A stretch of 63,730 nucleotides of DNA, the filler included, from a candidate division NPL-UPA2 bacterium Unc8 (GTDB lineage: Bacteria; NPL-UPA2): the NCBI GenBank assembly GCA_003574845.1. It is 8 parts of 7 records of this genome, joined end to end, with 100 filler letters (N's around TTAATTAATTAA, not from the genome) between each part and the next. Parts side by side here need not be neighbours in the genome. Positions count along the whole stretch, not along the records: positions 55,589 to 58,929 come from NDHY01000005.1; 7 more parts are not named here. One strand, written 5' to 3'. Shown here piece by piece: positions 1-63,730 of the stretch (its first letter is position 1; each line of letters begins with the position of its first letter). Made by a program: the position numbers and the translations under genes. Under the pieces are notes generated by a model, which saw nothing but the letters and a program-made list of their open reading frames with translations, made no database searches and was not told the origin of the DNA.

Positions 1-20
1 GTAGAGAGATGAGACTGGTT

Positions 21-418
21 ATGTATCCGTTTAAAGAGATTGAAGCAAAGTGGCAAAGGCGCGCCGGCAGATTGTCCTATCCGACTGGCAGAAAGAGATG
101 GAAACTCTTTTTCTTCTTATTGCACCGTTCGCTCCTCATCTTGGAGAGGAGCTCTGGACAATGGCGGGTCATAAGAGAAGTGTTTTTGATGAGCGCTGGC
201 TTTTCTATGACAGAACGGCGCTTGAGGAAGAGGAAGTAACTGTTATCATCCAGGTCAATGGCAGAGTAAGAGAAAGAATTACACTTCCTGCTAACTCAAG
301 TGAGGAAGTTTTAAGAGAAAATGCTCTCAAGGATAAGCGCATTCAAAAATGGCTTGCCGGGAAAGAAGTGAAAAAAGTTATTGTTGCCCGGGGAAAATTA
401 GTAAATATTGTGATTTAG
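21..418 (+). pseudogene. leuS: Leucyl-tRNA synthetase remnants: N-terminal ~14 codons joined out of frame to the C-terminal ~115 codons
   Basis: 21-62 reads MYPFKEIEAKWQRR, a typical LeuRS N-terminus. Another frame (about 62-418) reads LLIAPFAPHLGEELW...IIQVNGRVR...KKVIVARGKLVNIVI, the LeuRS C-terminus. The catalytic core is absent. Confidence 0.8.
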
Positions 419-428
419 GAGGGAACCA

Positions 429-2666
429 GTGTATTCGGAAACAACTTTGAGTGGTGGGCTTGCAATTATCACTCATAGAATGCCGCAAAGCGCATCGGCG
501 AGCATTGGTTTCTGGATAAGAGCAGGAGGAAGATTTGAGACAAGAGAAAACAATGGCATCTCTCACTTTCTTGAACATCTGCTGTTTAAGGGAACACAAA
601 AAAGGACACATTATCAAATTAAAGAAGAAATTGAAGGAAGGGGTGGGAGTCTCAATGCTTTTACTTCCGAGGAGGCAACTTGCTATCTGGCACGAGTAAT
701 GAGTTGCCATCTTCCCATAGCCATTAATGTCCTCTCCGATATGATTCTTAATCCGTTATTAGAGGATGAGCATATTGAACGGGAAAGAATGGTTATACTG
801 GAGGAGATTAAAATGTACCGTGACTTTCCTTCCGCATACGTTCATGCTCTTTTTGATGAACTTCTCTGGCCAGAGCAGCCATTGGGTTTTATGATTGCCG
901 GAAGAGAAGAAGTGATTACCTCGCTGAAAAGAGGCGAAATATTTGACTATAAAAACAAGCTCTATAATTCGGCTAATATAGTGGTTGCTGTTTCTGGAAA
1001 CATTAACCACGAAGAAATAGTTAGTAAAGTAGAGAGTGCTTTTTCACCTCTTCCCGATGGTCAACGTAACCACTTCAGTAGTGTGGTGGAGAAGCAATCG
1101 GAGCCTGAGGTAAAAGTTAAAACAAAGGATACTGAGCAGACGCACCTCTGTCTTGGAGGAAGAGCGCTTCGTAGAGACCATCCAGACAAATATGCCGCTA
1201 TGGTGCTTAATACAATTCTTGGTGGGAATATGAGTTCAAGACTCTTTAATGAAGTAAGGGAGAAAAGAGGGCTTGCTTATGAGATTCACTCAAGCATTAG
1301 CGGGTTTTATGATACTGGTGTGCTGGTTATCTCTGCAGGAGTTGACAACAGAAAAGTCTCTGAAGCTGTGAGTATAATTTTAAAGGAGATGCGTAGGTTT
1401 AAAGAAGAGACGGTCTCTCATGAGGAGCTTGAACGAGCAAAGGAATTTATTACTGGACAGATTGTCCTTGGTCTTGAGAGCACCTCTGCTTACATGCACT
1501 GGCTGGGAGAAAATAAACTCCTTTTGGAGAAGACACTTACTCCTGTTGAGGTTACGGAAAAAATCAAGAGAATAAAAGCAGAGGATGTGCAGAGAATAGC
1601 CAACAGGGTTTTTGAACTGAAAGAACGCCTGAAGGACAAGCTTTATCAGTTTATAGATAAATATAAAATCAACGTGATAATTGCCGAAAACTGTCTGAGC
1701 ATTCCCCTGCATATTCCCTTGGGGCTCGCTTTAACAGAAGTAATCGCTGAAACGGGAATCCCGACCATAGCCCATCACCACGACTTTTCCTGGGAGAGGG
1801 ACAGATTTATCGTTAACGCAGTGAACGACTACATAGAGATGGCTTTCCCGCCCGATTTACCGACACTAAGACATGTGGTAATCAACAGCGTTGCTCAAAA
1901 GCAACTGGCGGCAAGGAAAGGCGTTCCCTCGTTTCTCATACCAAACGTGCTGGATTTCCATCAAAACTCTGACGAAAAGGGCGACCCCGAAAAGCGGAAA
2001 CATTTCCGGGAAGATTTCGGATTTGAGGATAATGATATAATCTTCCTGCAACCGACGAGAATCGTAGCCAGAAAAGGCATTGAACACGCCATTGACCTGG
2101 TAAGAAGGCTTGCTAATCCCAGGATAAAGCTTGTGGTCACTCACTCTTCGGAAGACGAAGGGCTGGACTATTATAACTGGATAATAGAAGATGCCCGGCG
2201 AAACCGGATACCGATATGTTTCATCGAAAACAGATTGCATAACAACCGGAGAGGGCAAAATAAGAACGAAAGAATATACAGTTTATGGGATATATATCCC
2301 CACGCAGGTTTTGTTACCTATCCCTCTTCTTTCGAAGGCTTCGGAAACGCTTTCCTGGAAGCCGTATTCTACAAGAAACCCATTCTGGTAAACAGATACT
2401 CGATATTTGTGTCGGACATAGAACCCAAGGGGTTCAAGGTGATTTCCATGGAAGGCTACCTGACCGATACCACCGTGAATGAGGTTAAAAAACTTCTCGA
2501 CAATCCCGACGCCCAAAGGAAGATGGTGGAAACGAATTTTCAAGTGGCAAAAAAGTTCTTCTCATATGACATATTAAAGAGAAGGCTGACAAGCATGTTC
2601 ATATCTTTTTACGGAATGATAGGTTGGCCCGCCCTGCAGAGAGGATTACGGGTAAGTATTCAGTGA
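429..2666 (+). CDS. Chimeric ORF: M16 (pitrilysin-family) peptidase (aa ~1-395) fused to an N-terminally truncated GT4-like glycosyltransferase
   Basis: HFLEH inverted zinc motif, NAFTS and GGNMSSRLF M16 motifs, then IAHHHDF, QPTRIVARKGIE and YPSSFEGFGNAFLEA GT-B motifs. The stop codon is supplied by the inserted MITE. Confidence 0.8.
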   Translation: MYSETTLSGGLAIITHRMPQSASASIGFWIRAGGRFETRENNGISHFLEHLLFKGTQKRTHYQIKEEIEGRGGSLNAFTSEEATCYLARVMSCHLPIAINVLSDMILNPLLEDEHIERERMVILEEIKMYRDFPSAYVHALFDELLWPEQPLGFMIAGREEVITSLKRGEIFDYKNKLYNSANIVVAVSGNINHEEIVSKVESAFSPLPDGQRNHFSSVVEKQSEPEVKVKTKDTEQTHLCLGGRALRRDHPDKYAAMVLNTILGGNMSSRLFNEVREKRGLAYEIHSSISGFYDTGVLVISAGVDNRKVSEAVSIILKEMRRFKEETVSHEELERAKEFITGQIVLGLESTSAYMHWLGENKLLLEKTLTPVEVTEKIKRIKAEDVQRIANRVFELKERLKDKLYQFIDKYKINVIIAENCLSIPLHIPLGLALTEVIAETGIPTIAHHHDFSWERDRFIVNAVNDYIEMAFPPDLPTLRHVVINSVAQKQLAARKGVPSFLIPNVLDFHQNSDEKGDPEKRKHFREDFGFEDNDIIFLQPTRIVARKGIEHAIDLVRRLANPRIKLVVTHSSEDEGLDYYNWIIEDARRNRIPICFIENRLHNNRRGQNKNERIYSLWDIYPHAGFVTYPSSFEGFGNAFLEAVFYKKPILVNRYSIFVSDIEPKGFKVISMEGYLTDTTVNEVKKLLDNPDAQRKMVETNFQVAKKFFSYDILKRRLTSMFISFYGMIGWPALQRGLRVSIQ

Positions 2667-2777
2667 ACACGTTATTCCTGGTAGCCGCAGGCTTCAGCCT
2701 GCGCCGAAGTAACGCAACCTAAAGGTTGCGGCTACCTTCAAACCTGCTTTTATACCACGTCTTTACTGAACATTTAC
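2652..2777. mobile_element. MITE-like element, copy 1 (126 bp), with internal REP doublet
   Basis: Imperfect terminal IRs GTAAGTATTCAGTGAA / TTTACTGAACATTTAC. 8-bp direct repeat GATTACGG at 2644-2651 and 2778-2785. Confidence 0.9.
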
Positions 2778-2851
2778 GATTACGGCCAGGGATTGTGTTC
2801 TCCAAAATTGTTCTTTTAGGGAAACGGAAGAGGTGAGAATGGAGGGAACAG

Positions 2852-4582
2852 ATGAAAATAGCCGTGCATATCAGTCACGAGTCGGCGAAAAAGATAGGAG
2901 GGATAGGGGCGGTTTTAAACGGGATGTGCACCGCCGGGGCCTACAAGAAGTTCTTTGATAAGACCGTCCTCTATGCCCCTCTTTTTGAGCCCGGCGGGGA
3001 CATTTTCTCCCATCTTGGAGAAGGGGCGGAAGTTCTCTTTTCCAGCAGAGATGCGCACGATGCCGGTAATTATGAGCAATTGTTCGGGGAGATTACCAGG
3101 AAGTATCATATAGAGATAGTTTACGGAAGAAGAAAACTGGTCAGTGAGTTCGAGGCAGAGCGGCAAACAAGTGCCCACCTCTTCCTTGTGGGAATCAACA
3201 CCATAAGCGATGTCGAATTAGCAAAATTCAAATATAGGCTGTGGGAAAAATTCCGTATTCAATCGGACATCTACAAGGGAAATTGGGACTACGAGCAGTA
3301 TCTGAGAATTGCCATCCCTTTTCTGGAAATACTTGAGGGGTTCTATGGAACAGGGGCGGAATACTACCATTTTGCCCATGAATACATGGGAATTCCCTGT
3401 GCCTTATCGGTTCTCCTGGAAGGTAAGAAGCATAAAACAATCTTCGTGGCCCACGAAGTATCCACGGCCAGATTTCTGGTTGAGAGTCATCCGGGGCATG
3501 ATATAAGCTTCTACAACCTGCTGCAAAAAGAACCGGGGGAGAAATCCCTGGAGGGAGTATTCGGAAGCCATAAGGGGAATCCCCGAAATGAATTGATAAA
3601 AAGGGCCGTCAGCTTCGACCGTATATTTGCGGTAAGCGACCTGGTGAGAAACGAATACCTCTTTCTGGTGCCGGACACCCCTCCCGAAAAGATAAGAACG
3701 GTGTATAACGGACTATCCGCAAAGGGTATAACCATAGACGAGAAAAAGGAAATCCGCCAAAAGATACAAAACTACCTGCGAACGCTTCTCAACTTCACTC
3801 CCGATGTCATACTGACTCATGTGACCCGGCTGGTCATCAGCAAGGGAATATGGAGAGATATTTCGCTGCTTTACAACCTGGACGAGATTTTTCATTCCTA
3901 TAATCTCAAAGGGGCCTACATTCTCCTTTCCACACTCATAGCCACGGGCCGGCCGCCTGAGGATATCCTCAGGATGGAGAAAGATTACGGATGGCCCCTC
4001 TTACATAAAGAAGGTTGGCCGGATCTGGTAGGGATGGAAACGGAAATTTACCATTATCTGCAACTGTTCAATTCCAGGTCAAAGGCCATCAGGGGAATAT
4101 TCATCAACCAGTTTGGGTTCGGCAAAAGAATATGCGGACAAAGGGTCCCGGAAGATACCACCTTTGCCGACCTCAGAATGGCTTCGGATGCGGAAATGGG
4201 TTTCTCTATATATGAGCCCTTCGGCATCGCTCAACTGGAAACCGTTCCCTTTGGCGGAGTTGCCCTTTTATCCTCATCCTGCGGGTCGGCGTTCTGGCTA
4301 GAGAATATTTTCCGTGACGCTGAAATAAAGCCGTTTTATGTCGTGGACTTTATAGAAAGCGGACGAGGAATGGGTTATGAGCAACTCCGGGCTTTGACAA
4401 AAAAACAGAGAAATACAATAGAAAGGGAAACGTTCTCCAGTCGGGCCAAAGAGATTTTCGACATTATACCCACCACCGAGAGAAAAAGAGAGGAGTATCT
4501 TGCCAACATCCCCGATTACATTTCCCCAATGAGCTGGGAAACGGTAGTGAAAAAGTATCTTCTGGCTAATCTGCCCACTTGA
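2852..4582 (+). CDS. Glycogen synthase-like glycosyltransferase (GT-B fold, GT3/GT5-like)
   Basis: N-terminal KIGGIG motif, HFAHE, YEPFGIAQLE; lies next to a glucan phosphorylase. Confidence 0.65.
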   Translation: MKIAVHISHESAKKIGGIGAVLNGMCTAGAYKKFFDKTVLYAPLFEPGGDIFSHLGEGAEVLFSSRDAHDAGNYEQLFGEITRKYHIEIVYGRRKLVSEFEAERQTSAHLFLVGINTISDVELAKFKYRLWEKFRIQSDIYKGNWDYEQYLRIAIPFLEILEGFYGTGAEYYHFAHEYMGIPCALSVLLEGKKHKTIFVAHEVSTARFLVESHPGHDISFYNLLQKEPGEKSLEGVFGSHKGNPRNELIKRAVSFDRIFAVSDLVRNEYLFLVPDTPPEKIRTVYNGLSAKGITIDEKKEIRQKIQNYLRTLLNFTPDVILTHVTRLVISKGIWRDISLLYNLDEIFHSYNLKGAYILLSTLIATGRPPEDILRMEKDYGWPLLHKEGWPDLVGMETEIYHYLQLFNSRSKAIRGIFINQFGFGKRICGQRVPEDTTFADLRMASDAEMGFSIYEPFGIAQLETVPFGGVALLSSSCGSAFWLENIFRDAEIKPFYVVDFIESGRGMGYEQLRALTKKQRNTIERETFSSRAKEIFDIIPTTERKREEYLANIPDYISPMSWETVVKKYLLANLPT

Positions 4583-7106
4583 CCAGCTCCGGATGAAGGT
4601 CCTCCACAATCGCATCCGCAGGTTTCAGGCGAACATTTAAATTCTGCTTCCCATATCCTTCCATGACAAAGGAGCACTTGTATTTGCCCGTTCCTTCCCT
4701 GCTTTCAACCAGTTCCATGGGGAGTATTTTATATTTTTCGTTTTGTCCGTCCAGGTGAAAGAGCTCTGCCTTGAAGAGCTCCGGGGAAGCGTCACCTAAC
4801 TGCACCTGGCATTCAACTTCTACGGTCTCCCCCTCAATGATATGACTTCTCTTATCCGTATTGGTGAAAGAGCGGGTTATCTTCACTCTATCCCAGTGAT
4901 TCAAAACTTCTTTTTCTTTGGACAGGGCTTCCCGGAGGAGTTTGTAATTGTCATCCTGTATCTTACGGGATTCTTCTTTCAAAGGAAGATAAAATTTCTT
5001 CACATAATCGGCAACGGCTCTGTTCATGTTGAATTCATGGCTTAAGTATATTGATTCCTTCATCATCATCACCCAGCGTTCGGGCAGGCCGGCTTCATTT
5101 CGGCTGTAATAGAGTTCAGCAATCTCCTCCTCAAGGAGAGTATATACCTGGCTGATTTCCGCCTCTTCCTGTAACTCCGGGTGGCTGTAAAACTGACCGG
5201 CTGTTATTGCCCAGCCGTTTTTTCCGTTGTAACCCTCCCTCCACCAGCCTTCAAGGGCGCTGAGGTTGAGAACTCCGTTCATGGCCGCCTTCATCCCGCT
5301 CGTCCCGCTGGCCTCCATATCTCCGATCGGGGTGTTCAGCCAGACATCTGCTCCCCAGATGAGCTGCCGGGCCATATTCATGTCATAGTTCTCCAGGAAG
5401 ATGACCCTGTCTTCCAACTCGTGCTTCCTGGCGAAATCTATAATCTCTTTGATCATATCCTTGCCGCTCTGGTCGGCGGGATGAGCCTTTCCGGCAAAGA
5501 TAAGCTGGGCCGGTCTTTTGGGGTTGGTGAGAATTCTTTTCAGTCTTTCCTCGTCCCTGAGAATCAGGGTGGGTCTCTTATAATTGGCAAAACGTCTGGC
5601 AAATACAATGGTGAGATAATCCGGATTCAACAGGCCGGTAATTTTGCCCCTGGCCTGAGAATATTTCCTCTCGGCGAGGTCCCGGGCAATTTTTGTTCTC
5701 ACAAAAGAGACAAGAATCCTTTTGTTTTTGCCGTGAGCTTCCCATATCTCTCCATCGGGGATATCCAGGACTTTTCCCCAGATTTCCCTTTTTTCCCCGT
5801 GCCGTATGTAATCAGGTCCCAGGTAGCGATTGAGGATATATGAAAAACGTTCGCTTATCCAGGATATGTGCACGCCGTTAGTAACATAATCTATGGGAAC
5901 TTCAACGATAGGTCTTTCCGGGAAGATGGTATCCCACATCTTCCGGGAAACGTCCCGGTGCTGGCGGGAAACCGCGTTGACGAACCTTGAAAATCTAATA
6001 GCCAGGGCGGGAAGCCAAAATAGCCCTTCTTTCCCTTTAACGAAACCGAGCCTGGCGAACTCATCAAAAGAAAGTCCCAGGTTCTTAACCTCCGACTCCA
6101 GATATTTCTTTATCAATTCCAGCCCGAAATGTTCATTTCCCTCTATAACCTGAGTATGGGTGGTAAACAAAGTGGAGGCTCTTATAATAGCTCTGGACTC
6201 GGAGAACGAAAATCCCTGCTCTTTCATCAACTTCTGTAGCCGGGCCATCACCAGGAAGGCGGAATGCCCTTCGTTGAGATGATAAATTGTGGGGGCTATA
6301 TTCATGGAGTCAAGGGCTTTTATCCCGCCCAGCCCGAGAACCAGTTCCTGTTGTATCCTTTTTTCCCTATCGGCCACATAGAGCTCATCCGTAATATTTC
6401 GCAAGTGAGGAGGATTATCGTCTATATCGGTATCTAAAAGAATTAACCTGCTCCTGCCGATTTCCATATGCCATAGTTTAATCCTGAGAGCCTCATTCAG
6501 GATTTTTACCTTGATATAAGCCGGTCCTCCGTGTTCGTTTCGCAGCTCCCTCACGGGCATAAGGTAATTATCGAATTTCAGGAAAACTTCTCCTTGCCGG
6601 CCGTCTATGTTTATTTTCTGGGTGAAATATCCGTATTTGTAGAGCAATCCCACCCCGATAACGGGCAGGCCCAGATCGGAAGCACTTTTCAGAAAATCTC
6701 CGGAAAGAATCCCCATCCCTCCGGCATATATGGGAACGGATTCATGGATACCAAATTCCATGAGGAAATAAGCGGCTATATCCTTTTTTCCGAGACTGCG
6801 CTGGCTGCCGTTTTCATCCCTGAAGCTGCTCACCTCCTTCATATACCCCTCAAACTTTTCCCAGACCTTTCCCAGCTCGAAGAGAAAACCCTTATCTTTG
6901 GAAAGGCTGTCCAGTTTCTCTTTGGGTAAGCTCATCAGGAATTTGATAGGATTATGGTTGACTTCCCGGAAAAGCGGCGTGTCTATACGGTAGAATAGAT
7001 TTATGCCCTCGTAATTCCAGGTCCACCAGAGGTTGTAGGCCAGTTCATAGAGTTTATGCAGATTTTCCGGGTATTTTGGGTAAACGAAAATATTCTTGAA
7101 AATCAT
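4566..7106 (-). CDS. glgP: Alpha-glucan (glycogen/maltodextrin) phosphorylase
   Basis: LAYNLWWTW, YAGGMGILSGD, HLNEGH, ARRFANYKR and the PLP-lysine motif EASGTSGMKAAMNG. Confidence 0.95.
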   Translation of the reverse strand: MIFKNIFVYPKYPENLHKLYELAYNLWWTWNYEGINLFYRIDTPLFREVNHNPIKFLMSLPKEKLDSLSKDKGFLFELGKVWEKFEGYMKEVSSFRDENGSQRSLGKKDIAAYFLMEFGIHESVPIYAGGMGILSGDFLKSASDLGLPVIGVGLLYKYGYFTQKINIDGRQGEVFLKFDNYLMPVRELRNEHGGPAYIKVKILNEALRIKLWHMEIGRSRLILLDTDIDDNPPHLRNITDELYVADREKRIQQELVLGLGGIKALDSMNIAPTIYHLNEGHSAFLVMARLQKLMKEQGFSFSESRAIIRASTLFTTHTQVIEGNEHFGLELIKKYLESEVKNLGLSFDEFARLGFVKGKEGLFWLPALAIRFSRFVNAVSRQHRDVSRKMWDTIFPERPIVEVPIDYVTNGVHISWISERFSYILNRYLGPDYIRHGEKREIWGKVLDIPDGEIWEAHGKNKRILVSFVRTKIARDLAERKYSQARGKITGLLNPDYLTIVFARRFANYKRPTLILRDEERLKRILTNPKRPAQLIFAGKAHPADQSGKDMIKEIIDFARKHELEDRVIFLENYDMNMARQLIWGADVWLNTPIGDMEASGTSGMKAAMNGVLNLSALEGWWREGYNGKNGWAITAGQFYSHPELQEEAEISQVYTLLEEEIAELYYSRNEAGLPERWVMMMKESIYLSHEFNMNRAVADYVKKFYLPLKEESRKIQDDNYKLLREALSKEKEVLNHWDRVKITRSFTNTDKRSHIIEGETVEVECQVQLGDASPELFKAELFHLDGQNEKYKILPMELVESREGTGKYKCSFVMEGYGKQNLNVRLKPADAIVEDLHPELVKWAD

Positions 7107-8308
7107 GTTCCCTCCTCCATTCTCTTTTCCAGGTCTGCCAGGACGTTTATGAAATATACATAAGCATCTTCCGGCGACGAATACGGAGAAAAATACTTAT
7201 GCACATCGCCATCCTGGAAGTATTTTGTACACATGTAGTAATAGAGGTCCGATGTGGAAAGTCTCCTGGCGATCTCAAGGAGGTCGGACCTTCCCCTCTC
7301 CTTTATCCTCTCCAATAAATCATAGGACGTTTTCATGGCATTCCCCTGGAGAGAATTGGACAGCCAGGCGGAAAGGTCTCTTTCCGTATCCGCCCATGAT
7401 ACCGGCTCGGGCACAGACAGGGACTCGGGCTCATAATTGAGGCTGTCAATCATTTCAGACGGCCAGGCGAAAGAAAGGAAATCCTTCTTCAGGACGCATT
7501 CGGGAAGATGCCTGATGAACTCGAATATCCCGGTATCGGACCATTGATGCTCGCCGAAGGTTTCATAATCCATAAAGAGGTTTAGATAAAGATTCTTGTT
7601 TTCTTTTTCTACCAGAGGCAACTTCGTTATCCAGTCAACAAATTTATCCACTTTTAGAGGATGCTCGACCCAGCTCCTATCGGAGAACCGGAAGGCAATG
7701 TCGTCGGAAAGGCGGTAATATTTGAGTAAAAGCAGGTGTTTCCGGTTATAGCTTTTGTAGGCGTAGAGCGGCGCTCTCCATTTAAGAATCTTATCCGCTC
7801 CCTCGGTAAGTATTATCCTGAACTGGGGCAGTTCCGAGACAAAATCCGAGATGCTGTCGCTGTATATTAACTCTGTATTACGGAAAGTTACCGGGCGGGC
7901 GCCGAACTCTTCCTCCAGGAGACGGGAATGCCGGCGAACCTGTTCCAGAAACTCCTCTTCATCAAAAAGACAGGAAAGGGAATGGTAATATGTCTCTCCG
8001 AGGAGTTCCACTCCCCCCTGCTGCACCAGGCCCCGGAAACTCTCCAGGACATCGGGACGGTTCTCCCGCAGCTGCTCAACGAGCGTGCCGGTTATACTGA
8101 AAGAAACCTTAAACCGCCCTTCAAATTTATCTATAAGTTCCTTCAAAATGCTGTTGGCCGGAATATAACATTTATCGGAAACTTTGTCTATGATGCTCCT
8201 GTTGAGCTCATCATCAAAATAGTGATGAGATTTACCTATATGGAGAGCTCTGTAGGGACGCAATCTATACGGCTGATGCACCTGAAAGTAAAGAATGATA
8301 TGAAGCAT
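7103..8308 (-). CDS. Glycoside hydrolase family 57 (alpha-amylase-like)
   Basis: FQVHQPYRL, ETYYHSL, FRNTELIY, DYETFGEHQW, SWADTERDLSAW. Confidence 0.92.
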   Translation of the reverse strand: MLHIILYFQVHQPYRLRPYRALHIGKSHHYFDDELNRSIIDKVSDKCYIPANSILKELIDKFEGRFKVSFSITGTLVEQLRENRPDVLESFRGLVQQGGVELLGETYYHSLSCLFDEEEFLEQVRRHSRLLEEEFGARPVTFRNTELIYSDSISDFVSELPQFRIILTEGADKILKWRAPLYAYKSYNRKHLLLLKYYRLSDDIAFRFSDRSWVEHPLKVDKFVDWITKLPLVEKENKNLYLNLFMDYETFGEHQWSDTGIFEFIRHLPECVLKKDFLSFAWPSEMIDSLNYEPESLSVPEPVSWADTERDLSAWLSNSLQGNAMKTSYDLLERIKERGRSDLLEIARRLSTSDLYYYMCTKYFQDGDVHKYFSPYSSPEDAYVYFINVLADLEKRMEEGT

Positions 8309-8309
8309 T

Positions 8310-9611
8310 TTATCTCTCTTTTATCTCTTTATATACATCCGCTATTTTCCTGGCCGTCTCTTCCCACTGGAACTTCTTTGCTTCCTCAACGCTTTTCCTG
8401 GAGACCTCTCTCAGTTTTTCGGGCTTGCTGACCAGCTCCAAAATTATAGACACAATCCGGTCTATGTCCCAGAAATCTACTTTATAGACGTTTTTTACTA
8501 CTTCCACTATGCCTGACTGCCTGGACACAATGGCCACGGCTCCGTAACTCATGGCCTCTAAAGTTACTATTCCAAAGGGCTCAGAAACGGAAGGCATGAC
8601 GAAGATATCCGCCGCCCGGAGGATTTCCTCTACCTCCTCCCTTTTCAGAAAGCCGGCAAATAGAATCTTTGTCCCCGGAGCGAAGGAAGCGCTTCTATGG
8701 AGCATCTGCCTCTGCATATCTCCAATCCCTCCCACGATAAACCTGACATTCTTCTCTTTCTCCAATACCCTGCGGGCAACCTCCAGGAAGTAATCGGGAC
8801 CCTTTTGAATAGTTATCCTTCCCAGGAAGAGGATGGTAATTTCTTTGAAGAGCCTTTTCTTTTCTTTTTCCTTCCCGCTGAGGGCAAAGGCATTGTGAGC
8901 CACCCGGATTTTCCGCTTGTCCGCCCGGTACCTTTCGGCAAGCATATTGGCGGTGTAACCGGAGACAGCTATAACCCGGTCGGCCAAACTGATACCCAGG
9001 TACTCTATATGGTGTATCCCTTCGGCTCCGGGTCCGCCGGCGCGGTCGAATTCGGTGGCGTGCATATGGACGGCCAGAGGTTTTCCCGAAAACTCCTTTA
9101 ACAAAATTCCCGCCGGATAAGTGAGCCAATCGTGAGCGTGGATTACATCAAAGTCTAATTGTTTGGCAATGCCAAAGGCAAGGGTAGTATATCTTCTTAC
9201 TTCCTGAAAGAGGAAATGGTCGCCACTGAGGAGTTGCCGAAGGTTGTCCAGGGAGCTGCTCTTACGATAGGCTTCCAACGGTTCCTCCTCCCATATCCTT
9301 TCCCATATCCTTTCCCATACCCTTTCCCCGGTGGTGTAATAAGCTCCGACAATGGCGCCTTCTTCCAAAATCTCCTTTATGGTTATCTTTCCCCCCCGCT
9401 TTTTTCGTTTGCCCGGGTCAGGGAAACTCAGGGGAAGAGAATCCGCGTCCTCTTCTTTTCTCAGAGGAAAATACACTTCTTCTTTGGTGGGAATTATAAG
9501 GTCCACTTCTATTCCCAACCTTAACAGAGCTTTCACAATCCCGTAACAGGCCATCCCCAACCCGCCGGTGAACAGGGGGGGGAACTCCCAGGTCAAGGTC
9601 AGCACTCTCAT
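8310..9611 (-). CDS. Glycosyltransferase family 4 (glycogen-cluster associated)
   Basis: WEFPP..GGLG, IHAHDWLT, FLGRITIQKGP, MPSVSEPFG. The start is better placed at ATG 9611 (GGGAGG RBS); the longer ORF-track start lies inside the MITE. Confidence 0.9.
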   Translation of the reverse strand: MRVLTLTWEFPPLFTGGLGMACYGIVKALLRLGIEVDLIIPTKEEVYFPLRKEEDADSLPLSFPDPGKRKKRGGKITIKEILEEGAIVGAYYTTGERVWERIWERIWEEEPLEAYRKSSSLDNLRQLLSGDHFLFQEVRRYTTLAFGIAKQLDFDVIHAHDWLTYPAGILLKEFSGKPLAVHMHATEFDRAGGPGAEGIHHIEYLGISLADRVIAVSGYTANMLAERYRADKRKIRVAHNAFALSGKEKEKKRLFKEITILFLGRITIQKGPDYFLEVARRVLEKEKNVRFIVGGIGDMQRQMLHRSASFAPGTKILFAGFLKREEVEEILRAADIFVMPSVSEPFGIVTLEAMSYGAVAIVSRQSGIVEVVKNVYKVDFWDIDRIVSIILELVSKPEKLREVSRKSVEEAKKFQWEETARKIADVYKEIKER

Positions 9612-9631
9612 ATCTTTATCCTCCCGAGCTC

Positions 9632-9837
9632 GTAAGTATTCAGTGAACACGTTATTCCTGGTAGCCGCAGGCTAAGTATTCAGTGAACACGTTATTCCTG
9701 GTAGCCGCAGGGTAAGTATTCAGTGAACACGTTATTCCTGGTAGCCGCAGGCTTCAGCCTGCGCCGAAGTAACGCCACCTAAAGGTTGCGGCTACCTTCA
9801 AACCTGCTTTTATACCACGTCTTTACTGAATATTTGC
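9632..9837. mobile_element. MITE-like element, copy 2 (206 bp; left 40 bp triplicated)
   Basis: Nearly the same sequence as copy 1, with three tandem 40-bp left-end units (9632, 9672, 9712). 8-bp direct repeat CCGAGCTC at 9624-9631 and 9838-9845. Confidence 0.9.
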
Positions 9838-11903
9838 CCGAGCTCTTCGATGTTCTTTTCTATCAGAAAAACGGCGGCCACGGACCAGCACTGTGCGGAT
9901 GCCCCTTTGGGGAAATGGGGGTCCCGGCCGTCATACAGTTCGGGCAGGGAGGCAATTTTCCCCTTCATAAATCCGTCTCTAAAACTGCAAATAAGCTTAT
10001 TAAGTTCTCCCTTCAGCTTGTTCTTATCTTTCCGGTAAATTTTGGCAGCCACCTTGGCCAGGGGCAGGAGAAGCCATACCCAGACTGTTCCCTGGTGGTA
10101 AGCCAAATCCCGCATTCTCTGGTTTCCCATATACTTGCTTCTAAAAGCGGGCTGCCCGGGAGAAAGACTCCTCAGCCCGTAAGGAGTAAGTAATTTCTCC
10201 CCGGCTATCCGGTAACCGATGGACATTTCCTCTTTAGAAAAAATACTAACCGGAAGCGAAAGAGCTATAATATAATTAGGCCGCAACTCCATTATCAACC
10301 TGCCGTTTTCTATTCTGTCCGCAAAACCTTCACCGGTGAAGAATAGCTTCAGGGATTTGCCTGCTTTTCCGGCAAGGGACTTTAGCCCGGAGAGAGAAAT
10401 GTTCCGGTCCCCACAGGGGATTTCCTCAATACCTTCCTTCATGGCTACAGGCAGAAACAGTTTAAGGAGGTTATACCAGAGAGCGTTTATTTCCACGGGC
10501 TTACCATACCGGGGAGTGACGGGCTGCCCATCCACTTTGGCATCCATCCAGGTGAGCCCAAGACCTGTATGAGGATAAATAGATATCAACCCGTCCTCAA
10601 AATCCACGTGAAAAGGCAGAGAAGGATTCAACAAATAATTTCCTATAACCTCCACAACATCCCTGAGCAACTCGGCCCTGGCGCTACTGGTAAACTTTTC
10701 CCGGGATTCCAGCACTCTTAACCCGAACCACAGGGAAGCGTCAACCGTGTCGTAATTCTGCCCCACCCCTTCTTCGCCCAGGGTATTGGGGATAATGCCG
10801 TTTTCCATATTCTCTCCATATTTTTTAAGTATTCTGTAAGCAAGGTCAGTTCCTCCCTCAAAGTGTTTTAGCGCTTCTAATGAAATCATGGCATCCCTGC
10901 CCCAGGCGGAAAACCAGGGAAATCCGGCTATCAGATCATCGCCGGCGAGGAATTCTCTCATAGCCTGTTCGAGAACCCGCAAATACTCTTTGTATTCAAA
11001 TATGTTCAATCTATAGGAATTTCCTTTTTGGTAGCCGCAGGCTTCAGCCTGCGTTAATTTATTACCTTTAGGAGGTAAATTCATAAGAATTTTCCGGGGA
11101 TGGTTCTTAAAGAGCAAGGGATGATTTAAGGGAAGGGGATAAGTTTGATATCTCTTCTCCGTCTCCTCGATCATTCTCTCAAAATTCTTTTCTTCTTTGT
11201 CCGCAAAAACGAGGCCCTGTTCTTCGCCCGGATAGAGCTCCACGGTTACCCTGAAAGGGGAGAAGATGTCCTCGGCCCCCTCATAACCCCGGATAATCTC
11301 AGACGGATATAGCACCTGGCGATATATAATAGGGTCGGATTCCATGGAGCCGGTTGAACTAAAGGCGAAAGCCTCTCCTTCCTCGTTGGCAATTTTTGCT
11401 GTTCTATCCTTGAGTTCAGACCTATAGGCCGCAGAATCCCGATAGCCGGGCTGATTCACGGTATGGTGGCCTCTCAGGGTGAATTTGGGTCTCAGGATAA
11501 GCCGCAGGGGAACTTTCCCTAAGTTCCTGTATCTTATGACCGTCGCATTGGAAAGAGGATGCATCTGGATGAATTTCAATATCAACACTTCGTCCGATGG
11601 CCGGATGGTAGAATATAAGAAAGCCGGAAAGGGGCGCAGAAAGTATTTAACCATATGTTTATAGCCCTGCGGATAGACGACGTTGGAATAGTTGCTGCTG
11701 TCCAGAAAGAACGAGGCTCTTCCTTCGGCTTCTATTCTTTCCTCAATGGAGGATACTAAATGCATTCTTCTCAGGTCCGGTGTTGAGGCAATTAAGAGGC
11801 CATGGTATTTACGATGGTTAATTAGATTGGCCGGGCCGAGGGCGTAGCTACCCGCAGAATTGGAAAGTATCCATTCGTAGGGCGTAAATTCATAAATGTT
11901 CAT
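9810..11903 (-). CDS. Amylo-alpha-1,6-glucosidase / glycogen debranching enzyme (GH133-like)
   Basis: EWILSNSAGSYA, RKYHGLL, IAGFPWFSAWGRD, TWMDAKV..VTPRYGKPVEINALWYN, AYHQGTVW, AQCWSVA. Confidence 0.92.
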   Translation of the reverse strand: MNIYEFTPYEWILSNSAGSYALGPANLINHRKYHGLLIASTPDLRRMHLVSSIEERIEAEGRASFFLDSSNYSNVVYPQGYKHMVKYFLRPFPAFLYSTIRPSDEVLILKFIQMHPLSNATVIRYRNLGKVPLRLILRPKFTLRGHHTVNQPGYRDSAAYRSELKDRTAKIANEEGEAFAFSSTGSMESDPIIYRQVLYPSEIIRGYEGAEDIFSPFRVTVELYPGEEQGLVFADKEEKNFERMIEETEKRYQTYPLPLNHPLLFKNHPRKILMNLPPKGNKLTQAEACGYQKGNSYRLNIFEYKEYLRVLEQAMREFLAGDDLIAGFPWFSAWGRDAMISLEALKHFEGGTDLAYRILKKYGENMENGIIPNTLGEEGVGQNYDTVDASLWFGLRVLESREKFTSSARAELLRDVVEVIGNYLLNPSLPFHVDFEDGLISIYPHTGLGLTWMDAKVDGQPVTPRYGKPVEINALWYNLLKLFLPVAMKEGIEEIPCGDRNISLSGLKSLAGKAGKSLKLFFTGEGFADRIENGRLIMELRPNYIIALSLPVSIFSKEEMSIGYRIAGEKLLTPYGLRSLSPGQPAFRSKYMGNQRMRDLAYHQGTVWVWLLLPLAKVAAKIYRKDKNKLKGELNKLICSFRDGFMKGKIASLPELYDGRDPHFPKGASAQCWSVAAVFLIEKNIEELGQIFSKDVV
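11030..11053. repeat. Single REP-like palindrome inside the GH133 coding sequence
   Basis: GGTAGCCGCAGGCTTCAGCCTGCG is identical to the left REP of MITE copies 1 and 2; it is translated within TQAEACGYQ. Confidence 0.85.
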
Positions 11904-12034
11904 TCCGAGCCTCTCCTTTGCCGGTCTTTCGGTATTTTTTGACAGCCTGCCTGCGGTGGAAGAAACCAGAGCCGGGAAACCGAATTTTACTTTCTCCGGT
12001 TACCGGCATCTGGTTTCTTCCGTCAGTTCTTTGT

Positions 12035-12244
12035 TCACTTCTCTCTGGCAAGCCGGGCATCAACCGCTGCTTCTGCCGTTACCCAGTACCTACAGGGATC
12101 ACCGCTGAAGTTATCCTTTTCCGCCTGCAAATATGCATGCTCCTGGATCATGCAGTAACGCTCCTCGGCGGTGACCTTTTCAGAAGCCGGTTTTATCCGC
12201 CCTCCTGCCGGACTTCGTTTTACTTTTTCCGTTTGCTTTATCAA
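12035..12244 (-). CDS. DUF2934 domain small protein
   Basis: ERYCMIQEHAYLQAEKDNF.G....YWVTAEAAVD pattern; AGGAGGTGAGG RBS upstream. Confidence 0.7.
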   Translation of the reverse strand: MIKQTEKVKRSPAGGRIKPASEKVTAEERYCMIQEHAYLQAEKDNFSGDPCRYWVTAEAAVDARLAREK

Positions 12245-12449
12245 TAGCCCTCACCTCCTTCCGCGTTCCTGGTCTATCAGCACACCTTTCTCCTTTTCCC
12301 CTGTCCGATAGGAATAAACACAGGGAATGGCGAAGTCAACATACCGTATATCTATCTCCTTTTCCCAGCCCTCCAGAGGTTTATTTTTTTACCTCTCGCT
12401 TATGTTTTTTACTTCTTGTAGAATTTATCCTTCCACTCTTTCGGCTATA

Positions 12450-12477
12450 ATTATAGATGAAAAAACAATCTTGTCAA
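12450..12477 (-). promoter_or_regulatory. Sigma70-type promoter, probably for the minus-strand glucan cluster
   Basis: TTGACA-N16-TATAAT on the minus strand. Confidence 0.55.
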
Positions 12478-13220
12478 CAATATTTTGTCCCCCTGAAAAA
12501 CCGAATCGATTTTTTTAGCTTGTCGTCGGAGGAGTCAAAACCAGTGTAGTGGATGCTTGATTTCTTGGCTTTATCTATAAGAGATACAGCTTGTTTTATA
12601 AAATATCCCTTCATTTCTCTAACATCAAGAGGCTTAACCATCTGCACAGGTAACTTAGATATATCGTCGGGTAACTCTTTGGCTTGATGAAATGCAATAG
12701 CCAGGTAATACTCGTCAAGCCCCGGATCTTTTTGCTTAGACTTCTCTACAAGTTCGTTTAAGGAAAATATTTCTTTTGCTAAGAAAAAAACATCCACAAA
12801 ATCCCTTGGCTCCACCCTGCCAAAGAGAGTCAGAAGCTTATTTGTGGCTATATCAACAAGGGCATCTATCCTAACTCCCCACAGACTCTCCTCAGGTTCT
12901 TCAAATCTAAAGGGACTGTCCAATCCCAGATGAATTGGACATTCCTGACCTCCTTTTATAACTAATATCTCATAAAAGCTTTTTAGTTTTCTAATAGTCT
13001 TAGTTTCTATTGATTTTGCTTTAAGACTATTCTGAATACGGTCCCCCATATAACCAATAATCTCCTCTTCCTTTGTAAATAGGTCAAGGTCCCTGGAGTA
13101 TCTATGTTTTAAATAATGCGCTGCCAGTGCTGTGCCACCCGTCAAATAGAAAAGATTTGACTCCTCTGTCTCGGCAAAGACCTGAAGCAATTCTTCTTGA
13201 AGAGTAGTTAAGATGCCCAT
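12474..13220 (-). CDS. AbiEii/AbiGii-family nucleotidyltransferase toxin (type IV TA-like)
   Basis: FYLTGGTALAAHYLKHRYSRDLDLF, NKLLTLFGRVEPRDFVDV. Confidence 0.85.
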   Translation of the reverse strand: MGILTTLQEELLQVFAETEESNLFYLTGGTALAAHYLKHRYSRDLDLFTKEEEIIGYMGDRIQNSLKAKSIETKTIRKLKSFYEILVIKGGQECPIHLGLDSPFRFEEPEESLWGVRIDALVDIATNKLLTLFGRVEPRDFVDVFFLAKEIFSLNELVEKSKQKDPGLDEYYLAIAFHQAKELPDDISKLPVQMVKPLDVREMKGYFIKQAVSLIDKAKKSSIHYTGFDSSDDKLKKSIRFFRGTKYC

Positions 13221-13223
13221 TCT

Positions 13224-13448
13224 CTATGCCTTTTCATACCTAAAATAATCCTCCCAAAGGGACTTTATCTTTTCAGTTAAACGCAAAGAGGGCAGAACCT
13301 TTTTAATCTCATCAAAATTCAGACAACTTATGTTCTCAAATCTGCCGTGGATTAACACCTGCTGAATCCACCATTTTTTTAACCACGGGTCTTTTAAGTC
13401 CAATTTGTCCAGATCAGCATACCAGACAATATGTCCTACATCTTCCAT
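13224..13448 (-). CDS. Small putative antitoxin partner of the nucleotidyltransferase
   Basis: 74 aa with a W..D...LD......WI.QVL.HG pattern, directly upstream of the toxin; GAGGTG RBS. Confidence 0.65.
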   Translation of the reverse strand: MEDVGHIVWYADLDKLDLKDPWLKKWWIQQVLIHGRFENISCLNFDEIKKVLPSLRLTEKIKSLWEDYFRYEKA

Positions 13449-13488
13449 CTTTACTCACCTCTCTGTTCGCTCTCCTTTTCGCATTTAT

Positions 13489-13517
13489 AGTATGCCTAAT
13501 TTTACATGGCTCGTCAA
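13489..13517 (-). promoter_or_regulatory. Sigma70-type promoter for the antitoxin-nucleotidyltransferase pair
   Basis: TTGACG-N17-CATACT. Confidence 0.5.
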
Positions 13518-13608
13518 TATTTATTTTCGCTGTGTATCAAGACGAAATAGAACCGTCGTCCCCTTTATACTGTTTCAATCCTGTCAAATTATTCGGAAAA
13601 TTGGCATG

Positions 13609-13644
13609 ATTAAAGGGATTATTAAAGGGATTATTAAAGGGATT
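13609..13644. repeat. 12-bp tandem repeat x3 (ATTAAAGGGATT)
   Basis: Three exact units directly before a GGGTCAGG motif. Confidence 0.85.
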
Positions 13645-13650
13645 AAAGGG

Positions 13651-14892
13651 TCAGGCCTCTTTAATTCCTCGTATGGCTTGAATTCTTTTCATGACGGGTG
13701 GATGGCTGTATTGCAAAAATACCTTTAAGGGATGGGGTATTAAATTCGATAAATTATCCACACTCAGTTTTTTCAAGGCGGTAATCATTGCTTCCGGTTG
13801 CCTGTATGTTGAAGCTGCATAAGCATCCGCTTCGTATTCATGTTTTCTGGAGAGAACATTGACCAGAACAGAAAAAACCATATTTATAGGTGCATAGAGA
13901 AAACCAAAAAAGAAGAGGCTGGCATAAATTGAGATTTCCTCCATTTTAAAGGCTGAAAACAATCCCGGGTTGTTTATAAACAAGGAAAGAATAAAGAACA
14001 TTAACCCCATGATGATAGTGGAAATGACCATAAACTTAAGGATGTGCTTTTTCCGGTAATGTCCTATTTCATGACCAAGGACGGAAACAAGTTCATCAAC
14101 AGTATGTTTCTCAATAAGCGTGTCGAATAATACAATGCGTCTAAATCTGCCGAAACCGGTGAAGAAGGCATTCGATTTAGTGGAACGTTTTGAGCCATCC
14201 ATTTTGAAAACACCCTTCATTTTAAAGCCTTGAGATTCAGCATAGCCCTCAATAGCCTTTCTGAGTTCACCTTCTTCCAGAGGAATAAACTTGTTAAAGA
14301 GCGGCATAATTACTACCGGAGCTATAAACATCAGGAATATCTGGAATAGGGTTATAGCCATCCAGCAGTAGAGCCAGGCCAAATTACCGGCTTTACCGAA
14401 AAACCAGAGGATACCGGAAAAGGCTGCTCCACCGATTAGGGCGATTAAAAGCCAGCTTTTTAATATATCCAGGATAAAGGTTTTGACAGTGGTTTTATTA
14501 AAGCCGTATTTTTCTTCAATGACAAAGGTGTGATAGGCGGAGAAGGGAAGATGAAGGATTTGAAAAGTTAGCAACAGGACTCCCGCAAAGATGAGGCCGG
14601 TCAAAATAGGCCCTAAATGAAAATTTCTGGCCCACTGGTCAACGATGTTGAAACCACCCATCAGAATAAAGATGAGGATAATTGCCAAAAAAATTGTATT
14701 AGTAATCATTCCAAAACCGGTGTTTTCTTTCAGATAATTTTGCGCTTGTTTATACTTATCAGCACTATAGTATCCCTCAAATTCTTTGGGTAAATTGACC
14801 TTAAGGTGCCGGATATTCAAGTTCTCAACAACAAGATTTAAAACATAGTTACCCACCAAAACAGTTAGTATAATCACTAAGTAAATATTCAT
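13651..14892 (-). CDS. M48 (Ste24/CAAX-like) membrane zinc metallopeptidase
   Basis: DGSKRSTKSNAFFTG, RRIVLFDTL, HEIGH, EYEADAYA, YSHPP; multiple transmembrane segments. Confidence 0.92.
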   Translation of the reverse strand: MNIYLVIILTVLVGNYVLNLVVENLNIRHLKVNLPKEFEGYYSADKYKQAQNYLKENTGFGMITNTIFLAIILIFILMGGFNIVDQWARNFHLGPILTGLIFAGVLLLTFQILHLPFSAYHTFVIEEKYGFNKTTVKTFILDILKSWLLIALIGGAAFSGILWFFGKAGNLAWLYCWMAITLFQIFLMFIAPVVIMPLFNKFIPLEEGELRKAIEGYAESQGFKMKGVFKMDGSKRSTKSNAFFTGFGRFRRIVLFDTLIEKHTVDELVSVLGHEIGHYRKKHILKFMVISTIIMGLMFFILSLFINNPGLFSAFKMEEISIYASLFFFGFLYAPINMVFSVLVNVLSRKHEYEADAYAASTYRQPEAMITALKKLSVDNLSNLIPHPLKVFLQYSHPPVMKRIQAIRGIKEA

Positions 14893-15130
14893 CTCAACCT
14901 CGCCAATCTGTGTGTTTCTTTAAATCCACCCCGTCCTGCAAAGGCACTATCAAAAGCTATAATTTTGGCAATTTGATAAGATTTCTCCCAGAGTCTGCTC
15001 TGAGCGCAAAATACTAAGATTCCTCGCAAGCTCCCTCGCCTGGCTCGGGACATGGCTCGGAATGACAAGGACGAAGGGGCCAAAATAACAATATAGACGT
15101 GAACGGTTGCCTACTCTTCTATCCCCTTTT

Positions 15131-15310
15131 CTACTTTAATCCCAAATATTTTCTGATGTGTTTTGCTAAGCCGTTATCAATTTCTGCATGCCTTGGGACA
15201 GGCTGCTTCTTACCTGTAGAAGGATTCATGTAAATGTCGTGCCTTGCTCCACGCCTTAATAAAACACATCCATCTTTCATAATCTGACGAATAAACTCTT
15301 TTCGCTTCAT
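15131..15310 (-). CDS. hicA: HicA-family toxin (59 aa, not in the ORF track)
   Basis: MKRKEFIRQIMKDGCVLLRRGARHDIYMNPSTGKKQPVPRHAEIDNGLAKHIRKYLGLK. Confidence 0.85.
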   Translation of the reverse strand: MKRKEFIRQIMKDGCVLLRRGARHDIYMNPSTGKKQPVPRHAEIDNGLAKHIRKYLGLK

Positions 15311-15426
15311 ATTGCAATTTCTTTCATCTTGTGTTCTTCAGGTACATCATCCATAGCCATCAATAGATAGGCATCCTTAATATTTTCTTCCAATTCCTCA
15401 AGAGTCTTTGCCTGGGTCATGATTTC
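15307..15426 (-). CDS. hicB: HicB-family antitoxin, 3' part (cut by gap)
   Basis: EIMTQAKTLEELEENIKDAYLLM...; ATGA overlap with hicA. Confidence 0.8.
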   Translation of the reverse strand, partial: EIMTQAKTLEELEENIKDAYLLMAMDDVPEEHKMKEIAI

Positions 15427-15526
15427 NNNNNNNNNNNNNNNNNNNNNNNNNNNNNNNNNNNNNNNNNNNNTTAATTAATTAANNNNNNNNNNNNNNNNNN
15501 NNNNNNNNNNNNNNNNNNNNNNNNNN
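15427..15526. other. Artificial contig linker
   Basis: N44-TTAATTAATTAA-N44. Confidence 0.98.
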
Positions 15527-15611
15527 AAGGGGGGGGCGGCCGGAGACCCCCCTCGCCCGGGAGCCGAAGCGAAACCCCGCCGCCCTGGAAAGTAACGGGG
15601 TCAGGTCTCCA

Positions 15612-15863
15612 CTATGCCATATGGGGCTTTAATATCTTCTCATTTTGAATCACTACACTAGGATTTTGATTCTCTTCAGGCACGGGAAGACCTTTCTCTT
15701 TTAAAAGATTAATGTGTTCTTGAATCCCCCATTTGGCATTATAAAGGCAATCCTCTACCGAATGGCCAACACCAGTAAATCCCTCCAATTCAGGAGAATA
15801 GAAGCTAAAAAAGCCTGGGTCTTCTGTAGCTTCTATAACCAGAGAGTATTTTAAGTTAATCAT
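15612..15863 (-). CDS. hicB: HicB-family antitoxin (short form)
   Basis: YSLVIE....GFFSFYSPELEGFTGVGHSVEDCL...I..HI..L...GLPVP. Confidence 0.8.
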   Translation of the reverse strand: MINLKYSLVIEATEDPGFFSFYSPELEGFTGVGHSVEDCLYNAKWGIQEHINLLKEKGLPVPEENQNPSVVIQNEKILKPHMA

Positions 15864-15864
15864 T

Positions 15865-16065
15865 TTATCTTTCTCTCCTCTCTTTTAGCCCAGCGGCTTT
15901 TAAAACAGCATGGCAAGTACCTGTAGGCACTTGCTTTGAACCATGATAATCTACCCGAATTAATTTATCCCAACCAATCTTGCCGTAGTACCGTATAGAG
16001 CCTTTCTCTTTAATAATCTTAAATCCATTCTGTTCTAAAGCTTTAACCAGCTCATTAAATGTCAT
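15865..16065 (-). CDS. hicA: HicA-family toxin
   Basis: ELVKALEQNGF....KGS.......IRVDYHGSKQVPTGTCHAVLKAAGL. Confidence 0.8.
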   Translation of the reverse strand: MTFNELVKALEQNGFKIIKEKGSIRYYGKIGWDKLIRVDYHGSKQVPTGTCHAVLKAAGLKERRER

Positions 16066-16201
16066 TACTTAGCGATTGCTCAAAAATAAAGTTTACTTTT
16101 TGCTCTTCGTAGAATTCATCGCAGCCCCTTGCTATCATAACTATACATGACAGCAACAACTTGTCAAGCGTTTTTTCGATTCACTAATTACCAATCACTA
16201 A

Positions 16202-17693
<1,492 letters not shown>

Positions 17694-17714
17694 TTTCCCA
17701 CAGGAGGTTTTGTT

Positions 17715-19028
17715 ATGGAAGTTGCTCTTCTAATTGCTTTGCTCACCTTGTCTGTAGCGCTGATTGTGCTTATACTTCAGGGGAAGAAATCGGCGTCTGG
17801 AAACCAGCGGCTTGAGCAAATTATTCATGATGAATTTCGTGCTGACAGAGAAGAATCTACCAGAACATCAAGAGGGCTGCGCGAGGAAATATCGGCAGGA
17901 CAAAAGACGTCAACGGAAACATTAGCCAGGACCATCAGTGAAATAGGCAAATCACAAACGGAGAATCTTGAGCTGGTTGCCAGGCGAATCAAGGAACTTA
18001 CAGAATCCAATGAAGTCCGAATTGATAAAGTTCGCAGTACAATTGATGCCCAATTAAGGAATCTTCAGGAAAGTAACGAAAAGAAACTTGACCAGATGCG
18101 GCAAACCGTGGATGAGAAGCTACAGAATACGCTTGAAAAACGACTGAGCGAGTCTTTCAAGATTGTTAGTGAGCGACTGGAGGTGGTACAGCGTGGTCTC
18201 GGGGAAATGCAGAATCTTGCTACCGGTGTAGGTGATCTCAAGCGAGTGCTTACCAATGTAAAGGCACGCGGAACCTGGGGTGAAGTTCAACTTGGGGCAC
18301 TTCTGGAACAAATTCTTACACCGGATCAATACGACAAGAATGTCCAGACTCGAGAAGGGTCGAGAGACACAGTTGAGTATGCGATTCGATTACCGGGCAC
18401 TGGCAAAGACGTGAATTCTATTGTTTGGTTGCCAATTGACTCGAAATTTCCACAAGAAGATTATCAGAGACTTGTTGACGCCGCAGATACTGCTGACGCT
18501 GATGCTGTGGAAAAGGCTACAGGAGCCCTTGCTCGTGCAATTCAAACTTCAGCGAAAGTCATTGCAGATAAATATCTTGACCCTCCAAGAACAACCGACT
18601 TCGCAATAATGTTCTTGCCCACTGAGGGCCTGTATGCTGAAGTACTCAGGCAACCCGGTTTAGTGGAAAAACTCCAGCAGACTTACCGAATTGTAGTTGT
18701 TGGCCCTACCACACTTACAGCAACCTTAAGCAGCTTACGAATGGGCTTTCGCACATTGGCCATAGAGAAGCGATCCAGTGAGGTTTGGGATGTTCTCGCA
18801 GCAGTTAAGACGGAATTCGGTAGATTCGGTGATATTCTCATCAAAGTCAAAAAAAACTTAGACTCAGCTTCAGATACCATTGATCAAACTGGTGTTCGGA
18901 CAAGAGCTATAGAGCGGAAATTGCGTGAGGTGGAGCAGCTACCAGAAGCCGAATCTGCCAGGCTGTTAAAGTTTGAACAACCAGCAGCAACTGACATATC
19001 CGACGATGAAAATGAAGTCAAAATTTAA
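17715..19028 (+). CDS. rmuC: DNA recombination protein RmuC
   Basis: NVKARGTWGEVQL, LPIDSKFP, FAIMFLPTEGLYAE, GFRTLAIEKRSSEVW. Confidence 0.95.
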   Translation: MEVALLIALLTLSVALIVLILQGKKSASGNQRLEQIIHDEFRADREESTRTSRGLREEISAGQKTSTETLARTISEIGKSQTENLELVARRIKELTESNEVRIDKVRSTIDAQLRNLQESNEKKLDQMRQTVDEKLQNTLEKRLSESFKIVSERLEVVQRGLGEMQNLATGVGDLKRVLTNVKARGTWGEVQLGALLEQILTPDQYDKNVQTREGSRDTVEYAIRLPGTGKDVNSIVWLPIDSKFPQEDYQRLVDAADTADADAVEKATGALARAIQTSAKVIADKYLDPPRTTDFAIMFLPTEGLYAEVLRQPGLVEKLQQTYRIVVVGPTTLTATLSSLRMGFRTLAIEKRSSEVWDVLAAVKTEFGRFGDILIKVKKNLDSASDTIDQTGVRTRAIERKLREVEQLPEAESARLLKFEQPAATDISDDENEVKI

Positions 19029-19048
19029 AGAGTAAGTTCCGGGGACGG

Positions 19049-19765
19049 TTATGAAATTTTTATGTCTCCCCAAATACCCATTTTATCGTCTTTAATTATA
19101 AGAACACCTTTTACTCCTTTTATTTTTTTAGCAAACTCTATTCCTGAGGAAATATCCGATTCATCTTTTATAAGGTTACCGATGGCTGTAGCCGATGCAT
19201 CCGCAAGGATAGTGGAAGGGGAAAGGACTACCACCGCATCGGCTTTCCCTAAACTTAAGGAATGTCCCACAGTGCCGGAAGAAGTGCAAACTCCTAAGGG
19301 AGTCTTCTCAGGTGAAATTTCTATGGCTATCTTTTTCGTGAAGGGTGAATTGCCGGCATAAATACCAATGCGTCTAATCCTGGTGGTCTTTACGAATATA
19401 TCGCCTCCATTTTCTACGATTACTTCCGGAGTATAATCCAATAAATCTTTACCTACGAATTCAGCAATTGCCCCGGCTACCGCTGCCATTGGGCCCACCC
19501 CCGCTTTCCTTCCTGTTTTAGCCATTTCTCTGGCGATAACGGGAGCATCTTCCCCCAGGGAAATGGGTTCAAGACTATTTTCAAAAGCTGGATTCCGCCC
19601 GATATATTTCTCCAGAATTAATCTATATTTGGAAACCAACTTATATGCTTTCCCGGCTAAATTATTTTGTGCTCGAATATATAAATCGCTTTCCTTTACT
19701 ACTACATTGAAGGAAACTAAGTCTTTATCCTCACACCAATTACGATAGAATCTTATCTCCGACAT
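19049..19765 (-). CDS. UPF0280 / ApbE-like protein (COG2122)
   Basis: VGPMAAVAGAIA, IVENGGDI, CTSSGTVGHSLSLGKADA, ADASATAIGN. Confidence 0.9.
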   Translation of the reverse strand: MSEIRFYRNWCEDKDLVSFNVVVKESDLYIRAQNNLAGKAYKLVSKYRLILEKYIGRNPAFENSLEPISLGEDAPVIAREMAKTGRKAGVGPMAAVAGAIAEFVGKDLLDYTPEVIVENGGDIFVKTTRIRRIGIYAGNSPFTKKIAIEISPEKTPLGVCTSSGTVGHSLSLGKADAVVVLSPSTILADASATAIGNLIKDESDISSGIEFAKKIKGVKGVLIIKDDKMGIWGDIKIS

Positions 19766-20173
19766 TTAAAAATGGACCTCCATGGCTCTGGGAGGACAAG
19801 CAGGAACACAGAGTTCGCAGGCAATGCATTTATTGTCATAAAAATGAACTTTTCGGGTAATAGAGTCAAGAACCAGAGCACCGGTTGGACATATTGTCAC
19901 ACAAGCACCACAATGAGTGCACCGGGCATCATTGCGAATTACATCCTGGCTGAGTGGCTGAACTGCCACTCCTATCCGGGTTAAATAATTCATTCCTTTA
20001 TTGTAATCATCATCCTGTCCTTTAAGTTCCAACACCAAAAGCCCTTCTTCGCGTGGGGTAACATAAGCTTTAAGGATATTGAATTCCAGGTTATGCTCTC
20101 TGACCAGATTATATACAATTGGTTGCTCAACCAGACGATGAGGGAACCTTAAAACAATTCGTTCGGAAATCAT
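19766..20173 (-). CDS. NIL domain + 2x[4Fe-4S] ferredoxin
   Basis: NIL signature FNILKA; CTHCGACVTICP and CIACELCVPACP. Confidence 0.92.
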   Translation of the reverse strand: MISERIVLRFPHRLVEQPIVYNLVREHNLEFNILKAYVTPREEGLLVLELKGQDDDYNKGMNYLTRIGVAVQPLSQDVIRNDARCTHCGACVTICPTGALVLDSITRKVHFYDNKCIACELCVPACPPRAMEVHF

Positions 20174-20188
20174 TGATTCCTCCTCTTT

Positions 20189-21400
20189 TTATTCTATTGG
20201 TCTTTCCTTCAATGGTTTAAAGGTTAAACCTGATTCTGGTCCAGGAAGAGATGCTACCGGCTCGGGCAGAAGAAACTGTCCGCTCTTTATCCACTCTTTC
20301 AGAATCTCAACGATCTCTTTTGCTTTTGGATAACTGGAAAATGAAGCCGTAGGGACCTCTTTGCTTTGTATCATAATCTTGCCACTCTTCAGTTGAGCAT
20401 AAGAGACTTCCCCTAACTCTACTTTTGGTTTTTCTCCATACGGATATTGTTTGCTGTAATCAACAACCGGCGCAAATATCTCTTCATCCTTTATGGCAGT
20501 ATAACGGGCAATCTCTTCATCTAAAATAGGAATAGGAATGCCTATTCCTATTGTCAAAGTCGCCCCATACCCGAGCATGCTTGCCCCTATGAGCCATTCG
20601 GGTTTCATCTGCTTTAAGTCTCCAATTACGGCTAATGTGCCTGCTGGAACACAGGGAACATCGTTATCCTTTCTTTTGGCGGTTGGATTATGTTGAGTTC
20701 CCTGCCAGGCCACATAGCCAATTCCGCCGCCAAGAAAAATCCTCGTGCCAATGCCAATAGTTTTGTATAAAGGGTCGTTCAGAAGCGGGGAGAGTTGACC
20801 GGCACTACAATAGTTAGCATTACCTAAATCAGGTTTTAAAACACCCATATAGGTATAGATGATTTTATCCGAAAGATTCACCGCTACATTGTAGTTCTGG
20901 TAAACATTTCTCGGATTAAAGAGCACCGCTTCGTTAACATCTTTAATGTTTATCCATGTTTCTAATTTCCTTCTCGGATAGCAGTCTGTACCATAAGCAG
21001 CTGCCGTAAGTTTAATGTCCTTACCGGCAACAAACTCTTCAATTACATGACCACCTCCATATTTGAACTCACCGGGATAAACTTTATTTCGAGGGTCATC
21101 ATCAGGCAGATGGGTACACCCCAAATAGATGTCCACAGCAGCAAAGCCGCAATAGGCAGGCACCTCATTTAAATAACAGGCTTCGCCACCAAGCTTTATC
21201 CTGGGATTAGCATGACCAATATTTACATACATTCCTGAGGAACACATGGGTCCGAATGTCCCGGTAGTTACTACATCCACCTCTTGAGCGGCTTTCTTTG
21301 CTCCCTTTTCCTCCACAATTTCAATCATTTCCTCGGCAGTTACTACAACTACTTGACCTCTTTTAATCTTGTCATTAATTTCGGCAATTGTTTTAGCCAT
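20189..21400 (-). CDS. DUF39 homocysteine biosynthesis protein (aspartate-semialdehyde sulfurtransferase-like)
   Basis: KTIAEINDKIK.G.VVVVTAEE, VDVVTTGTFGPMCSSG, YGTDCYPR, AGQLSPLLNDP; adjacent to the NIL-ferredoxin and UPF0280 genes. Confidence 0.9.
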   Translation of the reverse strand: MAKTIAEINDKIKRGQVVVVTAEEMIEIVEEKGAKKAAQEVDVVTTGTFGPMCSSGMYVNIGHANPRIKLGGEACYLNEVPAYCGFAAVDIYLGCTHLPDDDPRNKVYPGEFKYGGGHVIEEFVAGKDIKLTAAAYGTDCYPRRKLETWINIKDVNEAVLFNPRNVYQNYNVAVNLSDKIIYTYMGVLKPDLGNANYCSAGQLSPLLNDPLYKTIGIGTRIFLGGGIGYVAWQGTQHNPTAKRKDNDVPCVPAGTLAVIGDLKQMKPEWLIGASMLGYGATLTIGIGIPIPILDEEIARYTAIKDEEIFAPVVDYSKQYPYGEKPKVELGEVSYAQLKSGKIMIQSKEVPTASFSSYPKAKEIVEILKEWIKSGQFLLPEPVASLPGPESGLTFKPLKERPIE

Positions 21401-21521
21401 TTTATTTCCCTTCTCTTATCAAGTTAAAAACAATTTTCATAATTTCACCTTACCCAATTCTTGCCCCTCTCGAGGCCATCCATGATCCATAACATAACTA
21501 TCTCCTTATCAAAATCCCAAA

Positions 21522-22454
21522 TTAGTCACGGAATAAATCTGTGCTCAGATAACGCTCCCCTAAATCCGGAAGAATCACCACAACAAGCTTTCCCTTATTC
21601 TCCTTGCGTTTTCCTACCTCTATTGCTGCATGCACTGCTGCCCCAGAAGAAATTCCAGCAAATATTCCTTCTTCTTTAGCCAGACGCCTGGCGCATTCTT
21701 GAGCTTTTTCATTAGTTACTTTGATTACTTCATCAATAATTTTTGTGTTTAATATTTCAGGAATAAAACCGGCGCCGATTCCTTGAATCTTGTGAGAACC
21801 CGGCTCCCCTCCGGAAAGGACAGGAGAATCTGTTGGTTCAACGGCAATAGCTTTAAATGACGATTTTTTTATTTTTATTACTTCAGCCACACCGGTAATT
21901 GTCCCCCCGGTTCCTACTCCTGATATAAGAATATCTACTTTACCATCTGTATCCCGCCAGATTTCCAGGGCGGTAGTTTTGCGATGAACTTCAGGATTAG
22001 CAGGATTCTTAAACTGTTGAGGCATAAATGCCTTACGATTCTTTCTCGCAATTTCTTCTGCTTTCTTTATCGCTCCCTTCATCCCCTCGGTGCCAGGAGT
22101 AAGGACGATCTCAGCTCCGTAAGATTTTAGGATGTAGCGGCGCTCAGCGCTCATCGTCTCGGGCATGGTAAAGATACATCTGTAGCCTTTAACTGCACAG
22201 ACCATAGCTAAACCTATTCCAGTATTTCCTGATGTTGGTTCAATTATGGTTGAATTAGGAACAACTAATCCATTCTTTTCCGCATCTTCAATCATGGAAA
22301 GGCATATTCTATCCTTAACACTACCACCTGGATTAAAAGACTCTAATTTTGCTATAATCTGTGCTGAATCTTGCTCAATAATTTTATTAAGTTTTACCAT
22401 TGGTGTATTACCGATTAAATCTAAAATATTATTTGCAAATCTCACAACCACCAC
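21522..22454 (-). CDS. cysK: Cysteine synthase A
   Basis: [50 protein letters not shown]. Start may be GTG at 22445. Confidence 0.96.
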
Positions 22455-22600
22455 CTATATACATAAGCTCTAATTTATCATCAGATTTAAGCAAAGTCAC
22501 CTGAAACTTATCTTTTCTTATTATCTCATCATTTAATTCTACAGTAACAACTTCAGGTCTGAAACATTATACAGCTCTAAAATCTGTAGGAAATTTGTAA
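22429..22600 (-). pseudogene. ThiS/MoaD-like sulfur carrier remnant (frameshifted)
   Basis: 22560-22429 reads [43 protein letters not shown]. There is an in-frame stop just upstream; a plausible preceding part (ILELYNVS) is in another frame. Confidence 0.65.
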
Positions 22601-22658
22601 TGAAAATTTCTGCATTCTCCGTCGAGCTACACATTACATTTTTAATTAGGTTACTACC

Positions 22659-24203
22659 TTATCTTATTGGAGAAATATCATAACCCACCCCTACACCTCT
22701 TCCCACAAGCTGAGGAATGTAAGTATTAAAAGAAGCCTCACTCAAAGGATTTCTCCAAAGGTCAATTCTGTCCCCATCGGAGAGTCCCTCGTTCTGGACC
22801 AGGGGGCCAATGTCGCTTATCTGGTTACCTTCAAGCCAGAGCCCGGTCAGGTTGGTGAGGTTGGCAAGGGGCGAGAGGTCGCTTATCTGGTTCTTCCCAA
22901 GTCGGAGCCAGGTCAGATTAGTGAGGTCCGAGAGAGGGGAAATGTCGCTTATCTGGTTACCCGTAAGGACGAGACTGGTCAGGTTGGTGAGGTTGGCAAG
23001 GGGCGAGATGTCGCTTATCTGGTTACCTTCAAGCCAGAGACTGGCCAGATTGGTGAGGTTGGCAAGGGGCGAGAGGTCGCTTATCTGGTTCTTCCCAAGT
23101 CGGAGCCAGGTCAGATTGGTGAGGTTGGCAAGGAGCGAGAGGTCGCTTATCTGATTCCCCCCAAGCCAGAGACTGGCCAGATTGGTGAGGTTGGCAAGAG
23201 GCGAGATGTCGCTTATCTGGTTACCTGTAAGGGCGAGCCAGGTCAGATTGGTGAGGTTGGCAAGGGGCGAGAGGTCACTTATCTGATCCCCCCCAAGGTA
23301 GAGACTGGTCAGATTGGTGAGGTTGGCAAGGGGCGAGAGGTCGCTTATCTGGTTCTTCCCAAGTCGGAGCCAGGTCAGATTGGTGAGGTTGGCAAGGAGC
23401 GAGATGTCGTTTATCTGGTTACCCGTAAGGGTGAGACTGGCCAGATTAGTGAGGTCCGAGAGAGGGGAAATGTCGCTTATCTGGTTACCTTCAAGCCAGA
23501 GACTGGTCAGGTTGGTGAGGTTGGCAAGAGGAGAGATGTCACTTATCTGATTCCCCCCAAGCCAGAGACAGGTCAGGTTGGTGAGATTGGCAAGGGGCGA
23601 GATGTCACTTATCTGATTCAGCCTAAGCCGGAGCCAGGTCAGGTTGGTGAGGTTGGCAAGGGGCGAGAGGTCGTTTATCTGATTCCCCCCAAGCCAGAGA
23701 CTGGCCAGGTTGGTGAGGTTGGCAAGAGGCGAGAGGTCACTTATCTGGTTATCTTTAAGGTGGAGACTGGTCAGATTGGTGAGGTTGGCAAGAGGAGAGA
23801 GGTCGCTTATCTGGTTACCTTCAAGCCAGAGACTGGTCAGGTTGACGGCGTGTTCCAGGCCGGAGAGGTTAGAGATACGTTTTCCTGAAGCGCTGAACCT
23901 GGTAAGCTCTTCAAGGTCGGAACGGTAAATGTCTATATCGGGCTCTATTCCTAATGCCCTACGAATGGCTGCCTCAAGATTGGGGTCGGGGAAGGTTACC
24001 GGTACAAACTTAGCTTCTAAAGTTGAGGCTGTTGCTTCTGACTCTGCCAGGTTTGTTTGCAGGGCGGTAACATTTCCTTCCAGAGCAACTATTTCCGATT
24101 CAGCTTCTCTTAGCTTATCGGTCTGTTGCCAGAGAAAATACCCGGCAACAATAATCCCAATCATTAGAACGGTAATAACTGGAATGACTATCCGTTTATT
24201 CAT
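22659..24203 (-). CDS. Membrane-anchored internalin-like leucine-rich repeat protein
   Basis: N-terminal TM helix and coiled coil, VTFPDPNLEAAIR cap, then 16 x 22-aa LRR (LxxLxLxxNQISDxSPLANLTN). Confidence 0.92.
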   Translation of the reverse strand: MNKRIVIPVITVLMIGIIVAGYFLWQQTDKLREAESEIVALEGNVTALQTNLAESEATASTLEAKFVPVTFPDPNLEAAIRRALGIEPDIDIYRSDLEELTRFSASGKRISNLSGLEHAVNLTSLWLEGNQISDLSPLANLTNLTSLHLKDNQISDLSPLANLTNLASLWLGGNQINDLSPLANLTNLTWLRLRLNQISDISPLANLTNLTCLWLGGNQISDISPLANLTNLTSLWLEGNQISDISPLSDLTNLASLTLTGNQINDISLLANLTNLTWLRLGKNQISDLSPLANLTNLTSLYLGGDQISDLSPLANLTNLTWLALTGNQISDISPLANLTNLASLWLGGNQISDLSLLANLTNLTWLRLGKNQISDLSPLANLTNLASLWLEGNQISDISPLANLTNLTSLVLTGNQISDISPLSDLTNLTWLRLGKNQISDLSPLANLTNLTGLWLEGNQISDIGPLVQNEGLSDGDRIDLWRNPLSEASFNTYIPQLVGRGVGVGYDISPIR

Positions 24204-24353
24204 TATCTTCCCCTCCTTATTCTCACCCCAACCATTTTTGACTGATATGCTACTAAAAATTTCTGTGCCCTGCCATAGGAAAGTCTGAATCCTGTAATAA
24301 CCTCATCGGAAATCAAGATGCAACGCTTAGCCTCTTTGTATAAAATTTTTTAT

Positions 24354-24674
24354 TCATTTCAAGCAGTCATCTATTTTAGCCTTTAGTTCAGAGGAAGAAA
24401 CAGCTCCAACAATCCGTTCGGCTATTTCCACACCATTAAAGATTATTAGCGTTGGAATGCTCATAACCTCAAACTGCGATGCGATTAAAGTATTATTATC
24501 CACATTCAACTTGCCAACCTTAAGGCGCCCGTTATATTTCTCAGCCATCTCCTCTACAACTGGAGCGACCATTCTGCATGGCCCACACCAGGGTGCCCAG
24601 AAATCTACCAGGACGGGTAGAGTTGACTTGAGAACCTCTTTCTCGAAGTTTTTATCGGTTATCTCCTGAACCAT
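24354..24674 (-). CDS. trxA: Thioredoxin
   Basis: VLVDFWAPWCGPC, SIPTL. Confidence 0.97.
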   Translation of the reverse strand: MVQEITDKNFEKEVLKSTLPVLVDFWAPWCGPCRMVAPVVEEMAEKYNGRLKVGKLNVDNNTLIASQFEVMSIPTLIIFNGVEIAERIVGAVSSSELKAKIDDCLK

Positions 24675-24748
24675 TTAGCCATCTCCTTTTTTAACAGCTG
24701 TCAGCTATCAGCTATAACCGTTCAGAAACAATGTGCGATAAACATGCT

Positions 24749-24848
24749 NNNNNNNNNNNNNNNNNNNNNNNNNNNNNNNNNNNNNNNNNNNNTTAATTAA
24801 TTAANNNNNNNNNNNNNNNNNNNNNNNNNNNNNNNNNNNNNNNNNNNN
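24749..24848. other. Artificial contig linker
   Basis: N44-TTAATTAATTAA-N44. Confidence 0.98.
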
Positions 24849-24929
24849 GTTTCGAGTTTCGAGTTTCGAGTTTCGAGTATCAGCTCCTCTGTGCCTTTGT
24901 GCCTTCTCATCATTACCCCTTGAACCCTT

Positions 24930-26231
24930 TTATTTAAGTCCTAATTCCTCTAAGGTTTTTCCGCGAATTGTATCAGGTAGTCGGTATTTCCTGAATATCA
25001 AAAACCCAAGAAAAACGACTAGCCCAAATATGGGTCCAACCATTTGAATCCCAAGAAAATCTCCCGGGGCAACCCCTAAATGACCCAGGAAGCCGAAAAC
25101 AAGAGCGCCAAGGCCACCCCCAACCTTCATCATAAAAAAGTAGACGCTGAAATACATTCCCTCACGGCGTTCTCCTGTTTTCAATTCATCATAGTCAGTT
25201 ACATCCGATACAATGGCATTATGAAAAGCAAAGAGACCAGCCATTGGGATTATTATTAGCAAGAGGTATATCAGGCTCAAAGTGGCAGCCATAGGAAGTA
25301 TTCCCACGACAAAGTAGAACGGAGCGCCCACCGCTATTAAAATAAGGCAGAGAAGGAATGCTCTTTTTTTTCCATAGCGGTTACCCATCCAGCGCCAAAG
25401 GAAAAGAGCGGGAAACATAGCAATTGCAGGCACTCCTTGATACAGCATAACATCGCCTTCTGTCAAACCAAGGACAGCAGTGACGAAAAAAGGGAGAGAC
25501 ATCATCAATAGTCCAAATCCAAAATGGAGACATATTAGGGGTATCATAGAAAATAAAAACTGTTTGTTGCTGAGAGTTACCCTGAGAGCATCTTTTAGAT
25601 TAAGCCTTGTAACAGGACTTACCTGACGAGGTTTTTCCTTAATTCCAAGAAGAGCAATATAAAAAGCCCCCAGGACTATCAGTCCGAAAACTATCCCCAT
25701 AAGTGGATAGCCTGCTTTTTCAATAAGCGGCCCCGCAGTAGTAGTGGCAATGACTACGCCTATTGTGCCAAAAATAGCCATCCATATTGAGACACTTATT
25801 CTTTCATTAGATGTAGTAGCAAGTTCAGGGACGAGAGAACTATGAGGCACAGCCACAACGGTTATAAGGAAAAAGTGAAGGTTAACTATTAAAAAGAAGT
25901 AAATAGCAATACCTAATATCCCGAGCGGTGGAGGATTCCAGATGAGAAAAAAAGTAAGAGCAAGGAGAGGAGCTCCTGCAAGTATAAATGGAACTCGCCT
26001 TCCTCTTCTGTAAGTGGCGTTGTCACTCCAGAATCCAACCAACACATCAGTGAAAGCATCTATCACCCGTCCGGCGAAGAGAAGCCCCCCTATCAGCGCC
26101 ATCGGAAGAGCTGCTCTTCCACCCATAGGAGCAGCATAAAAAAAGACTAACCATGTAGCTATGACTATCCATTCAACATTTAAACCCAAAGACCCTTGAG
26201 CAAAAAATACCTGATCTCTTTTCCTAAACAT
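24930..26231 (-). CDS. MFS transporter, GPH (glycoside-pentoside-hexuronide) family
   Basis: RVIDAFTDVLVGFWSD....GRRVPF, DYDELKTGERREGMYF; about 12 TM segments. Confidence 0.9.
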   Translation of the reverse strand: MFRKRDQVFFAQGSLGLNVEWIVIATWLVFFYAAPMGGRAALPMALIGGLLFAGRVIDAFTDVLVGFWSDNATYRRGRRVPFILAGAPLLALTFFLIWNPPPLGILGIAIYFFLIVNLHFFLITVVAVPHSSLVPELATTSNERISVSIWMAIFGTIGVVIATTTAGPLIEKAGYPLMGIVFGLIVLGAFYIALLGIKEKPRQVSPVTRLNLKDALRVTLSNKQFLFSMIPLICLHFGFGLLMMSLPFFVTAVLGLTEGDVMLYQGVPAIAMFPALFLWRWMGNRYGKKRAFLLCLILIAVGAPFYFVVGILPMAATLSLIYLLLIIIPMAGLFAFHNAIVSDVTDYDELKTGERREGMYFSVYFFMMKVGGGLGALVFGFLGHLGVAPGDFLGIQMVGPIFGLVVFLGFLIFRKYRLPDTIRGKTLEELGLK

Positions 26232-26457
26232 CTCTCCTCGCTTTGTTCACGAAACCCATTAAAATAGTATTTTAGCTCTCATTACCTCTTTTTTATGCCA
26301 CAAGTACGAGACCTACCCATTGGGAACAGGGTATCTTGGCCGGGTCTGTTTCAGGCTACAGTTTACAGTTCACAGTTTACCTGTCTGCGAGCGCTCTCGC
26401 TCAGGCAGGCAGTTCTGAATTCTGACTCCTGTATTCTGACTTCTTGAATAGTTACCT

Positions 26458-28176
26458 TTAATCTAAATCTATGGGGTATTTACCTGCTGTCTGACAAACT
26501 CTGAGCATAGCTTGCATATTTCTGTAAGTCATATCTCTTGGAATCTCGCATCCTCCACTAAGCCAGAAACCACCACCCTTTGCTGCTGCCTTAATGGCTT
26601 TTATAGAGGCTTTTTCCACATCTTCTACAGAGCCTAAATGCAGGAGTCGGTTACAGTCCAGATTTCCCATAATCGTGATTCTGTCCCCGATAAGTTCTTT
26701 TGCCCACTTGAGATTTATCTGATAGTCAAAATTAACCACACCTCCAGGGGCTACCTCGGGCGCAAACGGGAGAGACTGAGGAACATTACCACAACAGTGA
26801 ATGAGAGGCAATGCCCCTGCCTCCGTTATTCTCCGATAGGCATCCTTCTGATAGGGATAACAGAATTCCTTGAACATCCCGGGCGACATCCAGTAGGAGG
26901 CAGGTTCCCCGGAGAATATAAGGTCAGCTCCAGCGGCGATTAATTGCTTTGCCATTGCAACTTCATATTCAACATACCATGCCAATATTTCATGCATAAG
27001 ACTAGGATCCGTCTTTGTAAGAAATATTGCTGCTGGATCTGCTCCTAACGCCAACATACTGCCCTGGAAAGGCCCTTCTGATGAGCCGATAACAGCGCAC
27101 TCATCGCCAAGCTCATCTTTTATTATTTTTACCGCCCTGGTTGTTTCAGCTGCCCTACCTATTCGCGCATAGTACTCTGGTTTTTCTTGCTTTAGTCTCT
27201 CAAAGTCTTCCCTGGCGGTGGCAAGCTTTATGGCTCCCTCTACAAGCCTGGGAACATCATCCTCCGGATACTCTACTTTTGCGCCAAGTGGTTCCGCAAA
27301 TCTACCTACATCAGAACATGTTGTAACCCCATCCCATCCAAACTCTCTCACTGCTTTTATCTGTGCCTCTGCCATTGCCTCACCCGATTTACAGAACTTT
27401 GAGTAGGGTATTCCAGCAAATTTTGCCGAAAAGGTCATGGAAAACGGCACTAAGGGAACCCGGTCTGGCTCCTTAAACTTGAGCGATGTTCTGATTCGCT
27501 CAATGGGAGTCATCTCAGAGACAATCTCCTCGGGAGCAGCTTTTTCCACAATAAATCTTTTAGCTGTTTCAACTATGCTTATAGCGTCTTTTGCATATGC
27601 GTCAAAACCGCATTCTCGGGCTATACTTCTATTTGCTGAGGGACCGGAGAGGATTGTTTTTACTTTTTGCCGTATGCCTAACCTGAAGAGTTCTTCCTCA
27701 AGTTCCTTGAGCCGATGAATCCGGTAGGACAAATACAAGCCCACAGTAATAATATCTGCATTCTCTATTTTAGCGCATTTCGCAATATGCTCGGGTGAAA
27801 CATCACTACCAGCATTAATAGCTTCAAAGCTTGCCGCTCTTAAATTTGCCAATACTAAATTTGTTCCTATCGTCCAGGGCCCGCACATTACCCCCAAAAC
27901 AACCTTGCCAATGGTTGATACTCCTTCTTCTTTCAGGTAGCTGGAGACAGATTCCATTCCAAATTGAAAGGCAGCTGCAGCCCAGGCAGTGTAATCTAAA
28001 TGCAATCCCTTGTTCCGATATAATCTGGTGATTCGGTTCATTCCCTCCGAAAGTCCATCAGTAACAATATCAGCTGCGGGAATTCCTTCTTTATGCGCTT
28101 CCTCTGTTAGTTCGGTAACCTTCACAACATCACCAGCAACCACACTCTTAGCCAATTCTTCCAATATCTTACTCAT
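26458..28176 (-). CDS. Fused corrinoid-protein-like domains + MtaA/UroD-family methyltransferase
   Basis: B12 cap and Rossmann-like domains (aa ~1-210), then EPDRVP, GPF, the zinc motif LIHCCGN, IMGNLD and SGGCEIP. Confidence 0.85.
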   Translation of the reverse strand: MSKILEELAKSVVAGDVVKVTELTEEAHKEGIPAADIVTDGLSEGMNRITRLYRNKGLHLDYTAWAAAAFQFGMESVSSYLKEEGVSTIGKVVLGVMCGPWTIGTNLVLANLRAASFEAINAGSDVSPEHIAKCAKIENADIITVGLYLSYRIHRLKELEEELFRLGIRQKVKTILSGPSANRSIARECGFDAYAKDAISIVETAKRFIVEKAAPEEIVSEMTPIERIRTSLKFKEPDRVPLVPFSMTFSAKFAGIPYSKFCKSGEAMAEAQIKAVREFGWDGVTTCSDVGRFAEPLGAKVEYPEDDVPRLVEGAIKLATAREDFERLKQEKPEYYARIGRAAETTRAVKIIKDELGDECAVIGSSEGPFQGSMLALGADPAAIFLTKTDPSLMHEILAWYVEYEVAMAKQLIAAGADLIFSGEPASYWMSPGMFKEFCYPYQKDAYRRITEAGALPLIHCCGNVPQSLPFAPEVAPGGVVNFDYQINLKWAKELIGDRITIMGNLDCNRLLHLGSVEDVEKASIKAIKAAAKGGGFWLSGGCEIPRDMTYRNMQAMLRVCQTAGKYPIDLD

Positions 28177-28241
28177 AACAACCCTCCATCCTAAACAGTC
28201 TACAGTTTACAGTTCACAGTTTACAGTTTACAGTTTACGGT

Positions 28242-28417
28242 GTAAGTATTCAGTGAACACGTTATTCTTGGTAGTCGCAGGCTTCAGCCTGCGCCGAAGT
28301 AACGCAACCTAAAGGTTGCGGCTACCTTCAAACCTGCTTTTATACGAAGTAACGCAACCTAAAGGTTGCGGCTACCTTCAAACCTGCTTTTATACCACGT
28401 CTTTACTGAATATTTAC
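28242..28417. mobile_element. MITE-like element, copy 3 (176 bp; internal 50 bp duplicated; no TSD)
   Basis: Same ends (GTAAGTATTCAG ... CTGAATATTTAC); the segment containing the right REP is duplicated; flanks differ. Confidence 0.88.
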
Positions 28418-28488
28418 TAGTTTTTTAATCTTCCTCCAACACCCAAGACCTAACACTTAACATACTACGTCCACAAAGGGGACTCTGG

Positions 28489-28608
28489 ATTCCCGCCTTC
28501 GCGGGAATGACAGTGTTAAGCCGGAATAACAATCTTAAGCCGGAATAACAATCTTAAGCCGGAATAACAATCTTAAGCCGGAATGACAGTGTTAAGCCGG
28601 AATGACAG
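28489..28608. repeat. ATTCCCGC-N4-GCGGGAAT palindrome followed by ~5.5 tandem 19-bp units
   Basis: Units GGAATGACAGTGTTAAGCC / GGAATAACAATCTTAAGCC start at 28504, 28523, 28542, 28561, 28580 and 28599 (partial). Confidence 0.88.
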
Positions 28609-28614
28609 GCGATG

Positions 28615-29088
28615 CTACCAGAAAGAAAGCTGGCGTGTCAAGCCTTTTTTTTCAAGAGTGACCACCCCTTTAGCAATGCCGGTAATCTCATATCCACCAA
28701 TTTTATCTCCTATGGTTAGAGCTTTACCATTTATGATGGCGCTTTTTTCAACCCCGAGAAAAATAGCTCCAAGATGGAGCCTGACATACCCGACTTCGGC
28801 GGCGGCAAGGAGAAATGGGTCGGGGCCCCAGCCCCGGGCATACCTTTTTCGCGCTTCCTTTAGTAATTGAGGGCAGAGAAAAACTTCCCCCACTACCGGG
28901 AGCGGCGCTACCGGCGCCAGAGGACGGACCTCGGGAAGAGCTGCTCTCTCAAACCCGAGCGGGAGCTCGGCCCCTCTCCTCTCCCCGGCAGGAAGAAGCA
29001 GAATAATCATCAAGAGAAGTACTCCCCCTCCTAAAAGAAAGAGAATTTTCTTTCCCTTGATACCGGCAATATCCTCGCGAAATCCCAT
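28615..29088 (-). CDS. PilP/GspB-like pilus or secretion accessory protein
   Basis: TM helix, W..DPF motif, L.AI......AIING....GD.I.GY.I..I....V.L; position in the operon. Confidence 0.6.
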   Translation of the reverse strand: MGFREDIAGIKGKKILFLLGGGVLLLMIILLLPAGERRGAELPLGFERAALPEVRPLAPVAPLPVVGEVFLCPQLLKEARKRYARGWGPDPFLLAAAEVGYVRLHLGAIFLGVEKSAIINGKALTIGDKIGGYEITGIAKGVVTLEKKGLTRQLSFW

Positions 29089-29098
29089 AATACCCTCT

Positions 29099-29608
29099 TT
29101 AGCCTATCCATCCGTCTATGCTCAGTTCGACTCTTAAGCCTCTGCCATCGGGGCATAACTTTATTATAGCATATCTTATTTTCAAAAGCAAATGAGAATT
29201 GTGAAGGTTCTCAATATAGGCGCCAAAAGAAGAAAATGAGGGGGCATTTACCGTCATCTCAAATCCCTGCCAGTTACCTTTAGCCTCCACGAGCCTGATT
29301 GGAGATATTTCCACTTCAGTGGCAAGTTTTAAGAGAGTATCCATGATGTGGAGCGGAGACCTTTTCATAAGATGCTCCTCTATCCCGAGGTGTTCTATCT
29401 TAAGGCTTAAGGCAGCAATCTCTTTCTCAATAAGAGGAGTTCTTCGGGCAGCAGCATGGAGAGCATCTATTTCTTTTTCAAGTCTAACTGATACGGCTCT
29501 TGAGGTTTTTATCTCCCTGGCTGCCGGGGTATAAACAAAGAGCCATACTACGGCTGTGGCACATAGCCCAATAACCATTAGAAGTAATTCTTTTTTAAGA
29601 TATCTCAC
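29099..29608 (-). CDS. PilO/GspM-like protein
   Basis: TM helix + coiled coil + ferredoxin-like tail; downstream of the PilM-PilN gene. Confidence 0.6.
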   Translation of the reverse strand: MRYLKKELLLMVIGLCATAVVWLFVYTPAAREIKTSRAVSVRLEKEIDALHAAARRTPLIEKEIAALSLKIEHLGIEEHLMKRSPLHIMDTLLKLATEVEISPIRLVEAKGNWQGFEMTVNAPSFSSFGAYIENLHNSHLLLKIRYAIIKLCPDGRGLRVELSIDGWIG

Positions 29609-31233
29609 CTGAAGACCTCCGGCGGTAATTTCCGAATGATAATAGATAAGGAAAAACTTCTTGCCGGCATCCCGCCGGCATCGGGGCCGACATAGTTATC
29701 AATGTTTAGCAAAGATGCGCCAATAAAAAAGGGAGAGTTCTCAATCTCCTCAATAAACCGGGCAAGCACCCTCTCGGGAAAAACGTTCTCCTCCAACTGG
29801 AGAACGATTCCATTAATGAGCAGGACGCCCTCATCTCCATCAAGCCTCATCTCCCTGAACAGGACTCCGGCAGAGGTAATATTGGTTATCTCCCGCATGA
29901 CACCTGCCCATATTGGCTGTTCTCTCCCGGCAACTGCATAGTAGTGGGCAAGCTTCCGTGTCAACTCTTCTTTCTTCCCTTCCAGAGCCACATCTCCTTC
30001 CTCGCCCATGAGAATCGCAACTTCTGTCCTCATTGTATCTACAGTTTTACTCAAGATAATGGAGTTTATGCGGGTAAAGATAGACATCAGTAAAACACTT
30101 CCAAAAACCAGTGCTAAAGATACTCTTATTCCTGTCCCTACCTGAGTTAATTTTCTCCGGAGCTTTGCCTCTGGCGGAAGAAGCTCTATTCCGGCCCTTC
30201 TGCCTGAACTGCCGCCAATGGCAGGGATAAGTAAAGAAAGCTCAGGTATTGATGTCTCCTCCGGAAGAGACATCTCAACCTTCATGGAGGCAGCATTGCC
30301 TACTGTTACATCAATGTTGAGTTTATTTGCAAGATAAGGAGCAAGATTTCTAAGCTGAGTTAGACTGCCTATTAAGTATATTTTCTCTATTACTTCCTCT
30401 CCCTGTTCTTCTACCCACTGTTTTAATGCTCTTCTTGTCTTAATTGCTAACTCATCAACAAAAGCGCGTATCTCCCGAGCTCCTTCAGGAGGCTCTGAAA
30501 GAGAGAGCCGGGATAAATCTTGAGATGAAAGCAATCCATATTCGCTTTTTACTGCTGAAAGCTCTAATTCTACTCCAGCTTCGGTGAGCATACGGTCAAG
30601 CTCATCTTCTCCGGAGCCAATCCTTCTTTCAAATTCAAATTGTCCATTTCTATAGATAAGGAGACCGGTGGTCTTTCCGACATCAAGCAAAATGGTAGTA
30701 CCACTTAGAGCGCTCTCCTTAAGAAAAAGAGCGATGGCAGAGAAAGGATGAAGCAACCCAATTGGGATAAGTCCGGCTTTTGTGGCAATCTCGAGTAGTC
30801 TTCTCGCCTCTTTTATCTTAATGGCTCCCACAGAAACGGCAATCTTTTCAACGCCATACTTATCTCTTACTTTTCCTTCAATGTGATAATTAAATAGAGC
30901 TCCTCTCGGGTCAAATGGCATAACAGAGCGCGCCTCCCATATCACCGCTGCTCGGACTTCACCGAGTGGCATAACCGGAAGATAAAATCTCCCTAAAAAG
31001 GCATCGTTATTCCTTGCCGAAACAGAAGCAATAAGGACAGCTTCTTTTTCTCTGATATTGTGCTCCATGAGAATGGCTTTTATTGTCATGGGGATTTCAT
31101 CCTCAGGGTGAGCTGAGGAAACGGGATAGGTGACAGCGCATTCTAATGATAGGAGATTATCTTTGTCTCCGGGCGCTGCCCTGAGCAGAGTAATCCTGTC
31201 TTTATCTATGTCTATTGAAAGGTTATATTTCAT
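29605..31233 (-). CDS. PilM-PilN fusion (type IV pilus alignment complex)
   Basis: Actin-like PilM region (AVIWEARSVMPFD, LLDVG), then IELLP + TM + PilN-like domain (FIEEIENSPFF). Start at ATG 31233 overlaps the pilC stop. Confidence 0.75.
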   Translation of the reverse strand: MKYNLSIDIDKDRITLLRAAPGDKDNLLSLECAVTYPVSSAHPEDEIPMTIKAILMEHNIREKEAVLIASVSARNNDAFLGRFYLPVMPLGEVRAAVIWEARSVMPFDPRGALFNYHIEGKVRDKYGVEKIAVSVGAIKIKEARRLLEIATKAGLIPIGLLHPFSAIALFLKESALSGTTILLDVGKTTGLLIYRNGQFEFERRIGSGEDELDRMLTEAGVELELSAVKSEYGLLSSQDLSRLSLSEPPEGAREIRAFVDELAIKTRRALKQWVEEQGEEVIEKIYLIGSLTQLRNLAPYLANKLNIDVTVGNAASMKVEMSLPEETSIPELSLLIPAIGGSSGRRAGIELLPPEAKLRRKLTQVGTGIRVSLALVFGSVLLMSIFTRINSIILSKTVDTMRTEVAILMGEEGDVALEGKKEELTRKLAHYYAVAGREQPIWAGVMREITNITSAGVLFREMRLDGDEGVLLINGIVLQLEENVFPERVLARFIEEIENSPFFIGASLLNIDNYVGPDAGGMPARSFSLSIIIRKLPPEVFR

Positions 31234-32441
31234 CTGGCGAACTTTACCATATCCCACATTGGCATAAAGACAGCCATGGCAAGAAATGCCACTCCTATTC
31301 CCATAGAGAGAATGAGCAGGGGCTCAATGGAGGCGGTCAGTGTCTTTAACTTGTAATCCAACTGATTGTTATAATTATCAGCTAAGTGATGAAGCATCTC
31401 TTCTAATTTGCCGGTCTCCTCTCCCACCGTGAGCATATGAGGTATGAGAGAAGGCATAAAAGGACAGGTTTTGAACTGTGATGAGACTGATTCCCCTCCT
31501 TCCACCGCTCTCCTTGTCTGCTCTATGAGGTTAGAGAATATGGAGTTGTCCATAGTACCCTTTAAATAAGTGAGAGTGCGAATGATCGGGGTGCCGCTTT
31601 CAATAAGCAGTCCAAAGAGGCGGCACAATCTGGTCAGGGTACCGGCGAGGAGAATCGGACCAAAGACAGGGAGTCGAAGTTTTAGTCGGTCCAGAATAGA
31701 TTTTCCTTTTCCGGTTTTGCTCCAGAACCCGAGTCCAAAGAGCAAGGCGGCGAGCCCCACCAGCACAAAGAGGCCGTATTGCTGCCCTAAGTGATTGATG
31801 CCAATAAGAATTCTCGTAGGCAGGGGAAGCTCTACCCCAAAACCTGCAAAAAGTTCTACGAAACGAGGAATAACAAAACCCACCAGGATAATGGAGGCAA
31901 GAATCATAACTGCCACTACAATAAATGGATAGCGAAGAGCAGAGTTAATCTTTGCTCGGGAGGCAAAATCGTGCTCTGTCATCTCGGCAATTCTCTCAAG
32001 CATATCCGGTAACTGCCCACTCTCCTCTCCAACTTGAATCATACTTATATATACATCCGAGAAAAGGTGTGAGGCATGTTGCTGAAAGCTTTCCGTCAAG
32101 GTAGCCCCTGCAGAAATAGTGTTTATTATTGCAGAAGTGATGCGCGCGAGCTCCGGATTAGCGGTCTCTTTTCGCATTCCTTCCAGAGCAGAGATAATAG
32201 GCAATCCGGCATTGATGAGCGTGGCTAATTGCCTGGTATAGGCAACAATCTCAGCGAGTTTTACCCGCCCACTTCTTATGTATCCCTTTATTGTCTTTGA
32301 GGGAAGTATCTCTTCCATAGAGATGACAGTATTTCCCTCCTTGCGGAGCTGGGAGGCTACTTCCTCGGGTAATGCCGCTACCATCTCCCCTTCCACTACC
32401 TGACCCAGCCAATCCCGGGAAAAATATTTAAACTTAGACAT
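31230..32441 (-). CDS. pilC: PilC/GspF inner-membrane platform protein
   Basis: TRQLATLINAGLP, GEESGQL, ALRYP, LPLPTR, GEETGKL, IEP. Confidence 0.92.
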   Translation of the reverse strand: MSKFKYFSRDWLGQVVEGEMVAALPEEVASQLRKEGNTVISMEEILPSKTIKGYIRSGRVKLAEIVAYTRQLATLINAGLPIISALEGMRKETANPELARITSAIINTISAGATLTESFQQHASHLFSDVYISMIQVGEESGQLPDMLERIAEMTEHDFASRAKINSALRYPFIVVAVMILASIILVGFVIPRFVELFAGFGVELPLPTRILIGINHLGQQYGLFVLVGLAALLFGLGFWSKTGKGKSILDRLKLRLPVFGPILLAGTLTRLCRLFGLLIESGTPIIRTLTYLKGTMDNSIFSNLIEQTRRAVEGGESVSSQFKTCPFMPSLIPHMLTVGEETGKLEEMLHHLADNYNNQLDYKLKTLTASIEPLLILSMGIGVAFLAMAVFMPMWDMVKFAR

Positions 32442-34095
32442 ACCCTTCCCCGGTCACCCTCAATAACTCCTCAACGGTGGTAATGCCCTCGGTTATCTTT
32501 TCAATTCCATCCTCTATCAGGGGCTGCATTCCGCTCTGGATAACTATCTTTCTCATCCTGGCCGATGTTGCCCTGGAAAGGATGGCTTCCTCAATTTCAC
32601 TATTAACGGTAAACACCTCAAATACCCCGATGCGGCCTTTGTATCCTGTCTTCCTACAGGTGAAGCATCCTTTTCCTTTGTATGTTTTTATATCTTCCTT
32701 CAGTCCCAGCTTCTCCCGTACTGAGGCTGGAGTTTCATCTTCAACTTGACAATTCTTACATATTTTTCTCATTAACCGCTGGGATATTACTCCAATTAGA
32801 GTAGAAGAGAGAAGGTAAGGCTCTATTCCCATATCAATAAGCCTCATAATTGCAGATGGGGCATCATTAGTATGAAGGGTAGTTAACACAAGCTGCCCGG
32901 TAAGAGCCGCTTCTGTAGCCAACTCTGCTGTCTCGCTATCACGCATCTCACCTACCATAATTATATCAGGCGCCTGCCTCAGCATTGAACGTAGCGCTGA
33001 CGGAAAAGTATGCCCAATCTTTTTGTTGACCTGAGATTGCCTGACATGGGCAATATTATATTCAACCGGGTCCTCAATAGTGAGAGTGTTCTTGGTCTCA
33101 TCAGCCAGCTCATTGAGAATAGTATAAAGAGTGGTAGTTTTCCCGCTGCCAACAGGCCCGGTTACCACGAGCATACCATAAGGTTTGCTGATAAGGGCAT
33201 TGACTTTCTTCTCGGTTACGGAGGAAAAGCCAAGCTCTTTTCCTCCCACCAGAGTTGCAGATTTCTCAAGCAATCTCATTACTATATTTTCACCAAAGAC
33301 GGTGGGGAAAATACCTACTCTCACATCCATCTCTTTATGGGCAGCTTTAAAGGATAGCCGGCCATCCTGGGAGAGTCTTTTCTCAGCAACATCAAGCAGG
33401 GACATTATCTTTATCCGGGATGAGATAGCAGAAAATAAAGCCATTGAAGCTGTAGCAACTTGAGATATTATCCCATCTACCCGATACCTGATTTCCATAT
33501 GAGACTCATCGGGTTCTATAAATATGTCCGAGGCACGTTCCCTTACCCCATGAGCAAAAATAAGGTCAACAAGCTCTATTATAGAAGATGAGCCACCTTC
33601 TTCCTCTCCAAACTCAAGGACCTTCTTCGGGTCTATAGTATCAATCAGCTCCTGAATATCGCTTTTTGTTTCATAGTATTCATCTATCCCTTTGTGAATT
33701 TCACTCTTTGTCGCTATTACAACATCAATGTTAATTCCGCCAGCAGCTTGAGCTGCCTCATCAATAGCAATCGTATCCCCCGGGTCTGCCATAGCTATGG
33801 TAAGTGTTTTATCAATGAGAAAGAGAGGAATGAGAGTGAGCCTTCTGGCTACTTCCTTATTGATAAGAGCGATCACCTTCGGGTCTATGACATAATCTTC
33901 TATCTTTACACAGGGTAAGTTCTCCCCCGATGCGAGAGCATAGGCAAGTTCTTCTTCACTTGCTATTCTTAACTTTACAAGGGCATCCACAAGGGAGATG
34001 CCCAGCCTTGCCGCCTCTTTTCTGGCAGTAAGCACCTTCTCCGGCGGCACAAGCCCACTCCCGAGGAGAATTGCCTCAGTAGATTTTATTCCCAT
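32434..34095 (-). CDS. pilB: PilB/GspE assembly ATPase
   Basis: RASDI, AEKRLSQDG, GPVGSGKTT, EDPVE, LRQAPDIIMVGEMRD, TLHTND, tetracysteine motif, GYKGRIG. Confidence 0.93.
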   Translation of the reverse strand: MGIKSTEAILLGSGLVPPEKVLTARKEAARLGISLVDALVKLRIASEEELAYALASGENLPCVKIEDYVIDPKVIALINKEVARRLTLIPLFLIDKTLTIAMADPGDTIAIDEAAQAAGGINIDVVIATKSEIHKGIDEYYETKSDIQELIDTIDPKKVLEFGEEEGGSSSIIELVDLIFAHGVRERASDIFIEPDESHMEIRYRVDGIISQVATASMALFSAISSRIKIMSLLDVAEKRLSQDGRLSFKAAHKEMDVRVGIFPTVFGENIVMRLLEKSATLVGGKELGFSSVTEKKVNALISKPYGMLVVTGPVGSGKTTTLYTILNELADETKNTLTIEDPVEYNIAHVRQSQVNKKIGHTFPSALRSMLRQAPDIIMVGEMRDSETAELATEAALTGQLVLTTLHTNDAPSAIMRLIDMGIEPYLLSSTLIGVISQRLMRKICKNCQVEDETPASVREKLGLKEDIKTYKGKGCFTCRKTGYKGRIGVFEVFTVNSEIEEAILSRATSARMRKIVIQSGMQPLIEDGIEKITEGITTVEELLRVTGEGYV

Positions 34096-34150
34096 CTATT
34101 TTATCCTCTTCCGCCTAACACCCAAGACCTAACACCTAATTTCAAGCCTT

Positions 34151-34618
34151 TCACTTCTTACCTTTAGTAGCATTTTCGGACATTATCTTTTTAATCCACT
34201 CATTTATGGTAGAGCGGGTCTCATCAGATATATCAAGAAACTCAACACCCATACAGTAAAAATGTTCGTCTTTGTCTCTTCTGGAAGAGATAATTTTTGC
34301 CTGAGTGTGCACCACTCTTGAACTTGTCTTCAGAGGAAGAGGAAAGCGCGGTTCTTCATGATGCACCACTCTTGAGTTTGTTTTCAGAGATGCTGGCAAG
34401 CCGTTAAAGTCAGGGATTTCAATCTCAACCACAGACCCCCTGGGAATGAAGATGGAAGAGATAAGCATAGCGCCGCCGGCTCCTACATTTCCAACAATTC
34501 CTTTAATTTCTTTATCCGCGCGGAGTTTTATACTTGAGGTCTTAATACGAACAGGAAGATGCTCTACTAAGTTGTACCTCTTATATTTTCTTGCATCAAA
34601 AGTAATCTCTTCTGCCAT
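34151..34618 (-). CDS. PilZ domain protein
   Basis: RKYKR (RxxxR), NVGAGG, GVEFLDI; first gene of the pilus cluster. Confidence 0.8.
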   Translation of the reverse strand: MAEEITFDARKYKRYNLVEHLPVRIKTSSIKLRADKEIKGIVGNVGAGGAMLISSIFIPRGSVVEIEIPDFNGLPASLKTNSRVVHHEEPRFPLPLKTSSRVVHTQAKIISSRRDKDEHFYCMGVEFLDISDETRSTINEWIKKIMSENATKGKK

Positions 34619-34835
34619 TTACTTTTCCTCCTCCTTCCCCTTCGGGGATACTCCTGTCTCCACCCACACTTACAAGAATTCAACCTGGTTGGCATGTATG
34701 CATATATTCATATCATAGAAAAGATGTCAAGAAAAAATTCTATGCAATGGTTGTGAATTTAAGATATAATTCAGAAAGAGCAATCGGCAGTATGCGTTGA
34801 CCAAAAACTGGGATTATAATTGAAAACCTTATAAA

Positions 34836-35312
34836 ATGCAACTGGAAACAAAAAGCGCTGCTGAGACAAGGAGAGTGGGCAGGAGAATAGGAGAAGCTCT
34901 CGGGCAAGGTGACCTCATTGCTCTCTTTGGAGAGTTAGGAGCGGGAAAGACCTGCCTGACTCAGGGAATAGCTACAGGCTTGGATATAAAAGGTAATGTG
35001 AGTAGCCCTTCATTTGTCATTATTAAAGAGTATAGAGGCAGGCTTCCTCTCTATCATATAGATTTTTTTAGATTGCAAACAGTAAAGGAAATTGAATCAA
35101 CTGGCTATGATGAATACATTTGTGGAGAAGGAGTAACTATTATTGAATGGGCAGAGAAAATAGAAGATATTCTTCCGGAGAAGTACTTTAGAATTGAGTT
35201 AATTATCTCTGGCAAAAACAAGAGACGCATTCTCTTCAAGCCGGTTGGAGAAGATTACGAAAGGATAGCGAGAGAGGTATATGAAAATTCTGGCGCTGGA
35301 TACCTCAAATAG
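34836..35312 (+). CDS. tsaE: t6A biosynthesis ATPase TsaE
   Basis: GELGAGKT, VSSPSF, LYHIDFFRL, IEWA. Confidence 0.96.
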   Translation: MQLETKSAAETRRVGRRIGEALGQGDLIALFGELGAGKTCLTQGIATGLDIKGNVSSPSFVIIKEYRGRLPLYHIDFFRLQTVKEIESTGYDEYICGEGVTIIEWAEKIEDILPEKYFRIELIISGKNKRRILFKPVGEDYERIAREVYENSGAGYLK

Positions 35313-35943
35313 AGTTAGTAGCGTTGCCATTATTGACGAAGAGAAAGTAATTGCCGAATATCTACTTGATGTTAGGGAAGGTCATTCACGGAAGTTACTT
35401 TACCTTGTCAATCAGATTCTTAAAGATTCCGAATTAACAATAAAAAAAATAGATGGATTTGCCGTTGCGGTGGGGCCTGGTTCATTCACTGCCCTAAGGG
35501 TTGGCATTGCTACCGCAAAGGGGTTGGCAATAGGTGCAAAGAAGCCGCTTTGCGGCATTCCCACACTGGATGTCCTTGCAGCTAATGTCTATACAACAGG
35601 TCTTATTTGCCCAATTCTTGATGCTAAAGCAAGGTGGGTTTATGGAGCGGTTTATCAATATCATCAATCTGAGCTAAGGAAGGTAATTGCTGAGTTTCTA
35701 TTGCCGCTAAAAGAACTGTTTAAAAAAATAAGAACTCCAACTGTCTTTTTGGGCAATGCCGTTTTAATCCATCAGGGTTTAATTGAAAAAGAATTGGGAA
35801 AGGACGCATTCTTCGCTCCGCAGGAATTTTCTCTTGTCAGGGCAGCTAATGTAGCAAAATTGGCGCTTAGAAAATTAAGGGCAGGGGAAGTCCCGGAGTT
35901 ATCAGGCATAAAACCGATATATTTGGAAAGAAAAAGGGCCTAA
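35281..35943 (+). CDS. tsaB: t6A biosynthesis protein TsaB
   Basis: ILALDTS, GPGSFTALRVG, PIYL. Confidence 0.96.
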   Translation: MKILALDTSNRVSSVAIIDEEKVIAEYLLDVREGHSRKLLYLVNQILKDSELTIKKIDGFAVAVGPGSFTALRVGIATAKGLAIGAKKPLCGIPTLDVLAANVYTTGLICPILDAKARWVYGAVYQYHQSELRKVIAEFLLPLKELFKKIRTPTVFLGNAVLIHQGLIEKELGKDAFFAPQEFSLVRAANVAKLALRKLRAGEVPELSGIKPIYLERKRA

Positions 35944-35949
35944 AAGCCA

Positions 35950-36405
35950 GTGGTCATAGAGAAGATGACGGAGAAGGATGTGGGTGAGGCATTAGCAATT
36001 GAGCGGGATGTTTTTCCTTCTCCATGGACAAGGGGAATGTTTCTACAGGAGCTCAGTAACGAGGACTCCTATTTTATAGTGGTAAGAGAGAAAGAAAAGT
36101 TAATTGGATATGGTGGTTTTTTTATGATTGGGGAGGTGGCACGACTGGAAAATCTCGCTGTCCATCCCGATTTCCGCAGGCGCGGAGTAGCAACAAAGCT
36201 TTTGAGAGAGCTTCTTGCCACAGTCAAGGCTAATGGTGGAGATGAGACGACCCTTGAAGTCAGGTCTGGAAATCAAGAAGCTCAAAACCTCTACAGGAAA
36301 TTTGGCTTTTTGATATCAGGGAAACGCCCTGAGTTTTACGGTGACAACAGGGAAGACGCTTTGATTATGTCAAAGAAAATAGTTGAAAGGGTTGCGAAAG
36401 ATTGA
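35950..36405 (+). CDS. rimI: Ribosomal-protein-alanine N-acetyltransferase
   Basis: FPSPW, LAVHPDFRRRGVA, LEVRSGN, LYRKFGF, EDALIM. Confidence 0.93.
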   Translation: MVIEKMTEKDVGEALAIERDVFPSPWTRGMFLQELSNEDSYFIVVREKEKLIGYGGFFMIGEVARLENLAVHPDFRRRGVATKLLRELLATVKANGGDETTLEVRSGNQEAQNLYRKFGFLISGKRPEFYGDNREDALIMSKKIVERVAKD

Positions 36406-36423
36406 CCATCTGGAGTCTTTAAG

Positions 36424-37353
36424 ATGAAAATAAGTATTATTGGAAGTGGTAATGTAGGAACAACTGCTGCCATCTACATTACCCTTGAAGGGCTTCCTGT
36501 GGATGTTTTTCTTTTTGACGCTGTGGAAGGGCTTCCTCAGGGGAGAGCAATTGACCTGGGGCAGGCAGAAGCCCTCAAGGGTTCCGATGTCAGCATAAAA
36601 GGGTCAAATAACTATGAAGATACGGCAGGCTCTGAAATTGTTGTAATTACTGCCGGAGTGGCAAGGAAGCCGGGAATGAGTCGGCTGGACCTCCTGAAGA
36701 AAAATAAGGAAATAGTAACACCTGTTGTTAAGCAGGTGGTAAAGCACAGCCCGGATGCCAGGCTACTTATAGTTACTAATCCTGTAGATATAATTACCTA
36801 TCTGGCACTAAAGATTAGTGGCTTTGAAAGAAAAAAGGTGTTTGGTATGGGCGGAGTTCTTGACGGGGCTCGCTTTTGCTATTTCCTCTCCAGAGCATTA
36901 AAAGAACAGCCCAGAGACATTTATCCCCTAATCATTGGAGAGCATGGCGAGGGAATGTTACCTTTGACTAAATATTCAACGGTATCAGGGAAACCGGTCA
37001 ATGAAGTTATGGGTAAAAAAGAACTGAATAAGATTATTGATAAAACTCGTAATGCCGGCGCCGATATCGTTTCCTTTCTTAAGACAGGAAGTGCATATCT
37101 TGCCCCCGGGGCAGCGGTTGCCAAAATGGCGGCGGCAATCATTTCTCCGCAAGCGGAAAAGGAGATTCTACCTGCCTCTGTCTATCTAAACGGTGAATAT
37201 GGTCTTCGGGACATTTGTCTTGGTGTTCCGGTAAAGTTAGGAAGGAATGGCATAGAAGAAATCATTGAACTAAAGTTGAGTAATGAAGAGAGAGGTGTCC
37301 TCATCCACACTGCAGGGAAACTCAAGGCAGTTATCAGAGAAGTGCATCTATAG
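36424..37353 (+). CDS. mdh: Malate dehydrogenase (LDH-like)
   Basis: GSGNVG, ITAGVARKPGMSRLDLL, VTNPVD, IGEHG. Confidence 0.9.
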   Translation: MKISIIGSGNVGTTAAIYITLEGLPVDVFLFDAVEGLPQGRAIDLGQAEALKGSDVSIKGSNNYEDTAGSEIVVITAGVARKPGMSRLDLLKKNKEIVTPVVKQVVKHSPDARLLIVTNPVDIITYLALKISGFERKKVFGMGGVLDGARFCYFLSRALKEQPRDIYPLIIGEHGEGMLPLTKYSTVSGKPVNEVMGKKELNKIIDKTRNAGADIVSFLKTGSAYLAPGAAVAKMAAAIISPQAEKEILPASVYLNGEYGLRDICLGVPVKLGRNGIEEIIELKLSNEERGVLIHTAGKLKAVIREVHL

Positions 37354-37422
37354 GAGTTAACCACTGATTTGCATTGAGCAATAATATACATTAATGGTAT
37401 AATTCAGGTCAGGAAAAAAATT

Positions 37423-40191
37423 ATGAAGTGGAAGACAATATTGGTTTTAGGTGTTATCGCAATTTCTCTTTACTTTGCGTATGCTAACTTCAAGTGGTAT
37501 TCTCTTCCTGAAGAAAAGAGGGAAATTGCTGAGCTTGTTGCAAGAAGGGAAGCGGGTAAAGCGTTAAGCGAGGCAGAGAAAGAAAAAATCGCTGAACTGA
37601 CTGAGCAGGAAAAAGCTGATTATCACAGACTTGGATTGTTAAGAGGTAGGGTACTTAGCCTTGGGCTTGACCTCCAGGGGGGGGCGCATCTTGTACTTGC
37701 AGTAGATACTGATAAGGCGTTAGAGATAGAAATTACTCGTCACCTAACAACCCTGAGGCGAGAGTTGCATCACATTGAGGGGGTAAGATTACTTCAGGAT
37801 AAAAAAATAGTGAACATTGAATTTGCCCGTGAGGATGACTATCAAACAATTAGAGATATTGTTGATGAAAATATCTGGAGTCTGGATAGAAAGAGCCCTA
37901 CTGAAATTGTCCTTGCATTTAGCCACCGGCGCGCTACAACAATTAAAAGAGACGCCGTTGTGCAGACATTAGGACGAATAAGAAGAAGGGTAGATGAGTT
38001 TGGCGTAGCAGAACCACTGATACAGCCGCAGGGGGAGAGAAGAATAATCGTTCAATTGCCAGGAATGAGAGACCCGGAACGAGCAAAGGAGATTATCAGA
38101 AGAACTGCTTTTCTTGAATTTAAACTCGCTGCGCCAGTTGGATTGATATCCGAGATTATTTCAAATATAGAGGCAACATTAGCAATAAAAGAGGAAGAAA
38201 TCTCATTCCCGGTTCATCATCGTCAACTACTTACCGACATTGGGGCTCCATTTGATATGGTCTCTTTCAGTGAAGACGACTTCGCCCGGATAAACTCAGT
38301 TCTTCAGAAAGAGGAGATATTAGCTCTCATTCCCGAGGGCTACTCCTTTGCAATAACTCGTAGTCTTGGAGAAGCAGGAAGAAGGTTTCGCAATCTTTAT
38401 CTGTTAAAGGAGGACCCTGTTCTCACAGGTGCATTGTTAGAAAATGCCTATCCAAGTTTTGATGAATTCCATCGCAGAGTAATTCAATTGGAGTTCAACC
38501 GTCATGGTGGGGCAATAATGTCCCGAATCTCTCGCCGTGCTGAGAGAGCATATAATGAGGAAAGAAAAGCTACAATTCTAACAATACTTCTTGACGATGT
38601 GATTTATTCAGCTCCATTTATGAAGGTAAGGGTAGGAGGCAGACCAATCATTACAGGGGATTTTACCCGAGAGGAGGCGATGGACCTCTCTCTCGTTCTT
38701 CGTGAAGGAGCACTTCCCGCTCCCATCTCTACTGAAATGGAGATGATGATAGGAGCCTCTCTGGGAGCTGACTCAATTCACGCCGGGATAAGGGCAGGAA
38801 TTATTGGGTTCATCGGCATTGCTTTTCTTATTGGTATTTACTATCTCAAAGCAGGACTAATTACCATTTTTGCTCTTTTTTTAAACCTTATTATTGTATT
38901 GGCAGTGCTCTCAATGTTAAGAGCAACCCTTACCCTCCCTGGAATTGCAGGGATTATACTTGTCATCGGTATGGCTGTTGATGCCAACATTCTTATTTTT
39001 GAGAGGATTAGAGAAGAAGTAAAGAGTGGAAAGGCAATACGTTCGGCCATTTCCGCCGGTTACCAGAGAGCATTTCTGACAATCTTAGACGCCAATCTTA
39101 CTACTTTAATTGTAGCAGTAGTTCTCTTCGGATTTGGGACAGGCCCCATCAGGGGATTTGCAACAACCTTAAGTATTGGTATTATCAGCAGTATGTTCAC
39201 TGCGATTGTGGTCACAAGGTTAATTCTTGATTTAATGGCCAGGCGGAAATCTTTTACGGGACTTAAAATGCTCCAGATTGCTAATGCTCCCCAAATAAGG
39301 TTCGTCAGGCAGAGAAGAAAGGCGTTTACTCTTTCAGTATTGGTGCTTCTTGCAGGTATGATTACATTTTTTGCAAGGGGGGAGGAGAATTTCGGTATTG
39401 ATTTAAGTCCTGGAGGAGGAGTGCTTCTTGAGCGTCATTTTACTGCTCCTGTTTATGCAGGGGATATCAGAGAGGCGCTTATTTTTATTGGAATAGAAGA
39501 GGCAAGGATTCAGCAGTTCAATGATAATAAAGGAGTTTTGGTCAGAATAGGAAAGGGTGAGGATTACGAGGTAACTGTGCAGACAATAGATGCTCAACTC
39601 AGCGAAAAATTTCATGGCTTATTCATAGATGATGAGGAGTTCAAAAGGACAGATGTAATTGGACCAGTAATGGGAAGAGAAATGCAACGCAATGGAGTCC
39701 TTGCTCTCATTTTTGCCCTTGCTGCAGTTGTTGCCTACATTACCTGGCGTTTTGAAATCAAATTCGGGATTGCAGCGATTATTGCACTTCTTCACGATGT
39801 TCTGATTACCGTAGGGATACTTTCTATTTTGGAGGTAGAATTCAATCTTGCAACAATAGCAGCACTTTTAGCCATTATTGGATATTCTCTGAATGATACC
39901 ATTGTCATTTTTGACCGTATCAGAGAGAATCTGAAGTCAATGCATGGCAAGTCATATGCAGAAATTGTTAATACAAGCATTAATCAGACTCTTTCGCGAA
40001 CGTTCCTTACCTCACTAACAACTCTTCTTGCAATGGTTTCTCTTTTTGTTCTGGGCGGAATAGCTATTAGCGGATTTGCTCTCACATTGATAATTGGGAT
40101 ATCATTGGGGACATTTTCGTCAATATTTATTGCGGCTCCAATCCTTGTTGAATGGCAAAGGCGAGGAGGCATTTTAATTCAAAATGTCTGA
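37423..40191 (+). CDS. secDF: Protein translocase SecD-SecF fusion
   Basis: LGLDLQGG, RVDEFGVAEP, GMAVDANILIFERIREE, ALLHDV, GYSLNDTIVIFDRIRE. Confidence 0.96.
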   Translation: MKWKTILVLGVIAISLYFAYANFKWYSLPEEKREIAELVARREAGKALSEAEKEKIAELTEQEKADYHRLGLLRGRVLSLGLDLQGGAHLVLAVDTDKALEIEITRHLTTLRRELHHIEGVRLLQDKKIVNIEFAREDDYQTIRDIVDENIWSLDRKSPTEIVLAFSHRRATTIKRDAVVQTLGRIRRRVDEFGVAEPLIQPQGERRIIVQLPGMRDPERAKEIIRRTAFLEFKLAAPVGLISEIISNIEATLAIKEEEISFPVHHRQLLTDIGAPFDMVSFSEDDFARINSVLQKEEILALIPEGYSFAITRSLGEAGRRFRNLYLLKEDPVLTGALLENAYPSFDEFHRRVIQLEFNRHGGAIMSRISRRAERAYNEERKATILTILLDDVIYSAPFMKVRVGGRPIITGDFTREEAMDLSLVLREGALPAPISTEMEMMIGASLGADSIHAGIRAGIIGFIGIAFLIGIYYLKAGLITIFALFLNLIIVLAVLSMLRATLTLPGIAGIILVIGMAVDANILIFERIREEVKSGKAIRSAISAGYQRAFLTILDANLTTLIVAVVLFGFGTGPIRGFATTLSIGIISSMFTAIVVTRLILDLMARRKSFTGLKMLQIANAPQIRFVRQRRKAFTLSVLVLLAGMITFFARGEENFGIDLSPGGGVLLERHFTAPVYAGDIREALIFIGIEEARIQQFNDNKGVLVRIGKGEDYEVTVQTIDAQLSEKFHGLFIDDEEFKRTDVIGPVMGREMQRNGVLALIFALAAVVAYITWRFEIKFGIAAIIALLHDVLITVGILSILEVEFNLATIAALLAIIGYSLNDTIVIFDRIRENLKSMHGKSYAEIVNTSINQTLSRTFLTSLTTLLAMVSLFVLGGIAISGFALTLIIGISLGTFSSIFIAAPILVEWQRRGGILIQNV

Positions 40192-40235
40192 CTTGAGGGA
40201 TTAACTTGAAAGTAATGTTTCCTGGAGGAATAAAG

Positions 40236-41164
40236 ATGAAAAAGGATAGAGATTACGTTTTGAAAACGGTAAATGAGAAGGACATTAAATTTATCAAGCT
40301 TCTCTTTACCGATGTGCTTGGCTTTCTGAAGAGCTTTGACATCACAGCTGGAGAACTTGAGGCAGCATTGGAGAATGGTATAGGATTTGATGGCTCCTCA
40401 ATAGAGGGATTTGCCAGAATTGAAGAAAGCGATATGGTAGCTCTTCCTGATCCATCCACATTTCGTATTATTCCCTGGCAGTCAGGCGGCAGAAAAGTGG
40501 CAATGATGTTCTCTGACATTCTTGAGCCAGATGGAGGTGTCTTTGAGGGTGACCCGCGCTACATATTGAAGAAAAATCTTGCCAGAGCAGAGGAGAGAGG
40601 ATTCACTTATCACATTGGTCCTGAGTTAGAGTATTTTTATTTTTCTAACTCCCAGGAGGCAAAAGCTCTGGATCAAGGAGGATATTTTGACCTGACTCCT
40701 CCTGATATCGCTCGCGACTTTCGTCATGAGACAGTTGCCGTTCTTGAAGAAATGGAGATTCCAGTAGAATACAGTCATCATGAAGTCTCTCCATCCCAGC
40801 ATGAAATTGACCTTCGGTATGACGCCGCTCTGCAGATGGCAGACAAAGCAATGCTTTATCGTTTTGTAGTAAAAGAAGTTGCCCTGCAAAAAGGAATATA
40901 TGCTACTTTTATGCCAAAGCCAAGCTATGGTGTTAACGGCAGCGGAATGCACGTTCACCAATCTCTATTTAAGGGAAAGAACAATGCTTTCTTTGACCCC
41001 GATGACAAATATCATCTTTCTAAGACAGGAAAATGCTTTCTTGCCGGACTGCTTGTGCATGCCCGGGAAATAACTCTCATCACTAATCAGTGGGTTAATT
41101 CCTACAAGAGGCTTATCCTCGGGTATGAAGCTCCTGTTTATGTCTCATGGGCACAACGCAATAG
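40236..41164 (+). CDS. glnA: Glutamine synthetase type I (3' end lost in gap)
   Basis: FDGSSIEGF, GPELEYF, HHEV, ATFMPKP, NGSGMHVHQS, NSYKRL..GYEAP. ATG 40236 has a GGAGG RBS. Confidence 0.95.
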
Positions 41165-41264
41165 NNNNNNNNNNNNNNNNNNNNNNNNNNNNNNNNNNNN
41201 NNNNNNNNTTAATTAATTAANNNNNNNNNNNNNNNNNNNNNNNNNNNNNNNNNNNNNNNNNNNN
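41165..41264. other. Artificial contig linker
   Basis: N44-TTAATTAATTAA-N44. Confidence 0.98.
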
Positions 41265-41351
41265 AAGCCCAATTGCTCGCCTCTTTTAAATTGATTAGTT
41301 GGTTCATATCTGATTACCTTGACCGCTTTCTTTCTCGCTAATTCAATTTGA

Positions 41352-41425
41352 TGGGCGATACTGGGTTTGAACCAGTGACTTCTACCGTGTGAAGGTAGCA
41401 CTCTCCCAGGCTGAGTTAATCGCCC
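41352..41425 (-). tRNA. tRNA-Val (CAC)
   Basis: GGGCGAT acceptor stem, anticodon arm CTACC-TTCACAC-GGTAG, GGTTCAA T-loop; no encoded CCA. Confidence 0.95.
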
Positions 41426-41502
41426 GCATATTGAGTTCATGGAGTTAATAGAGTTTATTGAGTTTATAGAGTTAACTCAAGTAACTCAACAAACTTATTT
41501 GA

Positions 41503-41576
<74 letters not shown>

Positions 41577-41967
41577 AAATCTCTAAGTTTTGAAGATACT
41601 CCAGTGGCAGCTCTTCTGTCAAGTTTATCTGAATTTATTTTAACTATGCACAATCTTATGATATCCTAAATGTAACTACTCAGGAGTCAGAAGCCAGAAG
41701 TCAGGAGTCAGGAGCCTGAACCCCTTAAGGTATTAGGTCTTGGGTATTAGTGGGCACACCTCTTTTAATCATCGGTATCTCGCTCCCTAAACTCTAAAAC
41801 CTACCCTGAACTTGATTCAGGGCTAAAACCTAAATAGCTAATAGCTATCAGTGTTCAGCAATCAGCTAAAGGATGATGGCTCGAGCGCATGCTTACAGGA
41901 CTCATACAAAAGCTGAAAGCTGAATGCTGAAAGCTATAGACTGTAGGCTGTTACACAGGAAAAGGAG

Positions 41968-42969
41968 ATGATAATTATGCAAGAGAAGCCTTTATATCGG
42001 GTGAGTAACGACAACCAGCTCCTGATAAAATTTCCAGGTGAGAGCAAATACGAGCCTGTGAAAGGAGAGTTTAAGATTGATTACAAAAACAGGTTGATTT
42101 ACCAGATTAGAGAACCTGAAAAGTGGCGCAGAAGATATGATGTTCCCGGAAAAATTGTCTTTGAAGGTGAATGGGGTCTGAGTCCTAATTATGATTTAGT
42201 ATTAAAATTAGCGAAAAGAGAGTGGCGAAGGAAAAGCTTGACATTAAAAGGAGTAATTTTAGATGCCGAGAAGGATTTTCTATCTTTTAAGATAAGGAGC
42301 AGGCCCTCAGAAGGAATTACCCGGGTCACTTATCTAAGACTAAGAGGTGTCTGGCATTCCGACAGGTTTAACAGGATTATTTTTGAGGTCCGCAAAAGAG
42401 AAAAACCTGATGTCTTAATCTTCAGAAATGCCTGGCAGTTAGCTAAAAATAAAGAGATTATCTACATTTATGAAAAATTAAAAACCAGAGAAAAGCACAC
42501 CCTGACCTTCCGAGGCTACTGGGAGCTGTCGGATAAAAACAGACTGACTTATGTCATAGAAAAGAGTAAGGAATCCCGTTTTGACTTTCGCGTTAACCTG
42601 CAAACCCCTAACTTATATCCTGCGAGAGGAAAAATTAAATATCGCATTGGCATCGGGTTAAAAAAGAGAAGGAAAGAGAAGCTGATTGTCCTGGCCGGAA
42701 CATGGAAATTCAGTAGAGAATTGGGACTCACTTTTGAGATGGACTACGGGAAAGACAGAATTAAAAGATTTATTTTTTCATCTCGTCTGAGCCTGAAAGG
42801 AAGAGACAAACTTATTTTTTCTCTCCACACCAGAGACAATCAACCTCTGGGAATAAGCATTACATTCAGGCGTGATGAGCTTGCCCATAAGGACTATGAA
42901 TACTTCCTGCGTCTGAAAAAGAAAGGGAGAGACGTTACTATAAAATTTGGCGGCAAAATCCGCTTCTGA
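41968..42969 (+). CDS. Hypothetical basic, beta-rich protein with internal G-x-W repeats
   Basis: 333-aa ORF with AAGGAG RBS; repeated G-x-W-x5-(N)-x-L/I motif; ends in Phe. Confidence 0.8.
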   Translation: MIIMQEKPLYRVSNDNQLLIKFPGESKYEPVKGEFKIDYKNRLIYQIREPEKWRRRYDVPGKIVFEGEWGLSPNYDLVLKLAKREWRRKSLTLKGVILDAEKDFLSFKIRSRPSEGITRVTYLRLRGVWHSDRFNRIIFEVRKREKPDVLIFRNAWQLAKNKEIIYIYEKLKTREKHTLTFRGYWELSDKNRLTYVIEKSKESRFDFRVNLQTPNLYPARGKIKYRIGIGLKKRRKEKLIVLAGTWKFSRELGLTFEMDYGKDRIKRFIFSSRLSLKGRDKLIFSLHTRDNQPLGISITFRRDELAHKDYEYFLRLKKKGRDVTIKFGGKIRF

Positions 42970-43036
42970 AAACAGGAGTCAGTGGTCGGTGGTCAATAGT
43001 CTATGGTCTATGGTCAATAGTCTGTAGTCTAACAGC

Positions 43037-43843
43037 CTACAGCCTACAGCCTACAGCCTTTGAACTCAGGGAAGCCATAAAATCTCCAGCTGCGGAAATG
43101 AGAGTCGGTTTTCCAATGTTTTTCTCTATTATCCGAACCAGAGCACTGCCTACGATAATGCCGTCAGCCCACTGAGAAAGCCTGCGAACCTGCTCCGGAG
43201 TGGAAATGCCAAATCCAACGACAACAGGCTTTTTGGTCTTTTGCTTTATGCGTTTCAAAGAAGAAAGAACGCCTGAAGGCAAAGCTGTCCTTGCTCCCGT
43301 AATACCGGTAACTGAAACATAGTAAATAAAACCACTGCTTGAAGCAATTATCGTTCCTATCCTCTCTTCTGTGCTCGTAGGCGCCGCTAAAAAAATGGTA
43401 TCCAGTCCAAACCCTGCGGCAGCTTTTTTCCAGTCTACAGCTTCTTCAGGCGGCAGGTCGGATATGATTACACCATCTACTCCTGCCCCGACAGCATCTT
43501 TAGAAAATTTCTCAAGCCCATATTGATAAATTGGATTATAGTAACTCATCAAAACCAAAGGAATCTGCGTCTCGCCTCTTAAGTTTTTAACCAATTGAAG
43601 GATTACCTTCATCCGGGTTCCGTTATCAAGTGCCCTCTTAGAGGAAGCCTGAATGGTAGGTCCGTCAGCAAGAGGGTCGGAAAAGGGCACTCCCAACTCA
43701 ATAATATCTGCTCCCCTTTTCTCTAATTCCAGCACCAATCTTCTTGTCGTTTTAATATCAGGGTCGCCAGCAGTGATAAAAGGAATCAGAGCAGGTCTTC
43801 CTGCCACCCTTGATCGGGCAAAGAGACTATTCAGGCGGCTCAT
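43037..43843 (-). CDS. trpA: Tryptophan synthase alpha chain
   Basis: [33 protein letters not shown]. Confidence 0.97.
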
Positions 43844-45026
43844 TTTTCATCCTTAGAATGCGTGATACCGCATCAACGTCCTTGTCTCCGCGGCCAGAGA
43901 GGTTAATGATGACAATCTCTTCGTTTTTTAAAGAAGAAGTCATTTTACATACCTGTGCTACGGCATGAGCGCTTTCCAGAGCAGGGATAATTCCTTCCTT
44001 TTCAGAGAGAAGCTTAAATGCTTTGAGCGCTTCTTTGTCTGTAGCATTGACATATTGAACCCGACCACTTTCCTTTAAGTAGCTGTGTTCGGGGCCTACC
44101 CCGGGATAGTCCAGTCCCGGAGCTATGGAGTGAGCTTCCTTAATCTGTCCATCAGAGTTCTGAAGTAAATAGCTCATCGTCCCCTGAAGCACTCCGGTAG
44201 TCCCGGTGGAAAGAGTGGCAGAATGATGATTTGTGGCAACACCGCTGCCTGCGGCTTCAACGCCTATCATCTTTACTTCATCATTTAAAAAAGGATAAAA
44301 GAGTCCTAAAGCATTACTGCCACCACCCACACATGCTACTAAATAATCAGGCAGGCATCCTTCCTTCCTGAGAATCTGGCGGCGCGTTTCCCTCCCAATA
44401 ACGGATTGAAAATCCCTGACTATCACTGGATAAGGATGAGGACCAACTACAGAGCCAATTACATAATAGGTATGCCGAACATTGGTCACCCAATCACGAA
44501 TGGTCTCATTAATGGCATCCTTTAAGGTCTTGCTTCCCGAAGACACCGGAATTACTTCAGCTCCCAATAGTTTCATTCGGAAAACATTTACTTCCTGGCG
44601 AGCTATATCTTTCTCGCCCATATAAATACTGCAATCAATGCCTAATAAAGCAGCAGTTGTTGCTGTAGCTACTCCATGCTGACCTGCTCCTGTTTCTGCG
44701 ATAACTCGTTTTTTTTGCATCCGTTTGGCAAGAAGCACCTGCCCCAGTGTATTGTTAATTTTGTGTGCTCCGGTATGACAGAGGTCTTCTCGTTTCAGGT
44801 AAATCTTTGCGTTCCCAAGGAGGAGGCTTAATCTTTCTGCAAAGTAAAGAGGAGTGGGTCTGCCAGCGTATTCCTTAAGATAATAAGTCAATTCTTTTTT
44901 GAAAGAGGCATCTTCTTTATAGGACGCGTAGGCTTCGGTAAGTTCATCAAGGGCGGGCATGAGGGTTTCCGGAACGAACTTTCCCCCGAAAAGACCAAAA
45001 TGTCCTTTTTTATCAGGCAGTCTCAT
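43827..45026 (-). CDS. trpB: Tryptophan synthase beta chain
   Basis: [32 protein letters not shown]. Confidence 0.98.
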
Positions 45027-45630
45027 CGGCTCCTCCCACCTCCTTAACTAATTGCGCCATCTTTTTATGATCCTTTATGCCAGGGGAAACTTCTACCCCG
45101 CTGCTGATATCCACAGCATAGGGCCGAACTTTCTGAATAGCAGAGGCAATGTTTTCAGGCTTTAGCCCTCCGGCAAGGATAATCTGCCCCAGAGGTTTTA
45201 CGATGGCGGCAACTTCCCAGCCCTGCTCGTCCACTTGGCTACAATCCAGAAGCAGGCTCTTAACCACTTTCCGGTATGCTTTAAATTTTTCAACTTCCTC
45301 CACTATTTCGCACCCTTTTAGTCGAAAGGCTTTAATAACATTTTGTTCAAATTTTGAACAATAAGAAGGCGACTCTAAACCATGAAACTGAAGGGTATTC
45401 AAGCCACAGATAGAGGCTATTTCTTTTACCTTTCCCTCATCTTCGTCAACAAAAACCCCTACCGCTGTAACAAAAGATGGTAGATGAGAGATAATATCTC
45501 CTGCCACCTCCGGGCTTACCCGGCGCGGGCTTTCGGCAAAGACAAAGCCGAATGCATCTACTCCGATAGAAGCGGCATAGAGGACATCACTTAAATTGGT
45601 CAAGCCGCAGATTTTAATTCTGGTTCTCAA
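45013..45630 (-). CDS. trpF: Phosphoribosylanthranilate isomerase
   Basis: [32 protein letters not shown]. Confidence 0.95.
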
Positions 45631-45631
45631 T

Positions 45632-47479
45632 TCACACTCCCCGAAGCTCTCTTAACATAGCCACTCTATTTCTTGCTCTCATCAAGGCTTCTCCAATCAA
45701 AACCGCCTTCACCCCTGCTTCCTCCATCTGAATTATATCTTCTCTGTTTTTAATACCGCTTTCGCTGACAATAACCTTCTCCGAAGGAATGCAACTTACG
45801 AGCTTTATGGTAGTAGTCAAATCTATTTTGAATGTTTTTAAGTTTCTATTGTTAATTCCTATTATGTCACATCCTGCATTCAGGGCAACTGCCAATTCTT
45901 CCTCATCGTGAATTTCAACAAGTGTATCCATGTCAAGTTCACTGCTCAGAGAAAGAAAGTCTCTAACGGCATTCTCTGAAAGAAGGGAGACAATGAGTAA
46001 AATGGCATCAGCTCCACAGACTCTGGACTCATAAATCTGGTAAGAGTCAATAATAAAATCCTTTCTTAAAACGGGCAGGGAGTTCTTTTTTTTTACCAGG
46101 GAAATGAAATCAAGATTTCCCTTGAAAAATTCCTGCTCCGTTAGTATGGAAAGAGCAGCCGCACCTCCTTTCAGGAAATCATCGGCTATGTCCACAGGGT
46201 TAAAATCTCCAGCCAAGACCCCGGTGATAGGCGAGGCATGCTTGACTTCAGCAATGATATTTACTCTCTTCCCCTGCGTTATCAACTCTTTAAATCTTCT
46301 TGGCGGCGGACAATCCGAAAGCTGCGCCCTGAGACTCTCTATCTTTAATTGCCTCTTAAGTTGCCGCACTTCCTCTTTTTTATACTTTACGATCCGACTC
46401 AGAATAGAGTTCTCTGCGCCTCTGTGCCTCTGTGCCTCTGTGCCTTTGTGCCTTTGTGCCTTGCTAATGTAATTAGTTAGTTCAATCAGTTGTTCAAGTT
46501 TTTTGAGGGCTGCTCCTGAGTCTATGGAGCGGACAGCCTGGGCGATTCCTTCTTTAAAGTCTCCGGCAGCTTCGGCAGCCATAAAGAGAGCCCCGGCATT
46601 TAAGAGAACTATGTCTCTCCTGGGACCCTTTTCTCCATTCAGAACACTTTGAATAATTTTGGCGTTTTGACTGGCATCTCCGCCGATTATATCCTCTAAT
46701 GCTCCCCTCCTTAGCCCAAAGTCTTCCGGGCAAATTTCATAGGTAATAATTTTACTTTGCTTTAATTCTGACACTCTGGTGCTACCGGTGATTGTAATCT
46801 CATCAAATCCGCCTTCTCCATGAACAACCAATGCAGCGACTACTCCTAATTTTTTTAAGACCTCAGACATCACCAGTGTCAAGGCGGCATCATAAACCCC
46901 TAAAAGCTGAACATTTGCTGCGGCGGGATTGCTGAGTGGACCCAGTAAATTAAAAATAGTTCTGATGCCAATCTCTCGTCTTGGAGGAGTGGCATATTTC
47001 ATAGCGTCATGAAATACAGGAGCATAGAGAAATCCAATGCCAATTTTTCGGATACACTCCTCCACCTGCTTTGGGGTGCAGTCAATTTTTACTCCAAGAG
47101 CACTGAGGACATCAGCGCTACCGCACTGGCTGGAGACAGAGCGATTGCCATGCTTAGCTACTTTTAGCCCTCCTCCGGCTACTACAAAAGCACAGACAGT
47201 AGAAATATTAAAGGTGTTGGTGCCATCTCCGCCGGTGCCACAGGTATCAACAATAGTTTCTTCTTTATCCACTTTGATTTTAGCGGCTTTGGCTCGCATA
47301 ACCCTGGCGGCCCCGGTGAGCTCATCAATGGTCTCTCCTTTCATGCGAAGAGCAGTAAGGAAGGCTCCTATCTGAGCATCGCTTGCGGCTCCCTCCATAA
47401 TCTCATTCATAACGTTAATCATCTCCTCTTCCGAAAGATGATTACCACTGACAACTTTAAAAATAATTTCCTTAATCAT
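45632..47479 (-). CDS. trpD: Anthranilate phosphoribosyltransferase - indole-3-glycerol phosphate synthase fusion (TrpD-TrpC)
   Basis: TrpD motifs DTCGTGGDG and KHGNRS; TrpC motifs IIAEVKHASP, LRKDFI, GINNRNL, SESGI. Linker is six octamer repeats. Confidence 0.95.
   Translation of the reverse strand: MIKEIIFKVVSGNHLSEEEMINVMNEIMEGAASDAQIGAFLTALRMKGETIDELTGAARVMRAKAAKIKVDKEETIVDTCGTGGDGTNTFNISTVCAFVVAGGGLKVAKHGNRSVSSQCGSADVLSALGVKIDCTPKQVEECIRKIGIGFLYAPVFHDAMKYATPPRREIGIRTIFNLLGPLSNPAAANVQLLGVYDAALTLVMSEVLKKLGVVAALVVHGEGGFDEITITGSTRVSELKQSKIITYEICPEDFGLRRGALEDIIGGDASQNAKIIQSVLNGEKGPRRDIVLLNAGALFMAAEAAGDFKEGIAQAVRSIDSGAALKKLEQLIELTNYISKAQRHKGTEAQRHRGAENSILSRIVKYKKEEVRQLKRQLKIESLRAQLSDCPPPRRFKELITQGKRVNIIAEVKHASPITGVLAGDFNPVDIADDFLKGGAAALSILTEQEFFKGNLDFISLVKKKNSLPVLRKDFIIDSYQIYESRVCGADAILLIVSLLSENAVRDFLSLSSELDMDTLVEIHDEEELAVALNAGCDIIGINNRNLKTFKIDLTTTIKLVSCIPSEKVIVSESGIKNREDIIQMEEAGVKAVLIGEALMRARNRVAMLRELRGV
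46412..46459. repeat. Octamer tandem repeat x6 (CTCTGTGC/CTTTGTGC) forming the TrpD-TrpC linker
   Basis: Six units = 48 nt; the same octamer occurs intergenically at 24887-24902 and 57722-57745. Confidence 0.9.
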
Positions 47480-47520
47480 GCCGCCCCGAGTCTTCTGTAG
47501 TCTATAGTCTATGGTCTAAT

Positions 47521-47560
47521 TAGATAGAGGCATAATAAGACAGATTTGCTTATTTGGCAA
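47521..47560 (-). promoter_or_regulatory. Sigma70-type promoter of trpDC (near-duplicate of the tgt promoter)
   Basis: TTGCCA-N17-TATTAT; 36/40 identity to 16221-16260. Confidence 0.7.
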
Positions 47561-47592
47561 GGATTTTGAGGTCGGCTCGCAGATTAAAAATC

Positions 47593-48309
47593 CTAAAATC
47601 GCTTTTTTCCCACAGGCATTATATAAAGAGGCACTTCATTCTTTACTCCCAGAATTTCTTTAACGTCCTCATCCCGGAAAGCACCGATTATCACTGTGCC
47701 TAAATCCAGGGCTTCTGCCTGCAAATGAACGTTTTGACCAGCGCCTCCCACATCCATATGGACATAACGCTCACCTCGCTTACCATATCTTCTGGTGGTC
47801 CGGGCAAAGTCGGCGGTCCAAACTATACTTACCGGTGCATTTGCCACCATTCTCTGACCCAAGGCAGCAGCCGTCAATTGCAGACGGAAGTCACCTTCTT
47901 TTACCAGAGTAATAGTATGCTTTCGCCAGTTATAATGATAAATACCAGAAGGCAAACCTCCTACATTTCCAGCAATTAAATATATCTCCAAGGGGTAAAT
48001 GCCTCCTGCAGATGGATATGCCCTCGTTGCCCCGGTTATTCCATCAATAGTCTCGCCACCGGCAGCCCAGAGAAGCTGAGATACCTCTTCCAAAGTCAAA
48101 GGTTCATCTGTAAAGCGTCTTATAGACCTTCTTCTGAAGATAGCCTCCTCAACGGAAAGTTCACCTCTATGTCGAGGTGGAGGCAATCGTATGGTCTCCC
48201 CTCCTTCAGCAATCTCTGGCTGAGACCGCTTTGAATACCCGCCCAAAAGCACCCCACCAATAATGATGCTGGCTAAAATGACTAAAAACCATATCTTCCT
48301 CTTCTCCAT
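47593..48309 (-). CDS. SagB/ThcOx-like nitroreductase with N-terminal membrane anchor
   Basis: RRSIRRF, SQLLWAA, RAYPSAGGIYPLE, YGKRGERY, IGAF. Confidence 0.9.
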   Translation of the reverse strand: MEKRKIWFLVILASIIIGGVLLGGYSKRSQPEIAEGGETIRLPPPRHRGELSVEEAIFRRRSIRRFTDEPLTLEEVSQLLWAAGGETIDGITGATRAYPSAGGIYPLEIYLIAGNVGGLPSGIYHYNWRKHTITLVKEGDFRLQLTAAALGQRMVANAPVSIVWTADFARTTRRYGKRGERYVHMDVGGAGQNVHLQAEALDLGTVIIGAFRDEDVKEILGVKNEVPLYIMPVGKKRF

Positions 48310-48398
48310 ATTTACTAACCTCCACTTATTCCCATATTCCAGGAATCTTATGTTGGCAAAACCGGCATTTTCCCTCTCTTATATTATTACTTAATACT

Positions 48399-48498
48399 NN
48401 NNNNNNNNNNNNNNNNNNNNNNNNNNNNNNNNNNNNNNNNNNTTAATTAATTAANNNNNNNNNNNNNNNNNNNNNNNNNNNNNNNNNNNNNNNNNNNN
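48399..48498. other. Artificial contig linker
   Basis: N44-TTAATTAATTAA-N44. Confidence 0.98.
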
Positions 48499-48676
48499 TG
48501 TTACCCGCCTGCTCCACCCAGAACATCGCCTCTCTTGAAGAGATATCTTCCATCTTCGGCGTAGCTGGAGTTATAGTTATTTCAAAATCGTTTAAAAAAA
48601 TCGGGAAATTTTTAAATAGCAACACCGTTAGTCCCATTGCGATTATAAAAATTAAAAAATTTCGTTTCTTTCTCAT
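48499..48676 (-). CDS. Hypothetical exported or membrane protein, 5' part (cut by gap)
   Basis: MRKKRNFLIFIIAMGLTVLLF signal/TM-like start; GAGGG RBS. Confidence 0.55.
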
Positions 48677-48820
48677 ATTGCTGCCCTCATATTGTTGCCA
48701 AAAGGAAATCAAAACCAGCCTCATAAGCATGCCCCGATGCAAATCGGGGTGAGGCAACTACATCTTTGTCCCTTTATGCCTATCTAATAGCTTTCAGCTT
48801 TCAGCCTATCTACCTGTAGT

Positions 48821-49390
48821 CTATTCGTGATACCCTATAAAATTCTTGAGTAGCTTAACCCCTTCAGTGGTCAGAATGGATTCAGGATGAAATTGAACAC
48901 CTTCTATCTGGAACTCCCGATGCCTGATGCCCATAATCTCTCCCTTCTCAGAACGGGCTGTTATCCTCAGGCAATCCGGCAGAGTACTCTCTTTTACAAT
49001 GAGGGAATGATAGCGGGTAGCTTCAAAAGGATTAGTGAGCCCCCGATAAATCTTTTTCCCATCATGATGGATAAAAGAGGTTTTTCCATGCATAAGTCTA
49101 TCTGCAGATATAATTTCGCCGCCAAAGGCAAAGTAAATAGCCTGATGCCCGAGACAAACTCCAAGGATGGGTATTTTCCCTGCAAAGAGGCGGATGGACT
49201 CAATAGAGACACCGGCCTTCTCTGGAATGCCAGGACCCGGGGAAATGACAAGATGGGAAGGCTGAAGAGACTTCATCTTTGCCACTTCAATCCGGTCGTT
49301 GCGATAGATTTCCATCTCCTCACCTAAGGCTCCAAATGCCTGCACTAAGTTATAAGTAAAAGAATCGTAATTATCAATTATAAGAATCAT
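48821..49390 (-). CDS. trpG: Anthranilate synthase component II (glutamine amidotransferase)
   Basis: IDNYDSFTYNL, SPGPG, GVCLGHQ, QFHPES. Confidence 0.95.
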   Translation of the reverse strand: MILIIDNYDSFTYNLVQAFGALGEEMEIYRNDRIEVAKMKSLQPSHLVISPGPGIPEKAGVSIESIRLFAGKIPILGVCLGHQAIYFAFGGEIISADRLMHGKTSFIHHDGKKIYRGLTNPFEATRYHSLIVKESTLPDCLRITARSEKGEIMGIRHREFQIEGVQFHPESILTTEGVKLLKNFIGYHE

Positions 49391-49428
49391 AGTTTACCTT
49401 CTTCAGTCTACAGCTTACAGCCTAACAG

Positions 49429-50907
49429 TTACAAAATGCCTTTTATGGATAGCTCAAGAGCTCCTTTCATAGCCATCGCCTTATTAATGGTCTCCTTATA
49501 TTCCTTTTTAGCATCCGAATCAGCAACAATTCCCGCTCCAACCTGAAAATAGATTTTATGCCCTTTAATCATCAGAGTTCGAATGGTAATGCAGAAATCC
49601 ATATTGCCTGAGAAGCTAAAATAACCCACTGCTCCGGCATAAGGTCCCCGTTTTGTAGTCTCCAACTCCTCAATAATTTCCATTGCTCGAATCTTTGGTG
49701 CTCCAGTAACGGTTCCCGCAGGAAAACAGGCTTTAAAGACATCAAAGGCATCTTTGCCTGATTTTAATTTCCCCTGAATATTGGAAACAATATGCATAAC
49801 ATGAGAATAACGTTCAATTGTCATCAGCTCGTTTACGCAAACACTACCATACTGGGCTACCCGACCAACATCGTTTCTTCCGAGGTCTACCAGCATAATA
49901 TGCTCGGCTCTTTCTTTGGGGTCATCTAATAAGTCCTGCTCTAAAGCCTCCTCTTCAGTTGGGCTTGTCCCTCTCGGGCGGGTTCCGGCAATGGGTCTTA
50001 ATTCTATTCTACTGTCTTCAACTCTGACCAGAACTTCGGGAGAAGAGCCCACTAAAATCTCATCATCAAACCTTAGATAAAACAGATAAGGAGATGGATT
50101 AATTCTTCTCAGGGCACGGTAAATGGTAAAAGGAGGGATATGATTTCTGCACTGAAACCGCTGGGAAAGAACAGCCTGAATAATGTCTCCCTTGCGGATA
50201 TAGCTCTTGGCTTTATCAACTATGCCAGAGAAAGCTTCTCTACTCATATTGGCATCAATGGAAATTTTTTTCGGCCCAGCCTTCGGTCTCCCTGACCTGA
50301 GAGCGGGGCGCTTGAGATCGGTAATAACATTATCAATCTCTCCTATAGCCTGGTGATAGACAGATTCAGCCTTGTCCGCTGAATCAACATAAGCATTATA
50401 GACAACGCAAATGTCCTGCTTAAAATTATCATATATTAAGACTATGTTGGGAAGAATAAAGATATTATCTGAAAACTCCATATCGTCAGGAACAGTATCG
50501 GGAAGTAACTCAAAAAAGCGAACCTGGTCATAGCTGACAAAGCCCACAACTCCTCCATAGAATCGTGGAAGTTCCTTCGTCTCTACCGGCTGATAAGTAG
50601 ATAGTATCTCTTTAAGATAATTTAGCGGGTCATCAACCTCTTTCAGATGACTGGCGCCATTGCGGATAAGTTCAACTCTTCGTCCTTTACTCTTAAATAT
50701 AAAAGAGGGTTTGAGCCCGATGAAGCTATAGCGCCCCCATTTCTCACCACCCTCCATGCTCTCCAGAAGAAAAGAATACTGACCGCAGTCGACTTTTTTA
50801 AAAATAGAGACAGGAGTTTCCATATCGGCGATGACTTTCCGATAGACAGGAATGAGATTTCCCTTCCGGGACCTTTCTTTAAAAAGTTCTAATGATGGAT
50901 AATACAT
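49429..50907 (-). CDS. trpE: Anthranilate synthase component I
   Basis: FLLES, NPSPY, PIAGTR, AEHIMLVDLGRND, GAPKIRAM. Confidence 0.95.
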   Translation of the reverse strand: MYYPSLELFKERSRKGNLIPVYRKVIADMETPVSIFKKVDCGQYSFLLESMEGGEKWGRYSFIGLKPSFIFKSKGRRVELIRNGASHLKEVDDPLNYLKEILSTYQPVETKELPRFYGGVVGFVSYDQVRFFELLPDTVPDDMEFSDNIFILPNIVLIYDNFKQDICVVYNAYVDSADKAESVYHQAIGEIDNVITDLKRPALRSGRPKAGPKKISIDANMSREAFSGIVDKAKSYIRKGDIIQAVLSQRFQCRNHIPPFTIYRALRRINPSPYLFYLRFDDEILVGSSPEVLVRVEDSRIELRPIAGTRPRGTSPTEEEALEQDLLDDPKERAEHIMLVDLGRNDVGRVAQYGSVCVNELMTIERYSHVMHIVSNIQGKLKSGKDAFDVFKACFPAGTVTGAPKIRAMEIIEELETTKRGPYAGAVGYFSFSGNMDFCITIRTLMIKGHKIYFQVGAGIVADSDAKKEYKETINKAMAMKGALELSIKGIL

Positions 50908-50968
50908 TTTACTACTTACTACTTTTATACCTTATACTACCTTAAAAAGTCAATCAGCAAATCCGCGG

Positions 50969-52362
50969 GGTAATATAAAATAAAGTGTGTAAATTCAGGT
51001 TTGAAAAGGCTTGAGATAAGATAAAAAAGGGTGTACCTTTTCTCCCAGAAAGAAGGGTTGGGCAATAATGCTCGCCCAAAGGAGAAAGGAGGTACACCCA
51101 ATGGAAATAGTGCAGAGTAGGCAACTAAGGCCTGAGGAAATATTAAAGGAATGGTGGGGAGAAATCAAGGAAAATCGTGAGGAGGATTTCTGGGTCAACA
51201 CCAGGACATATATGAAGCAGGCACTTAAGAGGTTGATGGAATCAACGATGAGAGGGGAAGTGGAAGCTTACACTCATTCTCGGTGGCATGAGAGAAATGA
51301 GAACAAGATAGACTACCGTAATGGGTTCCGATACCGACGTTTTCTCACTCATGAAGGACCTATTGAAGATTTAAAGGTGCCCCGATTAAGGAAGGGAAAA
51401 TTCCAGACCAGGGTATTCAAGAACTACCAGGCGCGGCAGAAGGCAGTAGATCAGGCTATCAGAGATGTGTTTATCTGCGGGGTAAGCACCAGAAGAGTTG
51501 GAGAAGCCTTAAGTGCTCTTCTGGATGCTCCAGTAAGTGCTGGTACAGTATCTAATGTCACCAAGGCATTGGATAAGGAGGTTAAGAAGTTTCACCGGCA
51601 GAAATTAACTGATGAGTACCAATATCTAATTCTGGATGGGATACATCTGAAGATAAAAGGCGTTCTTAAAGGGAAGAAGAAAGTAATTTTAGTAGCTTAT
51701 GGGATAACGGTGATGGGCCAACGCAGACTAATAGGATTCCGGGTAGTAGGGGTAGAATCTGAGGTCAAGTGGGAACAGTTTCTGACGGATCTCTACAACA
51801 GGGGATTAGATGGTAAAGAGCTCAAATTAATCACCACCGATGGCTGTAAAGGGTTACATAAAGCCTTAGAGACAGTATATCCAGAAGTTCCTCGTCAGGC
51901 CTGCTGGGTGCACAAGTTAAGGAACGTATCTAACTATCTACCGAAGAAGTATCAGAAGGAGTGTACCAAAGAAGCAGGCAAGATTTATCTGGCAGATAAT
52001 AAGAAAGAAGCCGTGAGAATTTACAAATCCTGGGCGAAGAAGTGGATAGAGATAAAGCCAGAGGCGGTAAGATGCATAGAGAGAGAATTAGATGAACTGT
52101 TAGCTTTCCTGGATTGTCCTAAAGAGCATAGAGTTAAGATAAGGACAACGAATGTAGTAGAGAGGTCTTTCCGAGAGGTAAGGCGACGGGTAAGAACCAT
52201 GAATTGTTTCACTAACCAGGCCAGTTGTGAGAGGATAATCTACTGTATCTTTAATCATCTGAATAATCACTGGGGAGCTCGGCTCCTAAAAGATTTCAAT
52301 CAGTTTAAGATTAATGGAGAAAGGTGCACTTTATGAATTTACACACTTTCCTTGACGTTACC
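50969..52362 (+). mobile_element. IS256-family insertion sequence
   Basis: 29-bp terminal IRs (50969-50997 and 52334-52362; 24/29 match) enclosing the transposase; no TSD. Confidence 0.9.
51101..52336 (+). CDS. IS256-family (Mutator-type DDE) transposase
   Basis: YRNG.R.R, VPRLR, GVSTR, LILDG, ITTDG..GL, Q.CWVH, RTTNVVER. AGGAGGT RBS before ATG 51101. Confidence 0.95.
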   Translation: MEIVQSRQLRPEEILKEWWGEIKENREEDFWVNTRTYMKQALKRLMESTMRGEVEAYTHSRWHERNENKIDYRNGFRYRRFLTHEGPIEDLKVPRLRKGKFQTRVFKNYQARQKAVDQAIRDVFICGVSTRRVGEALSALLDAPVSAGTVSNVTKALDKEVKKFHRQKLTDEYQYLILDGIHLKIKGVLKGKKKVILVAYGITVMGQRRLIGFRVVGVESEVKWEQFLTDLYNRGLDGKELKLITTDGCKGLHKALETVYPEVPRQACWVHKLRNVSNYLPKKYQKECTKEAGKIYLADNKKEAVRIYKSWAKKWIEIKPEAVRCIERELDELLAFLDCPKEHRVKIRTTNVVERSFREVRRRVRTMNCFTNQASCERIIYCIFNHLNNHWGARLLKDFNQFKINGERCTL

Positions 52363-52471
52363 GACAAAAATTTGTCAAAACAAATTTAAAATTAATTCAA
52401 AAATATAATCTTTATTAATAAAAAAAATTAAAAAAAATATAAATAAAAAAATTATATCATTGAATTATAAA

Positions 52472-52571
52472 NNNNNNNNNNNNNNNNNNNNNNNNNNNNN
52501 NNNNNNNNNNNNNNNTTAATTAATTAANNNNNNNNNNNNNNNNNNNNNNNNNNNNNNNNNNNNNNNNNNNN
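52472..52571. other. Artificial contig linker
   Basis: N44-TTAATTAATTAA-N44. Confidence 0.98.
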
Positions 52572-53513
52572 TTTATTGGGCAATGTATTGAAAGTGTTTT
52601 AGCCCAGACTTACCAAAACTGGGAACAGATAATTATTGACGATGGCTCTACAGATAGGACAGGCGAGATAGTAGCACGATATGAAGATGAGAGGATTAAG
52701 TATATCAGGCAGGATAATATTGGCATCTGGAGATTAGGTGAGAGTTATAATGAAGCTTTGCAAATTTCAAGAGGCGAGCTTATTGCTGTCTTGGAAGGTG
52801 ATGATTTCTGGCCACCCGACAAGCTGGAAAAACAAATCTCTGCCTTTGACAGAGAGGAGGTGGTGTTGAGTTGGGGAAAAGCAGCTATTACGAACAGTGA
52901 TGGCAAGATTATTTACATTAGCCCTAATAACCTTAAGTGGTTTAGGAACAGAGGGAGAGAGGAGGTGTTGCGAAAACTGCTCCTCCAGAATTTTATCCCA
53001 GCATGCACAGCGATGTGCCGTAAAGATGCCTTGCTATCTATGGGGGGATTTAGGCAGCCTGATGGTGTTCCCTATGTGGATTATCCTACATGGTTGGAAC
53101 TTACCTTGGTTGGTGAATTCTATGCTATCGATAACGTAATGGGTTACTGGCGACGGCACAAAGAGCAATCTTCATCAGTAAGAATAAAGCAGATGGCTGA
53201 GGGGACTAGATGTTCGATAGATTTGTTTGAGCGATTACCAAAAGAGTTGAGGGATTCACTGGACATTAGCGTCAATCACTTACTAGCTAAACATAAATAT
53301 AATGTTGCCTCAGCTTACTTTGCCTTGGGGAGAGTAGCCTTACTCGAAGGCAAATGGAAGGAAGCCAGGCCAAATTTTAAACGAGCGATAGAAAAGGGTA
53401 ATTTCCCCACAAGAACAAAGGCTCTGCTCGGGATAGTCTGCAGCTACGTTAAAATAAACTTGGAATGGGCTGCCCTCCTGATGCGCAGACCACGGTTAAG
53501 TAAGTTCCTCTAG
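52572..53513 (+). CDS. Glycosyltransferase family 2 (5' end lost in gap)
   Basis: Open from the contig edge: FIGQCIESVLAQTYQNWEQIIIDDGSTD...LEGDDFW. Confidence 0.9.
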   Translation, partial: FIGQCIESVLAQTYQNWEQIIIDDGSTDRTGEIVARYEDERIKYIRQDNIGIWRLGESYNEALQISRGELIAVLEGDDFWPPDKLEKQISAFDREEVVLSWGKAAITNSDGKIIYISPNNLKWFRNRGREEVLRKLLLQNFIPACTAMCRKDALLSMGGFRQPDGVPYVDYPTWLELTLVGEFYAIDNVMGYWRRHKEQSSSVRIKQMAEGTRCSIDLFERLPKELRDSLDISVNHLLAKHKYNVASAYFALGRVALLEGKWKEARPNFKRAIEKGNFPTRTKALLGIVCSYVKINLEWAALLMRRPRLSKFL

Positions 53514-55372
53514 GGAGAGAGTGTGCCCATGCCTCGGACAATGTAAACCCAAAACTCACCACTTGAGTAGACCTTGCTTACACTGGGGTCCTCGTTGTCT
53601 AAGCGGTAGAAGTCCTGGGGGCGGAAAGCGAGAAGATCGACAAACTCGGGGAATATGAGGGGGGAAACCCGTGATATTTTGCTGTCAACAAGGTATCTAC
53701 CCTCAGCAAAGGACTCACCATACATTTCCTTCTGCGGATAGCCAAAGTGCCTCTCTGGCACATCCACCTTCTGAATATGTAGTAGTCTGCCTTGCACTCC
53801 TTGTAAAGCATCATCAAACCTCAGAGGATTGAGAAGGATGTGGTCTATCAGAAGGGCTTCATCTCGATGAGCAAAAAACCACTGCATTCCGCTCATCTCC
53901 ATACGGGTAACTTGAGCACTGTTCGCTCTCACTATGGGCGAGGGAAAAGTATTAAATACTCCAATAGTTGCCGCAGCTATGAGCAGAAAGGTTGTAATGA
54001 CCATCCCTATTCTCCTATGCCAGTTGCGGAATAAAACATATAATCCTAAACCACTCAAAATTGTAGCGGCAAAGATAACGTACAACATTACTCGGTTAAA
54101 GGCAACCCAGATAGCACCGGTGGAGAAGGCGACGAACATCAATATGCCAAAGATAATGAATAGAAAAGAGAACGTAAATTGGCTTGAGTCAGTCTTGCCT
54201 GTGGATGATAAAAACCTCTTCCCCACCAAGATACTTATCATCGCCGCAACCAGGCAATAAATTGCGACATGCCCCCACATTTTGGAGAATAATTCCGTAA
54301 ACTCGAACAAAGATAGATTTGCTTTTGCCAATGTATCAGCGACCTCCATAGCGGCTGTAGGACCCATCTGATAGACTACCCGATCCCAGACATATTTAAT
54401 GATACCAGCAAGCAGAGGAAAAGCAGCAAACCAGGCAAACCAGGTAACAAACAAAATTAGGCTTGGGTTTATGAAACTAATGCTTTGTGGAGCAGAAACT
54501 GTAGAGCCGGCCTTCTCCAGCGGTTTCTTAATTCTTCGATAGCACCATAGCGAGAAGCCAAGGCACAAGAGGATCAAAATGAAGAATATACTTCCTTCGC
54601 CGGGGTGAAGAAAAGGGATCAGCAGCAATACCAGGGCAAGAAGCAACGAATAGGCTGCTCGATTCGCTGATATTGCTGCCTTATAGAGTAAAAAGAGTAC
54701 AAAAGGGAGCATATGGAAGCACTGAATTGAGGGTGCCACCATCAAATTCCCGAGGCCGAATAATAGCAAGGAACCGAAGGCTGTTGTCAGCAGGGCTTGG
54801 CCACGGCATGAAGCTATTCGTTTTGAGAGAAGGCAGATAGAAACCATATAAAACAAGGTGAAAAAACCAGGGACTAACATCGCCAGTAACTCTGGTGTCA
54901 GTCCAGTTATAAGAGACAAATTAGCTCCAAGAATATGAATGACCGGATAATGATTTGCCCCTGCTTCTCCTGCTGAGGCAAAGTGTCCAGTAAAAAGAAT
55001 GTGTTTGGTGTACCCAATGTGGGTTAAGACATCACCTCGGCCCCAAGTGAGGTAACCACGGGCGAAAGGCAATAAGAGAATAACCAGATTGGTAAAAAGT
55101 ATCACTGAGAAGCCAGCTATCCACCAGCGGGATGGTTTTTGGGCAAAAGCCTGGCGTACCAGGATGATGATGCCACAGGCAATGGCAGCGATGATGAAAA
55201 ACCAGAAATAAGAGGGGTAAGCATCATAGATAGAGATTTCGTAGCCAGTAGCAGGAGGGGTAGTGGCAACAACAAACAGCGCAGTGGCTATAAAGATGAA
55301 GGCTACTGTAGCTAATAGCTTGTCAATGTTAACTCTCTGAGACACACTAGAGATTCTTAGTGATTCAATCAT
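53510..55372 (-). CDS. Polytopic membrane protein of a glycosylation locus (possibly GT-C-like)
   Basis: Many TM segments, GRGDVLTHIG and YPVIH motifs; lies between GT2 and GT4 genes. Confidence 0.6.
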   Translation of the reverse strand: MIESLRISSVSQRVNIDKLLATVAFIFIATALFVVATTPPATGYEISIYDAYPSYFWFFIIAAIACGIIILVRQAFAQKPSRWWIAGFSVILFTNLVILLLPFARGYLTWGRGDVLTHIGYTKHILFTGHFASAGEAGANHYPVIHILGANLSLITGLTPELLAMLVPGFFTLFYMVSICLLSKRIASCRGQALLTTAFGSLLLFGLGNLMVAPSIQCFHMLPFVLFLLYKAAISANRAAYSLLLALVLLLIPFLHPGEGSIFFILILLCLGFSLWCYRRIKKPLEKAGSTVSAPQSISFINPSLILFVTWFAWFAAFPLLAGIIKYVWDRVVYQMGPTAAMEVADTLAKANLSLFEFTELFSKMWGHVAIYCLVAAMISILVGKRFLSSTGKTDSSQFTFSFLFIIFGILMFVAFSTGAIWVAFNRVMLYVIFAATILSGLGLYVLFRNWHRRIGMVITTFLLIAAATIGVFNTFPSPIVRANSAQVTRMEMSGMQWFFAHRDEALLIDHILLNPLRFDDALQGVQGRLLHIQKVDVPERHFGYPQKEMYGESFAEGRYLVDSKISRVSPLIFPEFVDLLAFRPQDFYRLDNEDPSVSKVYSSGEFWVYIVRGMGTLSP

Positions 55373-55373
55373 G

Positions 55374-55487
55374 CTAACGCTCGTTTGAAAGGTCGCTTAA
55401 TATCTCTCTATACCTCTCCACCGCCTTCTCGAAGGTAAATTCCCTCTCCACAAGGGCACGGGCATTCTGGGCAATTTCCTCAAGGTT
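55374..55487 (-). CDS. Glycosyltransferase family 4, 3' end (cut by gap)
   Basis: NLEEIAQNARALVEREFTFEKAVERYREIL, a typical GT4 C-terminal helix. Confidence 0.7.
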   Translation of the reverse strand, partial: NLEEIAQNARALVEREFTFEKAVERYREILSDLSNER

Positions 55488-55488
55488 G

Positions 55489-55588
55489 NNNNNNNNNNNN
55501 NNNNNNNNNNNNNNNNNNNNNNNNNNNNNNNNTTAATTAATTAANNNNNNNNNNNNNNNNNNNNNNNNNNNNNNNNNNNNNNNNNNNN
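55489..55588. other. Artificial contig linker
   Basis: N44-TTAATTAATTAA-N44. Confidence 0.98.
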
Positions 55589-55810
55589 GGAGGGAATTAA
55601 ATTTAGAATTTGCCGAGAAAACGATTGAGTTTCAAGTCATATTTGGAGATGAGTGGAAGGCGAGAATCAATAGGATATTCGGGGTTTAATATGATGGGAG
55701 GGCTTATCCCCGCTTAAAATAACAACAGCAACCATTTTTTATGTTATCGTTAGAAAAAGCATGATAAATGCCCAGAGTAATTTTATAAATGGTCACTATC
55801 TCTAATTTCT

Positions 55811-55894
55811 CTCGAACACCAAATCAACCAAATGGTTTATAAATTATATGGCTTATCGGGAGAAGAAATAAAAATCGTGGAGGGGAAAAAATGA
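55811..55894 (+). repeat. Direct repeat 1: orphan type IIG R-M-like C-terminal tail
   Basis: Reads LEHQINQMVYKLYGLSGEEIKIVEGKK*; the 29-bp core 55850-55878 is identical to 57510-57538. Confidence 0.8.
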
Positions 55895-56973
55895 GAAAAA
55901 GTGCAGAAATAAAAACAAACCCGGAAGTATTGAAAGAACTTCGTGAAACCTCAGGATATAGTGTTGATGAGATTGCTAAAAAGATTAAAACTACTATAGA
56001 CAAAATAAATGAAACAGAAAAGGGGCTTGCTTTATTTACTTTAACCCAAATAAAAAAATTGGCTGATATTTATCATCGTCCTCTTGCTGCATTTTTCACA
56101 GATACACTTCCTAAAATGCCTATACTGGCTGATTACAGAATAAATCGTGAAAAAAGGTTAGCTCCAGAAGTATATACAGCTCAAAGAAGAGCCCATTACC
56201 TTACTAATAAATTAGTAGAGTTAATGGATAAAAGAAGTCAAATTCCCAATTTTCCAGAGACATTGGAACCTGATAAATTGGCTGATGAATTTAGAAAATA
56301 TTTAAAACCAGGACTATTGAAATCAATAAAACCAGAAGAACTTTTAGCACATTATAAGCAGGTTTTAGAAGAGAAACTTTTAATATCAATTATAGAACTG
56401 CCATTAAAAGCCGATGATGTTAGAGGATTTAGCATCTCTTCTAATATTTCTTGTATTGTTTTAAATGAAGGAGATAAACCCCAAATAAAATTATTTTCTC
56501 TTTTTCACGAAGTATATCACCTAATAAAAAGAACTTCTGGTATATGTTCAATAGAAATTGAGCAAAAAGGTGCAGGCATAGAACCTAACTGTGATTCATT
56601 TGCTGCCGAATTTCTTGTTCCTTTAGATGACTTAAAAGAAGAGCGTAAAAAGTTTTTGCAACTGGACGAAACCTCAATTTCAAAGCTTTCTGAAATTTAT
56701 GGGGTAAGCAAGCAGGTAATTATGCTTAGACTTCTTTGGTCAAAAGACATAACTAAGGAAAGATATAATCAGTTCAAAAAAGAAGGTGTTAAGGAATTTA
56801 AAGAAAAAACGTTCGGCCGTAGAAACTGGAATAAAGTATTTCAGAATCGTGTTGGAAATCTGGCTCTTGGGGAAACAACTAATGCTTATCGTTCAGGAAA
56901 AATTTCCTATTCTGAGGTATTTGACATCTTAAATACGAAAACAAAATATATAGAAAAATTTTTAGAAAGGTAA
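55891..56973 (+). CDS. XRE-HTH + ImmA/IrrE-family metallopeptidase
   Basis: N-terminal HTH, HEVYH zinc motif, CDSFAAEFLVP, YGVSKQVI. Confidence 0.9.
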   Translation: MRKSAEIKTNPEVLKELRETSGYSVDEIAKKIKTTIDKINETEKGLALFTLTQIKKLADIYHRPLAAFFTDTLPKMPILADYRINREKRLAPEVYTAQRRAHYLTNKLVELMDKRSQIPNFPETLEPDKLADEFRKYLKPGLLKSIKPEELLAHYKQVLEEKLLISIIELPLKADDVRGFSISSNISCIVLNEGDKPQIKLFSLFHEVYHLIKRTSGICSIEIEQKGAGIEPNCDSFAAEFLVPLDDLKEERKKFLQLDETSISKLSEIYGVSKQVIMLRLLWSKDITKERYNQFKKEGVKEFKEKTFGRRNWNKVFQNRVGNLALGETTNAYRSGKISYSEVFDILNTKTKYIEKFLER

Positions 56974-56979
56974 TTTATA

Positions 56980-57477
56980 ATGCCCAGAGAATTAGAATTA
57001 TTTCCCAAAACAGTTTATTGTATTGATACCAGCTCCTTAATCAATCTCATACCACCTTGGAAGAAAGATGTCTACCGGAGAGATGTGTTTCCTACAATTT
57101 GGGAAAAATTAGAAAGCATGATAAAAAATGAAGAACTTATCTCTCCTTTAGAAGTTTATGAAGAAATTAAAATTGGGCAAGATGAAATTTATGAATGGTG
57201 CAAGAATAACAGGAAAATGTTCAGAGATGTCGACGAATGTCAAATTCAAAAATTTCAAGATGTTGAAAAACAATATGACAAAAATTATTGGGAAAACGAA
57301 ATTAATAAACCAAGATGGGCTGACCCATGGGTGATAGCTCTTAGCATTTGTGAACGGGCAATCATTGTGGCTGATGAGAAAAATGTAGCAAATAGGATTC
57401 CATCTATATCTGTTGTATTTGAAGTGCGATGTTTGGAGTTATTAGATTTTTTTAAAGAAATAGGAATTAAGTATTAG
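56980..57477 (+). CDS. PIN-like domain protein (DUF4411-like)
   Basis: YCIDTSSLI, FPTIWEKL, EVYEEI, ADPWVIALS, IVADEK, IP. Confidence 0.85.
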   Translation: MPRELELFPKTVYCIDTSSLINLIPPWKKDVYRRDVFPTIWEKLESMIKNEELISPLEVYEEIKIGQDEIYEWCKNNRKMFRDVDECQIQKFQDVEKQYDKNYWENEINKPRWADPWVIALSICERAIIVADEKNVANRIPSISVVFEVRCLELLDFFKEIGIKY

Positions 57478-57479
57478 CC

Positions 57480-57557
57480 AAGATTGACCAGCTGGTTTAC
57501 AAACTTTACGGCTTATCGGGAGAAGAAATAAAAATCGTTGAGGATTTTAAGCGATAA
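57480..57557 (+). repeat. Direct repeat 2: orphan type IIG R-M-like C-terminal tail
   Basis: Reads KIDQLVYKLYGLSGEEIKIVEDFKR*. Confidence 0.8.
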
Positions 57558-57830
57558 TTGGAGGATTAAGGCTTCACCTATAAAAAATAACGGGGTCAGG
57601 TCTCCACACTTCAAATCTTGATAGTTTTATTCTGAATTCTGACTCTGAATTCTGACTCCTGAGAAAAATGGGGTCAGGAGCTTTTTTCAAAAGTAGTAAG
57701 TTGTAAGTAGAAAGAGAGAAAGGCACAGAGGCACAGAGGCACAGAGGCTGATAGCTATTTAGTAGAGAGAGATGAAATTGGAAATTGGTAATTAGTGACT
57801 GGTGTTTTTGTGCTCAGTCTAACAGCCTAA

Positions 57831-58571
57831 CTAACAATTCACGGTATCTACATTGACATGAAGATGATAGAGGCTGATAACTTTGAAGGCTTCGGCTTTC
57901 TCCACGCCCTTTTTTTCGCCCAACTCTTTGGATTTCACATCAAGGTAGGTGCTAAAGACTTGAAATACAGGAGGAGGAAACTGGCTTTTATGCTGACTGA
58001 TTGCCTCAAGTTTCTTCTCAAAATAGGAGGTTATATCTATGAAAGTATTTGGCGTGTTGGTGCAATAGAAGGCAACGAAATTTATCTGATGAGGTCTTCC
58101 TTCTGGTTTGAAATGCGGCATAATGGAGAAAATAACTGCCTCAGCTCCTGCCAATCCTATCTGGATGTGTCCTAAGTGAGCTTCATAAGGCAACCAGGGG
58201 TCAGGAAGAAGTATGCCATCTGGCTTTTCTTTCCGTATTAACTCTATAAAGTCCTGCCTTAATTCTTCGTGAGGCAGGTAATCACCATCGGTATAATCAA
58301 GGAAGATATGTTTTTTAACTCCTAACACTGAAGCGGCTTTCTTGGCTTCCTTTTTCCTTATTGTGGCTAATTCCCCTGGAGTTATATTAGGGTCAAAGGT
58401 TCCGAGACGCCCATCAGTAACGGTAACATAAATTACTTCTTTGCCTTTATCTCTCATTGATGCTATAAAGCCTCCTGCAAAAATTTCTATGTCATCAGGA
58501 TGAGGCTGAATAGCAAGAAATTTACTTCCTTCTTCAATATTCGGTATGGGAAAAAATTCACTGGCTCTCAT
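57831..58571 (-). CDS. PIG-L/LmbE-family deacetylase
   Basis: QPHPDD, TDG..G, R..EA..A...LG, PYEAH, HKSQF. Confidence 0.9.
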   Translation of the reverse strand: MRASEFFPIPNIEEGSKFLAIQPHPDDIEIFAGGFIASMRDKGKEVIYVTVTDGRLGTFDPNITPGELATIRKKEAKKAASVLGVKKHIFLDYTDGDYLPHEELRQDFIELIRKEKPDGILLPDPWLPYEAHLGHIQIGLAGAEAVIFSIMPHFKPEGRPHQINFVAFYCTNTPNTFIDITSYFEKKLEAISQHKSQFPPPVFQVFSTYLDVKSKELGEKKGVEKAEAFKVISLYHLHVNVDTVNC

Positions 58572-58574
58572 TTC

Positions 58575-58856
58575 TTATCCACCTGCAAATGGTGATAGGA
58601 TAGAGATTGTATCGCCATCATGCAACTCAGTTTGGGGGACACCATTAAAGGAGAGTCGCTCATTATTAATCAGGATATTAAATGAGTCAGGTTGTTTGAA
58701 TATAGACTTGAAGAAATTGCGTTTGGGTTTTTTCTCTTTATCAAGCTTTTTAAAGAAGTCTTGCAGGGAAATGCTGTCTCCAGCAAGCTCCTCTTCAATC
58801 CGGTATGTAACTGCCTCACCTAAAAAATAACCCATTACCTGCAATTTAATTATCAT
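58575..58856 (-). CDS. MoaD/ThiS ubiquitin-like sulfur carrier
   Basis: ILINN...L.DGDTISILSPFAGG C-terminus; ATG 58856 overlaps the upstream stop. Confidence 0.85.
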   Translation of the reverse strand: MIIKLQVMGYFLGEAVTYRIEEELAGDSISLQDFFKKLDKEKKPKRNFFKSIFKQPDSFNILINNERLSFNGVPQTELHDGDTISILSPFAGG

Positions 58857-58929
58857 TTGATACACCCCCTTACTATTTTATCCAGTCCAAGATGTTTCAG
58901 TCGTCTATCTGATGGTTTGCCGGTTTCGG
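58853..58929 (-). CDS. Probable aldehyde:ferredoxin oxidoreductase, extreme 3' end (cut by gap)
   Basis: GKPSDRRLKHLGLD resembles the AOR C-terminal G.P....L..LGL motif; directly upstream of a MoaD-like gene. Confidence 0.5.
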
Positions 58930-59029
58930 NNNNNNNNNNNNNNNNNNNNNNNNNNNNNNNNNNNNNNNNNNNNTTAATTAATTAANNNNNNNNNNNNNNN
59001 NNNNNNNNNNNNNNNNNNNNNNNNNNNNN
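58930..59029. other. Artificial contig linker
   Basis: N44-TTAATTAATTAA-N44. Confidence 0.98.
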
Positions 59030-59518
59030 TGACTCTAACTTAGACTTGACTTTTTCAGCCTCTTCCTTTGTAATACCCTCCATCACTGTCTTGGGAGCCT
59101 CTTCAACCAATGTCTTTGCTTCCTTCAGCCCAAGGTTAGTTATAGCTCGCACTTCCTTGATTACCTGTATTTTCTTATCTCCTATCGCCGCAAGGACTAC
59201 AGTCCACTCGGTCTTCTCTTCTGCCGCTACTGCTCCGCCGCCGGGCTGAGTCGCTGCTACCGGAATCGCCGCTGAAGCGGTAACCCCAAACTTATCCTCA
59301 ATAGCTTTAACGAGTTGCGAGAGCTGTAGTACCGTCATATTTTCAATTACATGAATGACACTCTCCATATCCGGGGAAATCCCTGCCTTCTTTTCCTCCA
59401 CCTTTACCTCTTCCTTTACCTCTTCCTCTACCTTTACCTTTACCTTTACCTTTACCTCTTCCTCTTCCTCTTCCTCCATCTCCTTCACAGTTGCTGTCTT
59501 TTTCTTTTCCTTTGTCAT
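59030..59518 (-). CDS. rplL: 50S ribosomal protein L7/L12 with N-terminal E/K/V-rich extension (3' end lost in gap)
   Basis: [46 protein letters not shown]. Confidence 0.95.
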
Positions 59519-59606
59519 TTAAACCTCACCCCCCCCAACGGTAAACTATTAGACTGTAGGCTATTAGACTGTAGACTATTAGGCTACAGACCACAGAGCC
59601 TACTTT

Positions 59607-60128
59607 TTATCCACTACTTTTCTTCTCTTTAATCAATTCAATAATGTGGATTAATTTTCTCATTATCCCGCCAAGCGTCATAGCCAGCCCTGCATAAGGC
59701 GCTTTAAGATTAATGATAAGTGAGGAGAGAACCTCACTTCGCACTGGAAGTGTTGCCCAGAGCTCAATCCTCTCCCGTTTCAGCATCTCACCCTGAAATA
59801 CGCCACCTTTAATGGCAAACCGCTTCTGCTCCCCGGCGAAATGCAAGAGTATCTTTGCCAACTGCCCTGGCTCCTCATCAGTAAAAGCAAATGCATTTGA
59901 ACCAACAAGAAGCTTATCAAATATAGTTAGCCCAATATCCCTAACAGCAAGGCGAGCAATAGTATTTTTCACTACCTGATAATCAGCTTTCGCATCCCGC
60001 AGACGATGGCGCAAGGTATCCAGGGAGCGAGCATCAACTCCTTGATGGTCAATAACTACTATCGTGCGTGCTTGTTCCATTCTTTCCCCGAGCTCGCGGA
60101 CTGCTATTTTATTAAGTTCTCTTGACAC
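59607..60128 (-). CDS. rplJ: 50S ribosomal protein L10
   Basis: VVKNTIA, IKGG; between rplA and rplL. Confidence 0.92.
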   Translation of the reverse strand: MSRELNKIAVRELGERMEQARTIVVIDHQGVDARSLDTLRHRLRDAKADYQVVKNTIARLAVRDIGLTIFDKLLVGSNAFAFTDEEPGQLAKILLHFAGEQKRFAIKGGVFQGEMLKRERIELWATLPVRSEVLSSLIINLKAPYAGLAMTLGGIMRKLIHIIELIKEKKSSG

Positions 60129-60135
60129 CTTAATC

Positions 60136-60825
60136 CTACATTATCTGCCGAAGATCAAGCCTTACCCCGGGACCCATAGTTGAGGAAATAGTAATGCAAC
60201 GTATGTAAGTCCCCTTGCAAGAAGGCTGCCTTGCGTCCTTTATTGCCGCAATAACTGCTAAGATGTTTCCCCGCAGACGATCATCGTCAAATGATTTCTT
60301 TCCCACTGGAAGATGAACATTCCCGGACTTATCAGAACGAAACTCTACTCTCCCTTTTTTAATTGCCTCCACAGTCTTGCCAATCTCAGTGGTAACTGTT
60401 CCCACCTTTGGAGTTGGCATCAATCCTCGTGGACCAAGAAGACGGCCAATTTTCCCTACTTCCTTCATAATATCCGGAGTGGCTACAACGGTATCAAACC
60501 CCATCCATCCTCCTTTTATTCTTTCAATTAACTCTTCAGCACCAACAAAATCTGCTCCTGCTGATGTCGCCTCTTTTGCCGCTTCTCCCTTAGCAAAGAC
60601 AAGAACGCTCTTTTCTTTTCCTATCCCATAAGGAAGAGATAAGGCTCCTCTCACCTGTTGATCTGCTTTCCGCGTGTCTATCCCAAGTCGGAATGCAACC
60701 TCAATGGTCTCATCAAACTTTGCTTTAGCCATTTGCTTGGAGAGAGCAATAGCTTCAGACAATGAATAATTCTTCTTTTCCAAAAGCTTCTCTGACTCAG
60801 AATATCTCTTTCCTCTCTTACTCAT
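60136..60825 (-). CDS. rplA: 50S ribosomal protein L1
   Basis: KFDETIE, LGPRGLMP.PK.GT, STMGPG. Confidence 0.97.
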   Translation of the reverse strand: MSKRGKRYSESEKLLEKKNYSLSEAIALSKQMAKAKFDETIEVAFRLGIDTRKADQQVRGALSLPYGIGKEKSVLVFAKGEAAKEATSAGADFVGAEELIERIKGGWMGFDTVVATPDIMKEVGKIGRLLGPRGLMPTPKVGTVTTEIGKTVEAIKKGRVEFRSDKSGNVHLPVGKKSFDDDRLRGNILAVIAAIKDARQPSCKGTYIRCITISSTMGPGVRLDLRQIM

Positions 60826-60841
60826 ATTTTTCCAGTAGCCT

Positions 60842-61264
60842 TCAGTTTATTTCTATTCCCATGCTTCGTGCCGTTCCCTCTATTACCAGTACAGCCCCTT
60901 CAATAGTTACTGCATTCAGGTCAGCAAGTTTGATCTCTGCTATTTTGCGAACCTCCTCTTTTGAAACTTGAGCTATTTTTTCTCTTCCCGGCATGGACGA
61001 TGCTTTAGCTATTGACGCAGCGCGCTTCAGGAGAGCAGAAGCAGGGGGTGATTTTATAATGAAAGAAAAAGTTCTGTCATGATAAACAGTAATCACAACA
61101 GGAGTAATTACCCCGCCTTTCCCCTGGGTTTTAGAGTTAAAAGCCTGACAAAATTCCATAATGTTAACTCCGTGCTGCCCAAGAGCCGGGCCAATCGGAG
61201 GAGCAGGATTAGCCTTACCAGCAAGAATTTGTAATTTTATTTTTCCGATAACTTGCTTTGCCAT
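60842..61264 (-). CDS. rplK: 50S ribosomal protein L11
   Basis: [30 protein letters not shown]; start at ATG 61264. Confidence 0.97.
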
Positions 61265-61279
61265 CTCAAAAACCCTTAG

Positions 61280-61312
61280 GGGTTGTGAAAGAATGTTACT
61301 CTTTCGCAACCC
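61280..61312. repeat. Hairpin between nusG and rplK
   Basis: GGGTTGTGAAAGA-N7-TCTTTCGCAACCC (13-bp stem with one non-Watson-Crick pair); no U-tract directly after it. Confidence 0.6.
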
Positions 61313-61840
61313 TTATATTGATTCCACCTGCCAACATTCAAGTTCCACAGGAGTTTCTCTTCCGAAGATAGAAATCATTACTTGCAACTTTCCTTTCTCC
61401 GGATTTAGTTCACCCACAATACCCTCAAGACTGACAAATGGGCCTTCAATGATTTTTACTCTTTCCCCCTTCTCAAAGACACTTTTTGACTGCGGCTTTT
61501 CCCTTCTCTTTTCAACCACCTGTAATATTTTCTCAACCTCATCATCCTCCAACGGAGCAGGTTCATTATTAGAACCTGCAAACTTGATTGTTCCAGAAGT
61601 TTCCTTTATAAGGAGCCGCCCCTCCTCGCTCCACTTCATTTTTACTAAAATATAGCCGGGGAAAAGGTTCCTTTTAACAATGCGCTTCTCTCCCCTTCTT
61701 ATCTCCATCACCTCTTCAGTAGGAATGAAGACATTGGTAATTACATCCTGCATTGATTTAGAGTTAATCCGATTTTGCAGCTCTAACCCCACCTTCTCCT
61801 CACGCCCAGGGAGAGTGCAAACTGCATACCATTTACTCAC
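61313..61840 (-). CDS. nusG: Transcription termination/antitermination factor NusG
   Basis: KWY, FPGYILV, KOW motif GPF, IFGRETPVEL. Confidence 0.97.
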   Translation of the reverse strand: MSKWYAVCTLPGREEKVGLELQNRINSKSMQDVITNVFIPTEEVMEIRRGEKRIVKRNLFPGYILVKMKWSEEGRLLIKETSGTIKFAGSNNEPAPLEDDEVEKILQVVEKRREKPQSKSVFEKGERVKIIEGPFVSLEGIVGELNPEKGKLQVMISIFGRETPVELECWQVESI

Positions 61841-61849
61841 AGCCTACCC

Positions 61850-62038
61850 TCAATTTTCCATCATAAGTCCGACTACTTCTGACAACATTCGATCAATAAT
61901 ACCAATAAAGATGGCAGCGAGCACAACGATAATTATAACCATAAAGGTCAAAGCAATTAATTCACTTCTCTTTGTCCAGGATACCTTTTTGATCTCCGAC
62001 CGAACTTCACCAAAAAACTTCCCAATTCTCCTGAACAA
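61850..62038 (-). CDS. secE: Preprotein translocase subunit SecE
   Basis: EVRSEIKKVSW + TM helix. Confidence 0.93.
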   Translation of the reverse strand: MFRRIGKFFGEVRSEIKKVSWTKRSELIALTFMVIIIVVLAAIFIGIIDRMLSEVVGLMMEN

Positions 62039-62058
62039 GTTAATCCCTCAAACATAAA

Positions 62059-62133
62059 CGGGCCTGGAGGGATTCGAACCCCCAACCCCTGGATTTGGAG
62101 TCCAGCGCTCTCTCCAGTTAGAGCTACAGACCC
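62059..62133 (-). tRNA. tRNA-Trp (CCA)
   Basis: Anticodon arm CTGGA-CTCCAAA-TCCAG; canonical position between rpmG and secE. Confidence 0.95.
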
Positions 62134-62176
62134 TCTAATATAACCTCATTAATTATAGTCTTATTATCAGGATGTC

Positions 62177-62326
62177 TTACTTTGTCTCTTTGTGAACTAC
62201 ATGTTTACGACAGAATCGACAATATTTCCTCAGCTCCAGTCGGCCAGGATTTTGCTTCTTGCGCTTACCAACCGAATAGTTCCTCCTCCTGCACTCCACA
62301 CAGGCTAAAATAGCTATTTCTTGCAT
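62177..62326 (-). CDS. rpmG: 50S ribosomal protein L33 (zinc-binding form; not in the ORF track)
   Basis: [49 protein letters not shown]. Confidence 0.95.
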
Positions 62327-62432
62327 CTTGATTCATTGCTTTTTGACAACAGAAACCTTTTTTCTCTGCCAATCAGACAACCTCCTTAATTCCAGATAAC
62401 TATTCAGGTATTCTGACTTCTTGAGTAGTTAC

Positions 62433-63629
62433 TCATTCAATAATCTCAGAAACAACTCCTGCTCCAATGGTGCGTCCTCCCTCCCTTATGGCAAAGCGCA
62501 ATTCCTTCTCCATGGCAATAGGGGTAATTAGCTCTCCTTCAATGGTTACATTATCACCAGGCATCACCATTTCAACATCCTTAGGAAGTTTAGTTATCCC
62601 GGTTACGTCTGTTGTGCGAAAATAAAACTGAGGGCGGTAACCATTAAAGAATGGAGTATGTCTGCCACCTTCCTCTTTCTTCAGGATGTACACCTGAGCC
62701 TTAAACCTGGTATGAGGAGTTATGGAGCCTGTCTTGGCAAATACCTGCCCTCTTTTTACAACATCCTTTTCCACTCCACGTAAGAGAAGTCCGGCATTGT
62801 CTCCGGCCTGACCACTATCAAGGGTCTTACGGAACATCTCTACTCCTGTCACCACTGCTTTTTTTATCTCATCAGTCATTCCAATGACTTCTATTTCATC
62901 TCCTACCTTTACCACTCCTCTTTCAATTCTGCCAGTGCCCACAGTCCCCCGGCCAGTGATGGAGAAAACATCCTCTATTGCCATCAGGAAGGGCTTGTCT
63001 ATGTCCCGTTTTGGGACAGGGATATATTCATCAACGGCTTTTATAAGCTCCTTGATGCTATCACACTTACTATTCTCGACATCTGGAGTATTTAATGCCT
63101 CAAGAGCGCTTCCCTTGATTACCGGAATTTCTTCTCCGGGAAACTCATACTCAGAGAGAAGTTCACGCACCTCAAGTTCAACAAGCTCTAATATCTCCGG
63201 GTCATCTACCTGGTCAACTTTGTTTAAGAAAACGACAATGTAGGGAACTCCTACCTGGCGGGCAAGGAGTATGTGTTCTCTGGTTTGGGGCATTGGCCCA
63301 TCAGCGGCTGAGACCACCAGTATTGCTCCATCCATCTGAGCAGCTCCGGTAATCATGTTTTTGATGTAATCAGCATGCCCTGGGCAATCAATGTGAGCAT
63401 AGTGGCGTTTTTCTGTTTCATACTCAGCGTGGAAGATTTGAATTGTGATCCCCCTTTCCTTCTCCTCCGGGGCACTATCAATCTCACTAACGCTCTTTGC
63501 TACGGCTCCTCCCTTAGCAGAAAGAACCCGCGTGATGGCGGCAGTCAAGGTAGTCTTGCCATGGTCAACATGACCAATTGTTCCCACATTTACATGCGGC
63601 TTGCTCCGTATGAACTTTTCCTTTGCCAT
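62433..63629 (-). CDS. tuf: Elongation factor Tu
   Basis: [28 protein letters not shown]. Confidence 0.99.
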
Positions 63630-63660
63630 AGTTAGGGTCCTCCTGTTTTTTACCTTTTAC

Positions 63661-63730
63661 AGCCCACGACCGGGGTCGAACCGGTGACCTCATGCTTACC
63701 ATGCATGTGCTCTACCAACTGAGCTACATG
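63661..63730 (-). tRNA. tRNA-Thr (GGT), 5' end beyond the window
   Basis: Anticodon arm CATGC-ATGGTAA-GCATG, GGTTCGA T-loop; upstream of tuf. Confidence 0.93.

Follow-up and report, generated by a model that had tools for sequence, protein, structure and literature searches.

Orphan methylase tails bracket a putative toxin-antitoxin pair in a candidate division NPL-UPA2 bacterium and recur around variable defence genes in other genomes

The stretch of DNA analysed here (63,730 nucleotides, hereafter the window) consists of contig pieces of the candidate division NPL-UPA2 bacterium Unc8 (assembly GCA_003574845.1, genome G000 below), strung together by N/TTAATTAATTAA linkers. The cassette under study occupies G000:C20:223-1969, 222 nt from the contig end, and consists of two plus-strand genes bracketed by two short, co-oriented fragments of a methylase gene, which we call orphan tails; this bracketing is confirmed as a real observation. 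Copy 1 (55781..55894, +) is an open frame of 37 codons plus TGA, the translation of which ends in ...LEHQINQMVYKLYGLSGEEIKIVEGKK*, with homology to methylase C-termini from about 55811 (positions 213-238 of a 248-position HMM). The region upstream of it is without a usable start codon, and no other methylase-derived fragment was found there. The copy-1 TGA and the ATG start of the first cargo gene overlap as ATGA, and a GGAGG motif lies shortly upstream. Copy 2 (57471..57557, +; translation AKIDQLVYKLYGLSGEEIKIVEDFKR*) comprises 28 codons plus TAA, with homology from 57480 (HMM positions 216-239 of 248), and its frame starts 2 nt past the TAG of the second cargo gene. Neither frame is joined to a longer one.

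At the nucleotide level, the tails form direct repeats of 57 nt (55827-55883 and 57487-57543) with 88% identity and a spacing of 1660 nt. They share an identical core of 29 nt (55850..55878 and 57510..57538, both +), upstream of which the two copies differ by five synonymous and two conservative changes, a pattern as would be expected if the divergence occurred inside working genes. These features had all been described in the sequence-only reading, namely direct repeats with a perfect 29-bp core, upstream halves differing mostly at synonymous sites, a ribosome-binding site and ATGA overlap supplied by copy 1 to the first cargo gene, a copy 2 beginning at the last cargo stop, and no attachment of either tail to a full gene, and they are borne out. 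The repeat comparison found no inverted repeat at the window tails. A further repeat, D3 (55750-55777 versus 56962-56989, 71%), was considered as a remnant of an ImmA/DUF4411 junction upstream of copy 1 and dropped, because an exact match of 10 nt is no more than chance would give in 3.3 kb and the protein frames lend no support. The 29-nt core itself is more than chance, because few tails from different loci share an identical run of at least 29 nt (18 of 2900 pairs). It is common to both G000 copies and absent from the two corresponding, nearest copies in the sister genome G001, which makes it a local gene-conversion tract between the two tails and not a conserved crossover site.

The first cargo gene (55891..56973, +) encodes a 360-aa protein with an XRE-type HTH (HTH_31, 1.7e-6) and an ImmA/IrrE-like Peptidase_M78 domain (PF06114, 4e-14), and is a putative antitoxin or regulator. 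It also matches a PADLOC RmrA model (1.2e-15), the RmrA models belonging to the system named RosmerTA. The second (56980..57477, +) encodes a 165-aa, PIN-like DUF4411 protein (Pfam PF14367, 3.6e-29), a putative toxin nuclease. Both proteins are 77% identical to their counterparts in a Planctomycetota locus (L081:8413-9501 and L081:9522-9998, respectively). The GC content of the cargo is 30-33% versus approximately 41% in the right flank, which makes the pair foreign-looking, and its earlier description as an AT-rich XRE-ImmA and PIN pair thus holds for both domains and composition. No mobility gene was found by Pfam in the insert between the tails. The accessible text of Matelska et al. (2017; PMC5499597) presents DUF4411 as a PIN-like family paired with HTH-DUF955, and its three-component, toxin-antitoxin-like HTH-DUF955(ImmA)/DUF4411 modules show the identical gene pair and order; this likeness concerns the cargo alone, tails not being addressed in that text. 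MANTIS/Gao_RL was also considered and set aside, as its preprint (bioRxiv 10.64898/2026.09.23.753747) describes a distinct four-gene system and not the present gene pair.

Pfam returned no match for either tail or for the ORF end of 32 aa with which the contig opens, because these sequences are too short. Among the plasmid tblastn matches of the tail, however, 18 of 24 lie inside genes annotated as Eco57I, TaqI_C or N6-methylase. Furthermore, full-length carriers combine Eco57I, N6_Mtase and TaqI_C domains and match the PADLOC model REase_MTase_IIG (E 2e-251), and 49 full-length frames end in the tail motif among 79 loci drawn from the best 80 of at least 530 matches. The proposal that the peptide is the extreme C-terminus of Eco57I/TaqI_C, type IIG-like methylases is therefore supported on sequence grounds, as first recognised from the peptide itself. 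From locus to locus, the tail changes freely at synonymous sites, so that conservation is at the protein level. When the 37-aa tail was compared with PDB sequences by phmmer, the sole match, to a ribosomal protein, was at chance level (E 1.5). Those plasmid matches that have no annotated gene beneath them gave no clear tail array in isolate plasmids: H17 was rejected as an orphan since its frame of at least 1037 aa crosses the record start, H12 is a truncated frame of 211 aa, and H20 and H5 are ordinary full genes.

Within the 996-kb G000 assembly, the tail motif occurs only at the two window sites. A full methylase gene of the Eco57I/TaqI_C type was not found in this genome (94.7% complete); TaqI_C and N6_Mtase gave no match elsewhere in it, and Eco57I a single sub-threshold match. 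The gene has either been lost or lies beyond the contig end. To the left, outside the cassette, the contig starts with a segment of very high depth (55589..55689, +) in which an ORF terminates (55591-55686, stop 55687-55689). Its depth is 700-870 versus 13-37 elsewhere, it has a loose end at 55689 in all four metagenome runs, and its continuation differs; the first 112 nt of the contig are single-copy within the assembly. In the sister genome, the same segment likewise lies at a contig end (G001:C94). The left side of the cassette cannot be followed in G000, because the contig ends in a repeat. To the right, the intergenic region (57558..57830, unstranded) carries short dispersed and tandem repeats at a depth of 350-750, and sister-genome homology stops at about 57580. 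The ortholog of copy 2 in G001:C138 is followed by SIR2 and HerA genes.

The tails are not a one-off duplication. A search with the tail peptide, as the earlier reading had proposed, gave, besides the two G000 sites, 107 tails across 79 loci kept from the best 80 of at least 530 confirmed matches in genome contigs, and showed that orphan tails recur in tandem around variable defence and toxin-antitoxin cargo, often behind a full-length gene. The 79 loci are not an unbiased sample, because they are the best-scoring ones, nearly all on MAG contigs, and two come from relatives of the window genome (L062 = G010:C5 and L100 = G001:C197); in addition, HMM detection is blind to orphans under about 20 codons and favours well-kept ones. 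None of the 107 tails lies on the opposite strand. A full-length frame is present in 49 of the 79 loci, a contig end truncates another 11, and the remaining 19 have orphans only, five of them with at least two orphan tails. Of the 43 loci that have a full-length gene and 1 kb or more of sequence downstream, seven continue with one to three orphans, so that behind the main gene lie fragments of its end in the same orientation (L109, L040, L044, L046, L047, L057 and L105); most loci thus never accrete. The largest arrays include nine tails within 15 kb on a contig of 2.9 Mb (L081) and a full gene with three orphans (L109). The cargo families include PDC-S06/AAA_13, PDC-S02/DUF1016, GajA, SIR2 with HerA, DarT with Macro, DUF3800 and Hypoth_Ymh, and several cargo genes are without any family match.

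Orphans begin at positions 142-220 of the 248-position model, varying continuously within the last 20-100 codons, and all reach the natural tail end (229-245) and its stop codon, the cargo being separate ORFs. Twelve of 41 orphans begin within -11 to +10 nt of the stop of the upstream gene. Such tight junctions are unpredicted by random illegitimate joints and need later deletion trimming or some precise process.

The window cassette itself recurs. The order tail-ImmA-DUF4411-tail is found in G000, in the Planctomycetota array L081 and in three metagenome contigs (L119, L120 and L121) with differing neighbours, although L121 can be followed only as far as its contig reaches, ImmA being cut at the start. 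The junction between tail and ATG is shared, and that between the DUF4411 stop and the following tail is common to L081, L119 and L120 and shorter in G000. Four of seven metagenome ImmA-DUF4411 loci are without tails.

Mean tail identity is 77% within loci versus 72% between loci, and 60-87% within the L081 array; tails of one array are thus often as diverged as tails from unrelated genomes. Local descent is nevertheless indicated in some arrays by the identity gradient with distance in L109 (0.90/0.87/0.78) and by a 94-nt, 97% identical duplication in L047 that abuts the cargo on both sides. Furthermore, L120 carries a tandem duplicate of a tail with a 285-aa gene. In metagenome run X3, a contig of 1966 letters joins 55850 to 57521 with 10 other letters, giving a single hybrid tail with a copy-1-like left half, a copy-2 right half and flank. 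At 88% likeness, this joint may come from a related organism rather than from the population of the window genome. The two window copies are only 88% identical to each other, versus 97% in L047. Contigs of runs X4 and X5 leave 55925-57492 uncovered and are uninformative on absence, and a back-joint across the tails, as in an excised circle, is not listed among the contigs of the four runs, which drop rare forms. The L120 duplicate, the G000 conversion core and the X3 hybrid tail, read together, indicate that tails do recombine.

Starting from the observed anatomy, recurrence, one-strand rule, variable cargo, variable break points, lack of a local recombinase, conversion patch and single-hybrid-tail contig of another sample, we consider it somewhat probable that tail-plus-cargo cassettes accrete and are shuffled, free of any integrase, by general recombination at a conserved gene end. 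The methylase family with Eco57I, N6_Mtase and TaqI_C domains, usually encoded beside a PLD-SNF2 helicase gene, offers a strongly conserved tail of about 25-70 codons, and add-on defence or toxin-antitoxin genes are commonly coupled tightly behind its stop codon. General recombination at the methylase 3' end could then insert, duplicate, delete and exchange units of tail and cargo, through homologous exchange between tails of different origin and an illegitimate or target-duplicating joint at the first junction. In each event, the displaced gene 3' end would stay as an orphan tail before the older cargo, and one-directional strings of tail-cargo-tail-cargo would therefore accumulate. The G000 cassette would be one that travelled, in line with its 77% protein identity to the Planctomycetota copy, and its two tails later swapped a short patch by gene conversion, which left the 29-nt core. 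We infer RecA-type recombination as the agent, the order of these events, and expression of the cargo via read-through and coupling; recombinases acting in trans could still take part.

The alternative that survives best is that tails are kept as expression signals, their last 70 nt or so providing a ribosome-binding site, a coupled start and perhaps an internal promoter. It is compatible with accretion by general recombination, as a reason for the persistence of tails: if expression signals lie in the tail, transferred cargo must bring its tail in order to work. GGAGG lies within the ...VEG codons, 8-12 nt before the cargo ATG, the ATGA overlap between tail and cargo is found in 7 of 36 orphans and in 6 of 42 full genes, and all orphans extend to the natural tail end. 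As regards a promoter, ATT-GAC at the I-D codons spells a TTGACC -35-like box in 30 of 43 cases and in 32 of 42 full genes; the would-be -10 codons, however, are variable, and a consensus scan of 55589-57900 gave no promoter-like site on the plus strand and three sites, all on the minus strand, versus 8.6 expected. An internal tail promoter made from the I-D-Q codons is thus unsupported and was retained only as a weak rival. Moreover, 7 of 43 orphans, window copy 2 among them, have no co-oriented gene behind them, and we regard expression signalling as a rather unlikely explanation.

Alternatively, whole restriction-modification and cargo modules may have piled up at defence hotspots, with older helicase and methylase genes later deleted, so that the tails are decay relics without a recombination role, surviving because deletions stop at the ribosome-binding site or start of the cargo. 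Several observations fit such decay, including longer methylase fragments (frames of 187-358 aa in L054, L071, L082, L086 and L102), in-frame stops or frameshifts in some orphans (L081, L038, L119 and G010:C29), the decay of their upstream parts, the loss of the full methylase gene from G000 or its absence from the assembly, and a DUF4411 stop/tail junction that looks progressively shortened between lineages. However, methylase tblastn across 19 array regions with about 45 orphans gave 106 matches, of which 105 start in the last 110 residues and the remaining one at residue 1022 of 1140, and hence no middle or 5' methylase fragment, and just one helicase remnant, an 85-aa N-terminal piece in L113, which is itself of the kind that decay would leave. 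The L047 duplication bounded exactly by its cargo, the tandem duplicate in L120, the conversion tract in G000 and the occurrence of one tail-flanked cassette in five contexts also speak against relics, and we judge this account unlikely.

The sequence-only reading had proposed an integron-like capture system, which is supported in part: its tandem arrays with variable cargo stand, but an integrase, a hairpin site and a conserved DNA core were not found at the loci scanned. In its general form, this account takes the tail DNA as a specific recombination site served by a recombinase encoded elsewhere or by the restriction-modification machinery, with circular intermediates that integrate at the full gene's tail, as in integrons. 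The arrays are tightly packed with promoterless-looking cargo, many stop/tail junctions are exact to a few nucleotides, one cassette recurs in different arrays, and the perfect 29-nt core between diverged flanks, together with the X3 hybrid tail, has the geometry of attL, attR and attB. Against this, no tyrosine or serine recombinase, IntI included, turned up in the 115 genes scanned from 15 array loci, where the sole mobile-element match is to IstB_IS21, in L109, approximately 8 kb upstream of its first tail. Nor is there a recombinase near the window cassette, the two integrase-family genes of G000 being on C18 and C22, not C20. Both strands of both window tails lack an attC-like fold (z -0.9 to +1.6 versus shuffles), and inverted repeats are missing there, as described above. 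Since synonymous sites are free, there is no conserved DNA core across loci; the left ends of orphans are scattered over about 80 codons, some orphans carry the in-frame stops or frameshifts noted above, and the 29-nt core is absent from the corresponding G001 copies. Taken together, a dedicated capture system is quite improbable. Misassembly of unrelated pieces through a short repeat that they have in common is hardly credible, even though nearly all loci are MAG contigs, given that in run X1 three unitigs across the cassette match in depth (12.6, 13.6 and 9.45+2.57), that neighbouring unitigs overlap by 30 letters, more than the length of the 29-nt core, that a nine-tail array lies within a 2.9-Mb contig, and that at least four data sets independently yielded the cassette with both tails.

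Accretion by general recombination has parallels among known systems. In the orphan toxin/immunity arrays of rhs and cdiA loci, module fragments of the conserved region of the main gene allow recombination without an integrase. The present arrays are alike in having a large main gene followed by same-strand modules, each led by a conserved fragment. There, however, an in-frame fusion links the fragment to a variable toxin domain, and exchange replaces the terminal part of the main protein, whereas here the fragment comes from the very 3' terminus of the gene and the variable part consists of complete genes behind a stop codon, so that the main methylase protein remains unchanged. Integrons likewise have co-oriented, packed, mostly promoterless and variable cassettes with one repeat each beside a fixed gene; here, in contrast, no IntI, attI/attC or folded site was found, the repeat is coding sequence whose conservation lies in the protein, and break points vary. 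Type I hsdS loci subject to phase variation swap specificity domains through inverted repeats, usually with a dedicated recombinase. They too hold partial copies of a restriction-modification gene beside an active one, recombining through conserved segments, but the present repeats are direct, they carry unrelated genes between them, and the specificity domain plays no part.

Another parallel is the insertion of restriction-modification systems with long target duplication, in which an insert free of mobile-element genes lies between direct repeats of more than 30 bp that correspond to one copy at the empty site. The L047 duplication (94 nt, 97%) and the L109 gradient fit it well, and the window cassette, with its 57-nt repeats, may be of this kind. 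In that process, the insert is the restriction-modification system itself and any gene can be the target, whereas the present inserts are add-on defence genes and their target is, in every case, the 3' end of one methylase family; events here also repeat to give arrays, and the divergence of many tail pairs is too great for fresh duplications. In homology-facilitated illegitimate recombination of transformable bacteria, one joint is anchored by homology and the other is illegitimate. Such an event would give the recipient a methylase with donor tail and donor cargo, followed by an orphan fragment before the recipient cargo (methylase-tail_d-cargo_d / orphan fragment-cargo_r), but the process is known from transformable bacteria and not from these organisms, and alone it leaves stop-exact junctions unexplained. 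A literature search, in which subscription journals are thinly covered, found no published description of orphan-tail arrays, and the accessible part of a paper on ANME-1 hotspots (PMC13385816) describes no such tails.

A wider claim is offered more tentatively, as a possibility that falls short of being probable: the 3' tail of this very widely transferred methylase gene may be a portable homology handle, through which a genome with the gene, or with no more than a tail, could acquire, stack, duplicate, drop and hand on ready-to-express tail-plus-cargo cassettes across phyla, and even between bacteria and archaea, with neither integrase nor transposase. If true, it would amount to a self-organising, recombination-only counterpart of the integron and to a mechanism by which defence islands nucleate and grow around restriction-modification genes. 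The recurring tail-cargo-tail strings in unrelated microbes suggest a simple recombination route for such growth, and thereby bear on two open questions, why defence genes cluster and by what route they reach distant lineages when obvious mobile-element genes are lacking. That orphan tails mark the joints for add-on defence genes is testable from sequence alone. As a practical marker, they would single out genes between two tails as candidate defence genes, and annotators could treat short 'TaqI_C-like' fragments as cassette borders instead of random pseudogenes. The contigs of both G000 and G001 break at or near tails, an observation that might also be taken for a sign of artefact, and tail arrays would explain why metagenome assemblies break at such loci.

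The ImmA-like and DUF4411 genes at 55811..57557 lie between two orphan tails, that is, copies of the conserved last ~25 codons of an Eco57I/TaqI_C type IIG-like methylase gene that stand apart from any full gene. The flanking direct repeats described in the sequence-only reading were recovered at 55827-55883 and 57487-57543 (57 nt, 88% identical, spacing 1660 nt), with a perfect 29-nt core at 55850-55878 and 57510-57538. Copy 1 ends a 37-codon open frame, with stops upstream in all three frames, and its TGA overlaps the ATG of the following gene, while the frame of copy 2, 28 codons long, opens 2 nt past the stop of the second cargo gene, both junctions being as first read. The cargo comprises a 360-aa protein with HTH and Peptidase_M78 (ImmA/IrrE-like) domains, matched by PADLOC RmrA models at 1e-15, and a 165-aa DUF4411 protein of a PIN-like family, for which a putative toxin role in HTH-DUF955 modules has been described (PMC5499597). 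GC content is 30-33% in the cassette vs about 41% in the right flank.

The proposed identity of the repeat as the C-terminus of restriction-modification proteins holds. A tblastn search with the 37-aa tail peptide returned 24 plasmid records, each match weak by itself, and 18 of the 24 coincided with the end of a gene whose annotation is Eco57I-domain, TaqI_C-domain or N6/DNA methylase. An alignment of six tails, scanned over one genome per species, matched at least 605 stretches; 530 were confirmed among the matches listed, and the best 80 of these 530 gave 79 loci, which are spread over numerous bacterial phyla and also some archaea. Full-length carriers range from 800 to 1300 aa, contain Eco57I, N6_Mtase, MmeI_Mtase and TaqI_C domains, match PADLOC REase_MTase_IIG at 2e-251, and are usually preceded by a 1050-1120-aa PLD + SNF2 helicase gene. 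In the window's own genome, the tail motif occurs in two places only, both in this cassette; no TaqI_C or N6_Mtase match was found there, and Eco57I elsewhere matched only below threshold.

Orphan tails recur in one orientation around variable defence and toxin-antitoxin cargo, some of them behind a full gene, as had been predicted. A six-frame search with the tail profile and a longer profile (last ~220 residues of 47 full-length genes) detected 107 tails in the 79 loci from the best 80 of 530 matches, none of them opposite to the strand of the primary match; a full-length frame is present in 49 of these loci, a contig end truncates 11, and the other 19 are orphan-only, five of them with two or more orphans. 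Where at least 1 kb of downstream sequence is available, one to three orphans follow the gene in 7 of 43 full-length loci from the same best 80 of 530, and where at least 5 kb is available, in 6 of 35. In an Aminicenantes locus (L109), orphans lie 2.2, 3.2 and 5.4 kb beyond a full gene, and a 2.9-Mb Planctomycetota contig (L081) carries nine tails within 15 kb. Within the window's phylum, 3 of 13 genomes searched have tail matches. The sister genome (G001) has six, mostly at contig ends: on C43, a GajA gene overlaps the tail of a methylase frame at least 654 aa long; C197 (2562 nt) has a tail at its start, a 307-aa gene, a DUF1016/PDC-S02 gene and a longer methylase fragment at its end; C138 has a DUF4411 end, the ortholog of copy 2, then SIR2 + HerA; and C319 and C252 hold further orphans. 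In another genome of the phylum (G010), two 1144-aa frames terminate in the tail motif; G010 combines a full gene with an AAA_13 gene and a decayed orphan, and also has an orphan preceding a 359-aa gene, whose translation we take to look Fic-like.

Across loci, the cargo between or behind tails includes AAA_13/PDC-S06 (five loci), DUF1016-YhcG/PDC-S02 (three), ImmA + DUF4411, DarT + Macro, Hypoth_Ymh, Schlafen-AlbA_2, DUF3800/PDC-M04A, PDC-M41A + a radical-SAM gene, DUF433 + DUF5615, UPF0175, nucleotidyltransferase, Bro-N and several genes without a match; the families are characteristic of defence islands. Several between-tail genes for which neither Pfam nor PADLOC gave a match (L047:10132-11052, L019:1528-2448, L081:4994-5647 and L112:8677-9966) are, by position, candidate unknown defence genes. 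The helicase and methylase genes are themselves separated, at L109:6278-6918, L057:6140-6631 and L046:5415-6233, by small TA-like or other genes (nucleotidyltransferase + HepT, NYN, Bro-N), and no duplicated helicase end is visible there. Some orphan-only arrays adjoin type I operons (HsdS, HsdR, HsdM) rather than a type IIG-like gene (L112:300-8562, L101:2502-6044, L113:3424-6072), and L113 also has an HsdM_N fragment fused to a tail.

The window's cassette itself is found in distant phyla. In the Planctomycetota array L081, a counterpart pair, 77% identical in each of the two proteins, likewise has a tail before and a tail after. Relatives of the ImmA gene occur on seven metagenome contigs with different neighbours in every one; three (L119, L120, L121) are tailed on every side reached by the contig, and in the other four (L117 and L118, 75-76% identity; L122 and L123, 62-64%) tails are absent. 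The upstream tail-to-ATG joint is homologous across the window's genome, L081, L119 and L120, and the joint past the DUF4411 stop, beginning ...DDYL, is common to the latter three and about 48 nt shorter in the window's genome, which looks like later trimming against the stop codon. In L120, a [tail + 285-aa gene of unknown family] unit is tandemly duplicated ahead of the ImmA-DUF4411 cassette (L120:1-2226), as expected from unequal exchange between tails. The related array L119 has a frameshift in its upstream tail and a broken DUF4411 gene.

Tails appear to have exchanged sequence and, in some arrays, show local descent. Over 60 nt, mean identity is only slightly higher within loci (77%, 26 pairs) than between loci (72%, 2900 pairs). 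In L109, identity to the full gene's tail declines with distance (0.90, 0.87, 0.78), and an unusual ...KIIE ending is common to all four tails; L047 has a 94-nt segment, 97% identical, abutting a 307-aa cargo gene at both sides. These two arrays show local descent of tails, and the L081 tails, mutually 60-87% alike, fit units from different donors. The L047 picture is that of insertion with long target duplication, as named by Furuta et al. (PMC2853133). In the window, the left half of copy 1 is nearest to C197/C319 of the sister genome, and C138 carries the ortholog of copy 2 and its flanks (90% over 134 nt). The core (...GLSGEE...) is identical in both window copies, unlike both sister copies (...GLTQEE..., ...GLTEEE...), and is most simply read as a short gene-conversion patch between copies in this lineage. 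The coding tail had been proposed as a recombination site; the core is evidence that tails recombine, not of a fixed crossover site, since the sister copies lack its sequence.

Population variation at the tails was followed in Logan contigs. In metagenome run X1, three unitigs of matching depth (12.6, 13.6, 9.45+2.57) span the cassette, with breaks at the core. In another sample (X3), a 1966-letter contig of depth 51.8 joins 55850 to 57521-57582 via 10 other letters, leaving one tail whose left half is copy-1-like, whose right half and flank are those of copy 2, and in which DLTE replaces GLSG. An empty site or a between-tail deletion would have this geometry; the contig, matched at 88% likeness, may come from a related organism.

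Conversion, duplication and presence/absence variation at tails, together with one tail-flanked cassette in distant phyla, lead us to lean, with modest confidence, towards general recombination at the conserved methylase 3' end as the builder of [tail + cargo] arrays. A foreign 'methylase 3' part - tail - cargo' would pair with a resident gene via the conserved 3' region, the far joint being illegitimate or target-duplicating the first time, and the resident 3' end would be left as an orphan ahead of older cargo. Cargo between two tails could then enter any tail by homologous exchange alone, duplicate or pop out. Deletions would trim the orphan's useless 5' part back to an adjacent stop codon, and its 3' part would stay because the next gene's ribosome-binding site and start lie in it. 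Orphan starts are scattered over model positions 142-220 of 248 (the last 20-100 codons), and orphans always extend to the natural tail end. Among 41 orphans with a co-oriented upstream gene, 12 start within -11 to +10 nt of its stop and the rest lie 17-636 nt from it. The ATGA overlap is kept in 7 of 36 orphans with a co-oriented downstream gene and in 6 of 42 full-length genes; because orphans resemble full genes in this respect, the tail-to-cargo joint looks inherited from an operon of methylase gene and add-on gene.

That the orphans are pure decay relics is doubtful, since random loss of whole genes would not leave 3' remnants only. When three full methylases and three helicases were searched by tblastn against 19 array regions, 105 methylase matches started in the last 110 residues and one at residue 1022/1140; no middle or 5' methylase fragment was found, and the helicases left a single piece, an 85-aa N-terminal PLD-SNF2 remnant in L113. 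A dedicated site-specific system, the integron-like capture first proposed, is less probable still. The sole mobile-element match among 115 genes of 15 array loci (42, plus the 73 nearest tails of the remaining 135, at least 100 aa) was an IstB-like gene in L109, about 8 kb upstream of its first tail; apart from it, no transposase and no recombinase of the tyrosine or serine type turned up. The two integrase-family genes of the window's genome lie on contigs other than C20, the contig bearing the cassette, and its sole resolvase match is sub-threshold, on C24. Both window copies, folded on both strands, did no better than shuffles, and 43 full and 28 orphan tails, near-invariant in residues and free to vary at third codon positions, have no DNA core common to different loci. 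That the arrangement is an artefact of assembly is highly improbable.

In outcome tail arrays are comparable to integrons, in mechanism to rhs/cdiA orphan arrays, and single tail events resemble Kobayashi-type long target duplications, yet the arrays belong to none of these. We found no description of orphan methylase-tail arrays in the literature searched, most subscription journals lying outside it.

Several further observations concern repeats and the layout of the window, which is eight contig pieces with N...TTAATTAATTAA...N linkers between (15427-15526, 24749-24848, 41165-41264, 48399-48498, 52472-52571, 55489-55588, 58930-59029) and not one molecule. The 72-kb contig C20 contributes two pieces, its first 3341 and its last 4701 bases, so adjacency across a linker is not adjacency in the genome; the cassette-bearing piece, 55589-58929, is C20:1-3341, the opening 3.3 kb, in an assembly of 996 kb and 24 contigs that is 94.7% complete. 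C20 begins within a 100-nt segment, 55589-55689, which is an ORF end (...IFGV*), has a depth of 700-870 in four metagenome runs vs 13-37 for the genome, also stands at a contig end in the sister genome, and may represent one terminus of an abundant shared element; the genes after the sister counterpart we take, from their translations, to be Vsr-like, Dcm-like and a 659-aa gene. Past copy 2, the intergenic stretch 57600-57800 is a mosaic of short repeats (e.g., an 8-mer three times), with dozens of partial copies spread over the majority of the genome's contigs. In the sister genome, an in-frame ~25-residue insert (...SPFIKGGQEG...) just ahead of the DYL...KQAKV segment of the methylase C-terminal region looks like a small repeat element translated in frame; it is present in the long gene of C43 (L028) and three orphans (L019, L020, L034), and the G010 genes are without it. 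A 422-aa ORF at 51068-52336, on the C15 piece, may encode an IS256-type transposase.
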